The notes beneath the pieces were generated by a model. That model was not told where the DNA came from, searched no databases, and saw only the letters and a program-made list of their open reading frames with translations. A DNA stretch of 64,000 nt, from positions 6,981 to 70,980 of the forward strand of contig DCXN01000003.1 of the NCBI GenBank assembly GCA_002327685.1, read 5' to 3'. The position numbers were made by a program, and so were the translations under genes. The stretch comes from Patescibacteria group bacterium UBA2135. GTDB lineage: Bacteria > Patescibacteriota > Minisyncoccia > Phycocordibacterales > UBA2135. Within the stretch, counting starts at the first letter, position 1, and every line of letters starts with the position of its first letter. Shown in pieces: positions 1 through 64,000 of this stretch.

Positions 1-153
1 CGGAACTATCCCAAAACAATAGAGTTTGCACGAAAAATAATGCTCCTTTGTAGGCTGCCAGAAGAATCCGAAATCAAAGACGAGATATTCGGCAAGCTCT
101 CACAACCACTACAAGAGCTTCTTCAAGAAGTGATTGCCAAGTGGCGACCATAA
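1..153 (+). CDS. C-terminal fragment of an unknown protein, truncated by the window start
   Basis: Open frame 1 runs from the window start to a TAA at 151-153 (...QELLQEVIAKWRP*). An intrinsic terminator follows. Confidence 0.4.
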   Translation, partial: RNYPKTIEFARKIMLLCRLPEESEIKDEIFGKLSQPLQELLQEVIAKWRP

Positions 154-183
154 TCTACTCTTGCCAACAGTCCACAAAACAAA

Positions 184-216
184 GGCGTCCTCACAACCAC
201 GAGGACGTTTTTTTAC
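184..216 (+). terminator. Rho-independent terminator
   Basis: Hairpin CGTCCTC-N8-GAGGACG followed by TTTTTTT. Confidence 0.6.
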
Positions 217-235
217 ACCCCCCCCTTTTTTTTCT

Positions 236-301
236 CCGCAAGGCCCGGCCTTACATGGGGATAACCTGTTGATAAACTACCCCGCAAGGCCGGGCCTTGC
301 G
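236..301. repeat. REP-like element, family 1 (copy 1)
   Basis: CCGCAAGGCCCGGCCTTAC-ATGGGGATAACCTGTTGATAAACTACCCC-GCAAGGCCGGGCCTTGCG: two inverted arms around the palindromic core AAGGCCCGGCCTT. About 10 copies occur in the window. Confidence 0.8.
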
Positions 302-314
302 AATCAATAAACTT

Positions 315-360
315 TTACAAAAAAGGCTGCCACACAGACACCGTGTCTGTGTGGCAGCCA
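315..360 (-). terminator. Rho-independent terminator for the 392-991 gene
   Basis: Perfect 17-bp stem GGCTGCCACACAGACAC/GTGTCTGTGTGGCAGCC preceded by an A6 run (T-run on the minus strand). Confidence 0.7.
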
Positions 361-391
361 ATGAAACGCGTAGTCTTTAGCCCGTCGAAAC

Positions 392-991
392 CTAACCATT
401 AAGACAACGTTGCTCAAAATATTCCAGTCCAGCAGGCGCAAACTTTCCTTCGCGTGCATCAAATCTCATCATGGAAGAAAATGCGTTTTCGAAGAACCTT
501 GGATCGTGGTGTTTCTCAGCAATCTTACGTCGCCGATCTGAATCTGCAAAAATCGCAATCGGCAAAACATGAAGATCAACAAGTGGCATCTCGAGCAAAT
601 CTCGGATGTCAAGATCATTTCTCGAAAACCCAAACCATCCCTCAGAGAGCCGTGTAAGATTATCTCTAAGGAATGCGTTACTAGAATCTCCCGTCAGGCC
701 TTTAGTGAATTCAACCGATAGAACGTTCGAGTAGAATCCCCTATCAAAGACCATGAGATCAATGTCACCCACCTCGTCGGAATCGTTCGATTTGGCAGTA
801 GAGCCAAAAAGGATGATTTCCACAATACTCGGATCCAGTGCTTCGGTATCCTTATTTTTCATCGCCGACATTATGGAAAGAGTGCCCATAATGGTTTGAT
901 TTGTTGCGGAGGTTCTTTCGACTTGCCGTGAACCAGAGAGAATGAGCTGGGCAATTTTTTCTGCCCATTCAAGAGCTTCCGTACGTTTCAT
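392..991 (-). CDS. Minimal nucleotidyltransferase (Pol-beta superfamily)
   Basis: Motif ILFGSTAKSNDSDEVGDIDLMVF matches the G[GS]-x9-13-DxD signature of nucleotidyltransferases, and a third acidic cluster lies downstream. 199 aa. Confidence 0.6.
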   Translation of the reverse strand: MKRTEALEWAEKIAQLILSGSRQVERTSATNQTIMGTLSIMSAMKNKDTEALDPSIVEIILFGSTAKSNDSDEVGDIDLMVFDRGFYSNVLSVEFTKGLTGDSSNAFLRDNLTRLSEGWFGFSRNDLDIRDLLEMPLVDLHVLPIAIFADSDRRRKIAEKHHDPRFFENAFSSMMRFDAREGKFAPAGLEYFEQRCLNG

Positions 992-1117
992 GGTATTAAC
1001 CTCTCAGCTTTGTTCGTTTTCGGAAAATAAAGCTAACTCCAACTACATTATACACGATAATAAGTATTTGTCAAGAGGCGCCACAGCCTAGACATCAAAC
1101 CCCTATCTCCTACCACC

Positions 1118-1190
1118 CCTCCCTCCAAAACACACCAAATCACCACCAAACACCCTAAAGCCCCAAAATGCCCCGCATTTGGGGGTTTCA
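1118..1190. repeat. C/A-rich ~75-bp intergenic repeat (copy 1)
   Basis: Contains CAAAACACACCAAATCACC ... AAAATGCCCCGCATTTGGGGGTTTC. A near-identical copy is at 12038-12112. Confidence 0.6.
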
Positions 1191-1217
1191 TCTAAAAAAA
1201 CAACGAAAATCCTTAAC

Positions 1218-1853
1218 CTATATCACCCCCATCTTATCCACCAAAACCTCATGCGGATAGTCAAAAACGTCCCGAATAAATTTATCATATACACTTTTCC
1301 TATAGAGAAAATCATCTGTTTTAAGCACTGAATATTGCAATTCCCGCCCTATTTCAGACTCCAAATTCTTAAGAGATACCTTAATAATCCGATGTTTAAG
1401 ATGATCCCCCACCACAAGAACATCAATACGTCCGCGATTTTCAGTCCGCTCAAGCTCATCAACAAATATCCCAGATACCACAAGCAATTTCAATCTCCCA
1501 ACTTTTTTAAAACGATTAACAATATTTTCTTTCTGAAATGAATCACTATTCAAAAGAATATGCCGCAATGGCTCAATATATTGAAAATTCTCATCCAAAA
1601 CCCAGCCACGAACCTTTCGCTTCACAACCTTCTCCCCGCTTTTTGTTTTCTTTACCACTTCTTTAACAAAATTCTTTCGTTTTATGAGCCCAAGACTATG
1701 AATATATGCAAGTTCACGTCTCGTAGTATCAGCAAGTACTTGTGTGCGCATTCGCACATCTTTCGTCTCAAACGACACACCCGGATTAAACAAAAACAGC
1801 CGCATTATTTTCACATACGCAGTACTCCCAAATAATTTAGTAAGAATATCCAT
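1218..1853 (-). CDS. Winged-HTH domain protein, possible antitoxin or regulator partner of the downstream nucleotidyltransferase
   Basis: N-terminal LFGSTAYVKIMRLFLFNPG...RRELAYIHSLGLI resembles an ArsR/PadR-type wHTH. 211 aa. It sits directly upstream, on the same strand, of the nucleotidyltransferase gene. Confidence 0.5.
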   Translation of the reverse strand: MDILTKLFGSTAYVKIMRLFLFNPGVSFETKDVRMRTQVLADTTRRELAYIHSLGLIKRKNFVKEVVKKTKSGEKVVKRKVRGWVLDENFQYIEPLRHILLNSDSFQKENIVNRFKKVGRLKLLVVSGIFVDELERTENRGRIDVLVVGDHLKHRIIKVSLKNLESEIGRELQYSVLKTDDFLYRKSVYDKFIRDVFDYPHEVLVDKMGVI

Positions 1854-1893
1854 GATAGATTTTTAACGAGCGTAGCGAGTATAAAAATCATCA
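1854..1893. promoter_or_regulatory. Duplicated 5' leader/promoter-proximal sequence (copy 1 of 2)
   Basis: GATAGATTTTTAACGAGCGTAGCGAGTATAAAAATCATCA immediately upstream of the start codon. The identical sequence precedes the rplJ start at 4559-4590. Confidence 0.5.
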
Positions 1894-2000
1894 AAATATA
1901 ATCACTTCGCTCATTATTTTATCAATTGTACCACCATTAAAACACCTGCCAACTTGACAACCCACAAAGCTCTCCCTCCCAACACCGTCCCACCCCCCCC

Positions 2001-2063
2001 GCCGCAAGGCCCGGCCTTACATGGGGATAAGTTGTGGAAAACCTACCCCGCAAGGCCGGGCAT
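2001..2063. repeat. REP-like element, family 1 (copy 2)
   Basis: CCGCAAGGCCCGGCCTTACATGGGGATAAGTTGTGGAAAACCTACCCCGCAAGGCCGGGCATT. Confidence 0.75.
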
Positions 2064-2140
2064 TAAAGAGAAACTTACAGATTTTTCACCACCACGCAAA
2101 AGAGCCCCTCTTAACTAGAGGGGCCCTTCACACAGAACAG

Positions 2141-2569
2141 TTATACTCCATACTTCTGCACCAACGCTAAGAATTTTTTTAATTCTTGCAACAGTTCGTT
2201 AAGAGGAACTTCCTTAAAAAGCACGACACGGCTTGCTCCGTCAAAATCTCCTTCATATTCATACCCAAGACGCCTATTAAGACTTTTCTGAAATTCCACG
2301 GAATGCGTTAAGAACGCATCACGGCCATAATACGAGGCAAGCAAGCGAATCCAGATTTCAGCGACACCTTGTCTTATTTTCTCGCCATCATGCCTCACCT
2401 CAAAAGTATCCACAGGGAGAGTCCATTTCTTAGGGAAAGAAGAAGGAATAAGAAACGTTGCTTCTCCGTCACCTCCGTTACGTTCAACACATAAACCCAC
2501 GGACTGAACAATACCTTCAAATGTAGAAAAATATGACATCCTTTCCATCACACACCTCTTCCATGCCAA
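2141..2569 (-). CDS. Hypothetical protein
   Basis: 142-aa ORF with mixed composition and no recognisable motif. Flanked by REP copies. Confidence 0.4.
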   Translation of the reverse strand: MAWKRCVMERMSYFSTFEGIVQSVGLCVERNGGDGEATFLIPSSFPKKWTLPVDTFEVRHDGEKIRQGVAEIWIRLLASYYGRDAFLTHSVEFQKSLNRRLGYEYEGDFDGASRVVLFKEVPLNELLQELKKFLALVQKYGV

Positions 2570-2775
2570 TTATTAACTTTCTAAAATAACCATAACACCA
2601 TAACGCACTGAAAGAAAGGAAACAATAGCCCCACACCGCCGCCGCAGGGAAAAACGAGTTAAGCACAGAGAATTATATCTTGTATACCAACTTCACGAAC
2701 AGAGAAGTTAAAATTGAACAAGAAAAGAAAAGCCACTCAACCGAGAAGGTCAAGTGGCTACTAATCAAGAGTTGA

Positions 2776-3240
2776 TCAAGCAACGGAAGCGTCGTTTTCT
2801 TGTTGAATTTTTTCGGCCAAAATGGCGCGCACTCCTTCGGGCTCCTGCATAAATTGCTTGAAAAGCTCATCCGCCGCTTGTCTATGTTGATCTTCTTCCG
2901 ATAACTGCTGCATCCTGGTTCGCTTCAGAGAGTCGTCAATAGACTGCAGCACTTCAATCAACGGCGTTCTGAGCTTAGCTCTCGGAACATCTTTCGCGTC
3001 CACGCCAAGAGCTTTGAGCATCCAGCGCAAGTTGAGCTGATGTCCACGATAACGCATTTCAGAGATTGTCTGAGACACGAAAAACATTCCGCTGAATGGT
3101 CCATCTCCTCCAGTATCCTCAATAATCTTATTACACAAAGCAATGCATTCATCACAGATATGCACTGCCGGACCAGCAATGAGCTTATGGACTTCATGCT
3201 GACTTTTACCGCAGAATGAACAATCTAAGGCTTTAGGCAT
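2776..3240 (-). CDS. Standalone ClpX-type zinc-binding (ZB) domain protein
   Basis: N-terminus [40 protein letters not shown] closely matches the ClpX N-terminal C4 zinc-finger, but there is no AAA+ domain (155 aa). Start adjusted to ATG 3238-3240, which has an AGGGAG RBS 8 nt upstream. Confidence 0.6.
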
Positions 3241-3357
3241 ATCAAAACTCCCTTTGAACAACAAACGATAGAGTCCTAATCTATTGCTATTGTAACATAA
3301 ATAAAACTAATGTCAACAAGATATGTACACAAAATATTCCTAAAACACCCTAAACCG

Positions 3358-3426
3358 CCGCCGCAAGGCCCGGCCTTACATGGGGATAACCTGTGCATAA
3401 ACCACCCCGCAAGGCCGGGCCTTGCG
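3358..3426. repeat. REP-like element, family 1 (copy 3)
   Basis: CCGCCGCAAGGCCCGGCCTTACATGGGGATAACCTGTGCATAAACCACCCCGCAAGGCCGGGCCTTGCG. Confidence 0.8.
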
Positions 3427-3499
3427 TAAGCTCCTCGCATGCCACACACAAAAAGCCCCTACAAAAGGGACTTTCCGCTCAAACCACTCAAAAAAACAA

Positions 3500-3940
3500 T
3501 TACTTCAACTCAACCTTCCCCCCTGCCTCTTCAATCTTCTTTTTCATATCTTCCGCGTCTTCCTTCTTCACCCCTTCCTTAAGCATAGCCGGCACACCAT
3601 CAACAAGATCTTTCGCATCCTTAAGCCCAAGACCAAGTATCTCTTTTACAGCTTTGATAACCTGTATTTTTTGTTCTCCGCTAGAAGTAAGCTCAACATT
3701 AAATACAGATTTCTCCTCCGCCGCTCCACCAACATCTCCACCTGCAGGAGCAGCAGCAACAGCCGCAACAGCTTGCGCCGACACGCCAAATTTCTTTTCC
3801 AAAACCTTAACCAATTCAGAAAGATCAAGAACACTCATTTTCTCAATCTCCTCAACTAATTTCTTAAATTTTTCAGGAACCTCTACAACCTCGTCCTGCT
3901 GTGATTCCTCTTTAGATTCAGATTTCGTTTCTTCAACCAT
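3500..3940 (-). CDS. rplL: 50S ribosomal protein L7/L12
   Basis: Ala/Glu-rich hinge and the C-terminal domain [29 protein letters not shown]...GGKVELK. Confidence 0.9.
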
Positions 3941-3945
3941 GTTAC

Positions 3946-4027
3946 TAGGCTCTAGATTTTAGGCTCTAGGCTCTAGGAAAGAATCCGTGTTCCGTCCTAA
4001 AGCCTAATGCCTAATGCCTAATGCCTT
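3946..4027. repeat. Short tandem repeats in the rplJ-rplL spacer
   Basis: GGCTCTAG x3 followed by GCCTAATG x3. Confidence 0.5.
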
Positions 4028-4036
4028 TGTTAATTA

Positions 4037-4558
4037 TTAATTCTTCGCCTCCGCGACCTGGTGCAACACACTCACAAACGACTGCGTCATCCCATTTAAC
4101 ACCTGAACAGTCTGCTGAACAGGCGCGTTTATAACCATAACAAATTGCCCAAGAAGAACTTCTCGAGAAGGTATCTTCGCAAGAGCAACAACCTCTTCTT
4201 TCCTCAAATACCTTTTTTCAAGAATACCACCCACAGCCGATACCGCATTTTCAAATTTCTTCTGAAATTCCGCGATACCCTTTGCCGGCAAAACCATATC
4301 CTCACCATAAGCAAGCGCAATTTCTCCCTCAAGCTCCGGCAAATCCCCTTCCATCTCAGCATCTTGAAGTACTCGCTTAAGCAATGTTTTCTTCACTACA
4401 ACATACGAAACCCCCTCCTTACGAAGCGCGCTCCGCATTTCACTTGCGTCAGTTACAGACAACCCATGAAAATTAACAAACACAACAGAGTTCGCATTCT
4501 CCACTACATCAGCAGCCTGTTTGACGATTTCTTCTTTTTTCTGTTTTGTTAAAGCCAT
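4037..4558 (-). CDS. rplJ: 50S ribosomal protein L10
   Basis: MALTKQKKEEIVK...VVFVNFHGLSV...LKR signature of L10. Immediately upstream of rplL. Confidence 0.9.
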   Translation of the reverse strand: MALTKQKKEEIVKQAADVVENANSVVFVNFHGLSVTDASEMRSALRKEGVSYVVVKKTLLKRVLQDAEMEGDLPELEGEIALAYGEDMVLPAKGIAEFQKKFENAVSAVGGILEKRYLRKEEVVALAKIPSREVLLGQFVMVINAPVQQTVQVLNGMTQSFVSVLHQVAEAKN

Positions 4559-4586
4559 GATAGATTTTTAACGAGCGCAGCGAGTA

Positions 4587-4900
4587 TAAAAATCATCACC
4601 CCCTCACTCGAAAATTAATTGGAAATGCTTCTTTTTATTCTCCTCTTTAAACTAATAAGAGCCCCCGCTCTTCGCTTAATTTGCCGTTCTCTTTCACGAG
4701 CATCCTGTTCTGATTTATACGCTTCATAATACACAACATCAAATGGCTTTCTATTTTCTGTTGATGACACATTTCCATTATTATGTTCTTTCACTCTTTT
4801 CTGTAAATCACTGGTATATCCAAAATATAAATCTTTATCTTTCAATGATTGTAATGTGTAGAAAAAGAACATAATAATTAATTTTCGAGTGATGGGGGTT
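4587..4900. mobile_element. Small element bounded by 24-bp terminal inverted repeats and carrying a GIY-YIG nuclease gene
   Basis: Left end CACCCCCTCACTCGAAAATTAATT (4587-4610). Right end AATTAATTTTCGAGTGATGGGGGTT (4876-4900). The same inverted repeats bound the non-coding element at 26880-27034. Confidence 0.55.
4615..4872 (-). CDS. GIY-YIG nuclease superfamily protein
   Basis: FFFYTLQSLKDKDLYFGYTSDLQKRVKEHN matches the GIY-x10-YIG...R...E...N pattern. 85 aa. Confidence 0.7.
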   Translation of the reverse strand: MFFFYTLQSLKDKDLYFGYTSDLQKRVKEHNNGNVSSTENRKPFDVVYYEAYKSEQDARERERQIKRRAGALISLKRRIKRSISN

Positions 4901-5123
4901 AAGAATTAAAAAGAGTCCTTCAAACAAAGGACCGGAGAAACGCTAGCCAACAAAATGGCTAACGAACAATTTCGACCTCGGCAGGACTTCTCGCGAGCTA
5001 CGCTCACGCGCCTACTGTCTCCGATCTTAGATAAAGTAAGTATATTCAATTTAGCCCCCTTGTCAATGCTTCAAATACTTAAACTTTAAATATTTAAACT
5101 CTTCCGTCTTTAACAAGAAACCA

Positions 5124-5144
5124 GCCGCCAATAAATTGGCGGCC
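5124..5144 (-). terminator. Putative terminator hairpin
   Basis: GCCGCCAAT-AAA-TTGGCGGC, with a T-rich tract on the minus strand. Confidence 0.4.
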
Positions 5145-5197
5145 GATAAGCCCATATCCATTAACCCCACTTCTAGCCATCTTCTTAAAATGACCAA

Positions 5198-5413
5198 TTA
5201 AGCGCGGTGGCCATGAACCGGACATCCTGGCCAAAACCTGTGAACACTCGGACAAGTACATTTATACTTCTTCCCCATTCTCTTTGTTTCTTTCCTCATC
5301 CTTTTCTTCATTTTTTTTCTTAACTCTTTCTTCGCCTCCTTCAACTCTTCCCTCATCTTTTTCTTCGCTTCTTTATTCAACTTTTCACCTAGCGTTTGGA
5401 CACCCTTCGCCAT
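5198..5413 (-). CDS. Small Lys-rich protein with a C-terminal Cys/His cluster
   Basis: 71 aa. ...KYKCTCPSVHRFWPGCPVHGHRA. A duplicated 90-bp leader lies directly upstream. Confidence 0.4.
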   Translation of the reverse strand: MAKGVQTLGEKLNKEAKKKMREELKEAKKELRKKMKKRMRKETKRMGKKYKCTCPSVHRFWPGCPVHGHRA

Positions 5414-5503
5414 GATCTTACTCCTCTAGTCTTAGGTTTATGTGAACCAATCTGTCACCTATATAACACAACTTACAATTTAACACCAGCGTTGCAAGAA
5501 AAT
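5414..5503 (-). promoter_or_regulatory. Duplicated 90-bp 5' leader (copy 1)
   Basis: Identical to 5824-5913. Ends ...AGACTAGAGGAGTAAGAT(C/T)AT-ATG, with a GGAG RBS. Confidence 0.55.
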
Positions 5504-5625
5504 TACAAAAAAGCAGGCCGCCCGCTTCGCCACCACCCGCTCCGACGAGTCGGAGACGAGGCGAGAGGCAAGCAAACGACCCGTTACAAGACTTCTTCCC
5601 TATTCTCTTCATCTCTGTGTCTTTA

Positions 5626-5823
5626 TCAGATATCCATGTCATCAATCGACACCCTCATCCCCTCTGCCATTTTTTTATCCGCCTCTTCTTTCTCTTTTAC
5701 TTTAGCCAATTTACCACTATCCACCACCATGATCGAATTAATCCTATCAATCGTCTTCTCCATTTTCTCCATTTTTTTCTTTAATTCTGCCACTTGTACT
5801 TCAATCTCCTCCAAAGTCGACAT
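5626..5823 (-). CDS. Small coiled-coil protein
   Basis: 65 aa, charged heptad-like sequence. Preceded by the same 90-bp leader as the 5198-5413 gene. Confidence 0.4.
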   Translation of the reverse strand: MSTLEEIEVQVAELKKKMEKMEKTIDRINSIMVVDSGKLAKVKEKEEADKKMAEGMRVSIDDMDI

Positions 5824-5913
5824 AATCTTACTCCTCTAGTCTTAGGTTTATGTGAACCAATCTGTCACCTATATAACACAACTTACAATTTAACACCAGC
5901 GTTGCAAGAAAAA
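5824..5913 (-). promoter_or_regulatory. Duplicated 90-bp 5' leader (copy 2)
   Basis: Identical to 5414-5503. Confidence 0.55.
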
Positions 5914-5925
5914 AGGCAGACTACG

Positions 5926-5947
5926 AACAGTCTGCCCTCACATATCT
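5926..5947 (-). terminator. Rho-independent terminator
   Basis: GGCAGACT-ACGAAC-AGTCTGCC hairpin with a T6 run on the minus strand. Confidence 0.55.
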
Positions 5948-6285
5948 TTAGTCGAATGAATCTCAAATCCTTCATCCTGAACATCCTGAGCCCACCGCGT
6001 ATCTTTCCCAAGATACGGATTATGATCCTTACACACCCTATATTTCTCTAATTTTACACTTCCCTCACTTCCGCCACTTCGCAAATCACGTGATGCTGAC
6101 TTACCCGGCGGAATAAAAAAAACGGTAAATTGAGCTTTGTTTAAACATTTTTCTCCCGTATTCGTATGCGGACACTCGCAACAAATCTCCCGCAAAACCT
6201 TGCCCTTCCTAAATTTTCTAAACATCCTAAACTTTCTCAAAAAAGCAAACCAATTCCACAACATCAGCTTACCTCCTTTTTTCAA
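5938..6285 (-). CDS. Hypothetical protein (Cys-containing)
   Basis: 115-aa ORF containing CCECPH...C. Confidence 0.35.
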   Translation of the reverse strand: MKKGGKLMLWNWFAFLRKFRMFRKFRKGKVLREICCECPHTNTGEKCLNKAQFTVFFIPPGKSASRDLRSGGSEGSVKLEKYRVCKDHNPYLGKDTRWAQDVQDEGFEIHSTKDM

Positions 6286-6328
6286 ATCTCCAAACTAACC
6301 ACATCTTACCACCTTATCGCCGCGCTAT

Positions 6329-6397
6329 CGCCGCAAGGCCCGGCCTTACATGGGGATAAACTGTGGAAAACCTACCCCGCAAGGCCCGGCCTTGCGG
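6329..6397. repeat. REP-like element, family 1 (copy 4)
   Basis: CGCCGCAAGGCCCGGCCTTACATGGGGATAAACTGTGGAAAACCTACCCCGCAAGGCCCGGCCTTGCGG. Confidence 0.8.
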
Positions 6398-6720
6398 GTT
6401 TTTATATCCCACCCCTAAACACAAAATCACCTCATTTCCTAGAGCCTATTCACAATCTCGCCGCAAGTGAAAGAAATACTGCTCGCCGGCCAAAATCTCG
6501 AAATTCAGGCTGCAAATTATTCAAGACTCGTCGCCATATCTCGATATGCCTCCTCGTCTTTCATAATTTTCGCTCTGAATTTCGAAATTTATGGCTCGGC
6601 GCGAGATCGTAAACAGGCTCTAACGTCTCAAAATTAAAGCATCATTTTTTAAAAAACAATCCCGAAAATACATTATAAATTAAGGGTATTTTAGGAGCAT
6701 AAACAATCACCAAAAAACAC

Positions 6721-6749
6721 TTGACAAACAGATTTAACCATGATACACT
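6721..6749 (+). promoter_or_regulatory. Sigma70-like promoter (TTGACA-17-TACACT)
   Basis: TTGACAAACAGATTTAACCATGATACACT followed by RBS AGGAGG and ATG at 6794. A near-identical motif is at 14810-14838. Confidence 0.55.
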
Positions 6750-6793
6750 CTACATGGAGACTAGAACTTCACACTTGACTAGGAGGACATCAA

Positions 6794-7210
6794 ATGTCCA
6801 AAAAGGATGCGACGAAAGAAAGACAGCCCAGCGGTCCTTTCAGCGGACTCAGGTCTTGGCTACGTAAAGCCAAAACACCGGAGACCAGCCTAACAGCTAG
6901 CTCCCCAGAGAACCAGCCTGAAAAGCAACCGCCAGAGCTAGTCTTGACGCATCAAACCCATAAGCACAAACGGATCGGCTCGATCAGTGTATCGGTGCCA
7001 GTGCTCGCCAAAGGGAAAATTCTCACCCTTAACTCCCGCCAAGACAAGGGTCAGACACCATTGACTCGTGTCTTATTCAACGAGGTAGCAGGGATCGAGG
7101 GTATGATACTTCGACAGCACAGGGTTCAGATCAGAAGAGTCAAGGGTTCTCACTGGAACCAAATCTTTCCCGATGCAGAAAAAGTTATCCGTCAACATCT
7201 GACGGGCTAA
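6794..7210 (+). CDS. Hypothetical protein
   Basis: 138-aa ORF with a consensus RBS and promoter. Confidence 0.55.
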   Translation: MSKKDATKERQPSGPFSGLRSWLRKAKTPETSLTASSPENQPEKQPPELVLTHQTHKHKRIGSISVSVPVLAKGKILTLNSRQDKGQTPLTRVLFNEVAGIEGMILRQHRVQIRRVKGSHWNQIFPDAEKVIRQHLTG

Positions 7211-7272
7211 TACGCCCGTCACAAAACCAGCCGGCCCACACAGGGTCGGCTTTGTTTTTCACCCCCTCCCTC

Positions 7273-7341
7273 CGCCGCAAGGCCCGGCCTTACATGGGGA
7301 TAACTTGTTGATAAACTGCCCCGTAAGGCCGGGCCTTGCGG
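7273..7341. repeat. REP-like element, family 1 (copy 5)
   Basis: CCGCCGCAAGGCCCGGCCTTACATGGGGATAACTTGTTGATAAACTGCCCCGTAAGGCCGGGCCTTGCGG. Confidence 0.8.
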
Positions 7342-7378
7342 AAACAAAAACACGACCGAACCTTTTGGGTTCGATCGT
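7342..7378 (-). terminator. Rho-independent terminator for the 7401-7823 gene
   Basis: ACGACCGAACC-TTTT-GGGTTCGATCGT hairpin with a T-run on the minus strand. Confidence 0.55.
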
Positions 7379-7400
7379 ATAAAAATTGACACATATCTAT

Positions 7401-7823
7401 TCAGCCACCTGTATTCTCATCACCGTCACCTTGCGCCACAAAATGTTTCTCCGCACCACGACGTGTTACAAAAGCAAACATAAACGCGCCAACATAAAAA
7501 GAAAGAAGAAAGCCAATAATAAGCCAAAGTGGTGTTAAAGACCAAAACGAGATTTCAAAAAGGACTATCGCAAAAAGCATAAGAATGAAAATTTTGACGT
7601 GTGTATAAATCCAAGATTTTTTATGGCGAACTTGCGCCAATAGACCAAAAGCAAACGGGGTAATCAATATACCGATTACTCCAAGAGGTTCTATCGCAAA
7701 ATACATTCCGGTCATTCCGGAAGATTCTATACTTGTTACCGCCACAAAATACATTCTAGCTATCAAACCAAGACCCAAACTGCCCAACAATACCGGAAGT
7801 GTAGACCAGTTAATAATGCGCAT
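7401..7823 (-). CDS. Integral membrane protein
   Basis: 140 aa with four predicted transmembrane segments. Confidence 0.55.
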   Translation of the reverse strand: MRIINWSTLPVLLGSLGLGLIARMYFVAVTSIESSGMTGMYFAIEPLGVIGILITPFAFGLLAQVRHKKSWIYTHVKIFILMLFAIVLFEISFWSLTPLWLIIGFLLSFYVGAFMFAFVTRRGAEKHFVAQGDGDENTGG

Positions 7824-7955
7824 GATAATTTCCTTTCATATCTATTCGCATTTATTCACATTTCTGCGATAAACTCATGAGACTTATGTAACTTCTAAAA
7901 CTAAGTATCCCCAAAAACATTTTTTTGTCAACAGTCAACACACCACCCCACACCC

Positions 7956-8024
7956 CGCCGCAAGGCCCGGCCTTACATGGGGATAAGTTGTTGATAACCC
8001 ACCCCGCAAGGCCGGGCCTTGCGG
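7956..8024. repeat. REP-like element, family 1 (copy 6)
   Basis: CGCCGCAAGGCCCGGCCTTACATGGGGATAAGTTGTTGATAACCCACCCCGCAAGGCCGGGCCTTGCGG. Confidence 0.8.
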
Positions 8025-8079
8025 CATACCCAACCTTTCCCCCCCCACACAACACTGCTCTTACCTAACCACAGCCCAC

Positions 8080-10323
8080 CTACGGCCCCACCCCATACCT
8101 CCAATTCAAAACACCATAATCAAGATGCGGTGGAGCCCCCGCGCCAGTTTTAAAAAACGCCCTAAAATCAGCGACGTCATTATAAGAGAAACTATTACGC
8201 ACCTTATAAATCGCAGCAAACAATCGCTCCCCCTGAATAGGATTCAAAATGTCATCATTTTGCTGAGAACTAGGGCTCGTACCCAAAGAATGCCCATTAA
8301 CAATCGTTGAACTCGCCACAACCCCCCGATATAAATCACCATACACCGTCCCAGATATACCAGAATAAACATACTTGCAAGAGCCACTCTCTGGAATATA
8401 ATATCCCCCTTCAGAAAAACTTGAAGTCTCCGACGGGCAAAAATAACCAATCGCGAGAAGCGAAACACTGTTCTGCGCGCGCGGAGTACCATTAAGCGCG
8501 CCGCCATCCGCATCCGTGCCATTCACGGTAAAAGTATTATTTGATTTCCAATTCGTAGCAAGCGCGCCGTCTACCCCAAAGCTCACCCGCTCCATAGAAA
8601 GATAGTCAGAACCAGCGCTCCCGCCACACCATCCGCCGCCACAATCAGAAAGCGCCGGCGTCTCATCAAGCGTCGTAGTAGCAAAACCACCAAGATACTG
8701 AACAAGACTCAACACCTCGCCGCCATTCCCCAGATCAGAACTGCCGCCCGATCCGCTAAACGCTACTACTAAATCTTCAACAACACTCGTAGTATTACCG
8801 TCAGTCCGCTCTATAAGATAAAATCCGCTTGACGTCGCAGTCGCAGCCCCATCCCCTAACGAAATATCAGGCGCGCCATCTTCAGCGACAAGCGAAACAT
8901 TCGCAAGGGTAATGTCATGATTTGAAGGACTAAACAACTCCACCCACTCATCCGCACTTGACGCGTCCGTTCCTCCCCAGGCAATTTCATTAATAACAAG
9001 CGGGCGCGTAACCACCTCAACAGATTGCGCAGTCGTAGTAGCGCCATTTCCAACGGCATCATAAACAGCAGCTTGTAGATTATACGAGCCATCAGCTGAA
9101 ACCGTTATCGTCCCCGACGCGTCTGTCGTCGTAGCGGTCAACACACCGTCCCGGACGAGCGCGTAATACGCTATGTCAGTTGAAGAAGAACTCCACGAAA
9201 GGTTAAGCGTCATTCCGCCTGACAAACATGTCTCTGACGAAAGAGAATATTCACATTGAAGAACCGAGAACGAGCCAAACACAGGCGCGATGGTGTCTAC
9301 CGAAATAGTTTTCGCCGACGATGTCGCCGTCATCCCCTCACTGTTGGCGGCAATAATTTGAATAGCCGTTTCCCCTTCTGGAAAATTACTCAGCACAAGC
9401 GTCCAACTTTCGTTTTCATCCGCTGTCGTAGTCGCATTATTAAAATTGTTTGAGATGACAAGCGTTGACGAAGCAGTGCCGGAAAACGTGAGCGACGTCG
9501 TCGCGGTGTCAAAAACATCATCCGCGGGAGAAATAATAATCGGCGCGGAAATGACAACAGCCGCTGACTCCTCTTCTTCTTCAGCCTCTTCCTCTTCTTC
9601 TTCCTCCGCAGACTCACTCTCTTCAGCGTCATCCTGCGGCGCCTCCGGCGCCGTACCACCACCCCCACTCCCACCACCAAACCCCGGCTGATACGGTTGC
9701 GGCTGATATGGCTCCGACTCCAACAGGTCATCACCATCAATATCCGTCAATAAATCATCAACATCCGTCGCCACCTCCTCAGACTCAACCGGAATCTCCG
9801 CAAGCGGAGATTCCCCCACAGGCACAACCACAACTTCCGGCGCAACCACATCCACATCCCCCCCAAAAACCTCCCCCACCGACGGCTCCGCAAGCGGAGC
9901 CGTCACACTCACAAGCGGCGCCTCCGGCGCCGCCACAATTGAGAAAAAGGCTTCTTTGTCAGTTTTTTTATCAAGCTCAAAATTTTTTATTCTTTCTATA
10001 ACTTGAGATAGTTGCTGTTCTTGTTTTGCTTTTTCTAAATCACTTTTCATCTCCTCCCTATCATCCGGCAAAAAATACTTACTCGCCAACTCCACATCCT
10101 CCGCCTCAAGCGCTTCAATAAAAAGCGCGAGTGTTTCTTCCGGTGTTGCGCCGCCGAAGGTGTCATTTTCATATTCCTTCTCCAAATTTTCAAAATATTC
10201 AATCGCCGCGCGCTCCTGCCGCCCCTCGGGATTCAAATACGCCACCCCAACCCAAACAAGCAAGCCAACGACAATAATCCCCAAAAACCCTAATAAAAAC
10301 CTTTTACTTGTACCATTTAACAT
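8080..10323 (-). CDS. Large membrane-anchored surface protein with a lamin-tail domain, Ig-like repeats and an acidic/Pro-rich linker
   Basis: N-terminal transmembrane segment. Glu-rich and PQPYQP repeat tract. VINEIAWGGTDASSADEWVELFSP matches a lamin-tail domain. 747 aa. Confidence 0.7.
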   Translation of the reverse strand: MLNGTSKRFLLGFLGIIVVGLLVWVGVAYLNPEGRQERAAIEYFENLEKEYENDTFGGATPEETLALFIEALEAEDVELASKYFLPDDREEMKSDLEKAKQEQQLSQVIERIKNFELDKKTDKEAFFSIVAAPEAPLVSVTAPLAEPSVGEVFGGDVDVVAPEVVVVPVGESPLAEIPVESEEVATDVDDLLTDIDGDDLLESEPYQPQPYQPGFGGGSGGGGTAPEAPQDDAEESESAEEEEEEEAEEEEESAAVVISAPIIISPADDVFDTATTSLTFSGTASSTLVISNNFNNATTTADENESWTLVLSNFPEGETAIQIIAANSEGMTATSSAKTISVDTIAPVFGSFSVLQCEYSLSSETCLSGGMTLNLSWSSSSTDIAYYALVRDGVLTATTTDASGTITVSADGSYNLQAAVYDAVGNGATTTAQSVEVVTRPLVINEIAWGGTDASSADEWVELFSPSNHDITLANVSLVAEDGAPDISLGDGAATATSSGFYLIERTDGNTTSVVEDLVVAFSGSGGSSDLGNGGEVLSLVQYLGGFATTTLDETPALSDCGGGWCGGSAGSDYLSMERVSFGVDGALATNWKSNNTFTVNGTDADGGALNGTPRAQNSVSLLAIGYFCPSETSSFSEGGYYIPESGSCKYVYSGISGTVYGDLYRGVVASSTIVNGHSLGTSPSSQQNDDILNPIQGERLFAAIYKVRNSFSYNDVADFRAFFKTGAGAPPHLDYGVLNWRYGVGP

Positions 10324-10395
10324 AAGTCCTCATATTATATAAAGCTAATAAAAAATAAACTTGACTGACAAAAAATATATACTCTAACAAGCAAA

Positions 10396-10575
10396 CGAAC
10401 GGGAAAGGTCTGACCTTGAGGAAAAAACTGTGTCGCCAGGTCTGGCCTTGAGGAGGAGCGGAGCGACGGGAGAAGACCAGACCTTGCGGTACAGTTTTTG
10501 GGAAAAGGTCGGACCTCGCGGAGTCCATTTGCCGAACTGAGGAGTTTCAGCCCGAGACTGATCCGCCTCAGGCGG
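10396..10575. repeat. Family-2 GC-rich repeat array
   Basis: Units such as GGTCTGACCTTGAGG / CCAGGTCTGGCCTTGAGGAGGAGCGGAGCGACGGGAGAAG / ACCAGACCTTGCGG / GGTCGGACCTCGCGG. The core resembles the family-1 arm (CCGCAAGGYCCGGCCTT). Confidence 0.75.
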
Positions 10576-10595
10576 AAACACAAAACAAAATGCTT

Positions 10596-10835
10596 TTATT
10601 TGAATAGCCTTAATATATCCTCCTTGGTTATAGAAGAATCGCACTTCAAAACAAATTTAGCAATATTATTCACAACCTCACTTTTTATTTTTTTATGTCG
10701 CGGTAATGGACATTTAGTACCAGTATTCTCACAAGGAATTTGATCATGTTTTTTCCCGTTTATAATTGAAAACCCCAGTGTCTCTAGGGCTTTAGTAATT
10801 TTCCTATGGGTACTTTCAAAGAAGTAGTCACTCAT
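10596..10835 (-). CDS. hicA: HicA-family toxin (YcfA-like mRNA interferase)
   Basis: KITKALETLGFSIINGKKHDQ...PLPRHKKIKSEVVNNIAK follows the HicA pattern (LeklGF...kGSHh...vPvH.k.ik.g.lk.Ilk). 79 aa. Confidence 0.5.
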   Translation of the reverse strand: MSDYFFESTHRKITKALETLGFSIINGKKHDQIPCENTGTKCPLPRHKKIKSEVVNNIAKFVLKCDSSITKEDILRLFK

Positions 10836-10838
10836 TTT

Positions 10839-11222
10839 TTAGGCAACAATTTTTTCCATAACAAAATTTCTATCCAAATATTCATTTGGTATTGTCATGC
10901 CAAATTTTTCAACAAGTTCTTGTGACGGCTGATAATGTGTTACAAATTTTCTGTAATCCTCAGGAATTCCCAAGGAAGTATGCATGGCATCGTTCACCAT
11001 TTCAATTATTTCTTTTCCAGAATTTGCTTGTGTTATACAGTTATCAATATTTCCTATTTCAGCAACATAGCCGCCATCTTTAGATGATTGTATTCTGACG
11101 TCTATGGAGTCCGGAATTTTGGAGTTAAAAGCGACGATTAACTCCGGACGAATTGGTTCTTTGGTCCTAAAAAGAAAGTCTGTAAAAGACATATTTATAT
11201 TTATACTACATAAGCAAGACAT
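10839..11222 (-). CDS. hicB: HicB-family antitoxin (UPF0150-like)
   Basis: ...SSKDGGYVAEIGNIDNCITQANSGKEIIEMVNDAMHTSL matches the HicB N-terminal fold pattern. A 4-nt gap separates it from hicA. The true start may be the internal Met at 11192. Confidence 0.5.
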   Translation of the reverse strand: MSCLCSININMSFTDFLFRTKEPIRPELIVAFNSKIPDSIDVRIQSSKDGGYVAEIGNIDNCITQANSGKEIIEMVNDAMHTSLGIPEDYRKFVTHYQPSQELVEKFGMTIPNEYLDRNFVMEKIVA

Positions 11223-11529
11223 TGCAAGAAGCCCATCTCACAAACTTTTCAGCGCACTAACTAAAAGAACACTCTCACACCAAACACAAGAAGCCCGATA
11301 ATGACAACAGCGATAAAAATAAAAACGAGATACAAGAAAACTTCTTTCACAAACGAACGCCCTTTTTTAGACTCCTTTCCTGTTAATTCTTTATCCATAT
11401 TTTTATTTTACCAAAACGATACTCCTCTTCCTACAAACTGCACTCAATTCTGAAAGCAATAAAACGTCTTGCTCTAGAGCAAATTCAGGAGTTTGCTATG
11501 AAGCTCTTTTAAAAAATTTACACTGCCCG

Positions 11530-11817
11530 TCATTCGAAAAATTCAACTTCAATATCAATAGAATTATTTTGTTCGTTAAGAGTCCCTACCATCGCTATAA
11601 TGTGACGTCCTCCAGTTACTTCATTGGCTTGATACATGACAAGCGGACCCTCAAAGCTGCGCCCCTTAGGTAACGCATCTTTAATTCTCTGCACAGCATC
11701 ATCTTTTGAAGTAGCTTGTGCCATCGCTTCCTCCATAGCTTTTTTTGTCGGTACGACAACCTCACGCTTGAATTTTTCTCGTGATGTTTCAACACCAGGT
11801 GCATCTTCTTGTGACAT
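11530..11817 (-). CDS. Hypothetical protein
   Basis: 95-aa ORF with protein-like composition. Confidence 0.4.
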   Translation of the reverse strand: MSQEDAPGVETSREKFKREVVVPTKKAMEEAMAQATSKDDAVQRIKDALPKGRSFEGPLVMYQANEVTGGRHIIAMVGTLNEQNNSIDIEVEFFE

Positions 11818-11929
11818 AAATTTATGTTTAATTATAAATATAAAGTTATATTAACACGATAAGCAAAATTTAATAAATGATAAATGATAGCCCAAAATAA
11901 GGCCAGTCACTTTTTTGCAATTATTAATC

Positions 11930-12033
11930 ACTCGTCTGCCAAATATTATTACACGCCGCGCTTTTCTGCCATCCAGCCGCCATAGCCTCCTCTTCGGCAC
12001 AAAACCACTGCTCCCCTTTCCGCGGGTCAATCC
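11930..12033 (-). pseudogene. Duplicated 3'-terminal fragment of the thermonuclease gene
   Basis: About 105 bp at ~90% identity to 12690-12795, which is the last ~35 codons plus stop of the 12684-13475 gene. Confidence 0.6.
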
Positions 12034-12037
12034 TCAC

Positions 12038-12112
12038 CCCCCCCACTTCAAAACACACCAAATCACCTCCTCCCCAAAAAAACACTATAAAATACCCCGC
12101 ATTGGGGGGTTT
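12038..12112. repeat. C/A-rich ~75-bp intergenic repeat (copy 2)
   Basis: CAAAACACACCAAATCACC...AAAATACCCCGCATTGGGGGGTTTG. Hairpin plus T-rich tail. Confidence 0.6.
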
Positions 12113-12239
12113 GTTTATTCTTTCAAATCATATCCTTGACATATAGCATGTATCGTGCTAGGATTACCGTAGAAAGCCTACATCATGGTAGTTCAAACGA
12201 CAAATATATTGTCCTAATCTGAAACGAAAGGAGTCCATA

Positions 12240-12485
12240 GTGTTGAAAGAGAGAGACGACGAAATCATTAGCAAACACGTTCGCGTTAAGGCATGTGAAG
12301 CACTCGAGCACGGCGATAACGTTGGATGTGTTTGTCATCTTATCGGCAAGGTGGTTAAGATCAAAAAGCGCTACAACGCACCACTCGCTGGCACACCCTC
12401 ATATCACATCAAGGGTATGAATCAGCGCGTCCGGCGTAGTGAAGTCACGCTGCTGAGAGACCAGTCAACACCCTTGAGTAAGTAG
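12240..12485 (+). CDS. Hypothetical small protein (GTG start)
   Basis: 81 aa. AAAGGAG RBS upstream. A hairpin GAGAATCC-GTC-GGATTCTC follows the stop. Confidence 0.4.
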   Translation: MLKERDDEIISKHVRVKACEALEHGDNVGCVCHLIGKVVKIKKRYNAPLAGTPSYHIKGMNQRVRRSEVTLLRDQSTPLSK

Positions 12486-12683
12486 CCCTCGAGAATCCGT
12501 CGGATTCTCAATCGAACTCTCAAGAAGTAACCAGGCGCACGACCTTCGGGTACGGCGTCTTTTATTTTGGAAAATAGGGACAGTTTAGAAAATAAGGTCA
12601 CCCACTTCCCCAACAAACCCCAAAATCACCCCTCCGCGTTACTTAACAAAAAATCAAATCCAAAATCATAAATCATAAATCCC

Positions 12684-13475
12684 TCACCCTTTCGTCTGCC
12701 AAATATTATTACACGCCGCGCTTTTCTGCCATCCAGCCGCCATAGCTTCTTTTTCCGTACAGAACCACTGCTCCCCTTTCCGCGGGTCAATTTTCACACG
12801 TTTGTAATTCGGACATCCCGGAAAGAAATAGTCCTTTTCATAACGCTTATTAATATTCCCCTTTATCACACACTCATCACTAAACGGATCACTCGCTTGC
12901 TCCCGCTCCGCGCTCGCTGACGCTTTTTCATAATCACACGCGCCCCACATTCCCAATTCTTCTTCCTCGGCTTCGCTTTGAGTCGCTTGCAGTTGCGATA
13001 AATATCGCCTGTTGGGTTTCACATAAACGCTCTCCGCATAACCACCACGCACAAGTTCTTTGTTCACAAACACATCATCAATTTCCGGATTCTCGCTACG
13101 CAAAACAACATACCGAAGTAATCTATCATAATTATCACTCGCAGTTTGATCCTTCTCTAAAAGAATCTCTTGTCCTAACACCAATCCAGTCAACTCTTTT
13201 TTAGCTTCCTCACCAAAACACTCCGCGCTCTCCGGAGCATCAATTCCTAACAAACGCACACGAATGTTGTTTTCAATAATTAAAGTATCACCGTCTACGA
13301 CTTGCTCCACAAGATGCAGTCGCTCTTCAAAATTAGCCCCATATTTCCCATAATTTTTAACAACCGTATACCCGCCATAACCCCCAGCCGCCATCACAAA
13401 CGCCAACACGCCCATAATCACCTTGTGCGAAAAAATATTCTTAACCATACCCTTAATTATGCACCATATACTCAC
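12684..13475 (-). CDS. Thermonuclease (staphylococcal nuclease-like, SNc) family protein with an N-terminal membrane anchor and a C-terminal Cys-containing domain
   Basis: VVDGDTLIIENNIRVRLLGIDAPES...DNYDRLLRYVVL...VNKELVRGGYAE is the SNase fold signature. The C-terminus carries ...GEQWFCTEKEAMAAGWQKS. Confidence 0.7.
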   Translation of the reverse strand: MSIWCIIKGMVKNIFSHKVIMGVLAFVMAAGGYGGYTVVKNYGKYGANFEERLHLVEQVVDGDTLIIENNIRVRLLGIDAPESAECFGEEAKKELTGLVLGQEILLEKDQTASDNYDRLLRYVVLRSENPEIDDVFVNKELVRGGYAESVYVKPNRRYLSQLQATQSEAEEEELGMWGACDYEKASASAEREQASDPFSDECVIKGNINKRYEKDYFFPGCPNYKRVKIDPRKGEQWFCTEKEAMAAGWQKSAACNNIWQTKG

Positions 13476-13535
13476 AAAAAAATATCATAAAAAAGCCAGC
13501 TGTTTGGGGCAGAACAACTGGCAAACCATTTTTGA

Positions 13536-13736
13536 TTAAAAAAACAGGTAGAACACTAGGCCGGCAAAGACCATGCCCTCCAATATATAGGTGAATTCGT
13601 GTAATGCCCTCTGAGCCCACCCGTGCGTCTCGTAGTAACTCCGCTTATAGTCAGTCAGGTGGTCAGAAACCATTATAACCCCCATGCTGACCACAGTAAA
13701 AAAGGTAAATATTACGACAATCTTGACGTCTACCAT
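13536..13736 (-). CDS. Small membrane protein
   Basis: 66 aa, two hydrophobic segments. Confidence 0.3.
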   Translation of the reverse strand: MVDVKIVVIFTFFTVVSMGVIMVSDHLTDYKRSYYETHGWAQRALHEFTYILEGMVFAGLVFYLFF

Positions 13737-13875
13737 AACGCCCTCCTTTTCTCGGTTGAACTTTAGGATTACTGGAAAACGAGTCTAAATACATTATACA
13801 CAACGATAAGTATCTGTCAAGTAAAAGCCGCACTTGCATTGCAAAAGTGCGGCTTCATAATTACATGACCCTCGT

Positions 13876-14061
13876 TCAGTCGCTCTCTTTCGTAATGAGC
13901 CATTTCGAGAGAAGATAAGCTGCGACGAGAGCACCGACAGCCACAATGGTCATGTTGATTTTGTCGGTGACCTGGTACGCGGCTAAAACGACACCGCTTG
14001 CGCCCAGCCATACAATAACGAGTGCGATAAGTTCGGTCGGTGAAAAACTTCTCATTGACAT
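13876..14061 (-). CDS. Small membrane protein
   Basis: 61 aa, two hydrophobic segments. An overlapping alternative frame (13817-14086) looks less protein-like. Confidence 0.3.
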   Translation of the reverse strand: MSMRSFSPTELIALVIVWLGASGVVLAAYQVTDKINMTIVAVGALVAAYLLSKWLITKESD

Positions 14062-14129
14062 TGATTGTACTCCTCATAGCTATCAAATAACCTCAATCAT
14101 ATTATCATACTTAAAAGATTACGTCAACC

Positions 14130-14199
14130 CCGCCGCAAGGCCCGGCCTTACATGGGGATAAGCTGTTGATAAACTACTCCATAAGGCCGGGCCTTGCGG
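14130..14199. repeat. REP-like element, family 1 (copy 7)
   Basis: CCGCCGCAAGGCCCGGCCTTACATGGGGATAAGCTGTTGATAAACTACTCCATAAGGCCGGGCCTTGCGG. Confidence 0.8.
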
Positions 14200-14285
14200 A
14201 CAAATGAATTTTTACCAAAACAAAAAAGACCGCCCCCTCGCATACGAAGCGAGGGTTTGGTCTCTCGTTTCGCCGAAGTGGCGGT

Positions 14286-14708
14286 TTAAGGGAACGTCCC
14301 ACAACACTCATAGCAATAGAAGGTGAAACCAACGTGGCTCGGGCCAACGCTACCTCTCGTGTTGCAATGCGGACAGACGGGATACTCCCTCGCCAGCTCC
14401 ATGTCGGTGGCAGTTTCAAATCCCGCTTTGTTGACTCTCCTAAGGAAGATGTTGATACCCACCCTCAGAGAATCTGACAGCGGTTCTACGAAGACATCAT
14501 CCTCCTTTCTAATCAACTGTTCTAGAACACCGATCTGCTGAAACTGGGTCATCGCTTCAACTTGTTCCTTAGTCGTACCGTCGGGAAAAGTTATCCCTTC
14601 TTGAAACACACAATTGATGAGACGGGCAAGCTCATCCTCATCTTGTAAAAGTTTGAGGTTTTGGGCACTCGCCCAATCTCTGATCTTTTGCGCCATTGCG
14701 TCGTCCAT
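14286..14708 (-). CDS. Hypothetical protein with a C-terminal zinc-ribbon-like Cys cluster
   Basis: 140 aa. ...CPHCNTRGS...FYCYECCGTFP. Confidence 0.45.
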   Translation of the reverse strand: MDDAMAQKIRDWASAQNLKLLQDEDELARLINCVFQEGITFPDGTTKEQVEAMTQFQQIGVLEQLIRKEDDVFVEPLSDSLRVGINIFLRRVNKAGFETATDMELAREYPVCPHCNTRGSVGPSHVGFTFYCYECCGTFP

Positions 14709-14809
14709 CGTTACCTCGCTTTCTTTACAATAAATAGGTAATTGACTAAATTGTTTATTCTAAAGCAATTATACTCTATCTAATCCAACATGTCAAGCTC
14801 GCTAAACAT

Positions 14810-14838
14810 TTGACAAATAGATTTAGTTATGACACACT
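14810..14838 (+). promoter_or_regulatory. Promoter motif paralogous to 6721-6749
   Basis: TTGACAAATAGATTTAGTTATGACACACT, 23/29 identical to the 6721 copy. Precedes the 14884 gene. Confidence 0.5.
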
Positions 14839-14883
14839 TTAGATAGACAAAATCGACAAACCCACCTTTTCGGGAGAATCATA

Positions 14884-15177
14884 ATGCCGAAAGAAGCAAC
14901 AACGCGCGAAAGACAAAAATCTTGGGGCTTGGTCATCTTCATGTTAGGATCCGCCGTCTGGATCTTTGTCTATGGAGGAATGTTATACGGAGAAACGCAA
15001 TTCGCGGAATCGGACTACATGACAATAGTTGGAATCATAACCGCAGGCGCACTTCCTCTCGCTATAGCTATCACCATTATCTTCCGGCTTGGAGTTGAGT
15101 ACGGGAGATCGTACGCCGAACGCGCACAGGGGCATAGAGATATCACCACCTGCCACTTCATGAATGATACGAACTAA
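14884..15177 (+). CDS. Small membrane protein
   Basis: 97 aa, two transmembrane segments, GGAG-type RBS. Confidence 0.5.
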   Translation: MPKEATTRERQKSWGLVIFMLGSAVWIFVYGGMLYGETQFAESDYMTIVGIITAGALPLAIAITIIFRLGVEYGRSYAERAQGHRDITTCHFMNDTN

Positions 15178-15268
15178 CCACGCCCATCACAAGCCTCGCC
15201 GACCTCGCCAAGAGGTCGGTTTTTCATTTCCCCCTCTGGCTTCTTTCAAAAAAAATATGGGCGAGATT

Positions 15269-15784
15269 TTACCCTCGCCCATTTATTAGCCTCGCCGCTT
15301 CATCTCCACAATAATGATCACTGTATAAGAATTCAATTATCTTATCACGCTCCCAGTCGGCAATGTCAGGAATCTCATCAAGTCCTAAGGAAAAAGCTGC
15401 CGCAGAAAGATGAATCCTGTCTCTAAGAGGACTCTCAGCAACACTTTCTATCTTGTGACCAGACTCGTGACCAAACCAACCACTCTCGTTTATATATTCA
15501 TAATCGTAATACATAGCAAGCAAGATAGACAATCCGCATTTTGCTTTCTCTTCATAGCCATCCGTTAGCCAAGAGAACACTTTTTCTAGAATACCACTCC
15601 GAAGACTTCTACCACATGAATGCCCTCCAGAATCATAACCACGACATACTTCTATGATGCAATAAAGTGCGATGTCTTTTTTAGAGCCTTCCCTTTCTAG
15701 TAATTTCGCAACTTCTTCTTCAAAATATTCCATTTGTAGTGGAGGAATATTTTTATCCTTGCAAAGAACTTTTAAAGACCTCAT
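15269..15784 (-). CDS. Hypothetical protein
   Basis: 171-aa ORF with no recognised motif. Confidence 0.45.
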   Translation of the reverse strand: MRSLKVLCKDKNIPPLQMEYFEEEVAKLLEREGSKKDIALYCIIEVCRGYDSGGHSCGRSLRSGILEKVFSWLTDGYEEKAKCGLSILLAMYYDYEYINESGWFGHESGHKIESVAESPLRDRIHLSAAAFSLGLDEIPDIADWERDKIIEFLYSDHYCGDEAARLINGRG

Positions 15785-15863
15785 CTCAACCTCCTTAAAT
15801 AGCGCTACTTTCTATCACAGATACTACATATATCTTAGCGAGAGTAAAGAATTAAATTAAACC

Positions 15864-15884
15864 ACGCAGGGCCGGGCCTTGCGG
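15864..15884. repeat. REP-like half-element (family-1 arm) downstream of the RAYT gene
   Basis: ACGCAGGGCCGGGCCTTGCGGG. Confidence 0.6.
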
Positions 15885-15890
15885 GAATCT

Positions 15891-16046
15891 ACGGAATTCT
15901 TTCAGAAGACGTTGGTTGATATGTACGAGCTTCTTTTTGCTCCACGTCAATATATCCGGCAACTAGAGCGCCGACAACGCCAATAAGTACAATGAGCACA
16001 AAACGAGTTAAGAATTTGAGAAATGTTGGAGTAAATACTTCCCTCA
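15891..16046 (-). CDS. Possible 52-aa membrane peptide
   Basis: MREVFTPTFLKFLTRFVLIVLIGVVGALVAGYIDVEQKEARTYQPTSSERIP from a hand translation of the minus strand. Not in the ORF track (under 60 aa). Confidence 0.2.
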
Positions 16047-16054
16047 TCACATTA

Positions 16055-16891
16055 TTATACCACAGTCACCCGTTGTTCTTGTTCTTGTTCTTGTGTTTGT
16101 TGCTGTGATTGTGTGCTTTCAATGTCTTCAGCACCTTCAGCATCTTTAACGTCTTCAACAATCTCAATCCGCGCATCTGCCTGCATATCCACCCTCCCCT
16201 CCTCACCCTCCAATTCAAGAATCTCTTTACTATACGTCAACCACGCGTTGATAAATTCATCAAATTCAGCAAAATCCTCAAAATATTCAGGGAAAAATTC
16301 TTTAGCGTTACTGACAATAGCGCCCTCCGGACGTACTTTCCCGATGAAATCCAAATAGCTTGAATAGTCATAATGCAAAAGCTGTGTGCGAGCTTCTTGC
16401 AGATTTTGAATACCTTTTTCTTTCCATGTTGAGTCAACTAGTTTCACCGGATTTAAATGAATATATGCAAAAAGATATCTCAAGTAATTATCGTGGATGG
16501 CGCGTTTTGACTTAAATCTGCCCTCAAACAACGTACCAGAACGTTCATATTTCGTATTGAAGTACATTGAATACGCCGTCATCAATTTTTGCATGAATCG
16601 TGAAATACCGTTTGGCTGTATTTGTCTTATGAGAATGTGAAAATGATTGGGCATCAAGCAATACGCGCCAATCGCCACAAGAGGTTTTCGTCGTGAAAAC
16701 ATTTTAAGCAATTCAGAAAAAGAAAGCGTTCTTAGAACTTCCATCCTAATTTCACTTTCACCATTACACACATACAATAAACGCATAAAACGATCATAAT
16801 CTTCCCTTTTGAGAAAAATATCACGCTTATCAACACCTCTATTATAGAGATGATAAAATTCATTTTCTGCAAATTGTTCTTTACGAGCCAT
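16055..16891 (-). CDS. REP-associated tyrosine transposase (RAYT; IS200/IS605-like Y1 HUH transposase)
   Basis: YHLYNRGVDKRDIF...AYCLMPNHFHILI (the HUH motif) ...GTLFEGRFKS...YLRYLFAYIHLNPVK (the catalytic Tyr). REP-like elements lie on both sides. Confidence 0.75.
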   Translation of the reverse strand: MARKEQFAENEFYHLYNRGVDKRDIFLKREDYDRFMRLLYVCNGESEIRMEVLRTLSFSELLKMFSRRKPLVAIGAYCLMPNHFHILIRQIQPNGISRFMQKLMTAYSMYFNTKYERSGTLFEGRFKSKRAIHDNYLRYLFAYIHLNPVKLVDSTWKEKGIQNLQEARTQLLHYDYSSYLDFIGKVRPEGAIVSNAKEFFPEYFEDFAEFDEFINAWLTYSKEILELEGEEGRVDMQADARIEIVEDVKDAEGAEDIESTQSQQQTQEQEQEQRVTVV

Positions 16892-16957
16892 ATGTTTGAA
16901 AATTACGCTTAATTACATCATTGTGTTTAATTACATGATTCTATCTTACAAGCACCA

Positions 16958-17031
16958 CCCCCGCAAGGCCCGGCCTTGCAAGTTATCCACAGGTTATCCC
17001 CCAAAAACCTCTCTCAAGGCCGGGCCTTGCA
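16958..17031. repeat. REP-like element, family 1, inverted variant (copy 9)
   Basis: CCCCGCAAGGCCCGGCCTTGCAAGTTATCCACAGGTTATCCCC...CAAGGCCGGGCCTTGC. The central part is the reverse complement of GGGGATAACCTGTGGATAA. Confidence 0.7.
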
Positions 17032-17116
17032 GAAAATCATCCACTCAAAAACCGCCTCACTTATTAGCAAGGCGGTTTTTAATGATTTGCTTTATCTTCG
17101 TATTAGCTTCTTTTCT

Positions 17117-18427
17117 TTATTGCGAAAGCAAAGTTTGCAGTTGCGCCTGAAGTTCTTCTACTTGCTTCAAAGCGTCCTGAATACTCTGCTGAAGCACTGC
17201 GCGTTCTGCAGTCTCCCCGCTTGTTGCCGGAGTTGTCGGCACAACCGGAGCTGTTGGAGTGGTCGGCACAGTAGTACCGCTAAACACTTCCTGCAGTTTC
17301 GCCCGTGTCTTAGGACCAACATACCCATATCCCACATCTCCCGAGCTAGCAACACCATATTTCACTTGGAATTTCTGCACGGCCTTTTCAGTCAAAGAGC
17401 CAAAGAATTCTGTTTCACTGCCCGCCGAACCAACACCTGAAGCCGCAATACTCGTATCAGGATCAGAGTTCAGAAGTTGTTGAAGTCGTTTGATATTAGT
17501 AGATGACATACCGCGACTCATTCCTGTACTAAACACCGGAGAAACTACTGACGCAACTGGACTTGGCGTTGCAACAGATGGCGCCACTGGTGTTACTCCT
17601 GTTGAGAACACTGTGAACAATTTCGCCCGCGTTGCAGGACCAACAAGTCCGTATCCGGTTGTTTCTGGCGTACCAGATGAAGCAAGACCATATTTCGCTT
17701 GAAATTTCTTGACGGCCGCTTCAGTCAAAGAGCCATAATAATTTGTTTCTTTTCCTGGAGAACCAACACCTGAAGCCGCAATGCGCGTGTCAGGATCAGA
17801 GTTCAGAAGTTGTTGAAGTTGCTTAATGTCAGCAGATGACATTCCTTTCTTCATCGTGCTCGTAAAGACAGGAGCAACTGATATCACAACTGGCGTTACT
17901 GTTGGCGTAGTTGCAGTCGGAACTGCCACAGCTGTAGCAGCTGCAGTAGTTGCAGGAGGAGTATATCCTCCTCCTCCACCACCGCCGCCTCCTCCACCGC
18001 CAGAGACACCACCACCACCAGTATTACATGTACCAGAAGATGCTGGTGTGACCGTAACAGTTATCGTACCCGTTCCACTTGGCGGACCCTTCAGGATTAG
18101 GACAGAACTTGATGAGCCGCATTCAAAAGATTCCATTTGGGCAGCTGGGCTAACAGTAAACGTCCTTCGGTTGGTTGAAGTGATTGACATCCCAGAACCG
18201 GTTGGCATATCAACAGTAAAATTACCTGAATTTACCGTAATTGATTCTGCACCTGATTCCTTGACTGTAACAGTCTCGCCATTAGCAGTAATTTCTGTTC
18301 CTATATTGAGGAGCACAGTATCATACGCGGCAAATGTGAGAAGCGGCAGGAAAAGAAAGCTTACCAAGAATACTACGAGGGCATATAGCCACGATTTATC
18401 TGAATTGACTTGAGAATAAACTTTCAT
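17117..18427 (-). CDS. Secreted protein with two peptidoglycan-binding-like (PG_binding_1-type) repeats, a Gly-run and Thr/Pro-rich linkers
   Basis: Signal peptide. Two repeats of ...SSADIKQLQQLLNSDPDTRIAASGVGSPGKETNYYGSLTEAAVKKFQAKYGL.... A G14 tract. 436 aa. Confidence 0.6.
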   Translation of the reverse strand: MKVYSQVNSDKSWLYALVVFLVSFLFLPLLTFAAYDTVLLNIGTEITANGETVTVKESGAESITVNSGNFTVDMPTGSGMSITSTNRRTFTVSPAAQMESFECGSSSSVLILKGPPSGTGTITVTVTPASSGTCNTGGGGVSGGGGGGGGGGGGYTPPATTAAATAVAVPTATTPTVTPVVISVAPVFTSTMKKGMSSADIKQLQQLLNSDPDTRIAASGVGSPGKETNYYGSLTEAAVKKFQAKYGLASSGTPETTGYGLVGPATRAKLFTVFSTGVTPVAPSVATPSPVASVVSPVFSTGMSRGMSSTNIKRLQQLLNSDPDTSIAASGVGSAGSETEFFGSLTEKAVQKFQVKYGVASSGDVGYGYVGPKTRAKLQEVFSGTTVPTTPTAPVVPTTPATSGETAERAVLQQSIQDALKQVEELQAQLQTLLSQ

Positions 18428-18471
18428 GAGATTAATAAATGATTAATTAACAAAAGTAAACGATGGAAACT

Positions 18472-19665
18472 TTACGGAGTTTCACACAAACCTGCCTCTA
18501 TGACAAGGTCAAAGAAATTATCTGTTTGAGAAGCGGGGGTAGTGGTTGCATAGATCCTTACTACCGCACCGTCAGTTGTTCTCATTTGAATACAAGTTCC
18601 AGTATTTGCTGCCCCAGCGTGGAGGCGCAATGTCGTCGTTCCAACAGTACCACCGGCAGAAATGTCACCGTTTACCCCAAGTTTCGCGCCGATATCAGGA
18701 GTTGAGGTTCCTACACCAAGCATGCTACCAAAAGTATTACCACCAAGGGTTGTTGTCGCAAATGTGTCAGCAATTGAAACAGTTGTCGTCGCGTATCCCG
18801 CAACATCAAATGATAATCCTCTTACTGTAAACGCATTTGACGTCGTCGCGTTGCCAGTAATAATAATCGCATCTCCCACAGCATCACCGAGGGTAACCGC
18901 ACCATTTAACGTGGTGTTACCAGTAACGGTTAAAGTACCTTCTGTTTGAATATTACCTGTTGAACCTGAAGTAGTCGCGTATCCGGAAACAACAAGAGCA
19001 TCAGCGACAAGAGCAGTTGTTGACAGCATAGTGGTAGAGGCATTCCCTATTGTATCAATAGAAAACACTTCAGTTTGTAAATAATTGTACGCGTTCAAGA
19101 GATTCCCACCGTATGCACCCTTTCCCATAATGACAAGTGGCACAGATGCTGATGTTGTCGCGTTCACATGCAAAATTGCATTTCCACTATCAACTTCTGT
19201 AACAGGAAGAGTTGATGTTCCAAGCGCCATGTAGCCAGTTGCAATGGTATTAAACCGAACCCCCCTAGAAGCGCCGAGAACGAGTCCCTCGCTTGATGTG
19301 GTAGACGCAACAGTTCTCCAATCCACCCCATCATAAACTTTGATGACACGGTCATCGCTATCAAAGAAAATTGCGCCTGTTGCATCAGCCGTTGGATTTG
19401 CAGCTTGTGACAAAAGAGTAACCTGGTCATAGAAAAATGCCTTACCGGTTACAGCAAGAGTACTAGTTGCAAATACACTTCCAGCTGTTGTCACATCTCC
19501 GGTTAACGTTGATGCGCCGCTAACGGTTAACGTTCCGCCAGTGTTAATGTTTGTACTGATAGTTGTCGCACCATTTACCATTATTGCGACAAATGCAAAT
19601 GAAATAACGACCGCGAGTAATACTGAATAGAAATTTCTATTCGTTAATAATTTTCCCATACTCAT
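18472..19665 (-). CDS. Membrane-anchored Thr/Gly/Ser-rich repeat surface protein (beta-helix-like)
   Basis: N-terminal transmembrane segment, then low-complexity T/G/S/A-rich repeats. 397 aa. Confidence 0.5.
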   Translation of the reverse strand: MSMGKLLTNRNFYSVLLAVVISFAFVAIMVNGATTISTNINTGGTLTVSGASTLTGDVTTAGSVFATSTLAVTGKAFFYDQVTLLSQAANPTADATGAIFFDSDDRVIKVYDGVDWRTVASTTSSEGLVLGASRGVRFNTIATGYMALGTSTLPVTEVDSGNAILHVNATTSASVPLVIMGKGAYGGNLLNAYNYLQTEVFSIDTIGNASTTMLSTTALVADALVVSGYATTSGSTGNIQTEGTLTVTGNTTLNGAVTLGDAVGDAIIITGNATTSNAFTVRGLSFDVAGYATTTVSIADTFATTTLGGNTFGSMLGVGTSTPDIGAKLGVNGDISAGGTVGTTTLRLHAGAANTGTCIQMRTTDGAVVRIYATTTPASQTDNFFDLVIEAGLCETP

Positions 19666-19867
19666 AATGTAACTTTTGAACGCCCAGAAGCGTTCTTAAT
19701 ATTAGAAAGCTAATAATAACTAATAAAAAAGACCTTTAAATTAAGTGACCAATTACTACAGTAAGGAACGCACATATCTTTTAAAAAAGATATACGCACA
19801 GATTACTTCTCATTATTATATAATCTTACTGTAAAGACTCCTAAAAAAACACTGTGGATAACTTCCA

Positions 19868-20065
19868 AAAATTAGGGAGTCCTCCGACCCGAGTCGGAGG
19901 ATGACCATAATTTTTGCGAACCCCCACACCTTTCAAACCGTTGTTTTGCGAAGCAATATCACTATAATTTGAAAAACCAACTTCGTGAGCTATTTTGGCA
20001 CAGAGCGTTTTTTAACAGCAAAACGAAAGCTACGGTTTGAAAGGTGTGGGGGTAATAAAAACATA
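19868..20065 (+). ncRNA. Candidate structured small RNA or MITE-like element with a 21-bp perfect inverted repeat
   Basis: CCTCCGAC-CCGA-GTCGGAGG hairpin, then AACCCCCACACCTTTCAAACCG ... CGGTTTGAAAGGTGTGGGGG enclosing ~95 nt with nested stems. No ORF. A TATAAT-like box at 19819-19824 upstream and a bidirectional terminator at 20118-20152 downstream. Confidence 0.3.
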
Positions 20066-20117
20066 GCCGCTTCACTCCTTATCTTTATTAGCTTTCGTGC
20101 TTTCTACTCATAGCAAA

Positions 20118-20152
20118 AGCACCCCGCCTTACACAGGCGGGGTGCTTTTGTA
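20118..20152. terminator. Bidirectional rho-independent terminator
   Basis: GCACCCCGCC-TTACACA-GGCGGGGTGC flanked by an A-run and a T-run. Lies downstream of the 20165-20869 gene on the minus strand. Confidence 0.65.
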
Positions 20153-20164
20153 AAAGTCTAAACG

Positions 20165-20869
20165 TCAATGGTCAATGGTTGCGCGTAGCGCAGCTTTAAG
20201 CATTTCATCATCCGGAATCTCTGAAATCCCTTTTTCAAGTATACTCTTCGCTTTTTCAGTGCTATCCATCACTTCCACATAAAAATCAGCTATTTGCACA
20301 TAAAGATACGGCAATTTTGGGTCATTTTCAAGCGCTTTCAGGTAGTTTTCCTCCGCAAGAACCGGATTTTGAAGATAATAACCATACAAAACACCTAGAT
20401 TGCCAAACGATAGTGAGTTTTGTGGCCGTATAGCACCTGCGTATTCCCAAACTTGCCGCGCTCCTTCGTAATCTTCAATAGATTTGCGCAAAAGACCCAA
20501 ACCAAGCCATTGATTAAACAAATCAGCGTCTTGCCTCAAAAGTGCAATAATATTCTCTATTTTGTTGGTTATTTCCTCTTTCTGCTCCAAAGAATATGAA
20601 TCTGGGATAATGATCCCCCCATCTAAATCTGGTATGTTAGGCAAAATAACCGCATCGCCTCCATCTTCCGCCCCCACTTCAACAATTTCCACCACTGCAT
20701 CTTCCACTTCTTCCACTAACGTGTTAACAGGTTGCTCTTCAGATAATACTGACGTAGCAACAAAGTCATCTCTCACCATCAGGTCAGTATATATAAAGTA
20801 GCCAATAAAACCTCCTAAAGTAAGCACAATAAGTGCTATAAATATGTTGTTTTTGTTCATGTTAAACAT
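20165..20869 (-). CDS. Membrane-anchored TPR-repeat protein
   Basis: N-terminal transmembrane segment (NIFIALIVLTLGGFIGYFIY), acidic linker, TPR-like repeats. Start placed at the internal Met at 20869 because the 5' extension runs into REP copy 10. Confidence 0.55.
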   Translation of the reverse strand: MFNMNKNNIFIALIVLTLGGFIGYFIYTDLMVRDDFVATSVLSEEQPVNTLVEEVEDAVVEIVEVGAEDGGDAVILPNIPDLDGGIIIPDSYSLEQKEEITNKIENIIALLRQDADLFNQWLGLGLLRKSIEDYEGARQVWEYAGAIRPQNSLSFGNLGVLYGYYLQNPVLAEENYLKALENDPKLPYLYVQIADFYVEVMDSTEKAKSILEKGISEIPDDEMLKAALRATIDH

Positions 20870-20909
20870 ATTATACCTAACAAATTGATTTACGCAACAC
20901 TCATACTCA

Positions 20910-20950
20910 CCCCGCAAGGCCCGGCCTTACATGGGGATAACCTGTGGATA
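20910..20950. repeat. REP-like element, family 1 (copy 10, left arm plus centre only)
   Basis: CCCCGCAAGGCCCGGCCTTACATGGGGATAACCTGTGGATAG. Confidence 0.65.
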
Positions 20951-21105
20951 GTGCCCGGTCTTCGCATTGCTTCGCGTCCCTAGGCAACTTCGTGCCGGGA
21001 TCCCGGCGGTAATGCCGTCTAGGGATTACCATTCGCATCATTTCGCATGGTATATTCGCACCGATTCGCATTACCCGTTCACGTTCTTGCGCTTATCATA
21101 AATAC
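20951..21105. other. GC-rich structured non-coding segment with palindromes and spaced TTCGCA(T) repeats
   Basis: GCCGGGATCCCGGC palindrome, TCCCTAG...CTAGGGA inverted repeat, and five (A/T)TTCGCA(T/C) motifs at roughly 10-bp spacing. About 55% GC in a ~40% GC context. Confidence 0.4.
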
Positions 21106-21107
21106 AC

Positions 21108-21138
21108 ACAAAAAATCCCCCGTGAGGGGGATTTTTTG
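21108..21138. terminator. Bidirectional rho-independent terminator for the 21199-24822 gene
   Basis: AAAAAATCCCCCGTGAGGGGGATTTTTTG. Confidence 0.75.
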
Positions 21139-21198
21139 TGACTCTCCACATCATCTCTTTAGATAAGAGGTGGATCACAAGATAGCCATTTTTAGATT

Positions 21199-24100
21199 TT
21201 AGTGAATAAAGACTCTGTTTGGCAAATCTTGACCAACTGTTGGGAATCCAGGAAGTCCGTAACTGTTTGTCCAGTCAGTCGTCTGATTTGAAGCCGCTGC
21301 TGCTGAAATTGTCGTCGTTGAGTTCGGAGACCATACAAATCGGTCAGTCGTTGACGCACTGTTAAGCACATCATCAACACAACTCATGTGATTATCGTTA
21401 TTGAACCAACATGTCTCTCCTACTCCTGAAGGCTCAGCAGTGTCAGTAAGCAACCTAATACTTAACGTTTCAGTGCTACCCGAAGTAAGTGTAGTTATTG
21501 TGTCTGCGCGCAATGCATATGTCTTTGAAGTTCCTGCTTGAACGATTCGGTCTGGGGCAGTCGGATCAAAGATAATCTTCAATTTCTCCTGCGCGCCAGC
21601 ACCGGCTATAGCCGAAGTTGATGTTGCTACAGTCGTTCCGTTTAAGCTTCCTGATGGGCCGCGAAGTTGGAATCCAGAAATCCCAGACAATCCAACAACG
21701 CCCACGTTAAATGACATTGAGTGCAATGTCACGTCACGCCCCGAAGCAGCAGTTAGCTTAACTTTGTAGAGGTCTGTTCCTGCAGAAAGAGCAGTAGTAG
21801 TGGTAACGTCTTCAATAGTAATCAAGCCGCGGTAAATCTTCGTTGCATTTGACGCTGTATCACTGCTTGAGCCACTAATTGTTACCCCTGAATCAGCGCC
21901 GGTCGCGTAGTTACCATTAAGACCATTGTTGCTTCCGTCATAGTCAACCGAGATTACTGCGCCGAACGCGCCTACAGAGCTGTTTGTGTCTTGCGGTGTA
22001 AAGTCACCCTTAACCGTCAACACAACAGACTCAGATTTCGGAACATGAACCGCAGTCGACAGTGTTGATGTCGCATAGTCAAGGTTCGTGCCCAAACCAA
22101 ATTGTCCTTCACCAACCTTGGTACTTCCCTTCCAGATTGACACTTTTTGGTTAAGGAGGTCATTTGTCGTGTTAGATGCAGTGTTGCCTAACTGAAGCGC
22201 GATTCCTTTAATGTCAATGTCTTCCTGTGCACCCGCGTCAAATCTGTATTTCGCCAAGACAACATCTGTTGCTCCGGCTTGCGCCGCTTTGAAGAGAACT
22301 GACGTGTCGTTTGCAACCGTGTATGAACCACTTGCGGCCGCAGTCATCACCTGACCATTCGCGTCAGTAAATGACTCATTAATTGTCTGGCCAGATGTAA
22401 CTCCTGATGCACCAGTGTACGATGCGTCGCCATCAATACCCCACCAATACAGCGCAGTAACACCAGTCTTGATGTTACATCGGAGAGACAGTGTCTTTGA
22501 AGTTCCCTTTGGAAGGACAAGGCCTGTCCCATCAAATGTAATTGTTGTTGAAGACGCTGTGCCATCCGTTGCCGGGTTTTTCACATTTGAACCAGTTGTC
22601 AATGATGTTGCATTTGTCGCAGTACCATCATAGAGCTGACAGTTGGTAAGGTCAGTTCGCGTACCACTTGTGGAATAATACAGCGGAATAGTGGTAACTC
22701 TAATGTCCTCACCTGACTGCGTTACATCAAAGATGTAGCGAGCAAATTCAAACTGTGTTGCTCCCGCAATAACAGTTCGCGCAGTCGGCTGTGCTGAAAC
22801 AGATACCGCAAACGTTCCGGCTTTCACTGTCTGTGATGAACCAGATACCGCCGATGCCGGCGCCGGTGTAATTGTATTTCCGGTTACCTGTCCGGTTACT
22901 GTGGTGAAGTCTGAACTTGGTGTCGTTGATGCCGCGATTGTATTATCAGACACGAAATCGGTGCCCAACTTTGCCTTCAAGATTGCATTAGTAACACCAA
23001 CTGGGAATGTCACAGTATCGGTAAGTGTTATTGTCCCGTTATTTGCAGTTGCTCCTGCGCCATCTACTGGTCCTGCAAGCACCGAGCCATTTTCGTCAAC
23101 CAAAGTGACATTTGTAACATCCGCCAATCCAAGTGCAGCTGCGCTACCTGTCAAGGTGACGTTAAACGCCATGGACGCAACTGAAATTGGTTCACCCTTT
23201 ACGTCAATGGTAAACCCTGCAATTGGCTGGTCACTCAAGTTTATCGCTACGTTTTGCGCGGGTACTCCCACAGTCCATGAAGATACGTTCAAGGTTCCTG
23301 CAGAAATAGTAACCTGTGCCGCGTCGTAATATGGATTGTTCGAGTTGTTCACGTCAGCGCCATCTGCTGCTGCTGCTGTTCCATCAAATGGTAGTAGGAC
23401 ACCGAATCCATAAGTATTTCCAACCAAATGAATGTCAGTACGCCGTTCAACATCAAAGTCAACTGTTCGATTTGACCCATCAATAAGGTCAGCTCTCACA
23501 GAAACATCCTTTGAAAATCCTTTCTTAATCTCTAAGCCGCCATCAGGGAAGACGGTTGTGTGGAACCGTCCATTTATGACAGTCGGATACTCCACTCCAT
23601 CAAGCAGTGTAACGATATTTGTAAGATCGTCACCTGTTGCTGAACCAGATTGGTACCACCTGATTGACCTAAGAGTTAAGTCTTCGGCTGATCCTGCAGT
23701 TAACTTAACACCTGAGAATATGTAGTTGGTAACGCCAACCTCTTTGGTCTGATTCGCGCCAGGATCAAGTGCACCACGCTGTATCGTAACCGATCCAATG
23801 GAAAGCGATGAGTTCACCGTGTGATTCGCACCAGCAATTGGAAGTGTTCCATAAACTGTTGCCGCGGTATTGACCGCAATGACTGCAAGTGCTGGAACTT
23901 CTCCCGCCTCACCTGAAAGGTTTGAAGCAGTATCCATGTTTCCACCAATGATCACTGTTTTTGTTGTCCCCGCGGGAATAGTGAAGTCTACTCCAATAGT
24001 TGCTTGATGAGATGAATTCAGTGTTTTTTCAATACCGATCAACGTTCCATCATCATTCATAAGGACAATACCGACGAATGAAGTGTCAGAAGCAATGCCC

Positions 24101-24822
24101 CGCCGCTCAACAACCAAACTGTTGACGACAACATCGCCGTCAGCGCTTGCGGTCAAGTCAACTTTGGTAAACGGCACTCGTGTTGCGCTTCCCGGCGCAA
24201 GTGAGTTTGCCGGCTGATTTGCTGACGCAGAAACCGTCAAGCCGCTACCAAGTGGTACAACCACTGGTGTAGTCGGCGTTGTAGGTGTCGTTGGCGTTGT
24301 AGGCGTAGCAACCGCTACAGAACAAAGATCATTTGCTTTCGCGCGTGACATTGTTCCGAAGTATCCGGTACCTGCCGAAAGGCCAATAGGTGTCAGAACT
24401 TCTGAAGCATACTTGTTCTGCCATTTTACAACTCCAGTTTTGGTGATTGAACCAAAGTATGATGTTTCATTTCCTGGAGATCCAGCTCCACTTGAACCAA
24501 GCGAGGTCGTAGAATCTGAATTCAAGAACTGTTGAAGTTTCATAACATCATCTCCAGAGCTACCAGATGTCAGACTGCGAGTCCATGTGTACGGACACAC
24601 ACCCGCACCGACTGTTGCTGTTGTGCCTCCTCCGATTGAAGTAATCTGCGCTTGCAGTGCCGCAATCGTATCAAGCAAACTTTGAATTTGTGCTTGAAGT
24701 GATTCAACGGTTTGTGCTGATGCTTTACCTGGTGCCACCGCTACGAAAGCAGTTGCAAAAAGCAAAACCGCAATAACCAAACCGATGATTTTGACAGTTT
24801 TAGATGAAATAATAGTACTCAT
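21199..24822 (-). CDS. Giant secreted/surface protein (1207 aa) with a PG-binding-like domain and many Ig-like beta-repeat domains
   Basis: Signal peptide. Coiled coil LQAQIQSLLDTIAALQAQI. PG-binding-like SGDDVMKLQQFLNSDSTTSLGSSGAGSPGNETSYFGSITK. TPTTPTTP linker. Long Thr/Ser/Gly/Val-rich repeats. Confidence 0.7.
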   Translation of the reverse strand: MSTIISSKTVKIIGLVIAVLLFATAFVAVAPGKASAQTVESLQAQIQSLLDTIAALQAQITSIGGGTTATVGAGVCPYTWTRSLTSGSSGDDVMKLQQFLNSDSTTSLGSSGAGSPGNETSYFGSITKTGVVKWQNKYASEVLTPIGLSAGTGYFGTMSRAKANDLCSVAVATPTTPTTPTTPTTPVVVPLGSGLTVSASANQPANSLAPGSATRVPFTKVDLTASADGDVVVNSLVVERRGIASDTSFVGIVLMNDDGTLIGIEKTLNSSHQATIGVDFTIPAGTTKTVIIGGNMDTASNLSGEAGEVPALAVIAVNTAATVYGTLPIAGANHTVNSSLSIGSVTIQRGALDPGANQTKEVGVTNYIFSGVKLTAGSAEDLTLRSIRWYQSGSATGDDLTNIVTLLDGVEYPTVINGRFHTTVFPDGGLEIKKGFSKDVSVRADLIDGSNRTVDFDVERRTDIHLVGNTYGFGVLLPFDGTAAAADGADVNNSNNPYYDAAQVTISAGTLNVSSWTVGVPAQNVAINLSDQPIAGFTIDVKGEPISVASMAFNVTLTGSAAALGLADVTNVTLVDENGSVLAGPVDGAGATANNGTITLTDTVTFPVGVTNAILKAKLGTDFVSDNTIAASTTPSSDFTTVTGQVTGNTITPAPASAVSGSSQTVKAGTFAVSVSAQPTARTVIAGATQFEFARYIFDVTQSGEDIRVTTIPLYYSTSGTRTDLTNCQLYDGTATNATSLTTGSNVKNPATDGTASSTTITFDGTGLVLPKGTSKTLSLRCNIKTGVTALYWWGIDGDASYTGASGVTSGQTINESFTDANGQVMTAAASGSYTVANDTSVLFKAAQAGATDVVLAKYRFDAGAQEDIDIKGIALQLGNTASNTTNDLLNQKVSIWKGSTKVGEGQFGLGTNLDYATSTLSTAVHVPKSESVVLTVKGDFTPQDTNSSVGAFGAVISVDYDGSNNGLNGNYATGADSGVTISGSSSDTASNATKIYRGLITIEDVTTTTALSAGTDLYKVKLTAASGRDVTLHSMSFNVGVVGLSGISGFQLRGPSGSLNGTTVATSTSAIAGAGAQEKLKIIFDPTAPDRIVQAGTSKTYALRADTITTLTSGSTETLSIRLLTDTAEPSGVGETCWFNNDNHMSCVDDVLNSASTTDRFVWSPNSTTTISAAAASNQTTDWTNSYGLPGFPTVGQDLPNRVFIH

Positions 24823-25829
24823 AGTTTAAGTTGTTTACACATATTACTCAGATTACTTAGTTTAGAGTGATATATGTTTAATACAATTTTTTACTAACAA
24901 TAAATTAGCTGATAAAGGGTTTCGAGACATGCTCTAACCCCGCGAATAAACTTGTGAACAAATTCAGTGTTCACAGCAAGATAATAAATTTAAAGTGTGA
25001 GTTGTGTAAAATGCGAATGAACATTTTACAACATTTGCACTCTACACAACTCACACAACGATATGTATTTCCACTTCGATCACCGCACACAATAAATGAT
25101 TGGCAATTATAAGCGACGTAGAGCGAGCGCAATCTAAAAGACGAAACGAAGTGGAGTTTTTCAGATTGCCAAGCCGAGGAGCTTATACAAGACGAAGTGC
25201 TTTTATTTTCGACTATTTTCGACCTTTGCTATTTCTCTGTTTTTGAGTGGCAACATACCACTCGACCATTCATTAATTTTAATTTCAGATTTAAGATTTC
25301 AGATTAAATTAAATAAATTTGCAATTTAAAACTTGCAATTATTTTAATTTCTTTTCATTCGGTATCTTTATTTAATTGTCAAAGTGCGCGTACCTATTCT
25401 TTCAATCTTCAAGTATCTTAATTCATTCTACTCACACTCCTATTTCAACCAACCCCAAAAGGGTTACAAGTTACAGAAACTACAGAAAAAATCAGCGCGT
25501 ATTTTTCGCATCAATACTTTTCCATTTCCTACACATTATTATAATACGAATACAATAATGCACAATAATGTTGTACAAAAAAACTGTGGATAACTTCACC
25601 ATTTTTTCGCAACAACTAGTAAGTTATATTACCTCAAAATAAAGGAAAAATACCTTGAAATTATATAGATTTGTGGGATAATTAATTTCAGATTTATGAT
25701 TTAAGATTTATGATTTTGGGAATTTTAGATTTACGATTTTCGATATATGATTTATGCCTTGCGTGATGTTTTACGCGTCGCTACCATTTTCGTCTTTGTT
25801 CGTAAATCTTATATCATATATCTTAAATC
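24823..25829. promoter_or_regulatory. About 1-kb ORF-poor AT-rich upstream region of the giant surface protein gene, with inverted and tandem repeats
   Basis: TTGTGAACA-N7-TGTTCACAG palindrome near 24957-24982. GTGTGAGTTGTGTAAAATG...CATTTTACAACATTTGCACTCTACACAACTCACAC inverted repeat near 24996-25060. AGATTTATGATTT-like tandem repeats at 25680-25760. ATTTCAGATTT repeats near 25290-25320. Confidence 0.4.
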
Positions 25830-26654
25830 TTAAATCAGCGTATACCTACTCCACCGTCTCTCCCCTATACGACTCACTTTCCCTAAGCGTATCAAAGACA
25901 TAAGTTCCCGCTGAATTGTCTTTTCACTACATTCAGAAATAATTTCAGAAATGTCTTTTATATTCGCCTCACCTCTCGTGCGAATTACTTTTAAAATCAT
26001 ATCCCGACGCACTCCCTTTTTCCCTGTCAATGACACATTGTCACTGTTATTGCTGGGGCTCTGCGAGCAAGACACCTTCTCACGATTAGTCCCCTGTTCA
26101 GTATCATAAAGGACATTTCCATCTGCTTTTTGTCCTTTATGATATTGTCTTTTATTTTGTCCTTTATCTAGAGTGTTTGATACCTCGAAAAGATCTTTTG
26201 AAAGAAAAAAGTTGTCAACAATACTTTGGGTTGATAATTGCGCGTGCAGTATGTCATACAATGTACTGTATTCTGACTGCAAAATTGAATAATTCATACG
26301 AGAAATAAGACGTATAGATAGACCTAGCCTCAAAAGAGACATCGTTTCTGAAAGAATAGGAAGTATATCTACAATAATATGTTCTTTTTTGGTTGCAGAA
26401 GAAGCGCTGGAAAAAAGTGTTATAAGAGACAAAAAATGAACAGCTTTCTCTCTAATCTCCCATTTAAATGGTTCTTTAAAATTCAAAAAGTCAGTAATCA
26501 TATAAAGCGCTGTGGTTAATTTTTCTGCCTTTTTCGCCACAAACAACATTTGTTCGTTATATTGTATTAAACCAAGCCTTGATATGCCTTGTTTGTCATT
26601 ATTGTGATATCTCTGCTTCTGGTTGTCTTTTTGATGTCTTTCATTTGAATACAT
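25830..26654 (-). CDS. Putative transcriptional regulator with a C-terminal winged-HTH
   Basis: C-terminus ...ILKVIRTRGEANIKDISEIISECSEKTIQRELMSLIRLGKVSRIGERRWSRY is DeoR/GntR-like wHTH. 274 aa. Confidence 0.45.
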   Translation of the reverse strand: MYSNERHQKDNQKQRYHNNDKQGISRLGLIQYNEQMLFVAKKAEKLTTALYMITDFLNFKEPFKWEIREKAVHFLSLITLFSSASSATKKEHIIVDILPILSETMSLLRLGLSIRLISRMNYSILQSEYSTLYDILHAQLSTQSIVDNFFLSKDLFEVSNTLDKGQNKRQYHKGQKADGNVLYDTEQGTNREKVSCSQSPSNNSDNVSLTGKKGVRRDMILKVIRTRGEANIKDISEIISECSEKTIQRELMSLIRLGKVSRIGERRWSRYTLI

Positions 26655-26879
26655 AGAATTGTCCTAAAGAGAAGAAGGATAATGTAGTGTCCGTTATTCT
26701 GTATTATATAAAAGACATGCATCGTGCATAGTTTACAGTCGCGAAGTTATAGGTTGTAGGAAGTAATACATTTGACCTTTGACAATTGACTCGACGAATA
26801 AGTCACGGGTTAAATGTCAAATGTTGGTAATATGTTATGATTAAATAAAATAACGAACGAAGTGAGTATATTTTGTTAA

Positions 26880-27034
26880 CCCCCCTCACTCGAAAAATTA
26901 TTGACGACGTAGAGCGAGGTAAATGGACGGGAAAGGTCTGACCTTGAGGAGGAGCGAAGCGACGGGAGAAGGTCGGACCTTGCGGAGTCCATTTGCCGAG
27001 CCGAGGAGTTAGTAACTTTTCGAGTGAGGGGGTG
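26880..27034. mobile_element. Non-coding MITE-like element with the same inverted repeats as the GIY-YIG element, carrying a family-2 repeat core
   Basis: Inverted repeats CCCCCTCACTCGAAAA (26881-26896) and TTTTCGAGTGAGGGGG (27017-27032) enclose GACGGGAAAGGTCTGACCTTGAGGAGGAGCGAAGCGACGGGAGAAGGTCGGACCTTGCGGAGTCCATTTGCCGAGCCGAGGAG. Confidence 0.55.
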
Positions 27035-27072
27035 CTCAAAAATTATAGTCGCTCCGCTCCTTAATTTTTAGC

Positions 27073-29355
27073 ATGACAAGAAAATACAAAAAAAGACGCG
27101 GGAAATCTTCTTTCCTGCCCGCATTAAAAGAAGAGACGCGGCGCTTCATATTCTCAATCCTCTCGTTTGTTATCGCGATCTTTTTTCTGCTTGCATACGC
27201 TAATCAAGCTGGAATTGTAGGAGAATCAATACGAAACATATTCAACAAATTCTTCGGTGTCGGATATTTCCTCTTTCCCGCCTTTCTCGTAGGAGCTGGT
27301 ATAGTATTTCTTTCAATAAAACGCACACATATTGCCGCGGCAACTTTTTTAGGCGGTCTTTTATTTCTCACATCCGGCCTTGCGCTAATCAGCACATTCA
27401 ATAGTGAGGCTGGAGGCATTGTGGGAGCGATACTCTCTTCTCCTTTTGTCGCACTCTTTGATACATTTGCCACAAAAGTGATCCTTATCGCTTTACTATT
27501 CGTCTCGTTACTAATCTTATTTGACGCAACCCCTACAAAGATTATTTCCTCTCTCTCCGAGCTGGCAAACTGGTTAAAAAATTTGGTGAGCAGAAAACAG
27601 GAATCACTAGATTCTGATGAATACGAGGAAGATGAAGACGGTGAAGAGGGTGAATATGATGATGAGGAGTATGATGAAGAAGACGAGATAGAGGCACAAG
27701 ACGAATCGGAAGGAGAGACTACGCACAAAGAAGACGCCGAGAAACGTACTGCGCCTTTTGCGCAAACACTATCGCAAACCAAAGAAAACATTCTTTCATT
27801 CGTACAGGCTACCTCAAAAGAGTACACTCCTCCCCCACTATCGCTTTTTGAAACAGACAAAGGCAAACCTGATGTTGGAGACATAAAAGCAAATGCGAAT
27901 ATTATCAAAAGAACGCTTCAACATTTTGGTATAAATGTTGAAATGGACGAGGTGTCTATCGGTCCATCAATTACACGTTACGCGTTAAAACCGGCACAAG
28001 GAGTAAAACTTTCCCGCATTATAGGACTTCAAAACGATCTATCGCTCGCGCTTGCGGCACACCCTCTTCGCATTGAAGCACCAATACCTGGAAGATCTTT
28101 AGTCGGTATTGAAATACCAAATAATAAAAAAACTATCGTTGGTCTTGGTTCACTTCTAAAATCGCCTGAAATAAAGAAAACATCTGCTCCACTTGCGTTT
28201 CCTATCGGACGCAGTATTACAGGAAATCCAATTGTCGGAAACTTAAACAAAATGCCGCACCTGCTAATCGCCGGAGCAACTGGTGCGGGAAAATCGGTTT
28301 CCCTGCACACGATTATTACATCGTTACTCCACCGTAATGCACCTACAAACCTTAGGATTATCATGGTAGACCCTAAGCGAGTAGAATTGACACTCTATAA
28401 CAATATCCCACATCTTCTGACACCAGTCATCACCGATCCTAAAAAGGCAATTTTAGCACTCAAGTGGGCCGGCAAAGAAATGGATCGCCGATATGATGTT
28501 TTAGAAGCAGAATCAGTACGCGATATCGCTTCATATCATAAAAATGTTGTTGAACCTGCTTATGCAGAACAAGCGCAGAACAAGCGCGGAACAAGCGCGG
28601 CGGAACAAGAACAAGAACAGGAAGTAAATCCACTACCAGAAACAATGCCGTATATTGTTGTCATCATTGATGAGCTAGCGGATATTATGAATCTATATCC
28701 ACGAGAACTTGAGTCAGCAATTGTACGCATTGCGCAGATGGCGCGCGCTGTAGGTATTCATCTCATTCTCTCAACACAACGACCACAGGTAAACATCATC
28801 ACCGGACTAATTAAGGCAAACATTCCAACACGCATCGCGCTTCAAGTCGCTTCACAAACCGACTCAAGAACAATTCTTGACATGGGTGGTGCCGAGAAAC
28901 TCTTAGGTTCCGGTGACCTACTCTATCTTTCAAGTGAGATGTCAAAACCGGTACGTCTGCAATCTGCCTATATCGGAGAATCAGAAATAAAGAAGATAAC
29001 TAAATTTCTCGCAAAGCAAAACAAAGACGGTAAATTTGATGTTGACGTACACATTAACTCTCCCAAGAAAGACGTATTATTTGAAGCAAACCTTGAAGAA
29101 AATCTGGAGGACAAAGAAGGCACCGAGGAAGATGAATTGTATGAAGATGCCCGGGAAATCGTCATTCAAAGCAAAAAAGCATCAACAACGTACCTTCAAC
29201 GAAAATTAAGAATTGGATACGCTCGCGCGGCGAGCATCATGGACATGCTTGAAGAGCGCGATGTTGTAGGGCCCGCGGAAGGATCCAAGCAAAGAGAGGT
29301 ATTAATATCCGCTGGTGAGGAGACAGATTATGATGATGAAAACGAAAGTATTTAG
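27073..29355 (+). CDS. ftsK: DNA translocase FtsK/SpoIIIE
   Basis: N-terminal transmembrane segments, an acidic linker (EYEEDEDGEEGEYDDEEYDEEDE), Walker A GATGAGKSV, and a C-terminal gamma winged-helix TTYLQRKLRIGYARAASIMDMLEERDVVGP. Confidence 0.9.
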   Translation: MTRKYKKRRGKSSFLPALKEETRRFIFSILSFVIAIFFLLAYANQAGIVGESIRNIFNKFFGVGYFLFPAFLVGAGIVFLSIKRTHIAAATFLGGLLFLTSGLALISTFNSEAGGIVGAILSSPFVALFDTFATKVILIALLFVSLLILFDATPTKIISSLSELANWLKNLVSRKQESLDSDEYEEDEDGEEGEYDDEEYDEEDEIEAQDESEGETTHKEDAEKRTAPFAQTLSQTKENILSFVQATSKEYTPPPLSLFETDKGKPDVGDIKANANIIKRTLQHFGINVEMDEVSIGPSITRYALKPAQGVKLSRIIGLQNDLSLALAAHPLRIEAPIPGRSLVGIEIPNNKKTIVGLGSLLKSPEIKKTSAPLAFPIGRSITGNPIVGNLNKMPHLLIAGATGAGKSVSLHTIITSLLHRNAPTNLRIIMVDPKRVELTLYNNIPHLLTPVITDPKKAILALKWAGKEMDRRYDVLEAESVRDIASYHKNVVEPAYAEQAQNKRGTSAAEQEQEQEVNPLPETMPYIVVIIDELADIMNLYPRELESAIVRIAQMARAVGIHLILSTQRPQVNIITGLIKANIPTRIALQVASQTDSRTILDMGGAEKLLGSGDLLYLSSEMSKPVRLQSAYIGESEIKKITKFLAKQNKDGKFDVDVHINSPKKDVLFEANLEENLEDKEGTEEDELYEDAREIVIQSKKASTTYLQRKLRIGYARAASIMDMLEERDVVGPAEGSKQREVLISAGEETDYDDENESI

Positions 29356-29432
29356 TATCTGGTATTTAGTATTTAGTATACGATTAAATTTTTTTATACT
29401 AGATACTAGATACTAAATACTTGATACCCATG
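29341..29432. repeat. AT-rich inverted-repeat region built from ATACTAAATAC / GTATTTAGTAT units
   Basis: GTATTTAGTAT x3 followed by ATACTAGATACTAGATACTAAATAC. The same unit family occurs at 33781-33875. Confidence 0.5.
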
Positions 29433-29786
29433 AAATTCAAATCAGGCATCAAAATTGCCCTCGGAGCAATTGTCATCACAACTATACTCGGATATGCTTA
29501 TTCAAAGACTGAATCATTTCTGCGCGGACCAACTATAGACGTTACTACCCCGCAAAGTGGGTCCAGCGTACATCAACAAATTACTGTTATAGAAGGAACA
29601 ATTGAACGCGCGGCGCATATTACGTTAAATGGACGGCAAATTTACACAGACGAAGCAGGCGTATTAAAAGAAGAGGTGTTGCTCGCGGAAGGATACAATG
29701 TTCTTGAACTTTCTGCGAGAGATAGGTTTGGAAGAGAGACGAGGGAGATTATAGAGATAGTGTACAATCAGAGTCTCCAATTTTGA
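29421..29786 (+). CDS. Membrane-anchored hypothetical protein
   Basis: 121 aa with an N-terminal transmembrane segment. Confidence 0.45.
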   Translation: MIPMKFKSGIKIALGAIVITTILGYAYSKTESFLRGPTIDVTTPQSGSSVHQQITVIEGTIERAAHITLNGRQIYTDEAGVLKEEVLLAEGYNVLELSARDRFGRETREIIEIVYNQSLQF

Positions 29787-29789
29787 ATT

Positions 29790-29900
29790 TTTAATTTCGA
29801 ATTTCGAATAAATTTTAAATGAATGAATGTTTCAAAATTAGTACATTCGAATTTGATTCAAAATTCAAAATTAGAAATTCGAAATTAAATGTTAGAGTAA
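29790..29900. promoter_or_regulatory. AT-rich inverted repeat upstream of recA
   Basis: TTAATTTCGAATTTCGAAT ... AGAAATTCGAAATTAAAT arms about 70 nt apart. Confidence 0.35.
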
Positions 29901-29925
29901 TTATATTAATTTATATCCCATATTT

Positions 29926-30930
29926 ATGACAAATAAAAAACAGACAAAACCCAAAAAGGAGACAAACACCGGTCTTGAAAACACCATTGAATCAATTAAA
30001 ACAAAGTTCGGCGAAGGCGCTATTATGAAACTTGGCGACAGGCCAAAGGTTAACATTGATGCAATTCCAACCGGTTCAATTGGACTTGACGCAGCACTTG
30101 GTATTGGAGGACTCCCGCGCGGACGCATTGTTGAAATCTACGGCCCAGAATCTTCCGGAAAAACCACGTTGGCACTCCACGTAGTCGCAGAAGCACAAAA
30201 AAAGGGCGGCGTATGTGCATTTGTTGACGCAGAACACGCCATGGATCCTGAATATTCAAAAAAGCTAGGAGTAGAAACAAAAGAATTACTCATTTCACAG
30301 CCGGATACCGGCGAACAAGCGCTTGAAATCACAGAAAGTCTCGTTCGCTCTGGAAAAATTGACGTAATTGTCGTTGACTCTGTCGCAGCGCTCACTCCTA
30401 GAGATGAGATTGAAGGCGAAATGGGAGCGCACCATGTAGGAAAACAAGCACGATTGATGTCACAAGCGCTTCGGAAATTAACTGCAATTGTCGCGAGAAG
30501 CAAGACCGTCGTTATTTTTATAAATCAAATTCGCATGCAAATAGGCGTGATGTTCGGAAATCCAGAAACTACTCCGGGAGGTAAGGCGCTTAAATTTTAC
30601 ACTTCAGTCCGTATTGATATCAGGAGAATCGCACAGATTAAAAAAGGAGATGATGTGATCGGCTCGCGAACACGAGCAAAAGTTGTTAAGAACAAAGTTG
30701 CCGCCCCATTCAGAAAAGCAGAGTTTGACCTAATCCACAATGAGGGAATCTCTCGCGAGGGAGAAATACTTGTCATCGGAGAAAATATAGGAATTATTTC
30801 AAAGTCCGGAGCATCATACAGTTTCGCAAAAGAAAAATTAGGCAGAGGATACGACGCAGCACGCATCACCCTCAAAGAAAACACCAAACTACGAAACGAA
30901 CTCCTAAAAGAAATTAAGGGACAATTGTAA
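29926..30930 (+). CDS. recA: Recombinase RecA
   Basis: [36 protein letters not shown]...[22 protein letters not shown]. Confidence 0.95.
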
Positions 30931-30942
30931 ACTAAATCATGT

Positions 30943-31070
30943 AGCCAGGTCTAGCCTTGAGGAAAAAACTGTACGGCCAGGTCTGACCTTGAGGAGGAGC
31001 GGAGCAACGGGAGAAGGTCGGACCTTGCGGTATAGTTTTCGGAAGAAGACCAGACCTTACGGACCTTGTC
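30943..31070. repeat. Family-2 GC-rich repeat array
   Basis: CCAGGTCTAGCCTTGAGGAAAAAACTGTACGGCCAGGTCTGACCTTGAGGAGGAGCGGAGCAACGGGAGAAGGTCGGACCTTGCGG...GACCAGACCTTACGGACCTTG. Confidence 0.75.
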
Positions 31071-31230
31071 GGAATAAAACGATAACAATTACTATCACAA
31101 TAACAACGTTATGGTTATAGTTATTAGTTACGGTTATAATTATTGTTTCTCACAAAAACCCATTTTCCTCTTGCTACGCCGCTACCAAAAACTCTCCGAC
31201 TTTCATCGATGAGTTTTCAATTTACAAGCT

Positions 31231-33078
31231 CTAATCCCCTATTGAAAGATTAGGATATTTGGTACGCAGGTCATCTCTTTCCGACAAAATGAGACCACTA
31301 AGATGAACGTTGCCGTCTACACGTTTTGGTAATTTAAGACCTTCGGATGATGTTAAGCCACTAAGATGAAGATTGCCGCTTACATTTTCGGGCAACTTAA
31401 GACCTTCAGATGATATTAAGCCATCAAGATTAAGACCACCGTCCATATGCTCGGGAAAATTGAGGTCTTTAGCTGACGTTAATCTTTCGAGATTAAGGCC
31501 GTCGCCTATATATTCGGGAAGATTGAGGCCTTTGATTGAGGTTAATCTGTTGAGAACCAGATGCCCACCTACATATCCGGGTAGCTTAAGACCTTCGACT
31601 GATGTTAATCTGAAGAAGTCAAGGTTGCCACCTACACGATTAGGTAATTTGAGCCCTTCGAACGAGGTTAAGTTATTGAGATAAAGGTTGCCACCTATAT
31701 ATTCAGGTAATTCAAGACCTTTAGTTGACGTTACGTCTTTGAGGTCTAAATGACCAAGGTGAAAAAGTATGCCACCTTGTAGAGCTTCTTCTTTGGTTAT
31801 ACTTACCTTATCTTTTGGCACATCAAATGCGAAAGATAAATCTTCTTTAACGTCTCTTTGATTTTGTATCTCTTTAATACGCGAGTCTCGTTGATGACCG
31901 AATCCTTCAATCTTAGAATCAATTTCGTAAAGAAATTTTATGTCGTCTTTTGAAAGTTCTTCGCCAGCCCGCCCTGAGTCTTGTCGAAGGGTTTTTCTCT
32001 CAATCTCGGTAAGCCGCTTCATGTCAGAAGTCTTCTTTTTGTATTGCTCTCCGTCAGGGAATTCCTGGAGTTTTTCTTCCACCACAGGAGCAATGTTTGA
32101 ATCAAGGTTTTGCTGTTCAGCTATGCCACGGACTTCTGCGATTTTGCCTTGTTGCATACGAATAGCAGCTCTCGGAATTATTGGTTTCCCATCTTCGTCG
32201 TATGAATAATATACATAAAAGTCACCTCCTTTAAGTTGTGTTTCCGCGGTTGACTCTCCCGCGGTACACCATCCTGTACCATGTCCTTGGAGAGAATGTA
32301 CCAATGGCATATGGTCTGAATTTCTGTCATATTTTATCCATTTTCCTTCTGTTCCGATTAGTTGTTCTTTTGACGCAGGTGTAATGCTTTCTATCGCGAA
32401 AGCATAGAGTTTGGAGAAGTTTTCGCCCTGGAGGAGTTCGTTAAATTTTTTCTGCTTTTCTTCATCAAACAAATACACGTCTAAATCTTCTCCCTTTGCT
32501 TTCTCTTCTATAGAATCAAGGACATAAGCCAAAGCTTCTCTGTTTAAGTCTGGGAATGGTTTTACAGTACCTTTTGTTCGCTTGGTGAATGATTTTTTCT
32601 CTTTGTCGTATTCACCCATTCCAAGCATACTTCGAAATGCGTAGTACTTTAACCAATCGGGGTATGTGGCATCTTTTGATGACAGATAGTCAGTCCATAC
32701 ATCCATGGAGCTTTTTTGGTCTGTGATGATAACTTCTGTCGCCTGCTCGCGAAGTTCTCCGCTAATCTCTACATCGCCGTGTCCTTGTTCACGCGCTATT
32801 CTCTGTTGAGCATCAAAATAGCTTTCGGATATTTCATCTTCCTTTATGACAAACTTGTCATAAAGCACCTTTTTCAGAGCTCGCATGCCGCGTTCGCGTT
32901 TTTCGGGATCTTCACGTTCAATAATCTCCTTAAAGCGATTAAGGTAGTTTTGTATCTGCTCTGTTGGTTTTTGTGGCACACGCTCACCCGTGATGGTTTC
33001 CGCACGCCTTGTAGCAGATTTCACCTCCGGTTTATTATGTAAATCGTATTTTTTCTTTAGAAATTCAGGATTTTCCAT
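31231..33078 (-). CDS. Leucine-rich-repeat protein (unknown N-terminal domain plus ~8 C-terminal LRR-like 23-24-aa repeats)
   Basis: Repeats LKLPxxVGGNLxLxxLTSxEG at the C-terminus. 615 aa. Confidence 0.55.
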   Translation of the reverse strand: MENPEFLKKKYDLHNKPEVKSATRRAETITGERVPQKPTEQIQNYLNRFKEIIEREDPEKRERGMRALKKVLYDKFVIKEDEISESYFDAQQRIAREQGHGDVEISGELREQATEVIITDQKSSMDVWTDYLSSKDATYPDWLKYYAFRSMLGMGEYDKEKKSFTKRTKGTVKPFPDLNREALAYVLDSIEEKAKGEDLDVYLFDEEKQKKFNELLQGENFSKLYAFAIESITPASKEQLIGTEGKWIKYDRNSDHMPLVHSLQGHGTGWCTAGESTAETQLKGGDFYVYYSYDEDGKPIIPRAAIRMQQGKIAEVRGIAEQQNLDSNIAPVVEEKLQEFPDGEQYKKKTSDMKRLTEIERKTLRQDSGRAGEELSKDDIKFLYEIDSKIEGFGHQRDSRIKEIQNQRDVKEDLSFAFDVPKDKVSITKEEALQGGILFHLGHLDLKDVTSTKGLELPEYIGGNLYLNNLTSFEGLKLPNRVGGNLDFFRLTSVEGLKLPGYVGGHLVLNRLTSIKGLNLPEYIGDGLNLERLTSAKDLNFPEHMDGGLNLDGLISSEGLKLPENVSGNLHLSGLTSSEGLKLPKRVDGNVHLSGLILSERDDLRTKYPNLSIGD

Positions 33079-33111
33079 GTGTTTAGGTTATCATAGTTTC
33101 GTTATGTGTTA

Positions 33112-33141
33112 AACATTCCAACATTCTGCAGAATGTTGGAA
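33112..33141. promoter_or_regulatory. Perfect 15-bp-arm palindrome upstream of the LRR gene
   Basis: CATTCCAACATTCTG/CAGAATGTTGGAATG. Confidence 0.4.
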
Positions 33142-33429
33142 TGTTAATGATATGCGAAAAAATCAAAACATATCCTTGATTATACGCTAATCTACATATC
33201 CCATCACTATACGATCGTGAGATAATAGGATATGTGTAGGATGGGCAAAAGAAACTATTGAAGTCCGACTTCAACAATAAGCAATCTAAAATCTAAAGCA
33301 CCTCTACCAAAACAGCCCCGCCATTCGGCGAGGATGTTTTGGTGTTTTTATTTCCACTAACTACCTTTGAGTTATTTAAATCTCTTATCAGCGTTAGTTC
33401 AGCGTTGCTATCAGCGTAATTTCAGCGAT

Positions 33430-33765
33430 CTACACAGGCATAAATGCTTCGGTTGTAATTTTTCGTCTCTGAATAATATCTCGTGCTAGAAGCGCAGTAA
33501 ATGCGATCATACCGAGTACAAGTATTTGCGTCATTACTTCAGTATTCAAAACCGCAGACTCAAGAAATGTAAAACTTCCCGTAAGTCCCCCGTCAAGATT
33601 CCAATTAGCAATGACATGTTTAATTGAAACATATGAAGTAATCTGCCATCCCAAGAGAACAATCAACACAGCTTTTATTGAAAGTGGATTAAATACATGC
33701 CTTAGAAACCACAGAAGATATATTCTCCGCATAATATATGCTTTGTTTTGTTCAGGTGTTTTCAT
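33430..33765 (-). CDS. Membrane protein, possibly the anti-sigma partner of the upstream ECF sigma factor
   Basis: 111 aa with transmembrane segments, immediately downstream of the sigma factor gene on the same strand. The function is inferred from position only. Confidence 0.4.
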   Translation of the reverse strand: MKTPEQNKAYIMRRIYLLWFLRHVFNPLSIKAVLIVLLGWQITSYVSIKHVIANWNLDGGLTGSFTFLESAVLNTEVMTQILVLGMIAFTALLARDIIQRRKITTEAFMPV

Positions 33766-33780
33766 TTTTAAATCAAAGTA

Positions 33781-33875
33781 TCTCGTATCTAGTATCTCGT
33801 ATTTTGTATAAAAACTAAAAAAAATTAACCGTATATACCATACTAAATACTAAATACCAGATACTAAATACTTTC
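33781..33875. repeat. AT-rich ATACTAAATAC-type repeat region
   Basis: ATCTCGTATCTAGTATCTCGTA...ATACTAAATACTAAATACCAGATACTAAATAC. Confidence 0.5.
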
Positions 33876-33876
33876 G

Positions 33877-34434
33877 TTAATTGTTAATTTTACTATTTAC
33901 TTTTTTAAACTCTCGCTTTGCGCGATAAATGCGTGTTTTTACCGCAGATATGGAAATGCCTTCAAGTGCGGCAATTTCTTTCTGTGGCATGCCATCAAGA
34001 AAATGAAGTTTTAACGCCCTACCCAACTGTTTAGGCATTCTCGTCAAAACAGAAGCTACAAAATCATATGTTTCAACATCCTCTACTTTGTCGGGAAATG
34101 CTTCATATACTTCCTTTTCAACCCGTAATAACGCGCCATCACTTTTCTTTAACTTCTGATAGTGTGAAAAGGTTGTGTTCAATAGTATTTTATATCCCCA
34201 TGATTTGAATGAAGCGCCCTGCTGAATTTTAAACCGGCCCGCATTTACATAAATTTTTACAAATGTTTCTTGCACAATATCATCAACTTCTTCCCGAGGA
34301 CCCAATATCCCACGCACCTTATTAAGAAACGGTGTTTGATAACGTTCAATCAACACCTCAAATACTGCCGGTTTTTTTACCGACAGAAAAAGAATCTCCT
34401 CATCACTTTTATCATGAAGTTCTTCGTGTTTCAT
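33877..34434 (-). CDS. RNA polymerase sigma factor, ECF (sigma-70 family)
   Basis: Region 2 (...DIVQETFVKIY...) and region 4 HTH (LDGMPQKEIAALEGISISAVKTRIYRAKREF). Start placed at the internal Met at 34434. Confidence 0.75.
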   Translation of the reverse strand: MKHEELHDKSDEEILFLSVKKPAVFEVLIERYQTPFLNKVRGILGPREEVDDIVQETFVKIYVNAGRFKIQQGASFKSWGYKILLNTTFSHYQKLKKSDGALLRVEKEVYEAFPDKVEDVETYDFVASVLTRMPKQLGRALKLHFLDGMPQKEIAALEGISISAVKTRIYRAKREFKKVNSKINN

Positions 34435-34444
34435 ACCTTTAATA

Positions 34445-34534
34445 CCTACAACATACAACTAACAACCTACAACTTAAAACCGATTGTGTTGATTGCTAGT
34501 CACCAGTTGTTAGTTGTTAGTTGTATGTTGTTGG
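34445..34534. promoter_or_regulatory. Long hairpin (29-bp arms) between rpsR and the sigma factor gene
   Basis: CCTACAACATACAACTAACAACCTACAAC ... GTTGTTAGTTGTTAGTTGTATGTTGTTGG. Confidence 0.5.
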
Positions 34535-34723
34535 TTATTTTGAGACATACGGCAAAAAACCCATAAAACGAGCTCGTTTCACCGCTTCAGAAATTTTTCT
34601 CTGATTGCGAGCGCTCACTTTTGTATATTTCTTTGAGACAATGCGAGCATGCAAATTAATATACTTTTTCAGCGTCTCAGTGTCCTTATAGTCTATATAT
34701 TTTAAGTTTGTGGCGTTATTCAT
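34535..34723 (-). CDS. rpsR: 30S ribosomal protein S18
   Basis: ...YIDYKDTETLKKYI...ARNQRKISEAVKRARFMGFLPY. Start taken at the internal ATG, which has a GGAGCGAAGGAAC RBS. Confidence 0.8.
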   Translation of the reverse strand: MNNATNLKYIDYKDTETLKKYINLHARIVSKKYTKVSARNQRKISEAVKRARFMGFLPYVSK

Positions 34724-34738
34724 GTTCCTTCGCTCCAC

Positions 34739-34873
34739 TCAGTCAAATTAAAAATGTAAAGCTCAAAACGAAAAATGACGGAGTAAAATGTAAAAATTAG
34801 AAAAATTTTAAAATTGTGGTATTTTGAATTTTAAATTGTAGTTTTGATTTTTGATTCTTGCACTTTGAGTTTA
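34739..34873 (-). promoter_or_regulatory. Duplicated ~130-bp leader (copy upstream of rpsR)
   Basis: About 90% identical to 35363-35489. Ends with GAGTGGAGCGAAGGAAC-ATG. Confidence 0.5.
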
Positions 34874-35347
34874 CTAGAACGGTATATCCCCTGGTTTAAT
34901 ATCTTCTTCCGGATATTCAATCGTGTCAAGCTCTTCTTTTTTTTCACCAACTGACTGCGTCTGTCCGGCGGAATCTTTTTGCGAAGACTGGGTCGGTGCC
35001 ATACCACCACCTCCCCCACTTGACCTTGGACCAAATTGCACGCGATCTGCCACAATTTCGGTACGATATTTCTTTTCCCCATCCTGTCCATCCCAACTTC
35101 TGTTTTGTATTCGTCCTTCAATTAAAGCAGAGCTTCCTTTGCGCAAATACTGTGAAACAGTTTCAGCTTGCCGTCCAAATACAACTACATTATGAAAATC
35201 AACACTTTCTTGCTGTTTACCGTCTTTGTCTTTCCAGACACGATTAGTTGCAATAGAAAAATTGGTAACAGGTGTACCTGATGGAAGTGATTTCAATTCA
35301 GGATCACGCGTAAGATTTCCAAATATGAATGCTTTGTTTAGATACAT
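34874..35347 (-). CDS. ssb: Single-stranded DNA-binding protein
   Basis: OB-fold (LNKAFIFGNLTRDPELK...), Gly-rich tail and C-terminal DIPF. Confidence 0.85.
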   Translation of the reverse strand: MYLNKAFIFGNLTRDPELKSLPSGTPVTNFSIATNRVWKDKDGKQQESVDFHNVVVFGRQAETVSQYLRKGSSALIEGRIQNRSWDGQDGEKKYRTEIVADRVQFGPRSSGGGGGMAPTQSSQKDSAGQTQSVGEKKEELDTIEYPEEDIKPGDIPF

Positions 35348-35362
35348 GTTCCTTCGCTCCAC

Positions 35363-35489
35363 TCAGTCAAATTAAAAATAAAAAACTCAAAACTAAAAAT
35401 GACAGAGTAAAGTGTAAAAATTAGAAAAATTTTAAAATTGCGGTATTTTGAATTTTAAATTGTAGTTTTGATTTTTGCGCTTTACGTTT
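35363..35489 (-). promoter_or_regulatory. Duplicated ~130-bp leader (copy upstream of ssb)
   Basis: About 90% identical to 34739-34873. Confidence 0.5.
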
Positions 35490-35996
35490 TTAGTTTCCTA
35501 CAAGTTCTTCAATCGTCTTATCAAGTTCTTCTTCCGAAAGCTGTTTTCCAGGCTTCTGCACCTTTTGCTCTTTTGTTATGCGGCCTGTTGGCTGTTTCGG
35601 TTTAAGAAACGTCATCTTCTTTACTGATGGCAGCTTCTCGCGAGCTATTTTCACTAAAATAAATCGCAATATATGTTTATTATGCTTTAATTCTTTGTCA
35701 AATTCAAGAAGATCTTTTGGAGACATCTGAAATTTAATCCAACCAAAAAGCGCGGTATCAAAATACTTTCGCTTTTGACCCATAATTTTAGACATAGAGT
35801 ACGCAAGAGACATAACTCTAGGCATCTGATCAGAGACCATAGCACCGCTATGTTTTTCAATACCGTCCTTAAGAACCCCCACTTCCTGTGGAATTTCTTC
35901 TTCAGAAAGTGTTGGCAATAGATGATAACCGAGCTCGTATAAGCGCGGTTCTTTGTCGTCTATATTCTCTTGTAATTCTATATCAACTTCTGTCAT
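35490..35996 (-). CDS. rpsF: 30S ribosomal protein S6 with a C-terminal extension
   Basis: YELGYHLLPTLSEEE... S6-like N-terminus. Position is the conserved rpsF-ssb-rpsR order. Confidence 0.65.
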   Translation of the reverse strand: MTEVDIELQENIDDKEPRLYELGYHLLPTLSEEEIPQEVGVLKDGIEKHSGAMVSDQMPRVMSLAYSMSKIMGQKRKYFDTALFGWIKFQMSPKDLLEFDKELKHNKHILRFILVKIAREKLPSVKKMTFLKPKQPTGRITKEQKVQKPGKQLSEEELDKTIEELVGN

Positions 35997-36087
35997 GTGA
36001 AAGAATGGTAACAGAAGGATTATTAAAAGTCAAAACCCGTTCTACGCGAGATCAAAAACGGCGGGCATAATGCCCGCCGTATATACG

Positions 36088-37491
36088 CTACTTTTTCATC
36101 TCAATAGCAACAAATCTAGGCCCAAATTCACTTTCAACGTACAACAACACATCCGTACGCCCAGCTGTACGCAGTTCATCAAGCACACGCAAAACATCAA
36201 CAACATCAGTGACACTCTGATTTTGAATCTTTGAGATGATATCTCCAAACTTCACGCCCTTTTGCTCAGCAGGACTACCTTTTTCAACTGCAATAACCAC
36301 TACACCCTGTTCATTAATATTATATACCTCACGCAATAACGGAGTAACAAGTGAAAGCGTAACACCTAATTGTGGAATTTTTTGCCCTTTAACAACCTGC
36401 GAATCTTCTTCTTTCTCAGAAGAATCGTCCTCAACCTTACCTATGGTAACAAAAACTTTCTTTTCTTCTGACTCGCGCCACACAGTGACAACGACTTTGC
36501 TGTTGGGTTGAATATTCGCAATCATATGAACCAACATGCGCTTTTCAGAAATTTTTTTCTCGCCCACAAAAAGAATTATATCACCCATCTTGATTCCTGC
36601 CTTGTGAGCTGGACCACCCTCAATCACATGTGTAACGATAACGCTAAACGCTTCTTTATTAAAGCCAAATGCCTTAGCTATTCCTAGAGTTATTGTCTGA
36701 AGATGAACACCAAGCCATCCTCGGCGTACTTCTCCATGTTGAATCAGTTGCTCAACAACAGATTGCGCTATTGAACTAGGGATCGCAAATCCGATACCGA
36801 TATTGACACCGGTTAGTGAAAAATGACCTGAGACAATACCAATGACTTTGCCAAAAATATTAAACATCGGGCCACCCGAATTCCCCTTATTAATGGCCGC
36901 ATCAGTTTGAATAAAACCAACGAAGGAACTGTTACTAAGTTTGCGACCGAGTGCCGAAATAATACCCCAGCTCATTGTGTCAACAAAATCAAGCGGACTG
37001 CCAATTACAATAATCAAATCTCCAACCCGAGCTGTATCAGAATTACCAAACCTCACAAACGGTAATTCTTTTTCTGAATTAATCTTCAAAACAGCAAGGT
37101 CTGTCATTGGATCATGTCCAACAAGTTTTGCATCAAATTCTGCACCATCTAGCAGAACAACAACAATTTCCAAAGCATCTCTAATGACATGAACGTTGGT
37201 CACCACATAGCCATCACTACTGATAATAAATCCTGAACCGGAACTTCTTTGTTTGTGTTTCGGAGCTTGCTTTGGTACAGGAAGATCAGGGACATCGGAA
37301 GGAACTTCGACCCGCTTCACTAAAACACGAACCACAGCAGGACGAACTTTTTCTGCCAAGTCAGCTAAATCAGTTAAGCCAACAGGGTTAACTAGCGTAT
37401 CTTTGGTATATATAAAACAAGCAAAAACAATTGCTAAAGAAAGACATACTGATACCAATACAGTAATTACAGGCACAAGATATCGTTTCAT
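36088..37491 (-). CDS. htrA: HtrA/DegP-family serine protease with two PDZ domains
   Basis: Trypsin-like domain with GNSGGPMFN, then two PDZ domains. N-terminal transmembrane segment. Confidence 0.85.
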   Translation of the reverse strand: MKRYLVPVITVLVSVCLSLAIVFACFIYTKDTLVNPVGLTDLADLAEKVRPAVVRVLVKRVEVPSDVPDLPVPKQAPKHKQRSSGSGFIISSDGYVVTNVHVIRDALEIVVVLLDGAEFDAKLVGHDPMTDLAVLKINSEKELPFVRFGNSDTARVGDLIIVIGSPLDFVDTMSWGIISALGRKLSNSSFVGFIQTDAAINKGNSGGPMFNIFGKVIGIVSGHFSLTGVNIGIGFAIPSSIAQSVVEQLIQHGEVRRGWLGVHLQTITLGIAKAFGFNKEAFSVIVTHVIEGGPAHKAGIKMGDIILFVGEKKISEKRMLVHMIANIQPNSKVVVTVWRESEEKKVFVTIGKVEDDSSEKEEDSQVVKGQKIPQLGVTLSLVTPLLREVYNINEQGVVVIAVEKGSPAEQKGVKFGDIISKIQNQSVTDVVDVLRVLDELRTAGRTDVLLYVESEFGPRFVAIEMKK

Positions 37492-37635
37492 TTGTTGCCC
37501 TTTCTACGTATACGACATATCTAATATTCATATTAAAGACAAGAAAGACGCTTGTCAAAAATTCTTGATTTTTCATACATCATCTGGTACTTTCAAGTCA
37601 GAAGACGAGAGAAATTAGACGACAGGAGACATCTC

Positions 37636-38367
37636 GTGAACACATTCAAAGCACTTACTTTATTGGTGTTTCTTGCTATTTTTGCTTTTTCTCCAGTCCT
37701 TGCGGACGAAAGCAACACTATAGCTCCCACACAAGCAACGGATAAAACACCTTCCAGCTACGATCTGGTCAAAAAAATTTTAGGTAAGGATTTCCTTCCA
37801 CCAGAAGAAGTAACAAAAGCGCGCGGCTTCTATTATCTTAAGACACAGCTTGCTAAATTCAAAAAATCACTTCCTTCAAAAGAAGTGCTTGAGTGGCTCA
37901 AAGCAAACGACTATATGCTCGTTGCCGGTCCTCCGTACACACTCTCACTCTTGAGTATGCAAAGACGCGATGACACGCTATTCTATCACGATAGCGAAGA
38001 AGGATGGTACGCAAACTATAAAGAGAGATTTTTCTACGCCGACACCATCAGTCCAGGTTGGCTCGCGCTCCGTAAGTCATCAGTTCCCGGTTCAACGGAA
38101 AAAACATGGGGTGAACAGCAAGCATCACTTTCAGATAACGAACGCGTTCCAAACGCAGCGGAAGTCGCATGGGGATTGACGACATACCAAAAAGTCCGCG
38201 ACACATACCTCATGAGCGGTAATGTCTTGGTACGAACCTCGTCCGTGAGCTCCAGAGGTGTTCAAGTCTACGTTGGCGGCTTCGCCTCACACAAACTAGA
38301 CATCAACGACTGGAAAGGCGAGGCTCCCAATAGCCACTTAGGTGTTGCCGCCGCTCTAAAACTTTGA
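37636..38367 (+). CDS. Secreted hypothetical protein
   Basis: Signal peptide (NTFKALTLLVFLAIFAFSPVLA). GTG start with an AGGAG RBS. The ORF track extends it upstream to 37552. Confidence 0.45.
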   Translation: MNTFKALTLLVFLAIFAFSPVLADESNTIAPTQATDKTPSSYDLVKKILGKDFLPPEEVTKARGFYYLKTQLAKFKKSLPSKEVLEWLKANDYMLVAGPPYTLSLLSMQRRDDTLFYHDSEEGWYANYKERFFYADTISPGWLALRKSSVPGSTEKTWGEQQASLSDNERVPNAAEVAWGLTTYQKVRDTYLMSGNVLVRTSSVSSRGVQVYVGGFASHKLDINDWKGEAPNSHLGVAAALKL

Positions 38368-38458
38368 GCTTTGAATCCTCAAAGCTCAACCCTCAAACCC
38401 CCGAGCCCCGCTTTTAGCGGGGCTCTTTCCTTGATTGAAAAAATATCACCATGTGTGG

Positions 38459-39241
38459 CTAAACACTAAACACCCTCTTCGCATTCGCCACCAACACCTC
38501 CCGAACTTTCTCAAAATCCTCCCCACGAATTTCAGCGATTTTCTTTACCACTTCTTTAACATAAATCGGCTCATTTCGCCGACCACGATACGGAACCGGA
38601 GCAGCAAAAGGACAATCAGTTTCAGATAAGATTGACTCAAGCGGTAAACCACGCACCACATCATCATAGTCTGAAGTGAAAGTAATCACCCCGGGAAAAG
38701 AAATAGTAAAACCTAGTTCCACATATGCATTCGCCTCCGCAAGCGAACCGGTAAAAAAATGAATGTTGCCGAATAATTTTTCTCCATATATTTTTTTCTT
38801 CTCTTGAAGTATTGCTGTTGTTTCTGTATGCGCATCCCGACAGTGAATCATCAGTGATTTTCCTAACTCCACACCAAGTTCAACGTGTTGCATAAACACC
38901 TCTTTTTGTTTTTCAAGTTCTTTCTCACTCCACTCTTTAGTACGAAATAAATCAATTCCGCATTCACCAATCGCAACAACGCCCTCCTTCTGCGCAAGAG
39001 TTTTATAAAAACTTGTAGAAAATTCCTCTTTTAGAGCATCATTTGGATGAAGCCCCACAGCCGCGAATATTCCATCCTTCACAGAAATCATATCGCACGC
39101 CTTCTGCGATGATTCTTTATCAGTCCCAACAACAACAGTAGAGACACTTTCTTCTTTCATTCGTCCCAAAACCTCCGCCAAATCTTCGTCAAAACCGAAA
39201 AATTGAAGATGCGAATGTGTATCAAAATATTTTGGTATCAT
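38459..39241 (-). CDS. tatD: TatD-family metal-dependent hydrolase (DNase)
   Basis: MIPKYFDTHSHLQF...GLHPN...GECGID.... Confidence 0.85.
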   Translation of the reverse strand: MIPKYFDTHSHLQFFGFDEDLAEVLGRMKEESVSTVVVGTDKESSQKACDMISVKDGIFAAVGLHPNDALKEEFSTSFYKTLAQKEGVVAIGECGIDLFRTKEWSEKELEKQKEVFMQHVELGVELGKSLMIHCRDAHTETTAILQEKKKIYGEKLFGNIHFFTGSLAEANAYVELGFTISFPGVITFTSDYDDVVRGLPLESILSETDCPFAAPVPYRGRRNEPIYVKEVVKKIAEIRGEDFEKVREVLVANAKRVFSV

Positions 39242-39261
39242 ATTTAATTTTTTTTCTTTTT

Positions 39262-39300
39262 ATCTATGGGCTAATTCGTGCGAATAAGCCCATAGATACT
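39262..39300. other. Hairpin with core TTATTCGTGCGAATAA (copy 1)
   Basis: TATCTATGGGC-TAATTCGTGCGAATAA-GCCCATAGATA. The same loop core sits in a perfect 18-bp-stem hairpin at 62493-62532. Confidence 0.5.
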
Positions 39301-39800
39301 AGGATCACTCTTGCTCTGCATCGCTGATAAAAAAGCTCCGCTGAAGCGGAGCAAGCCTTGTTTAACGCAAAGAGTTAAACTCATCGGTGGAAAGTCGCGC
39401 CGCTTCAACGGGGGAAATCCTCTCAACAGGGACTTCTCACTCCTCAGCGGTTGCCCAAAGGGGCTCGCGAACAATCCACCGACGCCGAAAAATGGTTCAT
39501 TCAAATTCGATAACAACAGATATTATAATCGCCCTAATTAATTGAATGCTCCTTTGGCTACATCGCTGGAGCAGGACGGGAAACTGCATCAGTGCTCACC
39601 TGCAAATATCCATTGTCATTGTAACATAAAGCAATCAAATTTGTCAGGCAAAACTAACTAACTACTTACCATCCCAAACAAGCCTTGCAATATAAGGGTA
39701 TTTAGGAAGCAGACAAAATTTTCTTTTGTACTTTTTTGAAGTCACCCCTTCCACAAAAAAGGCCCCAAAGAATGCACACGCACTCTTTGGGGCTTAATTT
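39300..39800. ncRNA. Candidate structured non-coding RNA of unknown class
   Basis: About 500 nt with no protein-like ORF and locally elevated GC (~50%). Multiple short GC stems (GCTCCGC-TGAA-GCGGAGC; GTTTAAC-GCAAAGA-GTTAAAC). The only ORF (39271-39516, minus) has an implausible composition. Confidence 0.3.
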
Positions 39801-39811
39801 ACATCCACTTG

Positions 39812-40114
39812 TCATATTCTATCCCCAGGCTTTTCTCTCTGAATATCTCTCCAGCCTTTCCCCTCCTCTATAGGGCAACTCATGCCTTTGGGAGTGGTAA
39901 GCATAATGGTGAAACTTCCTCCAGACGAGATGAAAACCTCTACCAAATTGCCTTTATTGCTAAGTCCGACAGACTTCAGCGCTTCCGAATGTTCCTTTTT
40001 TAGAAATGCGATGACTCTTTTACGTTCGTAGCAATCAATACTAAAACCAGTGTTTGCCGGCGCCGCACAACCATATATTAAAAACAAGAACAACACAACG
40101 AATAAACACCTCAT
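39812..40114 (-). CDS. Small lipoprotein
   Basis: Signal peptide with lipobox LFLIYGC. Start at the internal ATG, which has an RBS. Confidence 0.5.
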   Translation of the reverse strand: MRCLFVVLFLFLIYGCAAPANTGFSIDCYERKRVIAFLKKEHSEALKSVGLSNKGNLVEVFISSGGSFTIMLTTPKGMSCPIEEGKGWRDIQREKPGDRI

Positions 40115-40171
40115 TTCCCTTCTCCTAGCCAAAATTTACGAACTACAACTAACTACTTTCAGTATGTCAAA

Positions 40172-41662
40172 TTAATCCGCTTTTATCAATACAGTCGGAA
40201 TTCTTACAAACAACGGTTCAGGCGCTTTATTTTCCGCAATCGCTTTTTTAATTTTCTCTGCCGTTTCGGGCAAAAATGGCATTAACATACGCGCAACACC
40301 CATTAGCCCATTCACGAGATACACAATGTCGTTTTTTGCTTTATCTTCATCTTCTTTTATTGTTTTAAACGGTTGAGTCTCTTGAACATAAACATCAAGT
40401 TCACCAATTCGCTTCCAGATAATATCAGCTGTTTTTTGAATTTCATACTGCCCCATCAATTGTTCATATTCCCCTTTCGTTACTTCACTCCAGCCTGAGG
40501 CTGGTCCGCCTTGGGCGGAAAATGTCCCGTCACCGACAACGACAGGTTCTTGAAGATGTGTCTCCGCCATTTTCATAACTCTGCTCACTAAATTTCCCAA
40601 ACCGTTGGCAAGGTTCGCATTATACACTTCTCTAAATTTTTCCATTGTGAAGTCAGAATCTTCAAACGGATGAACGTGACGAGCAAGATAATACCGAAGA
40701 GCATCAGTTCCGTATTCATCAATAATTTTGAATGGGTCAACAACATTGCCAATACTTTTGCTCATTTTCTCTCCCCCGCTGGTAATAAAGCCGTGAATGA
40801 CAATTTGTTTTGATGGAGATAATCCGGCAGACAAAAGCATTGCTTGCCACATTGCCGCCTGCTGACGAATTTGATCTTTCCCCGCAAGTTGTACAACTGG
40901 CCACCACATTTCAAACTTTTTCATGTCATCAGGCCAGCCAACTGTAGAGATATAATTAACAAGCGCGTCAAACCAAACAAACATCACATGCTCATCATCC
41001 CCAGGCACAGCAACTCCCCATGGCATTTTTTCCTTTAATCGTGAAATACTGAAGTCCTTTAAGCCGCGCTCTGCAAGCGCTTTTATTTCATTAAAACGAA
41101 AATCTGGAACAACAAAATCCGGCTGTCTTTCGTAAAGTTCCAATAATGGTTTTTGATATTTTGAAAAACGAAAAAAATAATTTTCCTCGTCAATTATTTC
41201 AAGCTCCTGATTAGAATGAAGCGAACAACATCCTTTTTCATTTAATTCTGAATCAGTTTTTTCTAATTCACATCCAACGCAATATTTTACTTTGTAATTC
41301 TTCTTATAAATATCTCCACTTGCATCGCAACGTTTCCAAAATTCCTGCGCCGCTTTTTTATGACGCTCATCTGTTGTCCGTATAAAATTAAGCCCTTCCC
41401 ATAAATTAAGCGCAGGCTGTAAACGTTTGAATTTTTCCGCATACTCATCCACATACGCCTGCGGTTCAACTCCACCCTCTTGCGCCTTCCTATAAATTTT
41501 TATTCCATGCTCATCCGTTCCCGTATTAAAAAAAACTTCATCTCCATTAAGGACATGATAACGAGCAAGTATATCAGCAGACACAATCTCTAAAGCAAAA
41601 CCGACGTGAGGATCGGCATTTACGTACGGTAGAGTCGTTGTAATGTAAAAGGATTTTTCCAT
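40172..41662 (-). CDS. metG: Methionyl-tRNA synthetase
   Basis: Class I aaRS with PYVNADPHVGFALE (HIGH-like), KMSKSIGNVV, and CxxC...CxxC knuckles. Start at the internal Met (MEKSF...). Confidence 0.9.
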   Translation of the reverse strand: MEKSFYITTTLPYVNADPHVGFALEIVSADILARYHVLNGDEVFFNTGTDEHGIKIYRKAQEGGVEPQAYVDEYAEKFKRLQPALNLWEGLNFIRTTDERHKKAAQEFWKRCDASGDIYKKNYKVKYCVGCELEKTDSELNEKGCCSLHSNQELEIIDEENYFFRFSKYQKPLLELYERQPDFVVPDFRFNEIKALAERGLKDFSISRLKEKMPWGVAVPGDDEHVMFVWFDALVNYISTVGWPDDMKKFEMWWPVVQLAGKDQIRQQAAMWQAMLLSAGLSPSKQIVIHGFITSGGEKMSKSIGNVVDPFKIIDEYGTDALRYYLARHVHPFEDSDFTMEKFREVYNANLANGLGNLVSRVMKMAETHLQEPVVVGDGTFSAQGGPASGWSEVTKGEYEQLMGQYEIQKTADIIWKRIGELDVYVQETQPFKTIKEDEDKAKNDIVYLVNGLMGVARMLMPFLPETAEKIKKAIAENKAPEPLFVRIPTVLIKAD

Positions 41663-41666
41663 TCCA

Positions 41667-42764
41667 TTACGTTTTTTTACTAGACCGTCTCTCTTCCTTT
41701 TCAAGACGCTTTTCTTCTTCAAGCTTGTCTTGTTTATCTTTTTGAATGTCGTCAGTAAATTCAACAAGGGCAGCCGCAATCGGTACCGCAAGGATAATTC
41801 CTAAAAGCCCTGCAAGTTCTGCTCCGACAATAAGCGAAATGATAACTAAAATAGGAGAAACACCAACAACTTTTCTCACAACCAACGGATAAATCAGGTG
41901 GTTTTCAAATTGTTGAATAATAACATAAAGTCCAATAACCATAAGCCCTAGAGAAAAGCTTTGAAGAAAACCTAAAGCAATAGCTGGTATGGAGGCAAGA
42001 ATAGGGCCAAACAACGGAATTAATTCAAACAACGCCGCAAGTACCGCAAGTAAAAGCGCGTACGGTACCCCTAAAATAGTGAGTCCTAAATAGACCAAAA
42101 CACCAATAATAACACCCAGAAGAAGTTGTCCCTGCATCCATTTGCCGATTTTCATTTGCGAGCGATTCCACAGGTCCACTATATATTTTTCATGATGCAA
42201 CGGTGTAATGAGACGAAGAAAATTCTCAATTCCTTTTTTTTGAACTGCAAGATAAAAAGATATAACAATAATAAGTACGAAACTAAAAAGACCACCGAAG
42301 ACAGCGCTTAGAGACTGAACAAGCCCACCAGAAATACCTGTAGCAACATTTCTCAATTCTGCAACTGTCTCTTGAATTGAAAATTCCTGTGAAAATTGCT
42401 CAATAAAGGACTGTCCGCTTAAGAACCCACCGGCTTCTGGCGCAAAGAAAGTCAATGACTCAACATATTGCGGAAATGAGGAAAGAAGACCCGATGTCTC
42501 GTTAAGGAGAGGTGGTAGAAAGAGATAAAAGATTCCAATTAAAACAATTGCAAAAAAGAGATAGATAAAAATGACTGCCAAAACACGCGGTATCTTATAT
42601 CGCTCAAACAATTTTGTCATGGGTTCAATTGCTGATGCAATAACAACAGCAGTGAGAAGCACAAGAACAAGATCGCGCAAAATATATAAAACAACAAAAA
42701 GGAGCGCAACTAAAATTGCCTTGAAAAATGCAGCCGCATTGATGTTAATAGTCGTATTTCCCAT
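41667..42764 (-). CDS. AI-2E family transporter (PerM/UPF0118)
   Basis: 365 aa with eight transmembrane segments and a charged C-terminal tail. Typical AI-2E topology. Confidence 0.75.
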   Translation of the reverse strand: MGNTTININAAAFFKAILVALLFVVLYILRDLVLVLLTAVVIASAIEPMTKLFERYKIPRVLAVIFIYLFFAIVLIGIFYLFLPPLLNETSGLLSSFPQYVESLTFFAPEAGGFLSGQSFIEQFSQEFSIQETVAELRNVATGISGGLVQSLSAVFGGLFSFVLIIVISFYLAVQKKGIENFLRLITPLHHEKYIVDLWNRSQMKIGKWMQGQLLLGVIIGVLVYLGLTILGVPYALLLAVLAALFELIPLFGPILASIPAIALGFLQSFSLGLMVIGLYVIIQQFENHLIYPLVVRKVVGVSPILVIISLIVGAELAGLLGIILAVPIAAALVEFTDDIQKDKQDKLEEEKRLEKEERRSSKKT

Positions 42765-42811
42765 TATTTATACTTTATCACACGAAGATACTCCCGCATA
42801 GGGATATTTCA

Positions 42812-44092
42812 CTACAGACTTTTCGCGAGCAAGGAAAGAAATTGCTTATCGTCTTTTGCGGCAATAGGCCCAATAAGCGCGAGGCTCCCTTTCTCCGGTT
42901 TAAATATATCCTTAGCAATTCTTTTCACATCGCTAGCAGAAACCGCCTGTATATCTCGCGCGCGCTCCTGTGGCGTTTTTAATTTCTTCACCATCACTTC
43001 TTCAAGCCCATAGAATTGCGCGCGGGCATGCGAAGTCTCAAGGGATGAAAACAAATTGCCTGTGAGATAATTTTTCACTTTTTTTAATTCCGCTTCAGAA
43101 ACTAAATCTTGTTTTATCAAACGCACTTCATCTAAAATCGCATGGAGTATTTCCGTCACTCGTTTGTTATCAACACCCGTATATATTGTCAGAAGCCCAT
43201 GGTCAGTCAGCGCATCATGTTCAGCGCCGATGTAATACCCCGCGCCCAGCTGATCACGAATACGATGAAACAAACGCGAACTCATACCGCCACCCAACAC
43301 AGCCGCCAGAACAGAAAGCGCGGCATTGTCTTTGTGCCCCGCGCGATATCCGCGAAACCCAAGTGCGAGATGCGTCTGGCTTGTTTTTTTATGCTTGATA
43401 AATACTCGCGGTTTATCCTGCGCATCTTTTGTTTTTTCTTTTTTACCCTTTCTTGATGTGGAAATGTCAGAGAACGCATTTTGTACCGCGCGAACAACTC
43501 CTTTTTCGTCATATTTCCCCGCGACAACAACAACCGTTGAGGAAGCAACATAATGCTCTTGTTTGTACGAAACTATATCTTCACGTTTTATTCGCCGCAC
43601 AGTATCACGAGTTCCTGCGATTGGCCATCCGGCCGGCTGATTACCATACAACAAATCGGTCAAAACGTCCCAAATGTCCCGCCGTGGATCATCTTCGTAC
43701 ATTTCAATCTCGCCAACAATAACACCTCGTTCCTTTTCAATCTCTTCTTTAGGAAGTGTAGAATTAAGATAAATGTCTGACAGCACATCAAGAACGCGCT
43801 TGAGGTGCCGTGACTCTGTTTTTGCGTAATATCCGGTATATTCAAGGCCTGTAAAAGCATTATACTGCGCGCCAAGACCGTCAAGTTCTTCCGAAATAGC
43901 TTTTGAACTCGGCCTTTTTACAGTACCCTTAAAACAAAGATGCTCCAAAAAATGCGAGATACCGTTAATACGTTTTGTTTCGTATTTAGAACCAGTTTCA
44001 GTTAACACCAAAACAGTCGTGGTAAGACTGTTTTTCATGGGAACTAAAATAACCCGCACACCATTTTTCAATGTTTTCTTTTTAAATTTCAT
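42812..44092 (-). CDS. M16-family zinc peptidase (pitrilysin-like)
   Basis: HxxEH motif in GISHFLEHLCFKGT. Confidence 0.8.
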   Translation of the reverse strand: MKFKKKTLKNGVRVILVPMKNSLTTTVLVLTETGSKYETKRINGISHFLEHLCFKGTVKRPSSKAISEELDGLGAQYNAFTGLEYTGYYAKTESRHLKRVLDVLSDIYLNSTLPKEEIEKERGVIVGEIEMYEDDPRRDIWDVLTDLLYGNQPAGWPIAGTRDTVRRIKREDIVSYKQEHYVASSTVVVVAGKYDEKGVVRAVQNAFSDISTSRKGKKEKTKDAQDKPRVFIKHKKTSQTHLALGFRGYRAGHKDNAALSVLAAVLGGGMSSRLFHRIRDQLGAGYYIGAEHDALTDHGLLTIYTGVDNKRVTEILHAILDEVRLIKQDLVSEAELKKVKNYLTGNLFSSLETSHARAQFYGLEEVMVKKLKTPQERARDIQAVSASDVKRIAKDIFKPEKGSLALIGPIAAKDDKQFLSLLAKSL

Positions 44093-44223
44093 CCCGTTAG
44101 AGGTAGGACACGGTCTCCGTAAACCAACCCTACATAATTAAACTTTTGAATTTTTAAACTTTTAAATCTTTAAATAATATGTGCTATGTATGTTCCCATA
44201 ATGACCATGGCTTCGTACGGGAT

Positions 44224-45594
44224 TCATCGTAATTTTGTTGTCAATTCTTTAACAGAAACTCGCTCCTGTTTTCCAGTATCCCTATCACGCACCGTCACAC
44301 TGTCATTTTCAAGAGTTTCAAAATCAATCGTAACGCAATTCGGCGTACCAATCTCATCCTGCCGACGATAGCGTTTACCAATATTCCCATTATCGTCCCA
44401 CATTATTTCAGGAATTTCTTTTTTCAACGCACCAAAAACTTCTTCTGCTTTTTTTACTAATTCCGGCTTATTGCGCATAAGAGGAAAGACAGCCGCTTTA
44501 ATAGGGGCAATGCTTGGCTTCAAACGCAACACAACTCTTTTCTCGCCGTTCATTTCGTCTTCATCGTAACTCTCCGCAAGCACCGCAAGTATTGTGCGAT
44601 CCAACCCCGCAGATGTTTCAACAACATAAGGAATATAACGCTCTTTCGTTTCTTCGTCCATCACCCTGAAATCAACTCCTGAAAACTTTTGATGTTGAGT
44701 AAGATCATAATCACCACGATTATGAACACCCTCAAGTTCATCCCAACCAAACGGATATTTATACTGTATATCCCAGGCGTCTCTTGCATAAAATACCAAA
44801 TGTTCATGTTGCTTCCATCGTAAGTTTTCCTTTTTTATACCAAGATCAATATAATATTGCATACGCTCTTTCTTCCAGTCTTCGTATGCTTTTTCCGCAT
44901 CGCGTGGATGTACAAAATACTGCATTTCCATCTGCTCAAATTCGCGTTTTCTAAAAAGAAATTGTCGCGGACTGATTTCGTTTCTAAATACTTTACCGAC
45001 TTGAGCAATACCAAAAGGAACATTATAAAAACCGGTATTCAGTACATTTTTAAAATTAATAAAAATACCCTGCGCAGTCTCCCCGCGAAGATACGCTTCT
45101 TCGTCTTCTTCCTCAAATTTTCCAAGTGTGGAGGTCGCTAAAAGATTTTTCTGCACAACCTTTCCAAAATTTTTCTTTCCACATACCGGGCATTTGAGTT
45201 TCTCTCGGTTAGTATCAAATAATTCATTCAACTCTGTTTCAGACATTTTTTCATCTGCCTGCACATCTACACTTTCCAAAAGATGATCCGCTCGCAACTT
45301 ACTATGGCAAGAAAAACACACAACCAGCGGATCATTGAAGCCTGACACATGTCCGCTTGCTTCCCACACTTTGGGTGAAGTAAAAATACTTGAATCAAGA
45401 AAAGCCATTTTCCCATGCATCCGCATCGTGCGCATCCACGCATTTACTATATTCTGCCGAAGCGCTACTCCGTGATGCCCATAGTCATACATTCCGGCAA
45501 ATCCGCCATAAATCTCTGACCCTTGAAATACAAAACCCCGCCTTTTAGTAAGACTTACTATTTTGTCTAATTTGGATAAATTGTTGTTTTCCAT
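44224..45594 (-). CDS. glyQS: Glycyl-tRNA synthetase (single-chain class II)
   Basis: Class II motifs and a C-terminal anticodon-binding domain. Start at the internal Met (MENNNLSKLDK...). Confidence 0.85.
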   Translation of the reverse strand: MENNNLSKLDKIVSLTKRRGFVFQGSEIYGGFAGMYDYGHHGVALRQNIVNAWMRTMRMHGKMAFLDSSIFTSPKVWEASGHVSGFNDPLVVCFSCHSKLRADHLLESVDVQADEKMSETELNELFDTNREKLKCPVCGKKNFGKVVQKNLLATSTLGKFEEEDEEAYLRGETAQGIFINFKNVLNTGFYNVPFGIAQVGKVFRNEISPRQFLFRKREFEQMEMQYFVHPRDAEKAYEDWKKERMQYYIDLGIKKENLRWKQHEHLVFYARDAWDIQYKYPFGWDELEGVHNRGDYDLTQHQKFSGVDFRVMDEETKERYIPYVVETSAGLDRTILAVLAESYDEDEMNGEKRVVLRLKPSIAPIKAAVFPLMRNKPELVKKAEEVFGALKKEIPEIMWDDNGNIGKRYRRQDEIGTPNCVTIDFETLENDSVTVRDRDTGKQERVSVKELTTKLR

Positions 45595-45744
45595 ACGCAG
45601 TTTTAATGCACACATCGGCGAGGCTCGCCTCTTAGGCGGCCCGCCTTTTGGCAAGTGAAACTATTTTTGATAATTTATCCATAAATTGCTTACAACTTTC
45701 AACTGTTTCTATGGCGAAAATTAAATCATCACGGTTTCGTTGTT

Positions 45745-45882
45745 CGTCATAGGTCGTAGGTCGTTCGTTGTAGGTCGTTCGTTGTAGGTTGTTTGTCGTA
45801 GGTCGTTCGTTGTAGGTCGTTCGTTGTAGGTTGTTTGTTGTAGGTTGTTTGTTGTAGGTTGTTTGTTGTAGGTTGTTTGTTA
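45745..45882. repeat. Tandem repeat, 14-bp period x ~10
   Basis: (C/T)GTTGTAGGT(C/T)GTT repeated. Lies between the 45880-47808 gene stop and the glyQS start. Confidence 0.8.
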
Positions 45883-47808
45883 CTCGTCTTTAGGCAACAC
45901 TACCTTCCCCTGACTAAAAATAAAGTTCGGGTCAGTGCTAAGCGAAGTATCAAGCGCCTTACTTGAAAGACGCGCGACTGTCTCTGTAAACTCATCAACT
46001 CCTGAAAACGTTGACTCACCAATTACCGTCGGAGTCTGGTTGAGATGCGACAAGCTTGGCATAAGTTTTACCTGAAATGCAACCTCTCGCGGCGGCAATG
46101 TCATACCCGACCCCGCCTCAAGCCGATCAATGTTCCATACCACTTCGCGAGACGATTCATTGTATGAAATATTTTCACTCATTGGCGTAAAAACTCCCAC
46201 CCATTTAACATAAGGAGGTAAAACTGCTTTGACCATTGAGCGAGAGACATGATTTGACGAATTAACAGCCGTAAAAACAACTGTGTATGTTGTTTCGCGC
46301 TCAACTTCCGGCGGTACAGGACCTGTGTTTATAAACGGTCCAACAAAATATACCATACGAGACGTAAATACAACATCAGAGGCAATTTTAATCGTACGCT
46401 CAATTGAATTTTCAACTCGCTCATCAACGCCTGACTCCGAAAGTCGCTTACCACTTGTAGTTACAACAATATCAACAGTTGGATTTTTAAATAGTGAACC
46501 GCTTGTGGTAAAAAGCGGCTGCAACGCAAACCGAAAACTTGTTCTTCCCTGCGCGCCAGACTCAATGTCCGCAAGATCCGGCAGTGAATTCTTATCCCAC
46601 AAAATCGTGTTATCAGCTGAATCAAAGAATCCATTACGCGGCTTCACTGAAAGTTCATTAATAACATCACCTGAAAGCTTTGCTTCAATGCGCGCGTCAA
46701 CAATTTTGGTCGGCAAGTTATTTGTCCATACGACCTCAACGTCAACAAGCGAGCCGCTTCCCACAGCTGGTTCTTTTCTTGTTTCTCCATTGACAAACAA
46801 AAGCGTACTCAAGAAAGGGCGCGCAATTGAAATAGTAGATATTGATGTATTGTATGTAACCCCGAGTTCATTTTCTTTCTCTTTGGATTTAGCGCCGCTT
46901 GAAACCCGGAATACTTTCTCTTCCCCATCTTGCCCTTCAAGAATTCCGCGAACAACAATCACGCGCCGTGCCCGCGGCGCCAAATCACCAATAAGCCATT
47001 TGTTATCGCCAGATACGGCCTGCGGCTCAGCCCCAAGAAATGAAAAACCAAACGGATAGTCTATCTCGACAGCAAGATCACGAGTTATTATGTCGGTATT
47101 TGATATGACTGTAGCTTTAATTTCAAATTCCTGCCCTGCCACCGCTTCAGAAAGTGTCTCTACGGTAAGGCTGGTAGCAGAAGAGCTGATATGTATTTCA
47201 TGTTCTTTTTCTTTTACAAAAATGGCATTAGAATCTTCTACTCTATACTCAAGTGTAATATTAAATTTCTTTTCATCTCCTTCTTGTCCAAACAATACAA
47301 GCCGCAAAGGTTCTTCAATAACCTCCCCTGCTTCAATACGATCAAGCGATTTACGAAAGTTGGAAAGTTCTGTTTTAAGTTTGCCAACACTTCTTGTTCC
47401 TTGCGGATATTCAACCAAAAAATCAACAAATTCAAGAGGGACACTATTGTTATTTTCAATTACAATTTGGAGTTGCACTTCTTCACCCGCGGGCGCCGCA
47501 ACAGGGCCTGAAACAAGAATGTCCACATTTTTTGTGGAGATAACATTAGAATCACGCAGCAAAACAAATGAAGCAACAATCATCGCAAGAACAAAAAAGA
47601 GTATTGAGATAATGAAAAATTTTTTCCAGAATGGCATGATTGGTTTTTTTGCGTCCGCAGGATCCGCTTCTTCGGCTTCCCACCCGCTTTCACCCTCCCC
47701 GTCATGTGTATGAAGCTCAAAGCGTTCACTTGGAGGCAAATTCGCGCCACGCCTATACAAAGACTTTTTAAGCCGCTCTATCTTCCCCTCTTTTTTCACC
47801 TTAGACAT
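45880..47808 (-). CDS. Membrane-anchored large hypothetical protein with repeated beta-rich domains
   Basis: 642 aa. N-terminal transmembrane segment after a charged cytoplasmic head. Extracellular Ig-like repeats. Confidence 0.6.
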   Translation of the reverse strand: MSKVKKEGKIERLKKSLYRRGANLPPSERFELHTHDGEGESGWEAEEADPADAKKPIMPFWKKFFIISILFFVLAMIVASFVLLRDSNVISTKNVDILVSGPVAAPAGEEVQLQIVIENNNSVPLEFVDFLVEYPQGTRSVGKLKTELSNFRKSLDRIEAGEVIEEPLRLVLFGQEGDEKKFNITLEYRVEDSNAIFVKEKEHEIHISSSATSLTVETLSEAVAGQEFEIKATVISNTDIITRDLAVEIDYPFGFSFLGAEPQAVSGDNKWLIGDLAPRARRVIVVRGILEGQDGEEKVFRVSSGAKSKEKENELGVTYNTSISTISIARPFLSTLLFVNGETRKEPAVGSGSLVDVEVVWTNNLPTKIVDARIEAKLSGDVINELSVKPRNGFFDSADNTILWDKNSLPDLADIESGAQGRTSFRFALQPLFTTSGSLFKNPTVDIVVTTSGKRLSESGVDERVENSIERTIKIASDVVFTSRMVYFVGPFINTGPVPPEVERETTYTVVFTAVNSSNHVSRSMVKAVLPPYVKWVGVFTPMSENISYNESSREVVWNIDRLEAGSGMTLPPREVAFQVKLMPSLSHLNQTPTVIGESTFSGVDEFTETVARLSSKALDTSLSTDPNFIFSQGKVVLPKDE

Positions 47809-47862
47809 TACACTTCATTATAGCATTGAATAAGCAAGGTACTAGGTTTTAAGCTAATCGCG

Positions 47863-48053
47863 CCGCCAGGTCTGGCCTTGAGGAGGAGCGGAGCCGAGTC
47901 TGACTCGGCGCAGCGACGGGAAAAGGCCGGACCTTGCGGAACGGTTTTTTCTAATTTGCAGACCTTGAGAAAAAAACTGTGCAGCCAGGTCTGGCCTTGA
48001 GGAGGAGCGAAGCGACGGGAAAAGGCCGGACCTTGCGGAACAGTTTTCCGCAG
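47863..48053. repeat. Family-2 GC-rich repeat array (two large units)
   Basis: CCAGGTCTGGCCTTGAGGAGGAGCG(G/A)AGC...GACGGGAAAAGGCCGGACCTTGCGGAAC(G/A)GTTTT x2, one unit with an inserted CCGAGTCTGACTCGG hairpin. Confidence 0.8.
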
Positions 48054-48150
48054 TTTCCCCCCATTCCATCAGAACCTTGCAAGGTTTTGATAGAATGTTA
48101 ACAATTTAGGCAAAATTCCCCTCAATTTTATATGAATACAGCAATTTTTA

Positions 48151-48190
48151 AACTATTTCAGTTTATCAAAATGAAGGTTCCTCGTGCGCA
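48151..48190. repeat. 36-40-bp direct repeat abutting a stop codon (copy 1)
   Basis: AACTATTTCAGTTTATCAAAATGAAGGTTCCTCGTGCGCA. Copy 2 is at 49075-49113. Confidence 0.6.
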
Positions 48191-48844
48191 TTAGTTCTCT
48201 AAATCAACAACAGTAATATCAGAAAAAACCTCTTGCAATACACGTAATCGTTCTGATGATTCTGTTTGTGACTTCTTTGAAAATTCTTTAATACTGTTTT
48301 CAATGTCATTTGTCATCTCTCCTGTTTTTTTAAATTTTTCTAATTCTCCATTTGGTAACATTGGCCAAAAATCTTTTGGTAAGCCACTCGTACCCTTTCT
48401 AACTCCTCCAATAAATCTCTTGTAGATACGGGATGTATATTTTTCTATTGGTGTGGGGTGAATGTATATAAATTCAAAATCAGACAACGTATCTGAAAAA
48501 ATACTTTTTAATGTATGTGGGTTTGCCATTGAACCTTCCACTACAACATTACCTCGCAATATAGCTTTTCGTAACTCTTGTTGAGCACCGGTAATAAAAG
48601 CTTCTCTCCATTCTGATGGTTCACCAAAACGATATGCCACAACATAAGCTTTAGGAACATCATCTACACCAAATTTTTCAACAACATTTTTTTGTACAAT
48701 TTGATCAAATGAAATCGATACATACCCAAGATCCTCTACTAGTTGATGAGCGAATGTTGTTTTTCCTGTTGAGGTTTTACCACTGATATATACAATCTGT
48801 GGTTTTGTGTTTTTAATCTTCTTATATACTCCCTCAAGATTCAT
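48191..48844 (-). CDS. P-loop NTPase / nucleoside(-tide) kinase-like protein
   Basis: Walker A IVYISGKTSTGKTTFAHQL. 217 aa. Confidence 0.55.
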   Translation of the reverse strand: MNLEGVYKKIKNTKPQIVYISGKTSTGKTTFAHQLVEDLGYVSISFDQIVQKNVVEKFGVDDVPKAYVVAYRFGEPSEWREAFITGAQQELRKAILRGNVVVEGSMANPHTLKSIFSDTLSDFEFIYIHPTPIEKYTSRIYKRFIGGVRKGTSGLPKDFWPMLPNGELEKFKKTGEMTNDIENSIKEFSKKSQTESSERLRVLQEVFSDITVVDLEN

Positions 48845-48909
48845 AAAATTATTATAACGCTGAATACTTAATATATTGAATAAATATAGTACCTCGTGCT
48901 AGCTCTAAG

Positions 48910-48995
48910 ATGCGGAGACTGAGGGATTCGAACTGTCTCGGTCACCCCGATACTAAATGTTAAGTGCGGGGTGTTAGGGATTCGAACACTTCTCG
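48910..48995. other. tRNA-like T-loop motifs (GGGATTCGAAC x2) that do not fold into a canonical cloverleaf
   Basis: Two GGGATTCGAAC motifs 52 nt apart plus a 7-bp stem CACCCCG...CGGGGTG. Manual folding on either strand failed to give T-stem pairing. Possibly a degraded tRNA or att remnant. Confidence 0.2.
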
Positions 48996-49074
48996 TGCGT
49001 AATCACTACGCTCAAATTGCCTAACCTCCTCAAGCTAAAACTTTTGTCGATCAAGCCCCGTAAAGTTTATTTTT

Positions 49075-49113
49075 AACTATTTTAATTTATCAAAATGAAG
49101 GTCCTCGTGTACC
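49075..49113. repeat. 36-40-bp direct repeat abutting a stop codon (copy 2)
   Basis: AACTATTTTAATTTATCAAAATGAAGGTCCTCGTGTACC. Confidence 0.6.
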
Positions 49114-49824
49114 TTAATTTTTAACATCATATTTTAAATGAAGATAGGAATGTTCTAATTGTTTGCAAGATACTAATGTAAGTGGTCTCAACTTCATCAA
49201 CTCGAAGTTATTATGTAATGACTCACCATCAATAAGTGTTGCTGTATTCTTTCCTCCGACTAAAATTGGTGCAACAACAATGGAAAGATGGTCAATCAAT
49301 CCAGCTCTTAACAAAACGGAGTTTAGTGTTCCTCCAGATTGAATTGTGAGCTTGTCAGCCCCATTCTTTTTTAACTTATAGAGTACATCTTGAAAATCAA
49401 TTTCATTATTATATAAAAGAAAAGTAATCTTATCATTCTGACCTGAAAGAATTTTTGCAGGATGATTAGCGTTTGTACTTACAACAAACACGCCTCTAGT
49501 TTTTTCAGCCAAGTATTCAATCCCTTCAGAAGTTAGGTGTGGCTTATTATCAACTACCACGAATGAAACAGGAATACCATCTTGAAATACCTTTTTCTCA
49601 TTTACTCCAATTTTTTCAAAAACTCTACCCGAGTTAAGCGAAAAAGGATCCGTAGTCTGTTCAATATCATAGTATTGTTTCAATCCTTCTTTTACCCCAT
49701 CAACATTAAGGAAATCCTTATCGACATCCATTGCGTCGGTATCTCCAGTCGATATTTTCCCATCGACAGACATAAGCATGAATAGTGTTGTTTCTGGTCT
49801 TTCCATATATTTATCATAACGCAA
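49114..49824 (-). CDS. RibD C-terminal domain / dihydrofolate-reductase-like reductase
   Basis: TLFMLMSVDGKISTGD...VVVDNKPH...IVVAPILVGGKNT. Confidence 0.6.
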   Translation of the reverse strand: MRYDKYMERPETTLFMLMSVDGKISTGDTDAMDVDKDFLNVDGVKEGLKQYYDIEQTTDPFSLNSGRVFEKIGVNEKKVFQDGIPVSFVVVDNKPHLTSEGIEYLAEKTRGVFVVSTNANHPAKILSGQNDKITFLLYNNEIDFQDVLYKLKKNGADKLTIQSGGTLNSVLLRAGLIDHLSIVVAPILVGGKNTATLIDGESLHNNFELMKLRPLTLVSCKQLEHSYLHLKYDVKN

Positions 49825-49894
49825 TCAATAAAATTGCATAACAAATTGCCTACAGATAAATGTGAATAATCGCCATTAATTTTCTGATATTTTT

Positions 49895-51361
49895 TTATTC
49901 CTCTCGCAACTTATCCAACTCAAGAGTTTCGTCTATGCGAATCTGATTTACAAAATCCGAAACGTGAGAAACAAGCACCATGGCCCCTTTATATTGATCT
50001 AGCGCCTTTGCGATGATGGGTAGATGGCGAAAGTTTATATGATTAGTAGGTTCGTCTAAAATAAGCAGGTTCGGTCTCATAAGTGCAAGTTGTGCAAATG
50101 ACACGAGTCCTTTTTGTCCTTCGGACAAATTTCCTATCTTTGTGTATATAAGCTCTCCTGTTATCAAAAATCCTGCCGCCAAACTCCTCATCATCTGTTC
50201 ATCCTCTCTGTCCATTGCCTTCTTCAGCGTGTCATACACAGTCTCATCAAAATCAAGCATGGAAAAATCCTGTCTATAATAGCCCACTCTCACACCATCT
50301 GAAATCTTTGCACCCTGCTCTGTGCCATGCGCCAAATTATTAAGCAAAGTACTTTTTCCTATGCCATTTGGGCCAGTTAAAAGAAGATGCCTATTTTTCG
50401 TTAAAGATACGTCCGCCACTCTAGAAGACAACTTATCGCCTTGCATAATAGAGAGTGCGTGAATCCGCAAAATCTCGCCTACGTGATGCTCCTTAACGTC
50501 TATATCAAATTTTCGTATAGTTTTGTCTTCACGACGCACATCCACTTTGGATTCTTCCGCCTCTTGCGCACTTTCACGCATACGTTTTGCCAAGATCCTC
50601 ATGCGACCTCCTTTGTTTGCGAAAAAGTTTGCCTTGTCTTTTTTCTCTTGAATATGTTTTTCAAATTGAGCGTTTTTTCTACGTTCTTTTTCTACACGAG
50701 CTACTATCTCCTTAACCACGTCTTTGTAGTCACCAACATATTTTTCTATTTTTCTCGTAAAGACATCTAGATACAAAACGCCTTCCGTGAAAGCATTTAA
50801 AAAATCTGCATCATGAGAAATCACGATAACCGTTTTTTTGTAATCAATCAAAAACTTTTTCAAATGTGAAATCCCATCTTTATCTAGATTGTTTGTGGGT
50901 TCATCTAAGAGCAATATGTCAGGGTTCTGTATTAAAGCAGATGCCAAAAGAAGGCGCGCCTGCTGTCCTCCAGAGAAATCTTTTATGAGCTTTTCCTTTG
51001 GGGCGTGTAGGTTTACGACTTCTAAAATCTTATCTATACGCACATCAATGTTATATATTTTCTCCGTGAAGCACTCTTGAAAAAACTCACGCACAGAAAT
51101 TTCAAGCTGGTCACGTGGTATTACCTGTCTAGCTATCGCCACGGAAAGATTCGGCGCGAAATGAATATCCCCTTCTGCAGGCGTACGCTTTTTTGTGATT
51201 AGCTCAAACAAAGTGCTTTTCCCTGATCCATTTTGCCCCATGAGAGTTATTTTTGAGCCACGACGCACAGTAAAGCTCACCTCATCTAATATGGGTTTCT
51301 TTGCGCTGTATTCAAATGACACCTCGTCAAATCTTATTATTACTTCTGTTTTTTCTGACAT
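49895..51361 (-). CDS. ABC-F family ATPase (tandem ABC domains, no transmembrane domain)
   Basis: Two Walker A motifs (GQNGSGKST; GPNGIGKST), two signature motifs (FSGGQQAR; LSEGQKG), and a charged interdomain linker. Confidence 0.85.
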   Translation of the reverse strand: MSEKTEVIIRFDEVSFEYSAKKPILDEVSFTVRRGSKITLMGQNGSGKSTLFELITKKRTPAEGDIHFAPNLSVAIARQVIPRDQLEISVREFFQECFTEKIYNIDVRIDKILEVVNLHAPKEKLIKDFSGGQQARLLLASALIQNPDILLLDEPTNNLDKDGISHLKKFLIDYKKTVIVISHDADFLNAFTEGVLYLDVFTRKIEKYVGDYKDVVKEIVARVEKERRKNAQFEKHIQEKKDKANFFANKGGRMRILAKRMRESAQEAEESKVDVRREDKTIRKFDIDVKEHHVGEILRIHALSIMQGDKLSSRVADVSLTKNRHLLLTGPNGIGKSTLLNNLAHGTEQGAKISDGVRVGYYRQDFSMLDFDETVYDTLKKAMDREDEQMMRSLAAGFLITGELIYTKIGNLSEGQKGLVSFAQLALMRPNLLILDEPTNHINFRHLPIIAKALDQYKGAMVLVSHVSDFVNQIRIDETLELDKLREE

Positions 51362-51371
51362 AGTTAGCAAA

Positions 51372-52090
51372 GCATTTTAATCAATTTAATCAAAAAGAAC
51401 GCACGCGGTGCGTCCTTGCTCCTTGTTGACAGAACTATACTACAAATCCACTACCTACGCAATCATCTTTTTGAAACGCCGTCAGGTCTGGCCTTCCCGC
51501 CTGCCATCGCCCGACTGACCTTTGCGGACGATTAGGCAGTGGCGGGCAGGGAGGAGGAGCGGAGCGACGGGCCTCGGTCTCGGATAATTCTATACCAAGC
51601 ACTACAAGGCTTTTCTGACGGCTTTTAGTTTACTGTTTCAATGCTCCTCGGAACAAAGTGTAAATTGCTTATCCTCGTAAAACAAGCTATCCTTAGATTG
51701 GATGCTTGAGCAGTGCCGAGGCTAATACGGCGAGATCAGCACGCTAGCCCGAATACCTCGACAGTACTTTGACCGGCCTTAGCTTCAAAGTTGAGGAACG
51801 TCGTCCGTAACTATAACGGACCTTCGCTTGAGCATCCACTTTCTTCTAGCCATTTCTTTGGAAGTGGTTTTTCTATTATAAGAAGCTCTTCATACTCTGA
51901 TCATACTCTGAACCTACCCCGAACTACCTGACTGCTTAGAACGATGTTGAAACCTGTTTTATTTTATCAAATTAATCACTCGACAAAGATTCAAATGGCA
52001 GATAATGCTCGAATATTTTAATGAACATCGAGCTGTCCACAGAAACAAGAAAGCCGCCTACTTCAAACATAAAGTGACGGCTTATATTAA
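51372..52090. other. About 720-nt ORF-free region (candidate leader or ncRNA) containing a disrupted family-2 repeat
   Basis: No ORF of 60 aa or more in any frame. Mixed GC. Several stems (AACGCAC-GCG-GTGCGT; CCGCCTGCC...GGCAGTGGCGGG). The family-2 core (51481-51584) carries a 50-nt insertion. Confidence 0.35.
51481..51584. repeat. Family-2 repeat, disrupted copy
   Basis: GTCAGGTCTGGCCTTCC-[50-nt insert]-AGGGAGGAGGAGCGGAGCGACGGGCCTCGGTCTCGG. Confidence 0.6.
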
Positions 52091-52477
52091 TTAGGAATCT
52101 CCGAGAAAAGAATCCAGACTCTCTTTATTAAATTCCATGCAATGACCAACGATAACCAGAACATCACGTGGCTTAAACCACACTGCTTCAAGATTCCGCC
52201 CTTTGAACTTATCTTCGCCTTCACGAAAATTTCGCTGAAATACAGCAGTTGAGGCACCGTGTGTTCCATATTCATGAAAAAACCAACGCTGTCCATCATC
52301 TTCTAAAGGATCCCCTCGAAAGAGGAGGCATGGAACAGTACTTTGTTCACTTGGACCAGAAAACGCGACAGCATCGATTTTTGGAAAAGTACGTCCTTTG
52401 CAATCAAAAAGGTGTTGCCCTTTTACCTCAACCACTTTTAACACAGTAACAAACAAACCTTTTGATATCTCAAACAT
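52091..52477 (-). CDS. Hypothetical protein
   Basis: 128-aa ORF with a protein-like composition. Confidence 0.4.
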   Translation of the reverse strand: MFEISKGLFVTVLKVVEVKGQHLFDCKGRTFPKIDAVAFSGPSEQSTVPCLLFRGDPLEDDGQRWFFHEYGTHGASTAVFQRNFREGEDKFKGRNLEAVWFKPRDVLVIVGHCMEFNKESLDSFLGDS

Positions 52478-52604
52478 TTCTACCTACCTTTAAATTTAAT
52501 ATCAAAATTCTAATACAGTAATAACACTATGTAATTTCTTTTGCAACAGATTACCGCGGGCTAACGAGATAGTTTTTTATGCGACGTAAACGGAAACAGT
52601 CACA

Positions 52605-53459
52605 TTAATTTCTCACATTCTTCCCATCGCTCTTAAAAATAATCGTCCCCTGCTCGTCTGTCCTCAAAATTTCACTTTCAAATTGTTCAAGGCGCGCAAT
52701 CACCTCTTCGTGAGGGTGACCGTATCTATTTGCCACGCCAGCCGATATGACAGAAAATAATGGTGACGCATACCCAAGAAACAAATCGGATGTAGAGGTT
52801 TTTGAGCCATGATGACCAATCTTCAACACATCAACGTCAATCATTTTCCCATCAAGCGAAACAACAAAGTTTTCCATCTTTTGCGACGCGTCACCTGTGA
52901 AAAGAAATGATGTATCTTCATAAATCAGTTTCGCAATAATTGATGCATCATTCGCGCTCACTCCAGACATGTCTCTGTCAGGAAACAAAACAAGTAAGTA
53001 CACTTTTTCATCCAAAAATATTTTCATTCCACGCCGCGCTATAACATTCTCACTTCCCTCTAACGCAATCAAACGCACTAGCTCCTCGTACGCACCTGTT
53101 TCTACCGCAATACCAGGCTCAATAAAATAATCAACTTTAAAATTTTTCAAAACCGCCGGAAGCCCACCGATATGATCTTTGTCCGGATGTGTTGCAAGCA
53201 CAACATCAATTGAACGATCATAAAATGGCATAACAGTGGAAAGCTCCTGCAAAACGCGAGTATTCCCTCCACCGTCTATAAGCATTTGATTCCCATTTGG
53301 CGCTTCAATAAAAACCGCATCCCCCTGCCCCACATCCAAAAACGCAACCGTCAAAATCCCCGCGCGTTCCTCACCAAAAATCGCACACCAAATCAAGGCG
53401 TTCGCAAAGAAAAGCACGCCAAGAAAATACCATTTTGCGTTTTGGCGGATAGATTCCAT
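52605..53459 (-). CDS. Metallo-beta-lactamase-fold protein (ComEC/Rec2 C-terminal domain-like), membrane-anchored
   Basis: LDVGQGDAVFIEAPNGNQMLIDGG...HPDKDHIGG...GHHGS. N-terminal transmembrane segment. Confidence 0.75.
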   Translation of the reverse strand: MESIRQNAKWYFLGVLFFANALIWCAIFGEERAGILTVAFLDVGQGDAVFIEAPNGNQMLIDGGGNTRVLQELSTVMPFYDRSIDVVLATHPDKDHIGGLPAVLKNFKVDYFIEPGIAVETGAYEELVRLIALEGSENVIARRGMKIFLDEKVYLLVLFPDRDMSGVSANDASIIAKLIYEDTSFLFTGDASQKMENFVVSLDGKMIDVDVLKIGHHGSKTSTSDLFLGYASPLFSVISAGVANRYGHPHEEVIARLEQFESEILRTDEQGTIIFKSDGKNVRN

Positions 53460-53533
53460 TTAGGAGAGTATAGCAAAGAGAACAAAAAGAAAAAGCCGTC
53501 TCGCCAAACGACGAGACGACAAATATAAAACTT

Positions 53534-53926
53534 CTAGATATCAAAGAAAAGATACCCAAGCTCCTCACCAGCTGGTTGGCTTGAAAGCGACACGCAATCT
53601 TCACGCGAAGAAAACTGTTTCACTAAACGAAGACATGTCGCTACCCCCTCTACAATATCAGAGTGTAGTGAGAGATTCTGGTTTTGCGTGCTCCAATTGC
53701 ACGGAGCATGTCGTGCCCTTCGCAAGATTCCCAAAACCATGTCGCCGTTGCTGTTTTGGGACACGCCTGCTAACTGCTCAATGAGACGGTCTAGATTTTC
53801 GTGCGAATGGTTGATATCTGGACGCGGAATTGACGGCATTGGTCCCTTCCGAATCAGTTCATCCGCGGCGTTGAATGCTAACAGCGCTAAATCGCTAAAA
53901 ACTAAGGCCACAAGGTCCTCCTTCAA
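53534..53926 (-). CDS. Hypothetical protein in a locally GC-rich, probably acquired segment
   Basis: 130 aa. Local GC is about 50%. Confidence 0.4.
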   Translation of the reverse strand: MKEDLVALVFSDLALLAFNAADELIRKGPMPSIPRPDINHSHENLDRLIEQLAGVSQNSNGDMVLGILRRARHAPCNWSTQNQNLSLHSDIVEGVATCLRLVKQFSSREDCVSLSSQPAGEELGYLFFDI

Positions 53927-54004
53927 GGGTAATTCTGCATTCTTTTTACATGTAACTCAAAAACTTGTCAAGCAACAGTGACGCTCCTGTACATACACAA
54001 AAAA

Positions 54005-54277
54005 TTACCGATAAATATCCTTCCGATTGCCAACGTAAAGAAAATGTACGTTCTTGGCATCAATAAAACGAAATTTGATACGATAGTCTTTATTAATCCA
54101 AAAACTCCACACTTGCTCATGATGTGGTTCCAATTTTTTAGCACGAAGAGACGTGTGAAATGGGTTCTTACGAAATAATTCTGTCTTCATTTCTGCTCTT
54201 CGTTGAACAACAGCTGGTAGCTTCTTATATAACCGAGTAAACGTTGGTGTGATAAAAATCTCCAACATACATATCAT
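54005..54277 (-). CDS. relE: RelE/ParE-family toxin
   Basis: ...LPAVVQRRAEMKTELFRKNPF...KLEPHHEQVWSFWINKDYRIKFRFIDAKNVHFLYVGNRKDIY matches the RelE/StbE pattern. Confidence 0.75.
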   Translation of the reverse strand: MICMLEIFITPTFTRLYKKLPAVVQRRAEMKTELFRKNPFHTSLRAKKLEPHHEQVWSFWINKDYRIKFRFIDAKNVHFLYVGNRKDIYR

Positions 54278-54474
54278 TTACGAAGTTCGCGCAAGGATTT
54301 TATTTTGCGCGCCTTACCTTCTTTTGATTCTTTCAATGATTTGTTGAGAGATTTTAGAAAGTCAGAGTTATACAACCCAAAAACATCCGCCAGCTTTTCC
54401 CACTGGTTGAGGTCAATTTCTATCTTAATTTTTTTCCGTGAGTTTAGTTTATCTAAAATAGTTATTGTTGCCAT
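54274..54474 (-). CDS. Antitoxin (RelB/Phd-like small protein) overlapping the relE start
   Basis: 66 aa. Its stop overlaps the relE start by 4 nt (ATGA). Confidence 0.5.
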   Translation of the reverse strand: MATITILDKLNSRKKIKIEIDLNQWEKLADVFGLYNSDFLKSLNKSLKESKEGKARKIKSLRELRK

Positions 54475-54547
54475 TCGCTTTAATTTATCACACTTTTACC
54501 GATTTCGCAATTTCGTTTCACCCGAAAAATGAAAGGTTGCAATGCCT

Positions 54548-54672
54548 GTTTTACATCCACATCGTCAAAACCGCGCGCTCCTCACCAAAAATTGCGTACC
54601 AAATCAAAGCATTCGCAAAAAAAAGCACGCCAAGAAAATACCATTTTGCGTTTTGCTTAATATTCTTCATAA
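54548..54672 (-). pseudogene. Duplicated 5' fragment (promoter-proximal region plus first ~40 codons) of the metallo-beta-lactamase gene
   Basis: About 125 bp at roughly 85-90% identity to 53327-53459. Forms direct repeats around the 130-aa gene and the relBE cassette. Confidence 0.6.
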
Positions 54673-55581
54673 GGACAGCGATTCAACTACCTTGTTGCCC
54701 ATCTCTAATCCAGTCTGCCAAGCGGCTTTAAGCATTTTAGGGTCAGTAGTTCTTGATCGAACATTAAAATTATTCGGAGGAGCAATAAGTGTTATGTGGG
54801 GATTGTTTTGTATTGATTCCAAGTCCATTTTTAACCTGTCTTCTGTTGTTGCATATGAACGATACAAAGTTGGATCGTCAAACATCCAACTCATAAACTT
54901 TCCCTCAAATATGTTTTTCATCTTGTAACTAAATTTTCTTCGGATTGGGCTGTTCAAAATAATAATTATCTTGCTATTTGGATGCAATTTCAAAAGAGAG
55001 TCCAGCCCGATGATATCCATAATGGCTCCGTCTATATACCGAGAGCCATCAATGACTGGAACTTTATGAACGTATGGAAATGGTTTAACACCAGCTTTTA
55101 GTATCTCCAGGATATCTGGACGACGTGCTTCAATATATTCAACAGTATGAGTCTCTAGGTTGAAAAGCTTCACATACAACGGAATTGACTGAGAAAGAAT
55201 CCGATTGGTATTCAAATACTTTTCGTTTTTCACAACATTCATTAAATAATCAACGTCAAGCGCATCTTGTAACTTATTTTGTGGAACCGATTTTATAAAT
55301 TTATTTTGGAATCGTTGCCAAGTGCCAATCCAAAACCCCTTAGTAGAAATGAAATTTTTATTTAAATCCTCCCAAAACATAGACGACCCATACGGTGTTT
55401 GTCTTGCTAAAAAATATGCTCCGATCAAAACACCGGCGGATGCTCCATAAACAGCCTTTATCCTTGGATAAATACTATGTCGTTCAAATGCTGTGGAAAC
55501 TCCTGCCCCGAATGATCCTGTCATGGTGCCTCCGGCAAAATATATAACAAACTTATCTGAAGAGTCTTTTTTATTATTCAT
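54667..55581 (-). CDS. Patatin-like phospholipase
   Basis: Oxyanion hole FAGGTMTGSFGAGV (GGxxxG) and nucleophile elbow GASAG (GxSxG). Confidence 0.75.
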   Translation of the reverse strand: MNNKKDSSDKFVIYFAGGTMTGSFGAGVSTAFERHSIYPRIKAVYGASAGVLIGAYFLARQTPYGSSMFWEDLNKNFISTKGFWIGTWQRFQNKFIKSVPQNKLQDALDVDYLMNVVKNEKYLNTNRILSQSIPLYVKLFNLETHTVEYIEARRPDILEILKAGVKPFPYVHKVPVIDGSRYIDGAIMDIIGLDSLLKLHPNSKIIIILNSPIRRKFSYKMKNIFEGKFMSWMFDDPTLYRSYATTEDRLKMDLESIQNNPHITLIAPPNNFNVRSRTTDPKMLKAAWQTGLEMGNKVVESLSL

Positions 55582-55745
55582 TAGTCTTCATTTTACAAGA
55601 TTACCTATTTTTTAAAAGAATCTTTTTACCTCACTGAAGTTTTACAAAAGGATTCCATTGCAGATTAACATACATATCAGTACAAAAAGAAAAAGCCGCG
55701 ACTACCCAAAGCAATCGCGGCTCTACCTGGAGGATTTAAAGCAAA

Positions 55746-56399
55746 TCAACCAAGACATTCCCTAATTCTATTCAACGTCTCTCTACCATCTAAATCACGA
55801 ACGCTTGATGCCGGAATATTTACATGAGCTAATGTACGGTATCGTTCAAGTCGCCTTTTAAGCAAAATTGGATAACACCGCCTTAAGGCGTCCTCTTTGG
55901 ACTCACCTGCGTTCATTGAAAAATGACCGCACCAAATAACAGGTTTTGGATTACTAAAAAATTGCTCTATCATGCAGTCTAGAGAATCATTACCAACGTC
56001 AAGGTGAACTACAAGACAACTCTCGTACAAAACCTGAAGAGTCTCTGCATTAAGATGAACAACACTTCCTGTCGTGTCAAGCACAAGGTTTTTACCGCTT
56101 GTCTGAATTGATGCGCGTCTAGTAAGTTGGTCTTCAGATCTTAAATAACATTTTTCACGCTCTTGATAACCTGTATCAGAAGGATGCCCTAGCCATGAAG
56201 ATATATCTGTCATGGAATGAAAATTAAACATTTCCTGGATTTTTTCATCAACATGATGCCAGGAAAAGCCTAGTTTACAACAAAGCACCTTTGATCTATA
56301 ACTTTTCCCTGCATTTGACATCCCGACGAAAGAAAGTCTCAGGGTTTGCCCAGCAACGTGCGTATCAAACTCGCTCTGCTTCAACTGTCCAATGCTCAT
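55746..56399 (-). CDS. P-loop kinase (shikimate/gluconate-kinase-like fold)
   Basis: Walker A FVGMSNAGKSY, then LVLDTTG. Confidence 0.5.
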   Translation of the reverse strand: MSIGQLKQSEFDTHVAGQTLRLSFVGMSNAGKSYRSKVLCCKLGFSWHHVDEKIQEMFNFHSMTDISSWLGHPSDTGYQEREKCYLRSEDQLTRRASIQTSGKNLVLDTTGSVVHLNAETLQVLYESCLVVHLDVGNDSLDCMIEQFFSNPKPVIWCGHFSMNAGESKEDALRRCYPILLKRRLERYRTLAHVNIPASSVRDLDGRETLNRIRECLG

Positions 56400-56623
56400 A
56401 AATTTCCCCTTATGTACTTTTTACAAGAATTATCTGGAGCAATAGTATCAAAGATATATTTTTTAAGCAACGAAATCACAAGAAGAAATGCTTTTGTTCG
56501 GTTTTTAAATCTGAAATTAAATGTTATCCACACCACACGCTTGCGAATTCTACTGTTTAGACTATCATGTTGTTAATTTGTGTCGATTTATAAAAAATTA
56601 AAAGCTAAACAAGCAATATATTT

Positions 56624-57508
56624 ATGCAAGAAACTACATTGCGGAAAAGTGATTCCGTGCAACATAATGTCTCACAATTTATTGACCCCATTGACCCTAT
56701 TGAATTTGATTCCACCGCAAAGAAATTGCGGTATTTTTTTGCCTCACGAGGCTTTATTGAGGTCCCAACGCAACACCGGCTTTCTATTTTAGCGGCCTGT
56801 GAAGACCCGCAAACTATCGCAACATATTCATATCTTGGCACTAAATGGCCCCTCCCTCAGACCGGACAAATGTGGCTTGAACACGAACTCCTGAGACGGC
56901 CGGATATTCCCGGTCTTTTTTGTATAAGCTACAGCTTTCGCGCCGAACCAAACCCTATTCCCGGGCGGCACAATCTTACATTCCCTATGTTTGAGTTTGA
57001 AGCAAAGGGCGATATGGAAACACTTCGCGAACTTGAGATAGATCTCGTAGAATATTTAGGTTTCGGCGCGCGAGATTCTTTCCACGATGCCGACTACGCT
57101 GAAACAGCAGAACGTTACAATACCAAAGAACTTGAAGCTGAACATGAATTAAAACTTTACGATGAGTATGGTCCTGTCGTACTCCTCAAAGATTTTCCAC
57201 AATACACGTCACCATTTTGGAACATGAAAAAAGAAAGAGATAAGGCGCGAAAAATAGATGTTCTCCTTCACGGCGTTGAAACAATTGGCTCAGCAGAGCG
57301 TGGTACAGACCCTGAAGAAATGCGCGAACTCTTTTATACAATTTCAGATGGCATGTATGCTGACATTCTTTTTTCACAATTCGGCCGCGAGCGAGTTGAA
57401 CATGAATTAGAAGATTTCCTTTCGAATGATTTCTTCCCCCGCTGTGGCGGCGGCATCGGCATGACACGAATAATCCGCGCGCTTAATCTAACAAAAAAAA
57501 CGACTTAG
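56624..57508 (+). CDS. asnA: Aspartate-ammonia ligase (AsnA-like class II aaRS paralog)
   Basis: Class II aaRS catalytic core ending ...FFPRCGGGIGMTRI. 294 aa, the archaeal-type AsnA size. Confidence 0.65.
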   Translation: MQETTLRKSDSVQHNVSQFIDPIDPIEFDSTAKKLRYFFASRGFIEVPTQHRLSILAACEDPQTIATYSYLGTKWPLPQTGQMWLEHELLRRPDIPGLFCISYSFRAEPNPIPGRHNLTFPMFEFEAKGDMETLRELEIDLVEYLGFGARDSFHDADYAETAERYNTKELEAEHELKLYDEYGPVVLLKDFPQYTSPFWNMKKERDKARKIDVLLHGVETIGSAERGTDPEEMRELFYTISDGMYADILFSQFGRERVEHELEDFLSNDFFPRCGGGIGMTRIIRALNLTKKTT

Positions 57509-57581
57509 GAAACAACAGCTAATAAGTAAAAAGCCGGAGTTTACGTCCGGCTTTTGCGCAGTATTAAATTTTTGTACAACA

Positions 57582-58859
57582 TCACTCGGAACTGTCTCGT
57601 AAAAGAGAACGCGCCATCTCAAGTTGCGCGTCATAACTAAACGGACCATTAGGATTCCGAGTGTCTTTAACGACATGATTAGGAGAAATACCAAATCCTT
57701 GAACCGACATTCTTGAATTTCCAACCAGAAACTTAAAAGTTGTAAGAATTAACCCTGAATTGTCGGCAAGCTTAAACAATGTCTGTCCTACACCCTTGCC
57801 AAACGATTTCTCTCCGACAACGAAAAAATTACCACTTGAAATACCCCAGTCTTTTATGGTACCTGCATAAATTTCAGATGCGGAGACACTGTATCCATCA
57901 ATCAAAACAGCAACTTTAAAATCGCTGAATTCTCCTGGAGACTTTCTATCTTCCGCGCTCAAAACTTTTTCTCCAGTCTTCGAGTTAGTAGATATTCCAA
58001 GTGGATTTTCAATCGTACGAACATCTTCCCCGTCTCTGGATTTTATGACAAGCATTACATCTTGTGGATTCGCGCTGAAATAATAAAGCATCTTTAGGGC
58101 TTCCGATAATTTACCACCCAAATTGCCGCGAAGATCGATGATAACGCGCGGATTGAGATTCTCCGCACGAAAAGTTCTAAGCGCAATCTCTAAGTCATCT
58201 GCCGTACCCTTTAAAAATTCACTGACACGCGCATATCCGATTCCATCCTTTAGTTCTTTAAAAAATACGGTTTGTGTTTTAGCTTTAATCCTGACTCTTT
58301 GAATCGCCGGTAATCCAATTATGTCTTCACCTCGCTTAATTGTCATGAAAACTATAGACCCAACTAATCCTCCTAGTTTTTCTGTAGCAATTTCAATATT
58401 AGTGATTTGATAAGATTCTGTCTCACCAGCTTGGCGAATATTCAAAATCTTGTCACCTGTTTGTACACCAGCATACCATGCAGGTGTACCGTCTATCACC
58501 TTCGTTATAATCACTTTTCCATTATCTTCTCTAATCTTTATCCCAATACCAACGAAATATCCACGAATATGAGATAGTTTTTTCTTAAGCTCAACAGGAG
58601 TTAAGAATTCAGAATGCCTATCAAGACATACAGATTCATTCTTTTTGTCTCCATCACCCGAAAGCGAACTTCCTGACAATTCTTTTAAAATGTCATCCTG
58701 GCATTTTGTCCAATCAATGTCATATAAATACCTCTCTTTAACAAGTTTTAAAGCATGTTCAATTACGGTAGCTTCTGTTTTCCAGTCAGCATGCGTACTA
58801 GGAATAGAAACTGTAAATAGAAAAATAAAGACTGCAACAACTTTCAAAGCAGTATTCAT
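57582..58859 (-). CDS. ctpA: S41-family C-terminal processing peptidase
   Basis: Signal peptide, PDZ, S41 catalytic region (...IDGYSVSASE... / ...KSFGKGVGQT). Confidence 0.75.
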   Translation of the reverse strand: MNTALKVVAVFIFLFTVSIPSTHADWKTEATVIEHALKLVKERYLYDIDWTKCQDDILKELSGSSLSGDGDKKNESVCLDRHSEFLTPVELKKKLSHIRGYFVGIGIKIREDNGKVIITKVIDGTPAWYAGVQTGDKILNIRQAGETESYQITNIEIATEKLGGLVGSIVFMTIKRGEDIIGLPAIQRVRIKAKTQTVFFKELKDGIGYARVSEFLKGTADDLEIALRTFRAENLNPRVIIDLRGNLGGKLSEALKMLYYFSANPQDVMLVIKSRDGEDVRTIENPLGISTNSKTGEKVLSAEDRKSPGEFSDFKVAVLIDGYSVSASEIYAGTIKDWGISSGNFFVVGEKSFGKGVGQTLFKLADNSGLILTTFKFLVGNSRMSVQGFGISPNHVVKDTRNPNGPFSYDAQLEMARSLLRDSSE

Positions 58860-58991
58860 CTGTCAAACTCCATCACACTAAACTTCTGTTATTGTTTGTA
58901 TCACACAGAGAGCCAATAAACAAAAACATAATCAGCCTCGGGGCGACTTTTCATTATCGGGATCAAACATTAGTTATGTTACAATCAATTC

Positions 58992-59588
58992 ATGCAAAAA
59001 TATAAAGAACAGACATTTAATACCCCTGACTTAGAAGGACTGTCGACGAAACAGATTGAAATACATCTTAAGTTATACGCCGGATACGTAAATCATGTAA
59101 ATTTAATTAGAGAAAAAATCCACGAACTTGAAGCGGAAAGTAGCGAAAAACATGTATACGCTATTGCCGAGCTTCGCAGGAGATTCAGTTTTGAGTTTAA
59201 TGGAATGCGAATGCACGAATATTATTTTGAACAGTGGGAGAACGGGCCCAAAGTACCTGACGAATCGTCAGCGCTTGGACAAGCGATTTCAGAAAAATAT
59301 GGGAGTTGGGAAAAATTTATTGAACATTTTAGAGCAGTTGGTGCGACACGCGGAGTCGGTTGGACAGTCCTCTACTATGACTCTATTGGCATGACTCCAC
59401 ACACGACATGGGTTGGCGAACACGAACTCGGAGTACTCGCGGGACTCCCTGTTATATTAGCAATGGATATGTGGGAGCACGCATTTATGGTTGATTACAC
59501 TCCAATGGAAAAAAATAAATACATAGACGTATTTTTCACAAACCTCAATTGGAGCATCCCTGAAGAACGATTCAATAAAACACAATAA
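58992..59588 (+). CDS. Fe/Mn superoxide dismutase
   Basis: N-terminal HLKLYAGYVNHVN and C-terminal DMWEHAF metal-ligand motifs. Confidence 0.85.
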   Translation: MQKYKEQTFNTPDLEGLSTKQIEIHLKLYAGYVNHVNLIREKIHELEAESSEKHVYAIAELRRRFSFEFNGMRMHEYYFEQWENGPKVPDESSALGQAISEKYGSWEKFIEHFRAVGATRGVGWTVLYYDSIGMTPHTTWVGEHELGVLAGLPVILAMDMWEHAFMVDYTPMEKNKYIDVFFTNLNWSIPEERFNKTQ

Positions 59589-59610
59589 TCATTGAAAAAT
59601 CCCGTCCCGC

Positions 59611-61098
59611 TTACAACTGGACGGGTTTTTTCTTTACAAGATATAAGAGCGCCAGTCCATAGAGAGCGTAAACAACCACCATCACCCACACAGGAAAAGA
59701 TGGCACAGAAACAGAAGCAAACGGTAAACGTGAAAATATATCTACAATGGTAAGCTCATAACTTAAAAGAGCGTAGGCAATATATGCAAATGGTAACGAC
59801 AAAATAATGTGTACAATGCCAAACACGCCGGTTAAAAATCCGAACAACATAGTAAGTGGAATAAATGCAAGAATAAGAATATTGACAACAACGGCGACAA
59901 TACTAAACTGCCCTGTCATATATAAAAGAAGTGGCAAAACAAAAATCTGTGTTGCAATAGTTGCCGTTGCAAACTCTCTTAATCCAAATTTTTTGGGCAC
60001 AAAAGAAAATATGCCCTGCATATGCGGCGCGAGATAAATCAACCCAACCGTAGCAAGAAAAGAAAGCTGAAACGAAGCGTCAAATATTAAAATTTTGGGA
60101 TTATGCACGAGCATTGCAATACCGGCAATTAAAAGTGCTGTTGTAATAGCGTAAAGTCTCCCTGTTGCTCTCGCGAGAAGTACTAACAACGCCATGATGC
60201 TCGCGCGGACAACAGTCGCCCCTGCTCCTGTCATCAAAGCAAAGCCTACAATTCCAAACACTGAAAGCCCTAGTGCAATACCGCGCGGAGCAAATGAGGC
60301 AAGACGTCCGATCCATTCCGCGACAATAGTTACGTTATACCCCGACAAAACGACTATATGGATAATGCCGACTGCGCGAAATGCTTCAAGAAGTTCTTCT
60401 CCAAGCGATTGCTTTGCTCCGAACACGACACCACCTACAAGTGATGCATGCGGTTCAGGAAGTGTAAGCGAAACGCTTTTAAGAAGCTTATTCTTGATTA
60501 AAAAAAGCTTCTGCGCAAATATATTTCCGCCGCCAACCCCAATTTTTTCAACTTCAGGATAAAACATCTGATAAAAAACATTGTCTTTTTTCAGATACCC
60601 AACATAATCAAACACTCGATCAGAGTCGTCTTGAGCAAAATTTTCCGGCTCATCTAAAATGCCCGACACTCGTACAACATCCCCATATTGAAATTCGGGA
60701 TATTTATCTACCACTAATAAAACATTTACCTTTTCCAGAATCTGTCTATCGGGAAGTATGGCATCAGCGCGTACAGTTAATTTTGTATGTCCCTCTCTAA
60801 CATCCGGCTCACGAACAACAGCGCCCTCCAGCACAATCTGTGTATCAATATGTTCTCCAAGTGGTGGTAAAATGTCTCCGATATCAAAACGAATGGTTCC
60901 AAGAGCAAGCGCGAAAATAAAAATTCCTGCCACAACAAAATAGTGTCGATTGCGTATACTCAAAACCGTAAGAATAAAAAACGTAACAGCAAGAAAGGTT
61001 AAAAAATAAACAAAAGTATCACCAAAATCAAAAAACGAACGAAATGCAATTCCGCCCGTAAAACCAACAAACGCAACAAGAAGCCATTTATTTATCAT
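59611..61098 (-). CDS. comEC: ComEC/Rec2 competence channel protein (DUF4131 plus Competence domains; no attached beta-lactamase domain)
   Basis: Polytopic membrane protein with ...AVGIIHIVVLSGYNVTIVA.... The beta-lactamase-like domain is encoded separately at 52605-53459. Confidence 0.8.
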   Translation of the reverse strand: MINKWLLVAFVGFTGGIAFRSFFDFGDTFVYFLTFLAVTFFILTVLSIRNRHYFVVAGIFIFALALGTIRFDIGDILPPLGEHIDTQIVLEGAVVREPDVREGHTKLTVRADAILPDRQILEKVNVLLVVDKYPEFQYGDVVRVSGILDEPENFAQDDSDRVFDYVGYLKKDNVFYQMFYPEVEKIGVGGGNIFAQKLFLIKNKLLKSVSLTLPEPHASLVGGVVFGAKQSLGEELLEAFRAVGIIHIVVLSGYNVTIVAEWIGRLASFAPRGIALGLSVFGIVGFALMTGAGATVVRASIMALLVLLARATGRLYAITTALLIAGIAMLVHNPKILIFDASFQLSFLATVGLIYLAPHMQGIFSFVPKKFGLREFATATIATQIFVLPLLLYMTGQFSIVAVVVNILILAFIPLTMLFGFLTGVFGIVHIILSLPFAYIAYALLSYELTIVDIFSRLPFASVSVPSFPVWVMVVVYALYGLALLYLVKKKPVQL

Positions 61099-61550
61099 AA
61101 AGACAATGACATATTTTCTTTAGAATTTTCCCCTCTGTCCATCGCGTCATTTGCCAGCTTATCCGCTTTTTTATTTTTCTCGCGCCGCACGTGCGTAAAT
61201 GTAATATTTGGAAAATCAGTAACGCGCATGTTGTTCACCGCAATAAATTGCGAAAACAATGTTTCTTTTTTGACTTGATATTCACCGCGCAATTGTTTGA
61301 CAACAAGCTCACTGTCAGTATGCACTTCAACGGAAGATTTTTGGAGTTTTTCTTTTCCTAAAAATTTTTTCAGATATTGAAGCCCTAAAATAATCGCCTG
61401 ATATTCCGCCCAGTTATTAGTACGCGTACCCAAAAATTGAGATATTTCTTTTAAAACGTTCCCCTGCTCGTCCGCGATAACAACACCCGCGCCAGCAGGC
61501 CCCGGATTCCCCCTCGCACCACCATCTGTATAGATAATAACTTTTGACAT
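61095..61550 (-). CDS. rnhA: Ribonuclease HI
   Basis: MSKVIIYTDGGARGNPGPAGAGVV...EYQAIILGL...VHTDSELVVKQ...NKKADKLAN. Confidence 0.85.
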   Translation of the reverse strand: MSKVIIYTDGGARGNPGPAGAGVVIADEQGNVLKEISQFLGTRTNNWAEYQAIILGLQYLKKFLGKEKLQKSSVEVHTDSELVVKQLRGEYQVKKETLFSQFIAVNNMRVTDFPNITFTHVRREKNKKADKLANDAMDRGENSKENMSLSL

Positions 61551-61677
61551 TTAACATTTAACATTTGACACTCAACCAGTCATTTTTTATTGGTTGATCG
61601 TCAAATATCAGATATTAGATCGTTCCAGAGGTTCAATCTCCAAACAAAACCTCCAAACAAATAATTACATTTTTAGT

Positions 61678-61707
61678 GTATCAGAAATTGGCTCCGCGCA
61701 AAGCGCG
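61678..61707. terminator. Strong GC-rich hairpin (13-bp perfect stem) at the edge of the GC-rich island
   Basis: ATTGGCTCCGCGC-AAA-GCGCGGAGCCAAT. Confidence 0.5.
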
Positions 61708-61758
61708 GAGCCAATAGTAAAGTAGCCAAGTACAAGATTCAAGACCACAATTCTCAGT

Positions 61759-62412
61759 TCAACTCGCTGGGACAATAAACGCAAACACGTTGCCAACATC
61801 CCGCCGGTCGCAAGGCTCAAACCAAGTCGCACTGAGCCAAAGACCATCATCGTGTGGACTCAAGCAGAACACGCTCGGACTGCCCTGGCGATCCTTGATG
61901 GGATTATGGGGAACAATAATATGCCGAAATCCCATTTCCTTCATCTGTCGATCCGAGACGGATTCCAGGATGCGCGGCGCAATACCCGCAAGCGGATTTC
62001 CATAGCCGTACTTTTCTGTTCCCCTCTTGCGCAGGTTGTCGTTCGTGCAGTCGGTATCGCACATGATTTCATCGGTGGGCATGAGCACGATTTGGTACTC
62101 CTGTCCCTCGACGAGCCGATGGTTCTTGTCGTAGCCGTCATGCCTCTTGCTCAAGAGGCACGATCGGGGCCAATCGTCCGTGCAGAATCCGGCGGCAGTA
62201 AGCCGCCTAAGCTCCTCCTTGCCCGTAAGGTCAAGCCCTGTGACCTTAAAGACAAAGTGACCGTGCTCGTTGCGCATGAACGAGAACGGGTTCTTGCGCT
62301 GTGTAAACAGCGCAAGTTCGTCGAGCGTAAGACCTCCATGCTGAACCTTGTGGCACAGGTCAGCAAGAAGACCAGCCAAGCGTTCGCCCGGCAAGGTTCC
62401 GATGTCACCCAT
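61759..62412 (-). CDS. Hypothetical protein encoded in a GC-rich (~57% GC) island
   Basis: Start at the internal ATG with an AGGAGAA RBS. Overlapping ORFs in all frames reflect the high GC. Confidence 0.5.
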   Translation of the reverse strand: MGDIGTLPGERLAGLLADLCHKVQHGGLTLDELALFTQRKNPFSFMRNEHGHFVFKVTGLDLTGKEELRRLTAAGFCTDDWPRSCLLSKRHDGYDKNHRLVEGQEYQIVLMPTDEIMCDTDCTNDNLRKRGTEKYGYGNPLAGIAPRILESVSDRQMKEMGFRHIIVPHNPIKDRQGSPSVFCLSPHDDGLWLSATWFEPCDRRDVGNVFAFIVPAS

Positions 62413-62492
62413 CAGAGTTCTCCTGTTTTGCCAGTGGGCTCTCCGACTACCGGAGTTTGCCATAGCAGAAAACCCTGAGCACAATTGCAAGT

Positions 62493-62532
62493 TCGTTGTT
62501 GTAGGCTTATTCGTGCGAATAAGCCTACAACA
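62493..62532. other. Hairpin with core TTATTCGTGCGAATAA (copy 2), perfect 18-bp stem
   Basis: GTTGTTGTAGGC-TTATTCGTGCGAATAA-GCCTACAACAAC. Confidence 0.55.
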
Positions 62533-62722
62533 ACACAGTCTAAGAGCTTTCTGCTACGGCAAACATATTTCAAAATCTGCGCACACTATACCCTACTTAA
62601 TACCACCTTGTCAAAAACTTTTTTTGCACCGCACGCTAAAATCCCAACAGCAACATAAAATCTATTCTAATATTCTCAAGAATTCAAGAATAGATTCAAG
62701 CTCTTGTTTTACATCCCACGTT

Positions 62723-64000
62723 CTACGTTCTCCTTATATCAACAAGTCGCAACCGCGGCTCACGGCTTCCGCGGAAACCATTACGCTCCATGTGGACCGT
62801 GAGAGTTACCCTCTCTCCTTCTTTGAAATCAGTAAGTTTTTTGTCGGCAAAAAAAGAAATTGCTGAAACGATTTTATCATCATTATTTTTAAAAAGAAAT
62901 GTCATGTGATTTTTTTCTTTTCCGAAAAATTGTATATCGTGAATTTTGATATTTTCAAATAAAAATATTGGTTTAGGATTACCCATACCAAATGGTGCAA
63001 GTTGTTCAACAGCAGAAAGCGTACGCTCATTAACTTCGTCAAGTAAAAGTGTAGTATCAACTGGTTTGTCTTTTTGTTCAGATGTATATTTAGGCACCAA
63101 TTCACGCGCGCGCAAAAGAGCTTCTTCAAACGTATGAATCTTTTCATTATGTATTGTAAAACCACCAGCGCGCTCATGCCCTCCGAAGTCACTAAAAACA
63201 TCTCCTTCAACACCCTGCATGAACTCAACAACATGAATACTGCCATCTGAACGACATGAGCCACGAATAATGGGAGACCCTAATCGTCCCCAAAGAAATA
63301 CCGGTCGTTCAAATTCTTTAGAGAGAGTATTCGCGGCAAGACCAAGCACTCCTGGCTGCCAATTAGGATTACCGGCCACAATAATTTCTTTTATTTCATC
63401 CCTGTTTATCTTTTTTCTTGCTTCTTTTACAATACCCGCAACCACACCTTTCCTTTTATCATTCAAACGATTCAATTGTTTAAGCGTTTCCAGCGCCGCC
63501 GTCTCGTCACGTTCAGAAAGAAAATTAAACCCTAAAACAGGGTCATCCATCCTGCTTGCGGCATTAATACGTGGGCCAATCACAAACCCAATGTCATCTT
63601 CAGTTAAAAATCTCTGATTAATATACAAATTTCTGAACAAGCGCATGAGACCGGGACGAGGACTCTTGCGAAGCACTTTAAGCCCAAAGTGAGCAAGTAC
63701 TCTATTCTCTCCAACAAGTGGAACCATGTCCGAGACAGTTGCAATGGCAACCATGTCCAAAAGCCACTTCTCCCAACCATCATGGATATCAAAAATTTCC
63801 TTTTCTTTTCCTTTCTGTATCACGCCTTGAAGAAATTTAAACGCGACACCACATCCGCATAATTCTTTAAATGGATACTCATCCCCTTTTTGATGAGGAT
63901 TTAATATCGCATATGCTTTTGGAAGATCTTCGGAAACTTCACCTGCTTTATCACGAGGCAAATGGTGGTCAGTTATAATTACATCAATATCCAAAGTACG
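62723..64000 (-). CDS. recJ: Single-stranded-DNA-specific exonuclease RecJ (N-terminally truncated by the window end)
   Basis: DHH motif (VIITDHH), DHHA1 (GGHERAGGF), and a C-terminal OB-fold region. RecJ is normally longer, so the gene probably continues past 64000. Confidence 0.75.
   Translation of the reverse strand, partial: RTLDIDVIITDHHLPRDKAGEVSEDLPKAYAILNPHQKGDEYPFKELCGCGVAFKFLQGVIQKGKEKEIFDIHDGWEKWLLDMVAIATVSDMVPLVGENRVLAHFGLKVLRKSPRPGLMRLFRNLYINQRFLTEDDIGFVIGPRINAASRMDDPVLGFNFLSERDETAALETLKQLNRLNDKRKGVVAGIVKEARKKINRDEIKEIIVAGNPNWQPGVLGLAANTLSKEFERPVFLWGRLGSPIIRGSCRSDGSIHVVEFMQGVEGDVFSDFGGHERAGGFTIHNEKIHTFEEALLRARELVPKYTSEQKDKPVDTTLLLDEVNERTLSAVEQLAPFGMGNPKPIFLFENIKIHDIQFFGKEKNHMTFLFKNNDDKIVSAISFFADKKLTDFKEGERVTLTVHMERNGFRGSREPRLRLVDIRRT

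Follow-up and report, generated by a model that had tools for sequence, protein, structure and literature searches.

Near-identical spacers on either side of ssb in a marine Patescibacteria genome as probable copies of a dispersed intercistronic repeat

The two spacers that flank ssb in the rpsF-ssb-rpsR cluster of a reduced marine Patescibacteria genome are probably copies of a dispersed AT-rich intercistronic repeat, REP/ERIC/MITE-like in character and here termed family B, rather than a leader specific to ssb and rpsR. The window (the whole stretch of 64,000 nucleotides that was analyzed) contains these two copies and no others (Table 1). In the best-supported reading, the behavior of the element is closest to that of ERIC, REP/BIME, the Rickettsia palindromic elements, and MITEs. 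The two copies are direct repeats that lie 624 bp apart. Alignment of positions 35348-35477 with 34724-34853 gives a core block of 130 nt with 123 identities, 7 mismatches (94.6%), and no gaps, for which the BLAST E value within the window is about 1e-55. Weaker similarity of the two spacers reaches 162 nt at 89% and fades gradually at the 5′ edge. These values bear out the identity of roughly 90% that was given in a preliminary description of this DNA, as well as its remarks that the spacers are AT-rich (GC content of 25-26% compared with 41.7% for the window) and contain palindromic segments, of which AATTTTAAAATT is present in both copies. The spacer limits in that description, 35363-35489 and 34739-34873, had been measured from GTG-extended open reading frames and have to be moved to those in Table 1 when the true ATG codons are used. 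Both spacers were also said to end in the same way and to share a start context, and both do close with GACTGAGTGGAGCGAAGGAAC followed by ATG. An in-frame GTG within this shared tail yields a MERRNM N-terminal extension in the list of open reading frames, and the extension was rightly suspected of being an artefact: the ssb and rpsR orthologues in relatives start at the ATG (MYLNKA... and MNN..., respectively).

Table 1. Positions of the genes, the two family B copies with their parts, and the other cassettes in the window
Feature	Position	Strand	Remarks
Promoter-like TTGACT-17-TACCAT	36005-36033	minus	ends 8 nt before rpsF ATG; consensus match only
rpsF (S6)	35490-35996	minus	Pfam PF01250; first gene of cluster
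Family B repeat, copy 1	35348-35489	minus	fills rpsF stop to ssb ATG, 142 nt
24-nt core AAAACTACAATTTAAAATTCAAAA, copy 1	35446-35469	minus	preceded by A-rich 7-nt words from rpsF stop
AATTTTAAAATT palindrome, copy 1	35428-35439	minus	pairs with AATTTAAAATT in core to form tip hairpin
T-rich right arm TTTTTCTAATTTTTACACTTTACTCTGTCATTTTTAGTTTTGAGTTTTTTATTTTTAATTT, copy 1	35369-35427	minus	imperfect complement of A-rich left arm; internal inverted matches
Purine-rich 3′ tail GACTGAGTGGAGCGAAGGAAC, copy 1	35348-35368	minus	abuts ssb ATG
ssb	34874-35347	minus	Pfam PF00436, E = 6e-40; repeat copy on each side
Family B repeat, copy 2	34724-34873	minus	fills ssb stop to rpsR ATG, 150 nt
24-nt core AAAACTACAATTTAAAATTCAAAA, copy 2	34822-34845	minus	
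AATTTTAAAATT palindrome, copy 2	34804-34815	minus	tip hairpin
T-rich right arm, copy 2	34745-34803	minus	
Purine-rich 3′ tail, identical, copy 2	34724-34744	minus	abuts rpsR ATG
rpsR (S18)	34535-34723	minus	Pfam PF01084
rpsR to sigma factor spacer	34435-34534	minus	ACAACTA-word palindrome, other family, -40.5 kcal/mol
Sigma factor to 111-aa ORF spacer	33766-33876	minus	GTATTTAGTAT family word-palindrome, -32.2 kcal/mol
Further word-palindrome cassette	29787-29925		
Further word-palindrome cassette	29356-29429		GTATTTAGTAT family
Further word-palindrome cassette	3941-4036		

Evidence for dispersal comes from outside the window and upholds the earlier suggestion of a propagated intergenic module, which proves to be one part of a far more extensive phenomenon. 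A third copy of 143 nt occupies the spacer from rpsE to rplO on another contig of the same MAG (NZBX01000006.1, referred to as L082), and it is found between the same two genes on an independent 85-kb JGI contig (L083). It shows 93% identity with copy 1 and 95% with copy 2, and on both contigs it ends with ...GACTGAGTGAAGCGAAGGAAC ATG, in which a single G-to-A change gives GAAG for GGAG. The 122-nt spacer from rplC to rplD is a diverged fourth member without the tail. The resulting count of three to four copies (three close and one diverged, at four junctions) refers to about 85 kb of genome examined. At the sites that vary among the three close copies, the number of shared states is four for copies 2 and 3 and two for each of the other pairings (1 with 3 and 1 with 2). 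These sites are phylogenetically incompatible, which suggests that sequence may have been exchanged between the copies. On two short contigs (L073 and L074), the 3′ end of rpsE (S5) is followed by a variant of the element and then by rpsR, and the switch from copy 3 to copy 2 falls inside a 58-nt block that is identical in both. This join represents either a real recombinant or an assembler chimera.

Relatives of the source genome carry other sequences at the same places. In the relative with an S6 protein 86% identical (L009), the rpsF/ssb spacer is a 78-nt palindrome of unrelated sequence and the ssb/rpsR spacer is a palindrome of about 90 nt (families A and E, respectively, of the cassettes described below). 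The rpsF/ssb spacer is reduced to 18 nt in a relative with 83% S6 identity (L011) and to 37 nt in one with 64% (L012). A sister lineage (L085), with an S5 protein 94% identical and genes about 85% identical in nucleotides, has a 52-nt family C palindrome between rpsE and rplO, and no family B sequence was found within 20 kb there. With unrelated or very short spacers in the relatives, the presence of family B at the ssb junctions is lineage-specific and recent. The preliminary description had named unrelated spacers in related genomes, together with a repeat that is a recent local duplication only, as the outcome that would speak against a wider element. The first part of that outcome is what the relatives display, and the second is contradicted by the third copy on another contig. 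A purely local event, in which the similarity of the two spacers beside ssb was produced without dispersal, through gene conversion between them or through a tandem or segmental duplication, is accordingly a very unlikely account of the data. It would fit the direct orientation and close spacing of the window copies and the gradual decay of similarity at their 5′ edge, but it leaves unexplained a copy 95% identical to copy 2 in a different operon, on a different contig, and in two independent assemblies. Other cassette families are dispersed likewise, with seven copies of family A in one operon as an example. As a complete explanation the local event is therefore contradicted, although the short distance between the window copies means that one of the two may have arisen by local copying.

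An error of assembly can be set aside as the source of the duplicated spacer. Look-up placed the proteins of the locus on 8-9 blocks of long contigs (50-200 kb), and the arrangement was read in four independent records (two ENA assemblies and partial contigs of the NCBI MAG). The order rpsF-repeat-ssb-repeat-rpsR is found in all records read, the differences between copies 1 and 2 are invariant across them, and copy 1 is identical in every assembly that carries it. The duplicated spacer is thus no assembly artefact. Judging from the source names of homologues, the organism is a marine Patescibacteria that probably belongs to Parcubacteria. Shorter assemblies, including the public MAG GCA_002688065.1, end inside the repeats, and one contig of 590 nt consists of ssb only with repeat stubs at either end. 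Breaks at the repeat copies are the behavior expected of repeats. No contig in which ssb had been deleted or amplified by way of its flanking direct repeats was present among the assemblies examined.

On the mRNA strand, family B is ordered as A-rich words, core, tip hairpin, T-rich arm, and purine tail, with the first of the A-rich 7-nt words beginning at the upstream stop codon. The local tip stem of copy 1 is present in both the minimum-energy and the centroid structures. The tail is 21 nt long and unpaired, and it places GGAG at -13 to -10 and AAGGAA at -7 to -2. A ribosome-binding role for the tail is plausible from its sequence but uncertain, since the rplO copy has GAAG in place of GGAG and few genes of the window have Shine-Dalgarno-like motifs (10 of 40 by a loose test). 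The GACTGAGTGGAGCGAAGGAAC tail had 0 matches in the collection of genome contigs that was scanned, of which the source genome is not a member. Folding energies favor the strand that is not transcribed: copy 1 folds at -32.3 kcal/mol as antisense and at -14.4 kcal/mol as mRNA, and the corresponding values for copy 2 are -17.4 and -6.6 kcal/mol. The antisense strand pairs better, through G-U pairs, because the two arms differ by C/T changes. Family B is the least structured of the cassette families as mRNA.

The finding of one sequence upstream of both ssb and rpsR had raised the possibility of an autoregulatory element bound by SSB or S18. In its fuller form, this proposal has SSB or the S6:S18 complex repress translation of the two genes by way of the duplicated leader, which would act as a cis-regulatory RNA. 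Leader-based autoregulation is frequent in ribosomal protein operons, and one report (PMC3854524) describes an S6:S18-binding motif upstream of rpsF in many phyla, located in the same rpsF-ssb-rpsR operon as a conserved structured RNA of the rpsF 5′ UTR. Family B, in contrast, lies downstream of rpsF, is missing from the orthologous spacers of the closest relatives, and matches no Rfam model. The whole window gave no match to Rfam 15 at the gathering score, and in a search of 33500-36500 at E ≤ 10 nothing overlapped the spacers, ribosomal leaders included. The folding that had been suggested as a check also failed to support a leader, as the mRNA strands of the two spacers are no more stable than dinucleotide-shuffled sequence (z = 0.06 and 0.72). 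Of the four strands folded, two per copy, the antisense strand of copy 1 alone stood out (z = -2.7), and the consensus mRNA-strand fold of four copies reached only -8 kcal/mol with one compensatory pair. The proposal is further contradicted by the copy before rplO, which encodes L15 and has no link to SSB or S18. An element that also precedes rplO is not an SSB- or S18-specific operator, and we regard such a leader as barely credible for these spacers. For annotation, this outcome removes a tempting false lead, and the repeat explains both the false N-terminal extensions and the assembly breaks at the locus.

Transcription signals were considered as well. A terminator scan returned a single good terminator, upstream of rpsF (36058-36080), and no intrinsic terminator, in the sense of a GC-rich stem followed by a T run, in either the rpsF/ssb or the ssb/rpsR spacer. 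The promoter-like sequence before rpsF is likely, as judged from its letters, to be the operon promoter, in which case the rpsF transcript would be leaderless or have a very short leader. At several first genes of the window, the ATG comes a few nucleotides after a TATAAT-like hexamer. A reading of the spacers themselves as promoter cassettes has little in its favor: the promoter hexamers in each repeat copy match the consensus at only 9 of 12 positions (TTAAAA-18-TAAAAT), and the region holds 8 such sites compared with 7.0 expected from shuffles.

The ssb junctions belong to a wider pattern. Most of the wider stop-to-start gaps of the large ribosomal protein operon hold one imperfect palindrome of 50-150 nt, built from a run of 7- or 9-nt words, a short loop, and complementary words. 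We folded 14 spacers of 64-159 nt from the S10-spc operon of L082 and 14 spacers of 47-93 nt from L085. Nearly all of these 28 spacers form one hairpin, with energies of -7 to -51 kcal/mol (most about -17 to -51 kcal/mol), that starts at -3 to +9 nt from the stop codon, often including it, and ends at -2 to +19 nt from the ATG. The cassettes fall into families by their words: family A (TAGCTTCAC... / ...AAGCTAACG) in seven spacers of one L082 operon, family B flanking ssb, family C (TAGGCAC / CCTAATT), family D (CCGAATA words), and family E (AAGATTTA words). L085 likewise has a hairpin at most junctions, often of a different family from that in L082. At some junctions only one of the two lineages has a cassette. 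The genes for S19 and L22 overlap as TAATG in L082 and are separated by an 85-nt cassette in L085; those for L29 and S17 overlap as ATGA in L082 and are separated in L085 by a 47-nt cassette whose first words encode the L29 C-terminus. Conversely, L4 and L23 are 4 nt apart in L085 and have a hairpin of about 90 nt between them in L082. Cassette words encode the C-terminus of L4 as well as that of L29. Filled and empty orthologous junctions of this kind are signatures of inserted DNA with turnover. Within the cluster that runs from rpsF through ssb, rpsR, and the sigma factor gene to the 111-aa ORF, all four spacers are occupied by cassettes. That a hairpin is kept at many junctions despite replacement of its sequence could mean that it is functional, not merely tolerated. 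A search of the full-text literature returned no description of intercistronic palindrome cassettes in Patescibacteria or Omnitrophota.

How such a distribution might arise can be sketched as follows. The cassettes would be inserted DNA, with gains, losses, and exchanges between junctions within short spans of evolutionary time, and family B copies would spread by a transposition-like or gene-conversion-like process. Insertions would survive at the junctions alone, given that the rest of these operons is coding, and survival would require that an insertion leave the upstream frame with a stop and the downstream gene with a start that works. A family B copy that runs from the upstream stop to the downstream ATG would bring its own purine-rich tail (GGAG...AAGGAA) and with it a usable start context. 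With each copy bringing its tail, ssb, rpsR, and rplO come to have nearly the same sequence before their starts. On the mRNA, the outcome would be a long, weakly structured AU-rich leader with a Shine-Dalgarno-like tail, from which ribosomes would begin the downstream cistron. Selection on insertions is the simplest explanation of the placement from stop to start. No transposase, terminal inverted repeats, or target-site duplications were found in the parts examined, so the case for cassette mobility comes from the distribution of copies only. The one candidate for a mobilizing gene, a 128-aa antisense ORF in the L2/S19 spacer of L082, was dropped for want of a Pfam match.

The same regularities also permit a functional interpretation, in which the cassettes, family B included, punctuate the polycistronic mRNA by setting its processing sites, protecting 3′ ends, or holding stop and start codons near enough to each other for re-initiation. 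REP hairpins in E. coli operons and the 3′ inverted repeats of chloroplast mRNAs offer analogues. That most of the wider junctions have a hairpin in L082 as well as in L085, despite replacement of the sequences, is consistent with this interpretation, as are hairpin boundaries that begin at or include the stop codon and end near the ATG. In addition, with first genes in the window that look leaderless and Shine-Dalgarno motifs that are scarce, internal cistrons may require a special means of initiation. Weighing on the other side, some junctions are empty in one lineage without visible consequence, family B folds poorly as mRNA, and in 20 of the 28 operon spacers the antisense strand is the more stable one, by a small margin overall (Wilcoxon p = 0.015). 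We consider punctuation of this kind unlikely, though it is the chief rival to the dispersed-repeat reading. A hairpin advantage of the transcribed strand was looked for as a general property and rejected, because the operon spacers show the opposite trend and the split of 22 to 14 in the cross-phylum family is not significant.

A short part of family B reaches well beyond this genome. The core, in the form AAAACYACAATTYAAAATTYAAAA after three to four A-rich 7-nt words, is present in both window copies and in 61 instances across loci L013-L071. Exact matches were found in 7 JGI metagenome contigs from unrelated organisms. With its three Y positions allowed, the core occurs at 52 loci in GTDB species representatives, all of them MAGs, where far below one match would be expected in random sequence. 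Labels of these loci include Patescibacteria, Omnitrophota, Atribacterota, Bacteroidota, and Gammaproteobacteria, along with Planctomycetales, Dehalococcoidales, Ignavibacteria, and others. Nearly everywhere the context is the same: three to four A-rich words, in a dialect particular to each genome, lead into the core, and a complementary T-rich arm usually follows. In that right arm, the TGT-centred partner of the core is CTGTCATTTT or TTGTRGTTTT. The partner is CTGTCATTTT in copy 1, a motif common to the Saccharibacteria loci L060 and L061, and CCGTCATTTT in copy 2, as in the same two loci; at other core loci it is TTGTGGTTTT and similar. Six further relaxed matches, which played no part in selecting the loci, lie in the same 367 kb, compared with 0 in 50 local shuffles. 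Many matches are at contig ends, and several genomes have multiple copies. Where both flanks are available, 34 of 39 instances lie between co-directional genes, 25 in antisense and 9 in sense orientation relative to those genes (the window copies are sense). The left arm is 19-48 nt from a gene boundary in most instances, and 20 and 28 nt from it in the window. About 12 instances consist of the left half only, without a complementary arm. A phage origin of the element was rejected, as IMG/VR viral contigs contained no match to the core pattern and a blastn search of INPHARED phages with the spacer returned nothing. Such a cross-phylum core could, on sequence grounds, result from horizontal spread, from a shared recognition factor, or from low-complexity convergence.

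Conservation of the core across many organisms while the arms vary could be taken to mean that the element acts at the level of DNA, as a protein-binding site or a cruciform whose core is recognized by, for example, a nucleoid, replication, or uptake protein. Its presence in both orientations relative to transcription and the better folding that the non-transcribed strand often displays would fit such a role. Yet no candidate protein and no positional link to origins or landmarks were found, the left-half-only family members lack the complementary arm, and placement from stop to start suggests a constraint on expression. Taken together, we judge action at the DNA level to be highly improbable. 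Improbable too, in our estimate, is a broader proposal that joins function with spread, in which the cassettes, more than tolerated selfish DNA, serve as functional punctuation in ultra-small bacteria that mostly lack Shine-Dalgarno-led initiation. Family B would then be one widely shared type, with the core either recognized by a conserved trans-acting factor or carried between phyla by some form of mobilization.

Returning to the reading of the spacers as copies of a dispersed repeat, the observations on this genome have consequences beyond the rpsF-ssb-rpsR cluster. In a reduced marine Patescibacteria genome, palindromic cassettes prone to turnover occupy one junction after another of the most conserved and most highly expressed operons. 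Should the cassettes have a part in expression, they would represent a new way for a genome with few Shine-Dalgarno sites to organize the translation of its internal cistrons. Should they be selfish, they would provide an unusually clean example of insertions filtered to the sole sites where they are tolerated. The cross-phylum core raises a testable question as to whether it reflects horizontal spread or a shared recognition factor.

Comparison with known repeat systems places the element near several of them. ERIC (IRU) sequences of Enterobacteriaceae and Vibrio are imperfect palindromes of about 127 bp in transcribed intergenic regions in or near operons. They occur in either orientation, in several to many copies per genome, are conserved across genera, and leave filled and empty orthologous sites. 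Family B is likewise an imperfect palindrome in transcribed intergenic regions with filled and empty sites. ERIC lacks the construction from 7-nt words and the exact stop-to-start span of family B, which is also far more AT-rich and has a start-proximal purine tail. A relationship in sequence is not expected. The Rickettsia palindromic elements (RPE), of about 100-150 bp, offer a second parallel in that they inhabit a reduced genome, insert in essential regions, and can become coding. The cassettes here encode the C-termini of L29 and L4, and the core is found inside a pgk-like ORF in L016. RPE typically sit in frame inside genes, however, whereas the cassettes sit at gene junctions.

The features of a MITE are present in part. 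Copies are dispersed over four junctions, and orthologous sites are filled or empty (the 18-nt spacer of L011; L082 compared with L085). Terminal inverted repeats are absent, with an unpaired purine tail at the 3′ end, variable A-rich words at the left end, and inverted repeats that are internal. The left flank is TAA, TAG, or TGA and the right flank is ATG, and they contain no direct repeat that would mark a target-site duplication, and none that convinced was found in the filled-versus-empty comparisons of the other families. For the REP/BIME/REPIN sequences and their RAYT transposases, two papers (PMC2817692, PMC3116915) describe interspersed extragenic palindromes, often in inverted pairs and within operons, that have no classical terminal inverted repeats or target duplications and can stabilize upstream mRNA. 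REPs are 20-40 nt long, GC-rich, present in hundreds per genome, and tied to a RAYT gene. The cassettes are 50-150 nt long and word-built, and family B is AT-rich. Membership in the REP/REPIN group was rejected for an element of 130-150 nt at 25-26% GC whose copies number three to four in about 85 kb, and the examined part of the genome showed no RAYT gene. Given its failure on terminal inverted repeats and duplication as a MITE and on size and composition as a REP, we assign the element to no named family. TIGR arrays consist of two alternating 8-12-nt repeats with 9-nt spacers in 5-15 units next to a Tas gene (PMC12045711), and this identity was rejected because the spacers here are degenerate 7-nt words in a single palindrome and form no array.

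The use of heptamers has precedents of its own. The word-built construction of the cassettes recalls arrays of 7-nt words, of which the cyanobacterial STRR heptamers are one instance. TAACTGA heptamer repeats are known from marine Beggiatoaceae, Cyanobacteria, and Bacteroidetes, where they lie a few nucleotides from starts, including in ribosomal protein operons (PMC4679880). Those repeats are direct tandem copies of one heptamer without a complementary arm (PMC4679880), whereas the cassettes are palindromes of degenerate words that enclose a non-repetitive conserved core. It is these TAACTGA repeats that family B resembles most closely in the literature, in its build from heptamer words and in its proximity to start codons.

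Word-built palindromes that sit between stop and start codons (cassettes, 50-150 nt) have counterparts in coding regions. Cassette words encode the C-terminal residues of the ribosomal proteins L29 and L4 (e.g., ...KIAS* from AAGATAGCTTCTTAG), and because these residues come from cassette words, the inserts have been partly absorbed into coding sequence. A phosphoglycerate-kinase-like ORF in L016, a locus matching the core of the AT-rich intercistronic repeat (family B), contains the A-rich words and 24-nt core (...SSKLKVQNSKLQFKIQNLKV...), which appear to lie in-frame inside a variable loop.

Two short contigs from different assemblies (L073 and L074), taken as whole loci, run from the rpsE 3′ end through a hybrid element to rpsR. 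The left part of the hybrid is copy 3 of family B (the rpsE-rplO spacer of L082, the contig with the S10-spc operon) and the right part is copy 2 (the ssb/rpsR spacer), with the crossover falling within an identical block of 58 nt. The join is either a strain rearrangement mediated by the repeats or an assembly chimera. Also in L082, the rplB-rpsS junction of the S10 operon carries an insert of 897 nt, compared with 474 nt in the sister lineage, with several hairpins and an antisense 128-aa ORF that has no Pfam match; the insert looks to include a new promoter region.

Within the window, additional word-built palindromes occupy five spacers of co-directional genes, and their words (GGCATTAGGC, GTATTTAGTAT, AATTTCG, ACAACTA) belong to families that this genome's S10-spc operon also carries. 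A tandem array of ~13 units of the 14-nt GGTCGTTCGTTGTA and its variants fills most of the spacer separating two minus-strand genes, and its words are similar to the arms of the palindrome at 34435-34534. The loop motif GAGCGNAGCGA recurs in hairpins with unlike stems, AGGTCTGACCTT... and TTTTTAAC...GTATAAAAA; three small hairpins of this type are followed immediately by ATG. The family B tail, GGAGCGAAGGA, is similar to this motif. Locus L034, from the marine Parcubacteria ARS125, has three instances within 8 kb in which the family B core runs straight into TTGAC-GAGCGYAGCGA-GTCA and a second hairpin.

Many first genes in the window have TATAAT-like hexamers just ~5-12 nt 5′ of ATG, and Shine-Dalgarno-like motifs precede only 10 of 40 genes. 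Together, these sequence features suggest that leaderless or near-leaderless mRNAs are frequent. Separately, a 615-aa ORF, in which a Pfam domain was not found, contains six internal 63-nt repeats (62-100% identity) whose product is a leucine-rich-repeat-like motif, ...LTS.EGLKLP..V.GNL....

Coordinates of the repeats and related features
Feature	Record	Positions
L29/S17, cassette-encoded end	L085 (sister lineage)	6230-6345
L4/L23 junction	L085	2065-2135
Related region for the L29 and L4 ends	L082	1660-1830
Words and core in ORF	L016	11632-11700
Copy 3	L082	10655-10797
Copy 2	window	34724-34873
rplB-rpsS insert	L082	3177-4073
Word-built palindromes	window	3941-4036, 29356-29429, 29787-29925, 33766-33876, 34435-34534
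14-nt array	window	45722-45903
GAGCGNAGCGA-loop hairpins	window	10406-10522, 26934-27010, 30947-31063, 47868-48071, 51557
GAGCGNAGCGA-loop hairpins, further sites	window	1850-1893, 4555-4598, ~27030-27072
TATAAT-like hexamers, examples	window	20870-20885, 47809-47830, 48845-48865, 59588 region; also 36005-36033
615-aa ORF	window	31231-33078
63-nt repeats	window	31295-31735
REP-like hairpins, span	window	236-20950
REP-like hairpins, examples	window	236-323, 3361-3448, 7275-7362, 14133-14220, 16953-17041, 20904-20950

The initial 21 kb of the window holds 7-13 copies of a GC-rich hairpin family with the pattern CCGCAAGGCCCGGCCTTAC...GTAAGGCCGGGCCTTGCGG, in spacers with folding energies of -85 to -95 kcal/mol. 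These hairpins are REP-like, and within their loops lies GGGGATAACCTGTGGATAAAC or TTATCCACA, which resembles a DnaA box.

Follow-up and report, generated by a model that had tools for sequence, protein, structure and literature searches.

A candidate gene for a structured small RNA between metG and tatD in marine Patescibacteria

Introduction

Stand-alone small RNAs (sRNAs) of bacteria, trans-encoded as well as protein-binding ones, resemble the RNA described here in the possession of their own promoter and intrinsic terminator, in their intergenic location, in the lack of a conserved open reading frame (ORF) and in their narrow phylogenetic range; a further likeness is the invariant segment with which the RNA begins at its 5' end. 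Compared with most base-pairing sRNAs, the present RNA is larger (243-283 nt), exhibits a more elaborate predicted fold (about eight helices) and does not belong to any Rfam family. Orphan structured RNA candidates have reportedly been retrieved from GC-rich intergenic regions of AT-rich genomes in surveys performed by the Breaker laboratory, and motifs of this type are said to have usually tens to thousands of representatives. Our RNA shares with them the signature of a GC-rich, ORF-free intergenic region and the support by covariation, but it has three representatives and does not match any of the published motifs in Rfam 15. Terminating riboswitches and leaders are similar in that a structured domain is followed by a terminator 5' of a co-oriented gene and in that two mutually exclusive pairings are available to the 5' part. 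They differ in that here the linkage to the downstream gene is broken in one lineage (L107), the linker is long and unconserved, inspection revealed no anti-terminator and none of the known aptamer classes matches.

Genomes of the Patescibacteria (candidate phyla radiation, CPR) are tiny and encode few recognised regulators. To our knowledge, almost nothing is known about CPR non-coding RNAs beyond rRNA, tRNA, RNase P RNA and tmRNA. An RNA gene with covariation support that is unmatched in Rfam offers a concrete entry point to the non-coding RNAs of this group.

Bacterial RNase P RNA (RF00010/RF00011) is a further point of comparison, as it is likewise a GC-rich structured RNA of a few hundred nt, encoded in the case of the CPR forms in AT-rich reduced genomes, and as an octamer at the locus studied here, GGAAAGUC, resembles its conserved region CR-I. 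In 10 of 35 circular CPR genomes, sub-threshold Rfam scores were needed for the detection of RNase P RNA, with thresholds down to 5 bits for some genomes; several helices are missing in these RNAs, while the low-scoring representatives still show the conserved core (PMC8172020). In contrast to RNase P RNA, our RNA carries the octamer in antisense and unconserved, lacks a P4 partner and an ACAGAA block, and is shorter.

Results

Genomic context of the predicted RNA gene

The window, i.e., the whole stretch of 64 kb of DNA that was analyzed, contains a 570-nt intergenic gap (39242-39811) between tatD (38459-39241, minus strand; Pfam TatD_DNase, E = 8e-71) and an ORF for 106 amino acids without domains that comes after metG (39812-40132, minus strand). 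Copies of the window are identical in Tara Oceans assemblies, and the host is an uncultured marine, Paceibacteria-like member of the Patescibacteria. The nearest relatives of TatD and MetG are all annotated as stemming from Parcubacteria, Paceibacterota or similar MAGs.

An earlier note, made from the letters of this DNA alone, had singled out 39300-39800 as an ORF-free segment of elevated GC content upstream of tatD and as a candidate structured RNA. With regard to coding capacity we agree: the ORFs in the gap are mechanical only (81 aa with a TTG start on the minus strand, 76 aa with a TTG start on the plus strand, and others of 30-52 aa), stops are abundant in every frame of a six-frame translation, and public gene calling found zero genes in the gap on identical public contigs. 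The position upstream of tatD is likewise correct, tatD residing on the minus strand. An elevated GC content is evident for a core of 108 nt (39380-39487; 0.611, top 0.7% of all 108-nt segments) but not for the stretch as a whole (0.441 for 39300-39800 vs. 0.417 for the 64-kb window), and the remainder of the predicted RNA outside this core has a GC content of 0.40.

Two elements of the gap are located outside the RNA. The upstream 106-aa ORF is followed by its own terminator (39762-39793, minus strand; 14-bp stem plus T-run), which falls within 39300-39800 and is kept in the closest relative (L051/L112). Between the RNA and the start of tatD lies the palindrome CTATGGGCTTATTCGCACGAATTAGCCCATAG (39262-39295) that occurs in a second copy at 62504-62525 and is probably an operator; in L051/L112, two copies border a gene for an ArsR-like protein (see below). 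The genome is rich in GC-rich palindromic intergenic repeats.

Transcription unit

Folding of the gap is equally stable on either strand (z = -4.09; none of 200 shuffles as stable) and folding alone therefore gives no strand. A scan revealed a sigma-70-type promoter on the minus strand (39618-39647; 10 of 12 matches, with TG before the -10 box) that consists of the -35 element CTGACA (39647-39642), an 18-nt spacer and the extended -10 element TGtTACAAT (39626-39618). With the seventh base past the -10 element as +1 (GGAU...) and the U-tract as the end, the predicted RNA spans 283 nt, 39611 to 39329. An intrinsic terminator, GCUCCGC-UUCA-GCGGAGC followed by U6 (39329-39352; stem 39352-39335), was likewise found by scanning. 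U-tracts and promoters are present on the minus strand only, and several helices contain G-U pairs where the plus strand would have C-A. As promoter and terminator are located there and the G-U pairs fit this strand only, the RNA is predicted to be transcribed from the minus strand.

The two stems listed in the earlier note do exist, GCTCCGC-TGAA-GCGGAGC at 39335-39352 and GTTTAAC...GTTAAAC at 39360-39380, and the understanding of the first one changes: on the minus strand it is not a tetraloop stem but the intrinsic terminator, followed by T6. The plus strand quoted there has to be replaced by the minus strand, and the extent of 39300-39800 shrinks to about 283 nt, 39329-39611. We consider it likely that this predicted transcript corresponds to a genuine non-coding RNA gene. 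In a separate observation, the TGTTACAAT of the RNA promoter was seen to recur just 5' of an ORF at 58992.

Occurrence in related genomes

A TatD-anchored synteny search of genome and metagenome contigs yielded 102 loci, in none of which the RNA was found by blastn, nhmmer or motif search. Protein-anchored look-ups led to two diverged lineages that carry a homologous RNA in the slot metG - small ORF - [RNA] - tatD. The first, L107 (Logan SRR18502801; TatD 79% and MetG 74% identical to the window), contains an RNA of 243 nt (2097-2339), the gene order being 84-aa ORF - RNA - higA-like HTH gene - tatD, and the fold of this homologue is characterized by z = -3.56. In the second, L243 (Logan SRR24269688; MetG 69%), an RNA of 252 nt (1937-2188) is located between an 81-aa ORF and tatD. 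L107 and L243 are closely related. Five further loci that represent population variants (L001-L003, L097 and L116) contain an RNA 100% identical to that of the window and are hence uninformative.

Covariance models (CMs) built from one (R1) or three sequences (R2) recovered as members from about 100 loci only the window copies, L107 and L243. Model R1, derived from the window core alone, scored 24 bits for L107 and 31 bits for L243, which were its sole matches in 450-556 kb of related loci. The RNA was not found in the syntenic slot and a few kb of flank of L108, L113, L114, L115, L242 and L244 (about 70% MetG identity). Phage and plasmid collections did not yield a blastn match to the RNA; in viral contigs, an 18-mer of the 5' block had only chance sites in GC-rich phage ORFs, and the more than 120 matches of the core pattern were all due to chance. 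A dispersed repeat was considered and rejected, as the RNA lies outside the repeat families of the window.

The closest relative, represented by L051 and L112 (same organism), has a MetG identity of 89% and a DNA identity of 85-90% (about 87%) across metG, the small ORF and tatD. Synteny of L112 with the window stops exactly at 39748 and 39298, and the slot in between is occupied by a gene for a 93-aa ArsR-like HTH protein instead of the RNA, with a copy of a 32-nt palindrome on either side. The RNA is therefore not fixed at the metG-tatD position and, as judged from these sequences, can be replaced by an ArsR-like gene, as this close relative shows. The cargo of the slot differs in nearly every relative and includes ArsR-like, HTH_24 and higA-like genes as well as various small ORFs. 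A pseudogene of an ArsR-like or other HTH gene in the gap was rejected, as tblastn with three such proteins revealed no trace.

We regard the RNA as a new and so far unclassified family within an ordinary kind of object, that of bacterial stand-alone structured sRNAs, known at present from three lineages of Patescibacteria. With this very narrow distribution, the value of the finding is moderate for now. The RNA is open to test in existing Tara Oceans and other marine metatranscriptomes, a CM could trace the family across MAGs, and the exact swap of the RNA for an ArsR-like gene in the closest relative (about 87% DNA identity) provides a natural comparison for the role of the RNA.

Conservation of the unit from promoter to terminator

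In a three-way alignment, conservation begins at the predicted +1 (GGAU) and ends with the terminator. Upstream of the RNA, the -10 block ATGwTACAAT is invariant in the window, L107 and L243, TACAAT and GGAU are separated by 6 nt in each of them, and the promoter of L243 is perfect (TTGACA-17-TGATACAAT). The terminator stem is the same in L107 and L243 save for the exchanges of G-C for G-U and of U-A for U-G, and the fourth base of the loop varies. Within the RNA, blocks of 18-26 nt are near-identical, and those substitutions that occur keep the pairing. No other intergenic similarity exists between the three loci, blastn and nhmmer matching the RNA unit only. Because the flanking proteins are 72-79% identical and the other intergenic DNA is unalignable, this pattern argues for selection on the unit from promoter to terminator.

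Predicted architecture and covariation

The predicted architecture comprises about eight helices and features a GC-rich multi-helix junction, followed by an A/U-rich linker and the terminator. RNAalifold and pair counts place a 5' hairpin of 12 bp with a GAGC loop at RNA nt 1-33 (39579-39611), which includes the near-invariant 26-nt block GGAUrUUyGCAGGUGAGCrCUGAUGy and is the minimum free energy (MFE) structure of the first 33 nt in each of the three sequences. In the gap-free first 33 columns, 36 of 36 cells are paired, as opposed to 36-64% in slid controls. Two pairs are compensatory, A5-U29 and U8-A27 in the window corresponding to G5-C29 and C8-G27 in L107 and L243, and the 5' tail has only two variable positions, both of which covary with their partners.

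Nucleotides 12-24 (39600-39588) can alternatively form a long-range helix, H1, with a 3' strand (AUCUGUUGUUAUC) at 39509-39521, i.e., nt 91-103 in the window, and this pairing and the 5' hairpin are mutually exclusive. H1 comprises 12 bp in L107 and L243, where it is the MFE structure, and has one U-U mismatch and one bulge in the window; substitutions in H1 are one-sided only. On the basis of folds of three sequences, the alternative between the 5' hairpin and H1 may represent a functional switch. The distal part of the 5' domain (39522-39578) is variable in alignments and folds: an insertion of about 40 nt in the window lineage (hairpin UGCUCC...GGAGCA) replaces a short CCCCG-UGUUA-CGGGG hairpin of L107 and L243. 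A small hairpin, H2 (39485-39510), was identified by direct reading as UCGAA...UUCGG in the window and CCGGA...xCCGG in the relatives; the window has A-U at pair 4 of H2, where both relatives have G-C, and pair 1 is U-G vs. C-G.

The GC-rich core domain (39382-39484), as defined by the single-sequence model R1, RNAalifold and direct reading, is closed by a stem of 10 bp, S1, formed by 39484-39475 and 39391-39382. Inside S1 are stacked helices (CGCG/CGCG and CCGC/GCGG), a hairpin present in the window only (GCCCCUUUGGGC, 39464-39453), the invariant segment GUGAGAAG (39440-39433) and hairpin S5 (39436-39430 with 39420-39414). In the CM alignment of the core, 93% of the cells are paired and nine pairs are changed on both sides. 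None of 500 column shuffles matched this value, and sliding the 3' partners by 1-3 columns reduced pairing to 31-53%. In an independent run on the CM alignment, RNAalifold again predicted the closing stem, helix 2 and S5, and eight pairs were compensatory.

This alignment is fitted to the CM and the helices were therefore also read directly from the sequences. In this reading, at least seven pairs have both partners replaced and yet remain paired; among these changes are, in S1, G-C to A-U (pair 6) and A-U to G-C (pair 10), as well as U-A to C-G and, between L107 and L243, C-G to U-A in S5. With three sequences, two of which (L107 and L243) are closely related, about two evolutionary contrasts underlie the covariation. 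Within these bounds, the predicted secondary structure is maintained by compensatory substitutions. The proposal of a structured non-coding RNA in the gap thus gains support from conservation and base-pair covariation in relatives in addition to the fold z-score.

The linker between core and terminator measures 30-50 nt and is poorly conserved. In the window it contains a hairpin, GUUUAAC-UCUUUGC-GUUAAAC (39360-39380), that is confined to this lineage, the relatives having a longer A/U-rich linker.

Discussion

Mode of action and competing explanations

That the locus is an independent gene for a structured sRNA of about 283 nt that acts in trans is the reading we favor, and we regard it as reasonably probable. 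The RNA would act as a folded molecule from its own gene and would bind a protein or another nucleic acid via its invariant elements, i.e., the 5' block GGAUrUUyGCAGGUGAGC and the core segment GUGAGAAG. Action in trans is our inference; a search with RNAduplex across the available flanks, a few kb per lineage, did not reveal a common target of the 5' block in the three lineages. The RNA would be accessory rather than housekeeping, because the slot lacks it in L112/L051, L108, L113, L114, L115 and L242, and it would not serve as a leader of tatD.

The main rival is precisely such a role, namely that of a cis-acting, riboswitch-like leader or attenuator of tatD, with the core as sensor, a conditional terminator and the competing 5' folds as part of the switch. 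The RNA is indeed co-oriented with tatD and located directly 5' of it, with 85 nt (window) or about 25 nt (L243) between U-tract and ATG, nt 12-24 take part in two mutually exclusive conserved pairings, and relatives without the RNA carry an ArsR/HTH gene with palindromic operators in the slot, such that an ArsR-type repressor could do the same regulatory job in sister lineages. In L107, however, a higA-like gene with a TTGACA/TATAAT promoter and a terminator of its own intervenes between the RNA and tatD, and in both L243 (TATAAT before the ATG) and L107 an apparent -10 box of tatD is situated past the RNA terminator. In addition, core and terminator are separated by the poorly conserved linker, inspection did not reveal a conserved anti-terminator pairing, the terminator is strong and nearly invariant, and there is no Rfam riboswitch match. 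On balance, we consider a leader function unlikely.

Quite unlikely, in our view, is a second possibility that goes further than the stand-alone sRNA gene preferred here: the RNA might represent a new class of complex-folded RNAs of this marine Paceibacteria lineage, of 250-285 nt and with about eight helices, seen here for the first time, whose conserved alternative conformations at the 5' end and GC-rich junction domain would have a function that goes beyond antisense regulation. As such it might be a ligand- or protein-sensing RNA or a scaffold of a ribonucleoprotein that substitutes for the ArsR-type regulator of the slot.

The varying cargo of the slot in nearly every relative, the exact replacement of the RNA in L112 between 39299 and 39747 and the richness of the genome in GC-rich palindromic intergenic repeats could also be taken to indicate that the RNA has no cellular function and is a remnant or passenger in a recombination-prone slot, its promoter- and terminator-like hairpins being kept by descent. 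Neutral intergenic DNA should, however, be unalignable at 72-79% identity of the flanking proteins, and blocks of 18-26 nt are nevertheless near-identical; moreover, the substitutions observed preserve pairing, the RNA is not part of the dispersed repeat families of the window and collections of phages and plasmids contain no match to it. This explanation thus appears improbable.

Comparison with known RNA classes

It is even harder to reconcile the data with a highly diverged housekeeping RNA (RNase P RNA, 6S RNA, tmRNA or SRP RNA) missed by the Rfam models, and we deem this very improbable. Three points speak in its favor: certain RNase P RNAs of CPR bacteria score too low for the Rfam thresholds (PMC8172020), none of these four RNAs was detected anywhere in the 64-kb window, and the earlier note had seen GGAAAGUC and taken it as a hint at P4 of RNase P RNA.

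Searches against Rfam 15 at gathering thresholds, on the other hand, gave no match in the 64-kb window or in nine related loci, and at E <= 10 only spurious matches to terminator hairpins appeared (gap and L107). No match to RNase P, 6S, tmRNA or SRP RNA was thus obtained for the window and L107 at E <= 10, nor was any Rfam match obtained for L243 at the gathering threshold, the sole mode run for this sequence. For RF00010 and RF00011 there was no match in the window or L107 in either mode (gathering, E <= 10), scores below about 10-13 bits not being listed. With these results, the earlier view that no class could be assigned still holds, and the class is unassigned here as well. The note had also named the combination of no Rfam match and no conservation in relatives as speaking against its proposal; an Rfam match is indeed lacking, but conservation is present.

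The octamer hinting at P4 does occur in the DNA (GGAAAGTC at 39389-39396), but on the plus strand only, i.e., the strand that is not transcribed. The GGAAAGUC octamer is the complement of the junction ACUU plus the start of the 3' strand of S1, and it is not conserved, L107 and L243 having AACUCAUCG (RNA strand) where the window has the antisense of GGAAAGUC. On the transcribed strand, the three RNAs have in common neither a block similar to CR-I (GAGGAAAGUCC) nor one similar to CR-V (ACAGAA...GGCUUA). An AAGUCC/GGCUU pairing is possible in the window and was found by inspection to have no counterpart in L107 and L243. A length of 243-283 nt and the slot of the closest relative, which is devoid of the RNA, also speak against a housekeeping RNA.

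ARAGORN detected neither a tRNA nor a tmRNA in the whole window, and tmRNA was rejected since the 3' end of our RNA is a terminator, a tRNA-like end is lacking, there is no match by Rfam or ARAGORN, and a GGGG that precedes the RNA in L107 is not shared by the other sequences. 6S RNA was rejected since the folds predicted for our RNA have several domains and a multi-helix junction instead of a rod shape, and since RF00013 is not matched.

Several other candidates were rejected as well. A T-box leader is at odds with the full pairing of GGUGG/GAUGG in S1, accompanied by compensatory changes, with the position of metG upstream and with the lack of an Rfam T-box match. By eye and in the three sequences, a tmRNA-like 5' end, a hammerhead-like CUGAUG, a 5S-like GAAGUGA, C/D-box, SRP and CsrB-like GGA motifs were each found to be paired, unconserved or incomplete. 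An integron attC site formed by GTTTAAC/GTTAAAC does not apply, the hairpin measuring 21 nt, being without L boxes and not being conserved in relatives.

Finally, it is scarcely credible that the RNA serves as the message for a tiny peptide or has a dual function, with AGGUGA-N6-AUG as ribosome-binding site and start: AGGUGA, 6 nt and AUG are common to all three sequences, and a 30-aa ORF in the window (39589-39497) and an 18-aa ORF in L107 share FPVL and stop just 5' of the core, but L243 reads AUG-UGA (0 aa), which refutes a small ORF from the conserved AUG, the lengths of 30, 18 and 0 aa come with little similarity and with indels that are not multiples of three, most genes of this genome are without a Shine-Dalgarno site, and the 5' hairpin accounts for these nucleotides as well, none of the substitutions in it disrupting the pairing.

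Replacement of the RNA gene by an ArsR-like gene

Positions 39299-39747 of the window correspond to 6884-7351 of contig L112 (equivalent to 1966-2433 of L051), both contigs representing the closest relative, a single organism, and the two arrangements constitute an exact replacement polymorphism. The interval holds the RNA gene in the window, whereas a gene for a 93-aa ArsR-like HTH protein plus an extra palindrome is found in L112/L051. The terminator on one edge of the replaced interval and the palindrome near tatD on the other are shared by both genomes, whose flanks are 85-90% identical.

The palindrome, CTATGGGCTTATTCGCACGAATTAGCCCATAG (32 nt, perfect core), is located at 39262-39295 and 62504-62525 in the window, immediately upstream of tatD and of ORF 61759-62490, respectively, and at 2041-2068 and 2438-2468 in L051. 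As it flanks the ArsR-like gene of L051/L112 on both sides, it is probably the operator of that regulator. No ArsR homologue is visible within the 64-kb window.

Gene neighborhood in further relatives and in a near-identical contig

In L244, a relative with a MetG 66% identical to that of the window, metG is followed by 840 nt without a called gene (3442-4283) that contain a TTGACA promoter-like site, a hairpin (GGUUGCAAC...GUUGCAACC) with a T-run and GC-rich segments. This stretch was rejected as a homologue of the studied RNA since the single-sequence and three-sequence covariance models, R1 and R2, were both negative; it did not match Rfam either. In the diverged lineage L107 (Logan SRR18502801), the RNA and tatD are separated by a higA-like HTH gene of the XRE family (2444-2725), which is preceded by a consensus promoter and has no higB-like toxin gene adjoining it.

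The population variant L116 (ERZ5402580 contig; low coverage, 1.36), compared with window 38770-39458, is 99.6% identical down to 38770, beyond which it departs within tatD and continues into a PIG-L-family gene, so that it is either structurally variant at this locus or a chimera produced during assembly.

Other features of the window

A second gene-free gap (720 nt, 51371-52090, minus strand) comprises a GC-rich portion (51447-51615), a terminator-like hairpin (51417-51395) and long-range pairing GGAUGCUCAAGC...GCUCAAGCAUCC. It matched nothing in Rfam even at E <= 10 and is a candidate for a further RNA or a decayed gene.

Most window genes, e.g., ORFs 58992 (plus strand), 45880-47808 and 48191-48844 (both minus strand), are not preceded by a Shine-Dalgarno sequence. 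Several carry a -10-like box (TGTTACAAT, TATAAT) just 6-9 nt ahead of ATG, a spacing that suggests that leaderless mRNAs are frequent.

A dispersed intergenic repeat family is present in at least ten copies, including 236-323, 2002-2089, 3361-3448, 6331-6418, 7275-7362, 7958-8045, 14133-14220, 16961-17041 and 20904-20950. Its unit consists of GGGGATAAcCTGTgGATAA, which holds a DnaA-box-like TTATCCACA on the opposite strand, between two GC-rich palindromes, CCGCAAGGCCCGGCCTTAC and CCCCGCAAGGCCGGGCCTTGCG. Members of a second GC-rich family (AGGTCTGACCTTGAGGAGGAGCGAAGCGACGGGAGAAGGTCGGACCTTGCGG) are located at 10406-10546, 26934-27010, 30947-31063 and 47868-48071, and one copy is also kept in L112 (3536-3616). 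Finally, about 13 tandem copies of the 14-nt unit TTCGTTGTAGGTCG (45722-45903) lie between ORFs 44224-45654 and 45880-47808, and a complementary array occupies 34444-34535.

Follow-up and report, generated by a model that had tools for sequence, protein, structure and literature searches.

A probable tRNA-Ser-linked cargo site with two tandem single-gene units in a patescibacterial genome

The window analysed here, a stretch of 64,000 nucleotides from the genome of Patescibacteria group bacterium UBA2135 (contig DCXN01000003.1), harbours two neighbouring minus-strand genes that are followed by the same short sequence, called M (Table 1). The product of the first gene was assigned to the P-loop NMP-kinase-like proteins by the Pfam search as well, and its AlphaFold model (pLDDT 90.8) had UMP/CMP and adenylate kinases as best Foldseek matches in the PDB. 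This kinase family is small, with 16 clusters. The second gene encodes a protein of Pfam family RibD_C (E 6e-20), which has thousands of homologues in Patescibacteria. GC content is 0.34-0.36 in the 48-50 kb region of the window, versus about 0.42 elsewhere.

Table 1. Genes, repeats and tRNA-derived pieces at the locus, in window coordinates.
Feature	Position	Strand	Description
Cargo gene 1	48191..48844	-	217-aa P-loop kinase, NMP-kinase (adenylate / UMP-CMP kinase) fold
Cargo gene 2	49114..49806	-	230-aa RibD_C / dihydrofolate-reductase-family protein; alternative TTG start at 49824
M copy 1 (M1, DR1)	48146..48190	-	right-hand border of kinase unit; gene-sense letters TGCG-CACGAGGAACCTTCATTTTGATAAACTGAAATAGTTTAAAAAT; TAA stop 48191-48193 immediately before
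M copy 2 (M2, DR2)	49070..49113	-	right-hand border of RibD_C unit; gene-sense letters GGTA-CACGAGGACCTTCATTTTGATAAATTAAAATAGTTAAAAAT
CACGAGG core	48892..48898	-	left junction of kinase unit
Further CACGAGG copies	48180-48186 and 49103-49109	-	starts of M1 and M2
Degenerate fourth copy CACGAGA	48991-48997	-	
Left border of kinase unit	48845..48915	-	A arm and promoter-like leader, TATAAT 6 nt before ATG
A arm of kinase unit	48915->48892	-	CCGCATCTTAGAGCTAGCACGAGG, matching tRNA-Ser 3' terminus and trailer
Promoter/leader of RibD_C unit	49807..49854	-	homologous to L106 from TGTAGG on (by-eye comparison)
tRNA-Ser 3' fragment 2	48911..48948	-	variable arm to 3' end, GGGGTGACCGAGACAGTTCGAATCCCTCAGTCTCCGCA; continuous with A arm
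tRNA-Ser 3' fragment 1	48965..49059	-	with ~50-nt interruption, GGGGCTTGATCGAC...[insert]...GTGTTCGAATCCCTAACACCCCGCA
Arm search patterns			A, CCGCATYTWASAGCTAGCACGAGG; M, CACGAGGAMCYTTMATTTTRATAAA

M is about 45 nt long and occurs twice in the window, both times 4 nt past the stop codon of a minus-strand gene. Positions 48146-48178 and 49070-49102 share 91% identity over 33 nt, and after a 1-nt indel the match goes on through CCTCGTG. This is in agreement with an earlier note on this DNA, which had reported matching repeats directly abutting the stop codons of two unrelated genes, namely those of the kinase and the RibD_C protein. A 28-nt degenerate core of M has exactly two matches in the 64 kb, versus none in 100 shuffles. 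On the plus strand, CCTCGTG is present in three copies in the whole window (48180, 48892 and 49103), all inside a 930-bp locus; the copy at 48892 is the third one that the earlier note had seen in the spacer. The letters of the locus are base-for-base the same in four independent assemblies, and the locus is therefore not an assembly artefact.

Further instances of M were found in related metagenomic contigs of uncultivated Parcubacteria; counting that of the window, four lineages only carry the arms A and M. The motif is thus not confined to the locus: both window copies lie here, yet M also occurs in three other lineages. M is known in five copies only, and in four of these five instances it lies no more than 4 nt from the stop codon. 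M1 matches the sequence past the kinase stop in contig L063 with 95% identity over 37 nt, contig L106 at 17 of 17 positions, and contig L118 at 25 of 27 (E 4e-6). M2 matches L063 at 36 of 41 positions and L118 at 33 of 38 (E 3e-5). In viral contigs, a 17-mer of the motif had 52 matches with random flanks, the A-arm pattern had one chance match, and the M pattern had four chance matches within coding regions.

In L106, an intact tRNA-Ser(GCT) gene detected by ARAGORN is followed by the A arm, a RibD_C gene, and M 4 nt past its stop codon. Similarly, contigs L118-L122 carry an intact tRNA-Ser(GCT) gene, the A arm, a NUDIX hydrolase gene, and M. L063 has the kinase in the slot position behind a decayed tRNA-Ser, as in the window. 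The homology between the window and L063 runs from CCGCA (48915) to the end of M (48146) and ends sharply on both sides, the outer flanks being unrelated; the left border of the kinase unit is identical at 71 of 71 positions, despite a 17% difference at the 4-fold sites of the coding sequence. The window A arm is identical to that of L121 at 24 of 24 positions, to that of L118 at 23 of 24, and to that of L106 at 22 of 24. In the arm alignments A and M are conserved, and the sequences split by cargo right after CACGAGG(AA). A direct repeat of 8-15 nt, GC(TA)GCACGAGGAAC, is found at the junctions of the units; in the window it is 8 nt long. In every lineage, M was found opposite the tRNA-Ser trailer arm or its relics. 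Different cargo genes (kinase, RibD_C and NUDIX) lie between the same A and M at one site in related genomes. They count as three independent cargos, since the kinase units of the window and of L063 go back to a common ancestor. The suggestion in the earlier note that the repeats mark cassette boundaries gains support from these arrangements.

The RibD_C orthologue of L106 is 85% identical to that of the window and lies directly behind tRNA-Ser. The RibD_C unit of the window lacks an A arm, and upstream of its leader is the end of an ABC-F gene where L106 has tRNA-Ser and the A arm. Homologues of RibD_C at 63-71% identity stand in unrelated contexts, and neither an A arm nor an M arm was found near the additional homologues P0019, P0021 and P0023.

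Two direct copies 924 bp apart that show no polymorphism might also have arisen when a ~924-bp segment was duplicated locally in tandem and then diverged, with no cassette biology involved. However, what lies between the repeats is not a duplicate, given that the two ORFs belong to unrelated folds and families. In addition, the same borders flank orthologues of the two genes separately in other lineages, as well as a third gene, and in the alignment M1 is nearer to the L063 copy than to M2. We consider a duplication very unlikely.

The earlier note also described tRNA-like debris in the spacer, including two T-loop-like GGGATTCGAAC motifs, from which no valid tRNA could be folded. Indeed, ARAGORN detected neither a tRNA nor a tmRNA in the whole window, Rfam gave no match at the gathering score, and 47700-49300 had no tRNA match even at E<=10. 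The GGGATTCGAAC motifs, at 48923 and 48977, are not significant alone (at least two matches in 34 of 100 shuffles), but both fall within 23-nt repeats, 83% identical, and these repeats share homology with a genuine tRNA-Ser at its 3' end. The debris consists of two ~40-nt 3' fragments of tRNA-Ser(GCU). Fragment 2 matches the T-loop-to-trailer region of the L106 tRNA-Ser at 33 of 43 positions, in register and ungapped (our own count), and scores 22.9 bits with model R1, of which it is itself a training sequence. Fragment 1 is homologous to the fragment after M in L063 and L106. A shuffle test of fragment 1 against the L106 tRNA-Ser gave z=2.6 and p=0.019, with the signal coming from the 3' part, and model R1 gave 16.5 bits on 48963-48993, also an R1 training sequence. 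In a BLAST search, the 3' end and trailer of the L106 tRNA matched L063 at 32 of 36 positions and the window at 22 of 24. A sequence-only model of the fragments, run on the window and 13 loci, matched nothing past the training fragments, so that the tRNA fragments of the window are present at this locus only.

The tRNA fragments have diverged from one another and from the intact tRNA, with about 60-80% identity. In L063 and L106 fragments lie on both sides of the unit, and L118 has none after M; the kinase unit of the window has the CACGAGG core on both sides and a tRNA fragment on the left side only. Because of this divergence and of the missing fragment after M in L118, a role of the fragments as att scars of these units is uncertain.

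As another reading of the spacer, it could be an unusual functional RNA, such as a reduced or permuted tmRNA, a tRNA-like minihelix or a split tRNA, for which M would serve as promoter or leader. GGGGCTTGATCGAC resembles tmRNA 5' ends, the arrangement ...ACACCCCGCA-N17-GGGGTGA... mimics a permuted-gene layout, and kinase homologues come after tmRNA genes in contigs L065 and L067. Moreover, L063 and L106 show 88% conservation in the fragment that follows M (our own count), above the expected neutral level. Nevertheless, this reading appears highly improbable: ARAGORN and Rfam were negative, smpB is absent from the window, L106 has CATA in place of GGGG, and only 3-5 positions of the acceptor and T stems pair. 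The L106 copy is also split by a 41-nt insertion, and immediately before their intact tRNA-Ser, L106 and L118 have a sequence other than M. A tmRNA was rejected on the first three of these grounds, and also because tRNA-Ser, in its part from the variable arm to the 3' end, gives a better alignment with the fragment. A permuted or split tRNA with the ACACCCCGCA-N17-GGGGTGA layout was rejected, since it has no D or anticodon arms and its helices are poor.

Regarding M itself, folding of both strands gave z-scores from -0.55 to +1.34, with no stable or shared fold, and neither a palindrome nor a hairpin was found in M. Terminator-like sites (hairpin and U tract) numbered 0 in 47700-49900. M contains no R''/R' core sites, and a reading of its sequence showed no RYYYAAC/GTTRRRY pair. 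M1 and the L063 copy are about 11% different, with 17% at 4-fold sites, which is near the neutral rate. Lacking secondary structure and diverging almost neutrally, M behaves as a boundary or flank sequence and not as an attC hairpin, a terminator or a structured 3'-UTR element. Three further candidates were rejected: a promoter in M, because the only sigma-70-like matches differ in position between M1 and M2 and are fewer in the region than in shuffled sequence; a small plus-strand ORF (MKVPRAH* vs MKVLVYLNF*), as the frame is not kept; and a dif/Xer-like reading of GTGCGCATTA, which applies to copy 1 only.

The position of M no more than 4 nt from the stop codon in four of five instances, and its retention after three unrelated ORFs, might be expected of a functional cis-element of mRNAs (a 3'-UTR regulatory or stability element, a terminator, or a protein or sRNA site) that the genes recruited independently. 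The earlier note had proposed a shared 3'-UTR regulatory element, but the lack in M of a stable or shared fold and of a hairpin-plus-U terminator, together with the nearly neutral divergence, speaks against such an element. Furthermore, M always comes along with the trailer arm of tRNA-Ser or relics of it, a partner for which an RNA element would have no use, and just two copies are present in 64 kb. We regard such an element as unlikely.

An attC-like role, also raised in the earlier note, fared worse. In an integron-like system M would be an attC-type site that folds in its single-stranded form, and the genes would stand in an array as cassettes without promoters. Single ORFs closely followed by the same sequence, and cargo that varies between genomes, are consistent with this. 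However, M shows no imperfect palindrome and no RYYYAAC/GTTRRRY core pair, each unit has a -10-like leader, and the left border is a tRNA trailer. An IntI-like gene, attI or Pc were not found either in the 20-kb surroundings or in the window, where the checks were weak. The integron-like reading is hardly tenable.

We consider it fairly probable, at about 0.65, that this Parcubacteria clade has a cargo slot in the DNA immediately behind tRNA-Ser(GCU), of which the window holds two units in tandem; the locus would then be a tRNA-linked hot spot of integration or replacement. The left border A would consist of the last tRNA bases and the conserved trailer CCGCATCTWASAGCTAGCACGAGG, and the right border would be M. 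The slot would contain one compact unit with its own promoter-like leader and a single ORF, ending 4-24 nt past the stop codon, which would explain why M abuts the stops. A and M may once have been contiguous, with the units entering at the junction core. For the empty slot, the predicted join of A and M is AGCTAGCACGAGGAACCTTCATTTTGATAAA; the predicted kinase-free junction is RibD_C-M running into ...AAAAATTGCTG, and a circular unit is predicted to have the junction ...AACTAATGCGCACGAGGTACTATATTT....

Entry of the units might have involved a trans-acting site-specific recombinase, or else a single ancient insertion, after which homologous recombination in the conserved flanks exchanged one unit for another. 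The short junction repeat could be the leftover of a single old event. The ~40-nt tRNA-Ser 3' fragments (variable arm to 3' end) beside some units may be scars of integration into the tRNA gene. The order in the window would then be read as [RibD_C-M]-fragment 1-16 nt-fragment 2-[A-kinase-M], and M would be duplicated, with debris between the copies, because two units stand in tandem. The array, now probably without its intact tRNA, lies in a ~4.8-kb variable segment between an MBL gene and a 642-aa gene. In the relatives L005 and L006, the MBL gene directly adjoins a 650-aa gene.

The kinase family tends to adjoin t(m)RNA genes. A tmRNA gene lies directly upstream of the kinase homologues in L065, L067 and L068 (Rfam 82-106 bits), in L067 the 3' end of the tmRNA is additionally present as an att-like duplicate, and 4 of 37 distant kinase-family loci have a tRNA within ~250 nt upstream. 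Near 50%-identity kinases, L065 (downstream) and L067 (upstream) have a common motif with 85% identity over 34 nt. This motif was rejected as a second M, its similarity to M being not significant (p 0.04-0.98).

All 12 contigs with this RibD_C also have the kinase, and no strain polymorphism of the kinase unit was found among them or the four identical assemblies. The present arrangement is fixed in all available assemblies, and no present-day mobility was seen. Neither an empty site, with A joined to M, nor a circular junction was seen in the contigs compared. An intact target tRNA gene is absent from the window; its relatives L106 and L118-L122 have tRNA-Ser(GCT) before the A arm. No recombinase gene was found in the units, which have one ORF each, or in the surrounding 20 kb, and no recombinase family is among the 25 of 33 Pfam families listed for the window. 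A tblastn search of the window with approximate XerD and lambda Int queries, a weak test, gave no match. A decayed integrase in the 720-nt non-coding stretch 51371-52090 was rejected, as this stretch has no long ORF remnants and no Rfam match.

Several known systems resemble the locus in part. As summarised in PMC9897764 with reference to Reiter 1989 and Williams 2002, partial-tRNA repeats mark integration at tRNA-gene hot spots, where tandem and decayed elements occur. The tycheposon islands of Prochlorococcus are also tRNA hot-spot elements (bioRxiv 10.1101/2020.12.28.424599). Similar to such hot spots, the locus has its units on the 3' side of a tRNA gene, 3' tRNA fragments between or beside them, two units in tandem, cargo that varies at the same site in related genomes, and a marine, streamlined host. 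Unlike them, the units here are tiny (about 0.75-1 kb) and have one ORF, and no integrase and no replication module lies within or beside them. Borders A and M are also retained through changes of cargo, the junction core is placed in the trailer of the tRNA and not inside the tRNA, and the intact tRNA is gone from the window.

Cis-mobilizable elements (CIMEs) are att-flanked, lack their own recombination genes, and are accreted next to ICEs or IMEs in Firmicutes; with a length of several kb, they are products of ICE/IME decay beside a helper element. The units described here likewise have no recombinase gene, may be bounded by attachment-type repeats and can be tandem at one site, whereas they are smaller than CIMEs and no helper element was seen. 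With integron cassettes they share single ORFs, a conserved boundary sequence within a few nucleotides, and interchangeable cargo at one chromosomal site. However, M is non-palindromic, IntI, attI and Pc are missing, the units have their own promoter-like leaders, and the site is a tRNA trailer. Replacement-type flexible genomic islands exchange their cargo when homologous recombination takes place in the conserved flanks. Conserved left (tRNA and A) and right (M) flanks around alternative genes are similar to these islands, as is a host that encodes RecA, ComEC, SSB and RecJ; the difference is one gene instead of clusters, a right flank of about 45 nt, and short direct repeats at both junctions.

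A more specific and rather doubtful possibility is a non-integron cassette system with a fixed landing site in the tRNA-Ser(GCU) trailer and the core GCTAGCACGAGGAAC. A recombinase, either encoded elsewhere or unrecognised, would insert, exchange and stack at this site single-gene cassettes that bring their own promoters and encode nucleotide- or cofactor-related enzymes (NMP-kinase-like, RibD_C, NUDIX), and A and M would be its arm sites.

To our knowledge, almost nothing is known about the gene exchange of the tiny, host-dependent CPR/Patescibacteria. Read as a cargo slot behind tRNA-Ser(GCU), the locus would be a sequence-defined hot spot with three alternative cargos and sharp borders. The pattern of A arm ... 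M may be used to search for accessory genes, and for the responsible recombinase, in the phylum, and lone T-loop-like scraps in such genomes would help to recognise sites of past integration. Should a dedicated recombinase not exist, the locus would exemplify the exchange of single genes via recombination in flanks of ~45-100 nt.

The same sequence follows the stop codons of two unrelated genes in the window, an NMP-kinase-like P-loop gene (217 aa) and a RibD_C/DHFR-family gene, as the earlier note had claimed. Read in gene sense, the kinase ends with TAA-TGCG-CACGAGGAACCTTCATTTTGATAAACTGAAATAGTTTAAAAAT, and the RibD_C gene with TAA-GGTA-CACGAGGACCTTCATTTTGATAAATTAAAATAGTTAAAAAT. The repeat search revealed 91% identity over 33 nt between these copies of a repeat of about 45 nt (M1 and M2, together M), followed by a 1-nt indel and the CCTCGTG stretch, and a degenerate 28-mer of M had exactly two matches in the window against 0 in 100 shuffles. 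All three CCTCGTG heptamers on the + strand of the window are located inside this 930-bp locus, and GGGATTCGAAC is present in two copies, each within 23-nt repeats of 83% identity. The locus is identical across four independent assemblies. ARAGORN could not detect a tRNA or tmRNA, and Rfam gave no match at gathering score and no tRNA match at E<=10.

Features of the locus and of further repeats and elements (window positions unless a contig is named)
Feature	Position	Strand	Basis or result
M1	48146-48190		
M2	49070-49113		
P-loop kinase gene	48191-48844	minus	ORF listing
RibD_C gene	49114-49806 (or 49824, alternative TTG start)	minus	Pfam E 5.8e-20
Block shared with L063	48915 down to 48146		
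Fragment 1, whole	49059-48965		shuffle test, z = 2.6, p = 0.019
Fragment 1, 5' part alone			shuffle test, p = 0.43
Fragment 2	48948-48911		
L063 fragment after M			shuffle test, p = 0.025
L063 relic upstream of kinase			shuffle test, z = 4.0
36-nt palindrome	48062-48097		
Stretch of 720 nt	51371-52090		no credible ORF
Three-way junction	51600-51900, especially 51699-51839	plus	z = -2.3
Third G+C-rich hairpin	about 51480-51580		
~70-nt repeat	233-305, 3360-3430, 7275-7344, 7958-8027, 14133-14202, 16960-17035		0.01 copies expected
Second G+C-rich family	10436-10492, 26932-26988, 30977-31033, 47862-47948, 47973-48047		
HTH/LAGLIDADG_3 gene	L106 635-1636; L118 5808-6809		
Kinase downstream of tmRNA	L065 5389-6726; L067 5030-6651; L068 1-1603		Rfam
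tmRNA 3'-end-like sequence	L069 1-813		judged by eye
~67-nt repeat	L108 1259-1325, 2397-2463, 3022-3088, 4493-4594, about 121, about 5818		
Small insertion unit	L106 2607-2647; L108 3087-3146, 4506-4566; L118 2180-2198		

The attC-like role and the shared 3'-UTR regulatory role considered for M gained no support. M does not fold: z lay between -0.55 and +1.34 in six foldings that covered both strands. It was rejected as a structured element, as was integron identity for the locus. The region has 0 terminator-like sites, and promoter-like matches were fewer than in shuffles and unlike between M1 and M2; M was thus discarded as a terminator and as a consistent promoter. Its divergence between genomes is about neutral, with visible constraint absent. 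Nor is M the own upstream region of tRNA-Ser, since the sequence before this gene differs in the related contigs L106 and L118. No further copies of M were found in the window, and viral contigs gave chance matches only.

The kinase belongs to a small family (16 clusters). Its homologue in L063, a related Parcubacteria locus, is 85% identical, and the block common to both is sharply bounded, starts with CCGCATCTTAGAGCTAGCACGAGG and has unrelated flanks. Within this block, the 71 nt before the ATG are identical (71/71; about 12 changes expected at 17% divergence of four-fold sites, 0 observed), the CDS has 90% nucleotide identity, and M has 35/37 and then 89% overall. Differences between the window kinase and L063 852-1505 at codon positions 1/2/3 are 12/20/33, a high non-synonymous share for 90% nucleotide identity, though the leader is invariant.

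Similar borders were found in other lineages. L106 encodes a RibD_C orthologue of the window gene (85% identical) behind an intact tRNA-Ser(GCT) detected by ARAGORN, whose 3' end and trailer, which we call arm A, read ...GGTTCGAGTCCTATACCCACCGCATCTAACAGCTAGCACGAGGAAC...; 4 nt past the RibD_C stop, GCGCACGAGGAACCTTCGATTT... corresponds to M, with 17/17 positions shared with M1. A third lineage (L118-L122) possesses a homologous HTH/LAGLIDADG gene, then an intact tRNA-Ser(GCT), the same trailer (24/24 between L121 and window 48915-48892), a 133-aa NUDIX ORF, and M (25/27 to M1, E 4e-6; 33/38 to M2, E 3e-5). Alignments of both arms are conserved to CACGAGG(AA), diverge with the cargo gene, and regain conservation from ...G(C/T)(G/A)C(A/T)(C/A)GAGGA. 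Both ends of each unit have a junction repeat of 8-15 nt in common, GC(TA)GCACGAGGAAC. Three unrelated genes (kinase, RibD_C and NUDIX) are thus found in one slot bounded by the same A and M arms, which supports the cassette-boundary reading of the earlier note. Of the window units, the kinase unit retains the tRNA as a fragment only, and the RibD_C unit lost arm A and tRNA, its homology to L106 beginning with TGTAGG, 48 nt ahead of the ATG.

In each of the two lineages with an intact slot, the gene directly upstream of tRNA-Ser(GCT) encodes the HTH/LAGLIDADG_3 protein (333 aa). Its family comprises 685 homologues at E<=1e-10, and the named ones among those listed are annotated as CPR/Patescibacteria.

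The tRNA-like debris consists of tRNA-Ser 3' pieces that begin in the variable arm and reach the end of the gene, as judged by alignment and by shuffle tests against the L106 tRNA-Ser. Fragment 2, GGGGTGACCGAGACAGTTCGAATCCCTCAGTCTCCGCA, runs on into arm A and aligns ungapped with L106 from T-loop to CACGAGG (33/43, counted by eye). Fragment 1 resembles at its start the fragment after M in L063 and L106 (ACGGGGCTT.A.CGAC...), has about 50 additional nt mid-way and ends with GTGTTCGAATCCCTAACACCCCGCA; its signal resides in the 3' part only. A sequence model built from six fragments detected no copies besides those six, and within the window they are confined to this locus. Such 3' pieces are the form that integration into tRNA genes leaves (PMC9897764; bioRxiv 10.1101/2020.12.28.424599). 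Just downstream of M1, a near-perfect palindrome (CATTCCATCAGAACCTTGCAAGGTTTTGATAGAATG) occupies the position of the tRNA fragment in other lineages.

The window derives from a marine Parcubacteria/Paceibacterota population present in Tara and other samples. Two relatives (L005, L006) share the order S41 peptidase, (AsnS-like gene), MBL gene and 650-aa gene. Between its MBL and 642-aa genes the window additionally harbours a 128-aa ORF, about 720 nt of non-coding sequence, ABC-F, RibD_C and the kinase, and G+C reaches its minimum (0.34-0.36) there; the locus therefore belongs to a variable segment that spans about 4.8 kb. The non-coding stretch, which separates ABC-F from the 128-aa ORF, includes a three-way junction with a 13-bp closing stem and no Rfam match, and a third G+C-rich hairpin.

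The evidence on mechanism consists of conserved A and M, three alternative cargos, a short direct repeat shared by both junctions, tRNA-Ser 3' fragments adjoining some units, and the tandem arrangement of two units in the window. A and M may formerly have been contiguous downstream of tRNA-Ser, with units entering at the GCACGAGG(AAC) core through a trans-acting recombinase. Searches of the units, the 20-kb neighbourhood and the window gave no recombinase gene, the window searches being weak tests, and no polymorphism was seen at the locus. Alternatively, one old insertion could have been followed by RecA-dependent swapping of cargo through the flanks. Genes for RecA, ComEC, SSB and RecJ are present in the host.

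Other repeats are present in the window. An intergenic repeat of about 70 nt, CGCAAGGCCCGGCCTTAC-ATGGGGATAACCTGTTGATAAACTACCCCG-CAAGGCCGGGCCTTGCG, has six dispersed copies, all within the first 17 kb, with G+C-rich inverted arms around two DnaA-box-like 9-mers, TTATCAACA and, on the other strand, TTATCCCCA; the 17-kb copy carries a perfect TTATCCACA. The second G+C-rich family forms a long hairpin between A- and T-runs, AAAACTGT..GCCAGGTCTGGCCTT-GAGGAGGAGCGGAGCGACGGGAG-AAGGCCAGACCTTGCGG.ACAGTTTT, and resembles a bidirectional terminator-type or REP-like element. Two of its copies occur in tandem in the interval from the kinase unit to the 642-aa gene, and L063 has a related copy behind its kinase unit.

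Further elements were found in other contigs. A kinase branch of about 50% identity is located directly downstream of tmRNA genes, which Rfam found and ARAGORN missed; the order in L065 and L067 is smpB, ssrA, kinase. In L067 the tmRNA 3' end recurs as a 28-nt duplicate about 190 nt past ssrA, an att-like scar, and a frameshifted XRE-type HTH gene comes next. The Parcubacteria contig L108 (RibD_C 63% identical) carries a ~67-nt repeat, AACAGGTTCGAACGTCGTCCACTAGACGGAGCA plus a terminator hairpin, directly after the stops of at least four successive genes, and such genomes may more widely place a T-loop-like boundary element behind stop codons. A small insertion unit with start ACCACAAGRGCACTTCTT and end AAAGTCGC lies directly after the GGTTC of T-loop-like sequences in L106 and L108, whereas in L118 it is found about 70 nt past a tRNA-Ile gene. 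The unit could represent a miniature element targeting T-loop-like sites.

Among known situations, the slot between arm A and M comes closest to a tRNA-linked island hot spot in which partial tRNAs separate tandem and decayed elements; tycheposon islands are an example. Unlike those islands, the units are single-gene and below 1 kb, the conserved arms persist around changing cargo, the core lies in the trailer and not inside the tRNA, and no integrase was found, the window searches being weak tests. CIMEs are without recombination genes, and so are the slot units, for which a helper element is not known. The slot is valuable mainly as a defined handle with which to search for gene exchange in CPR bacteria.
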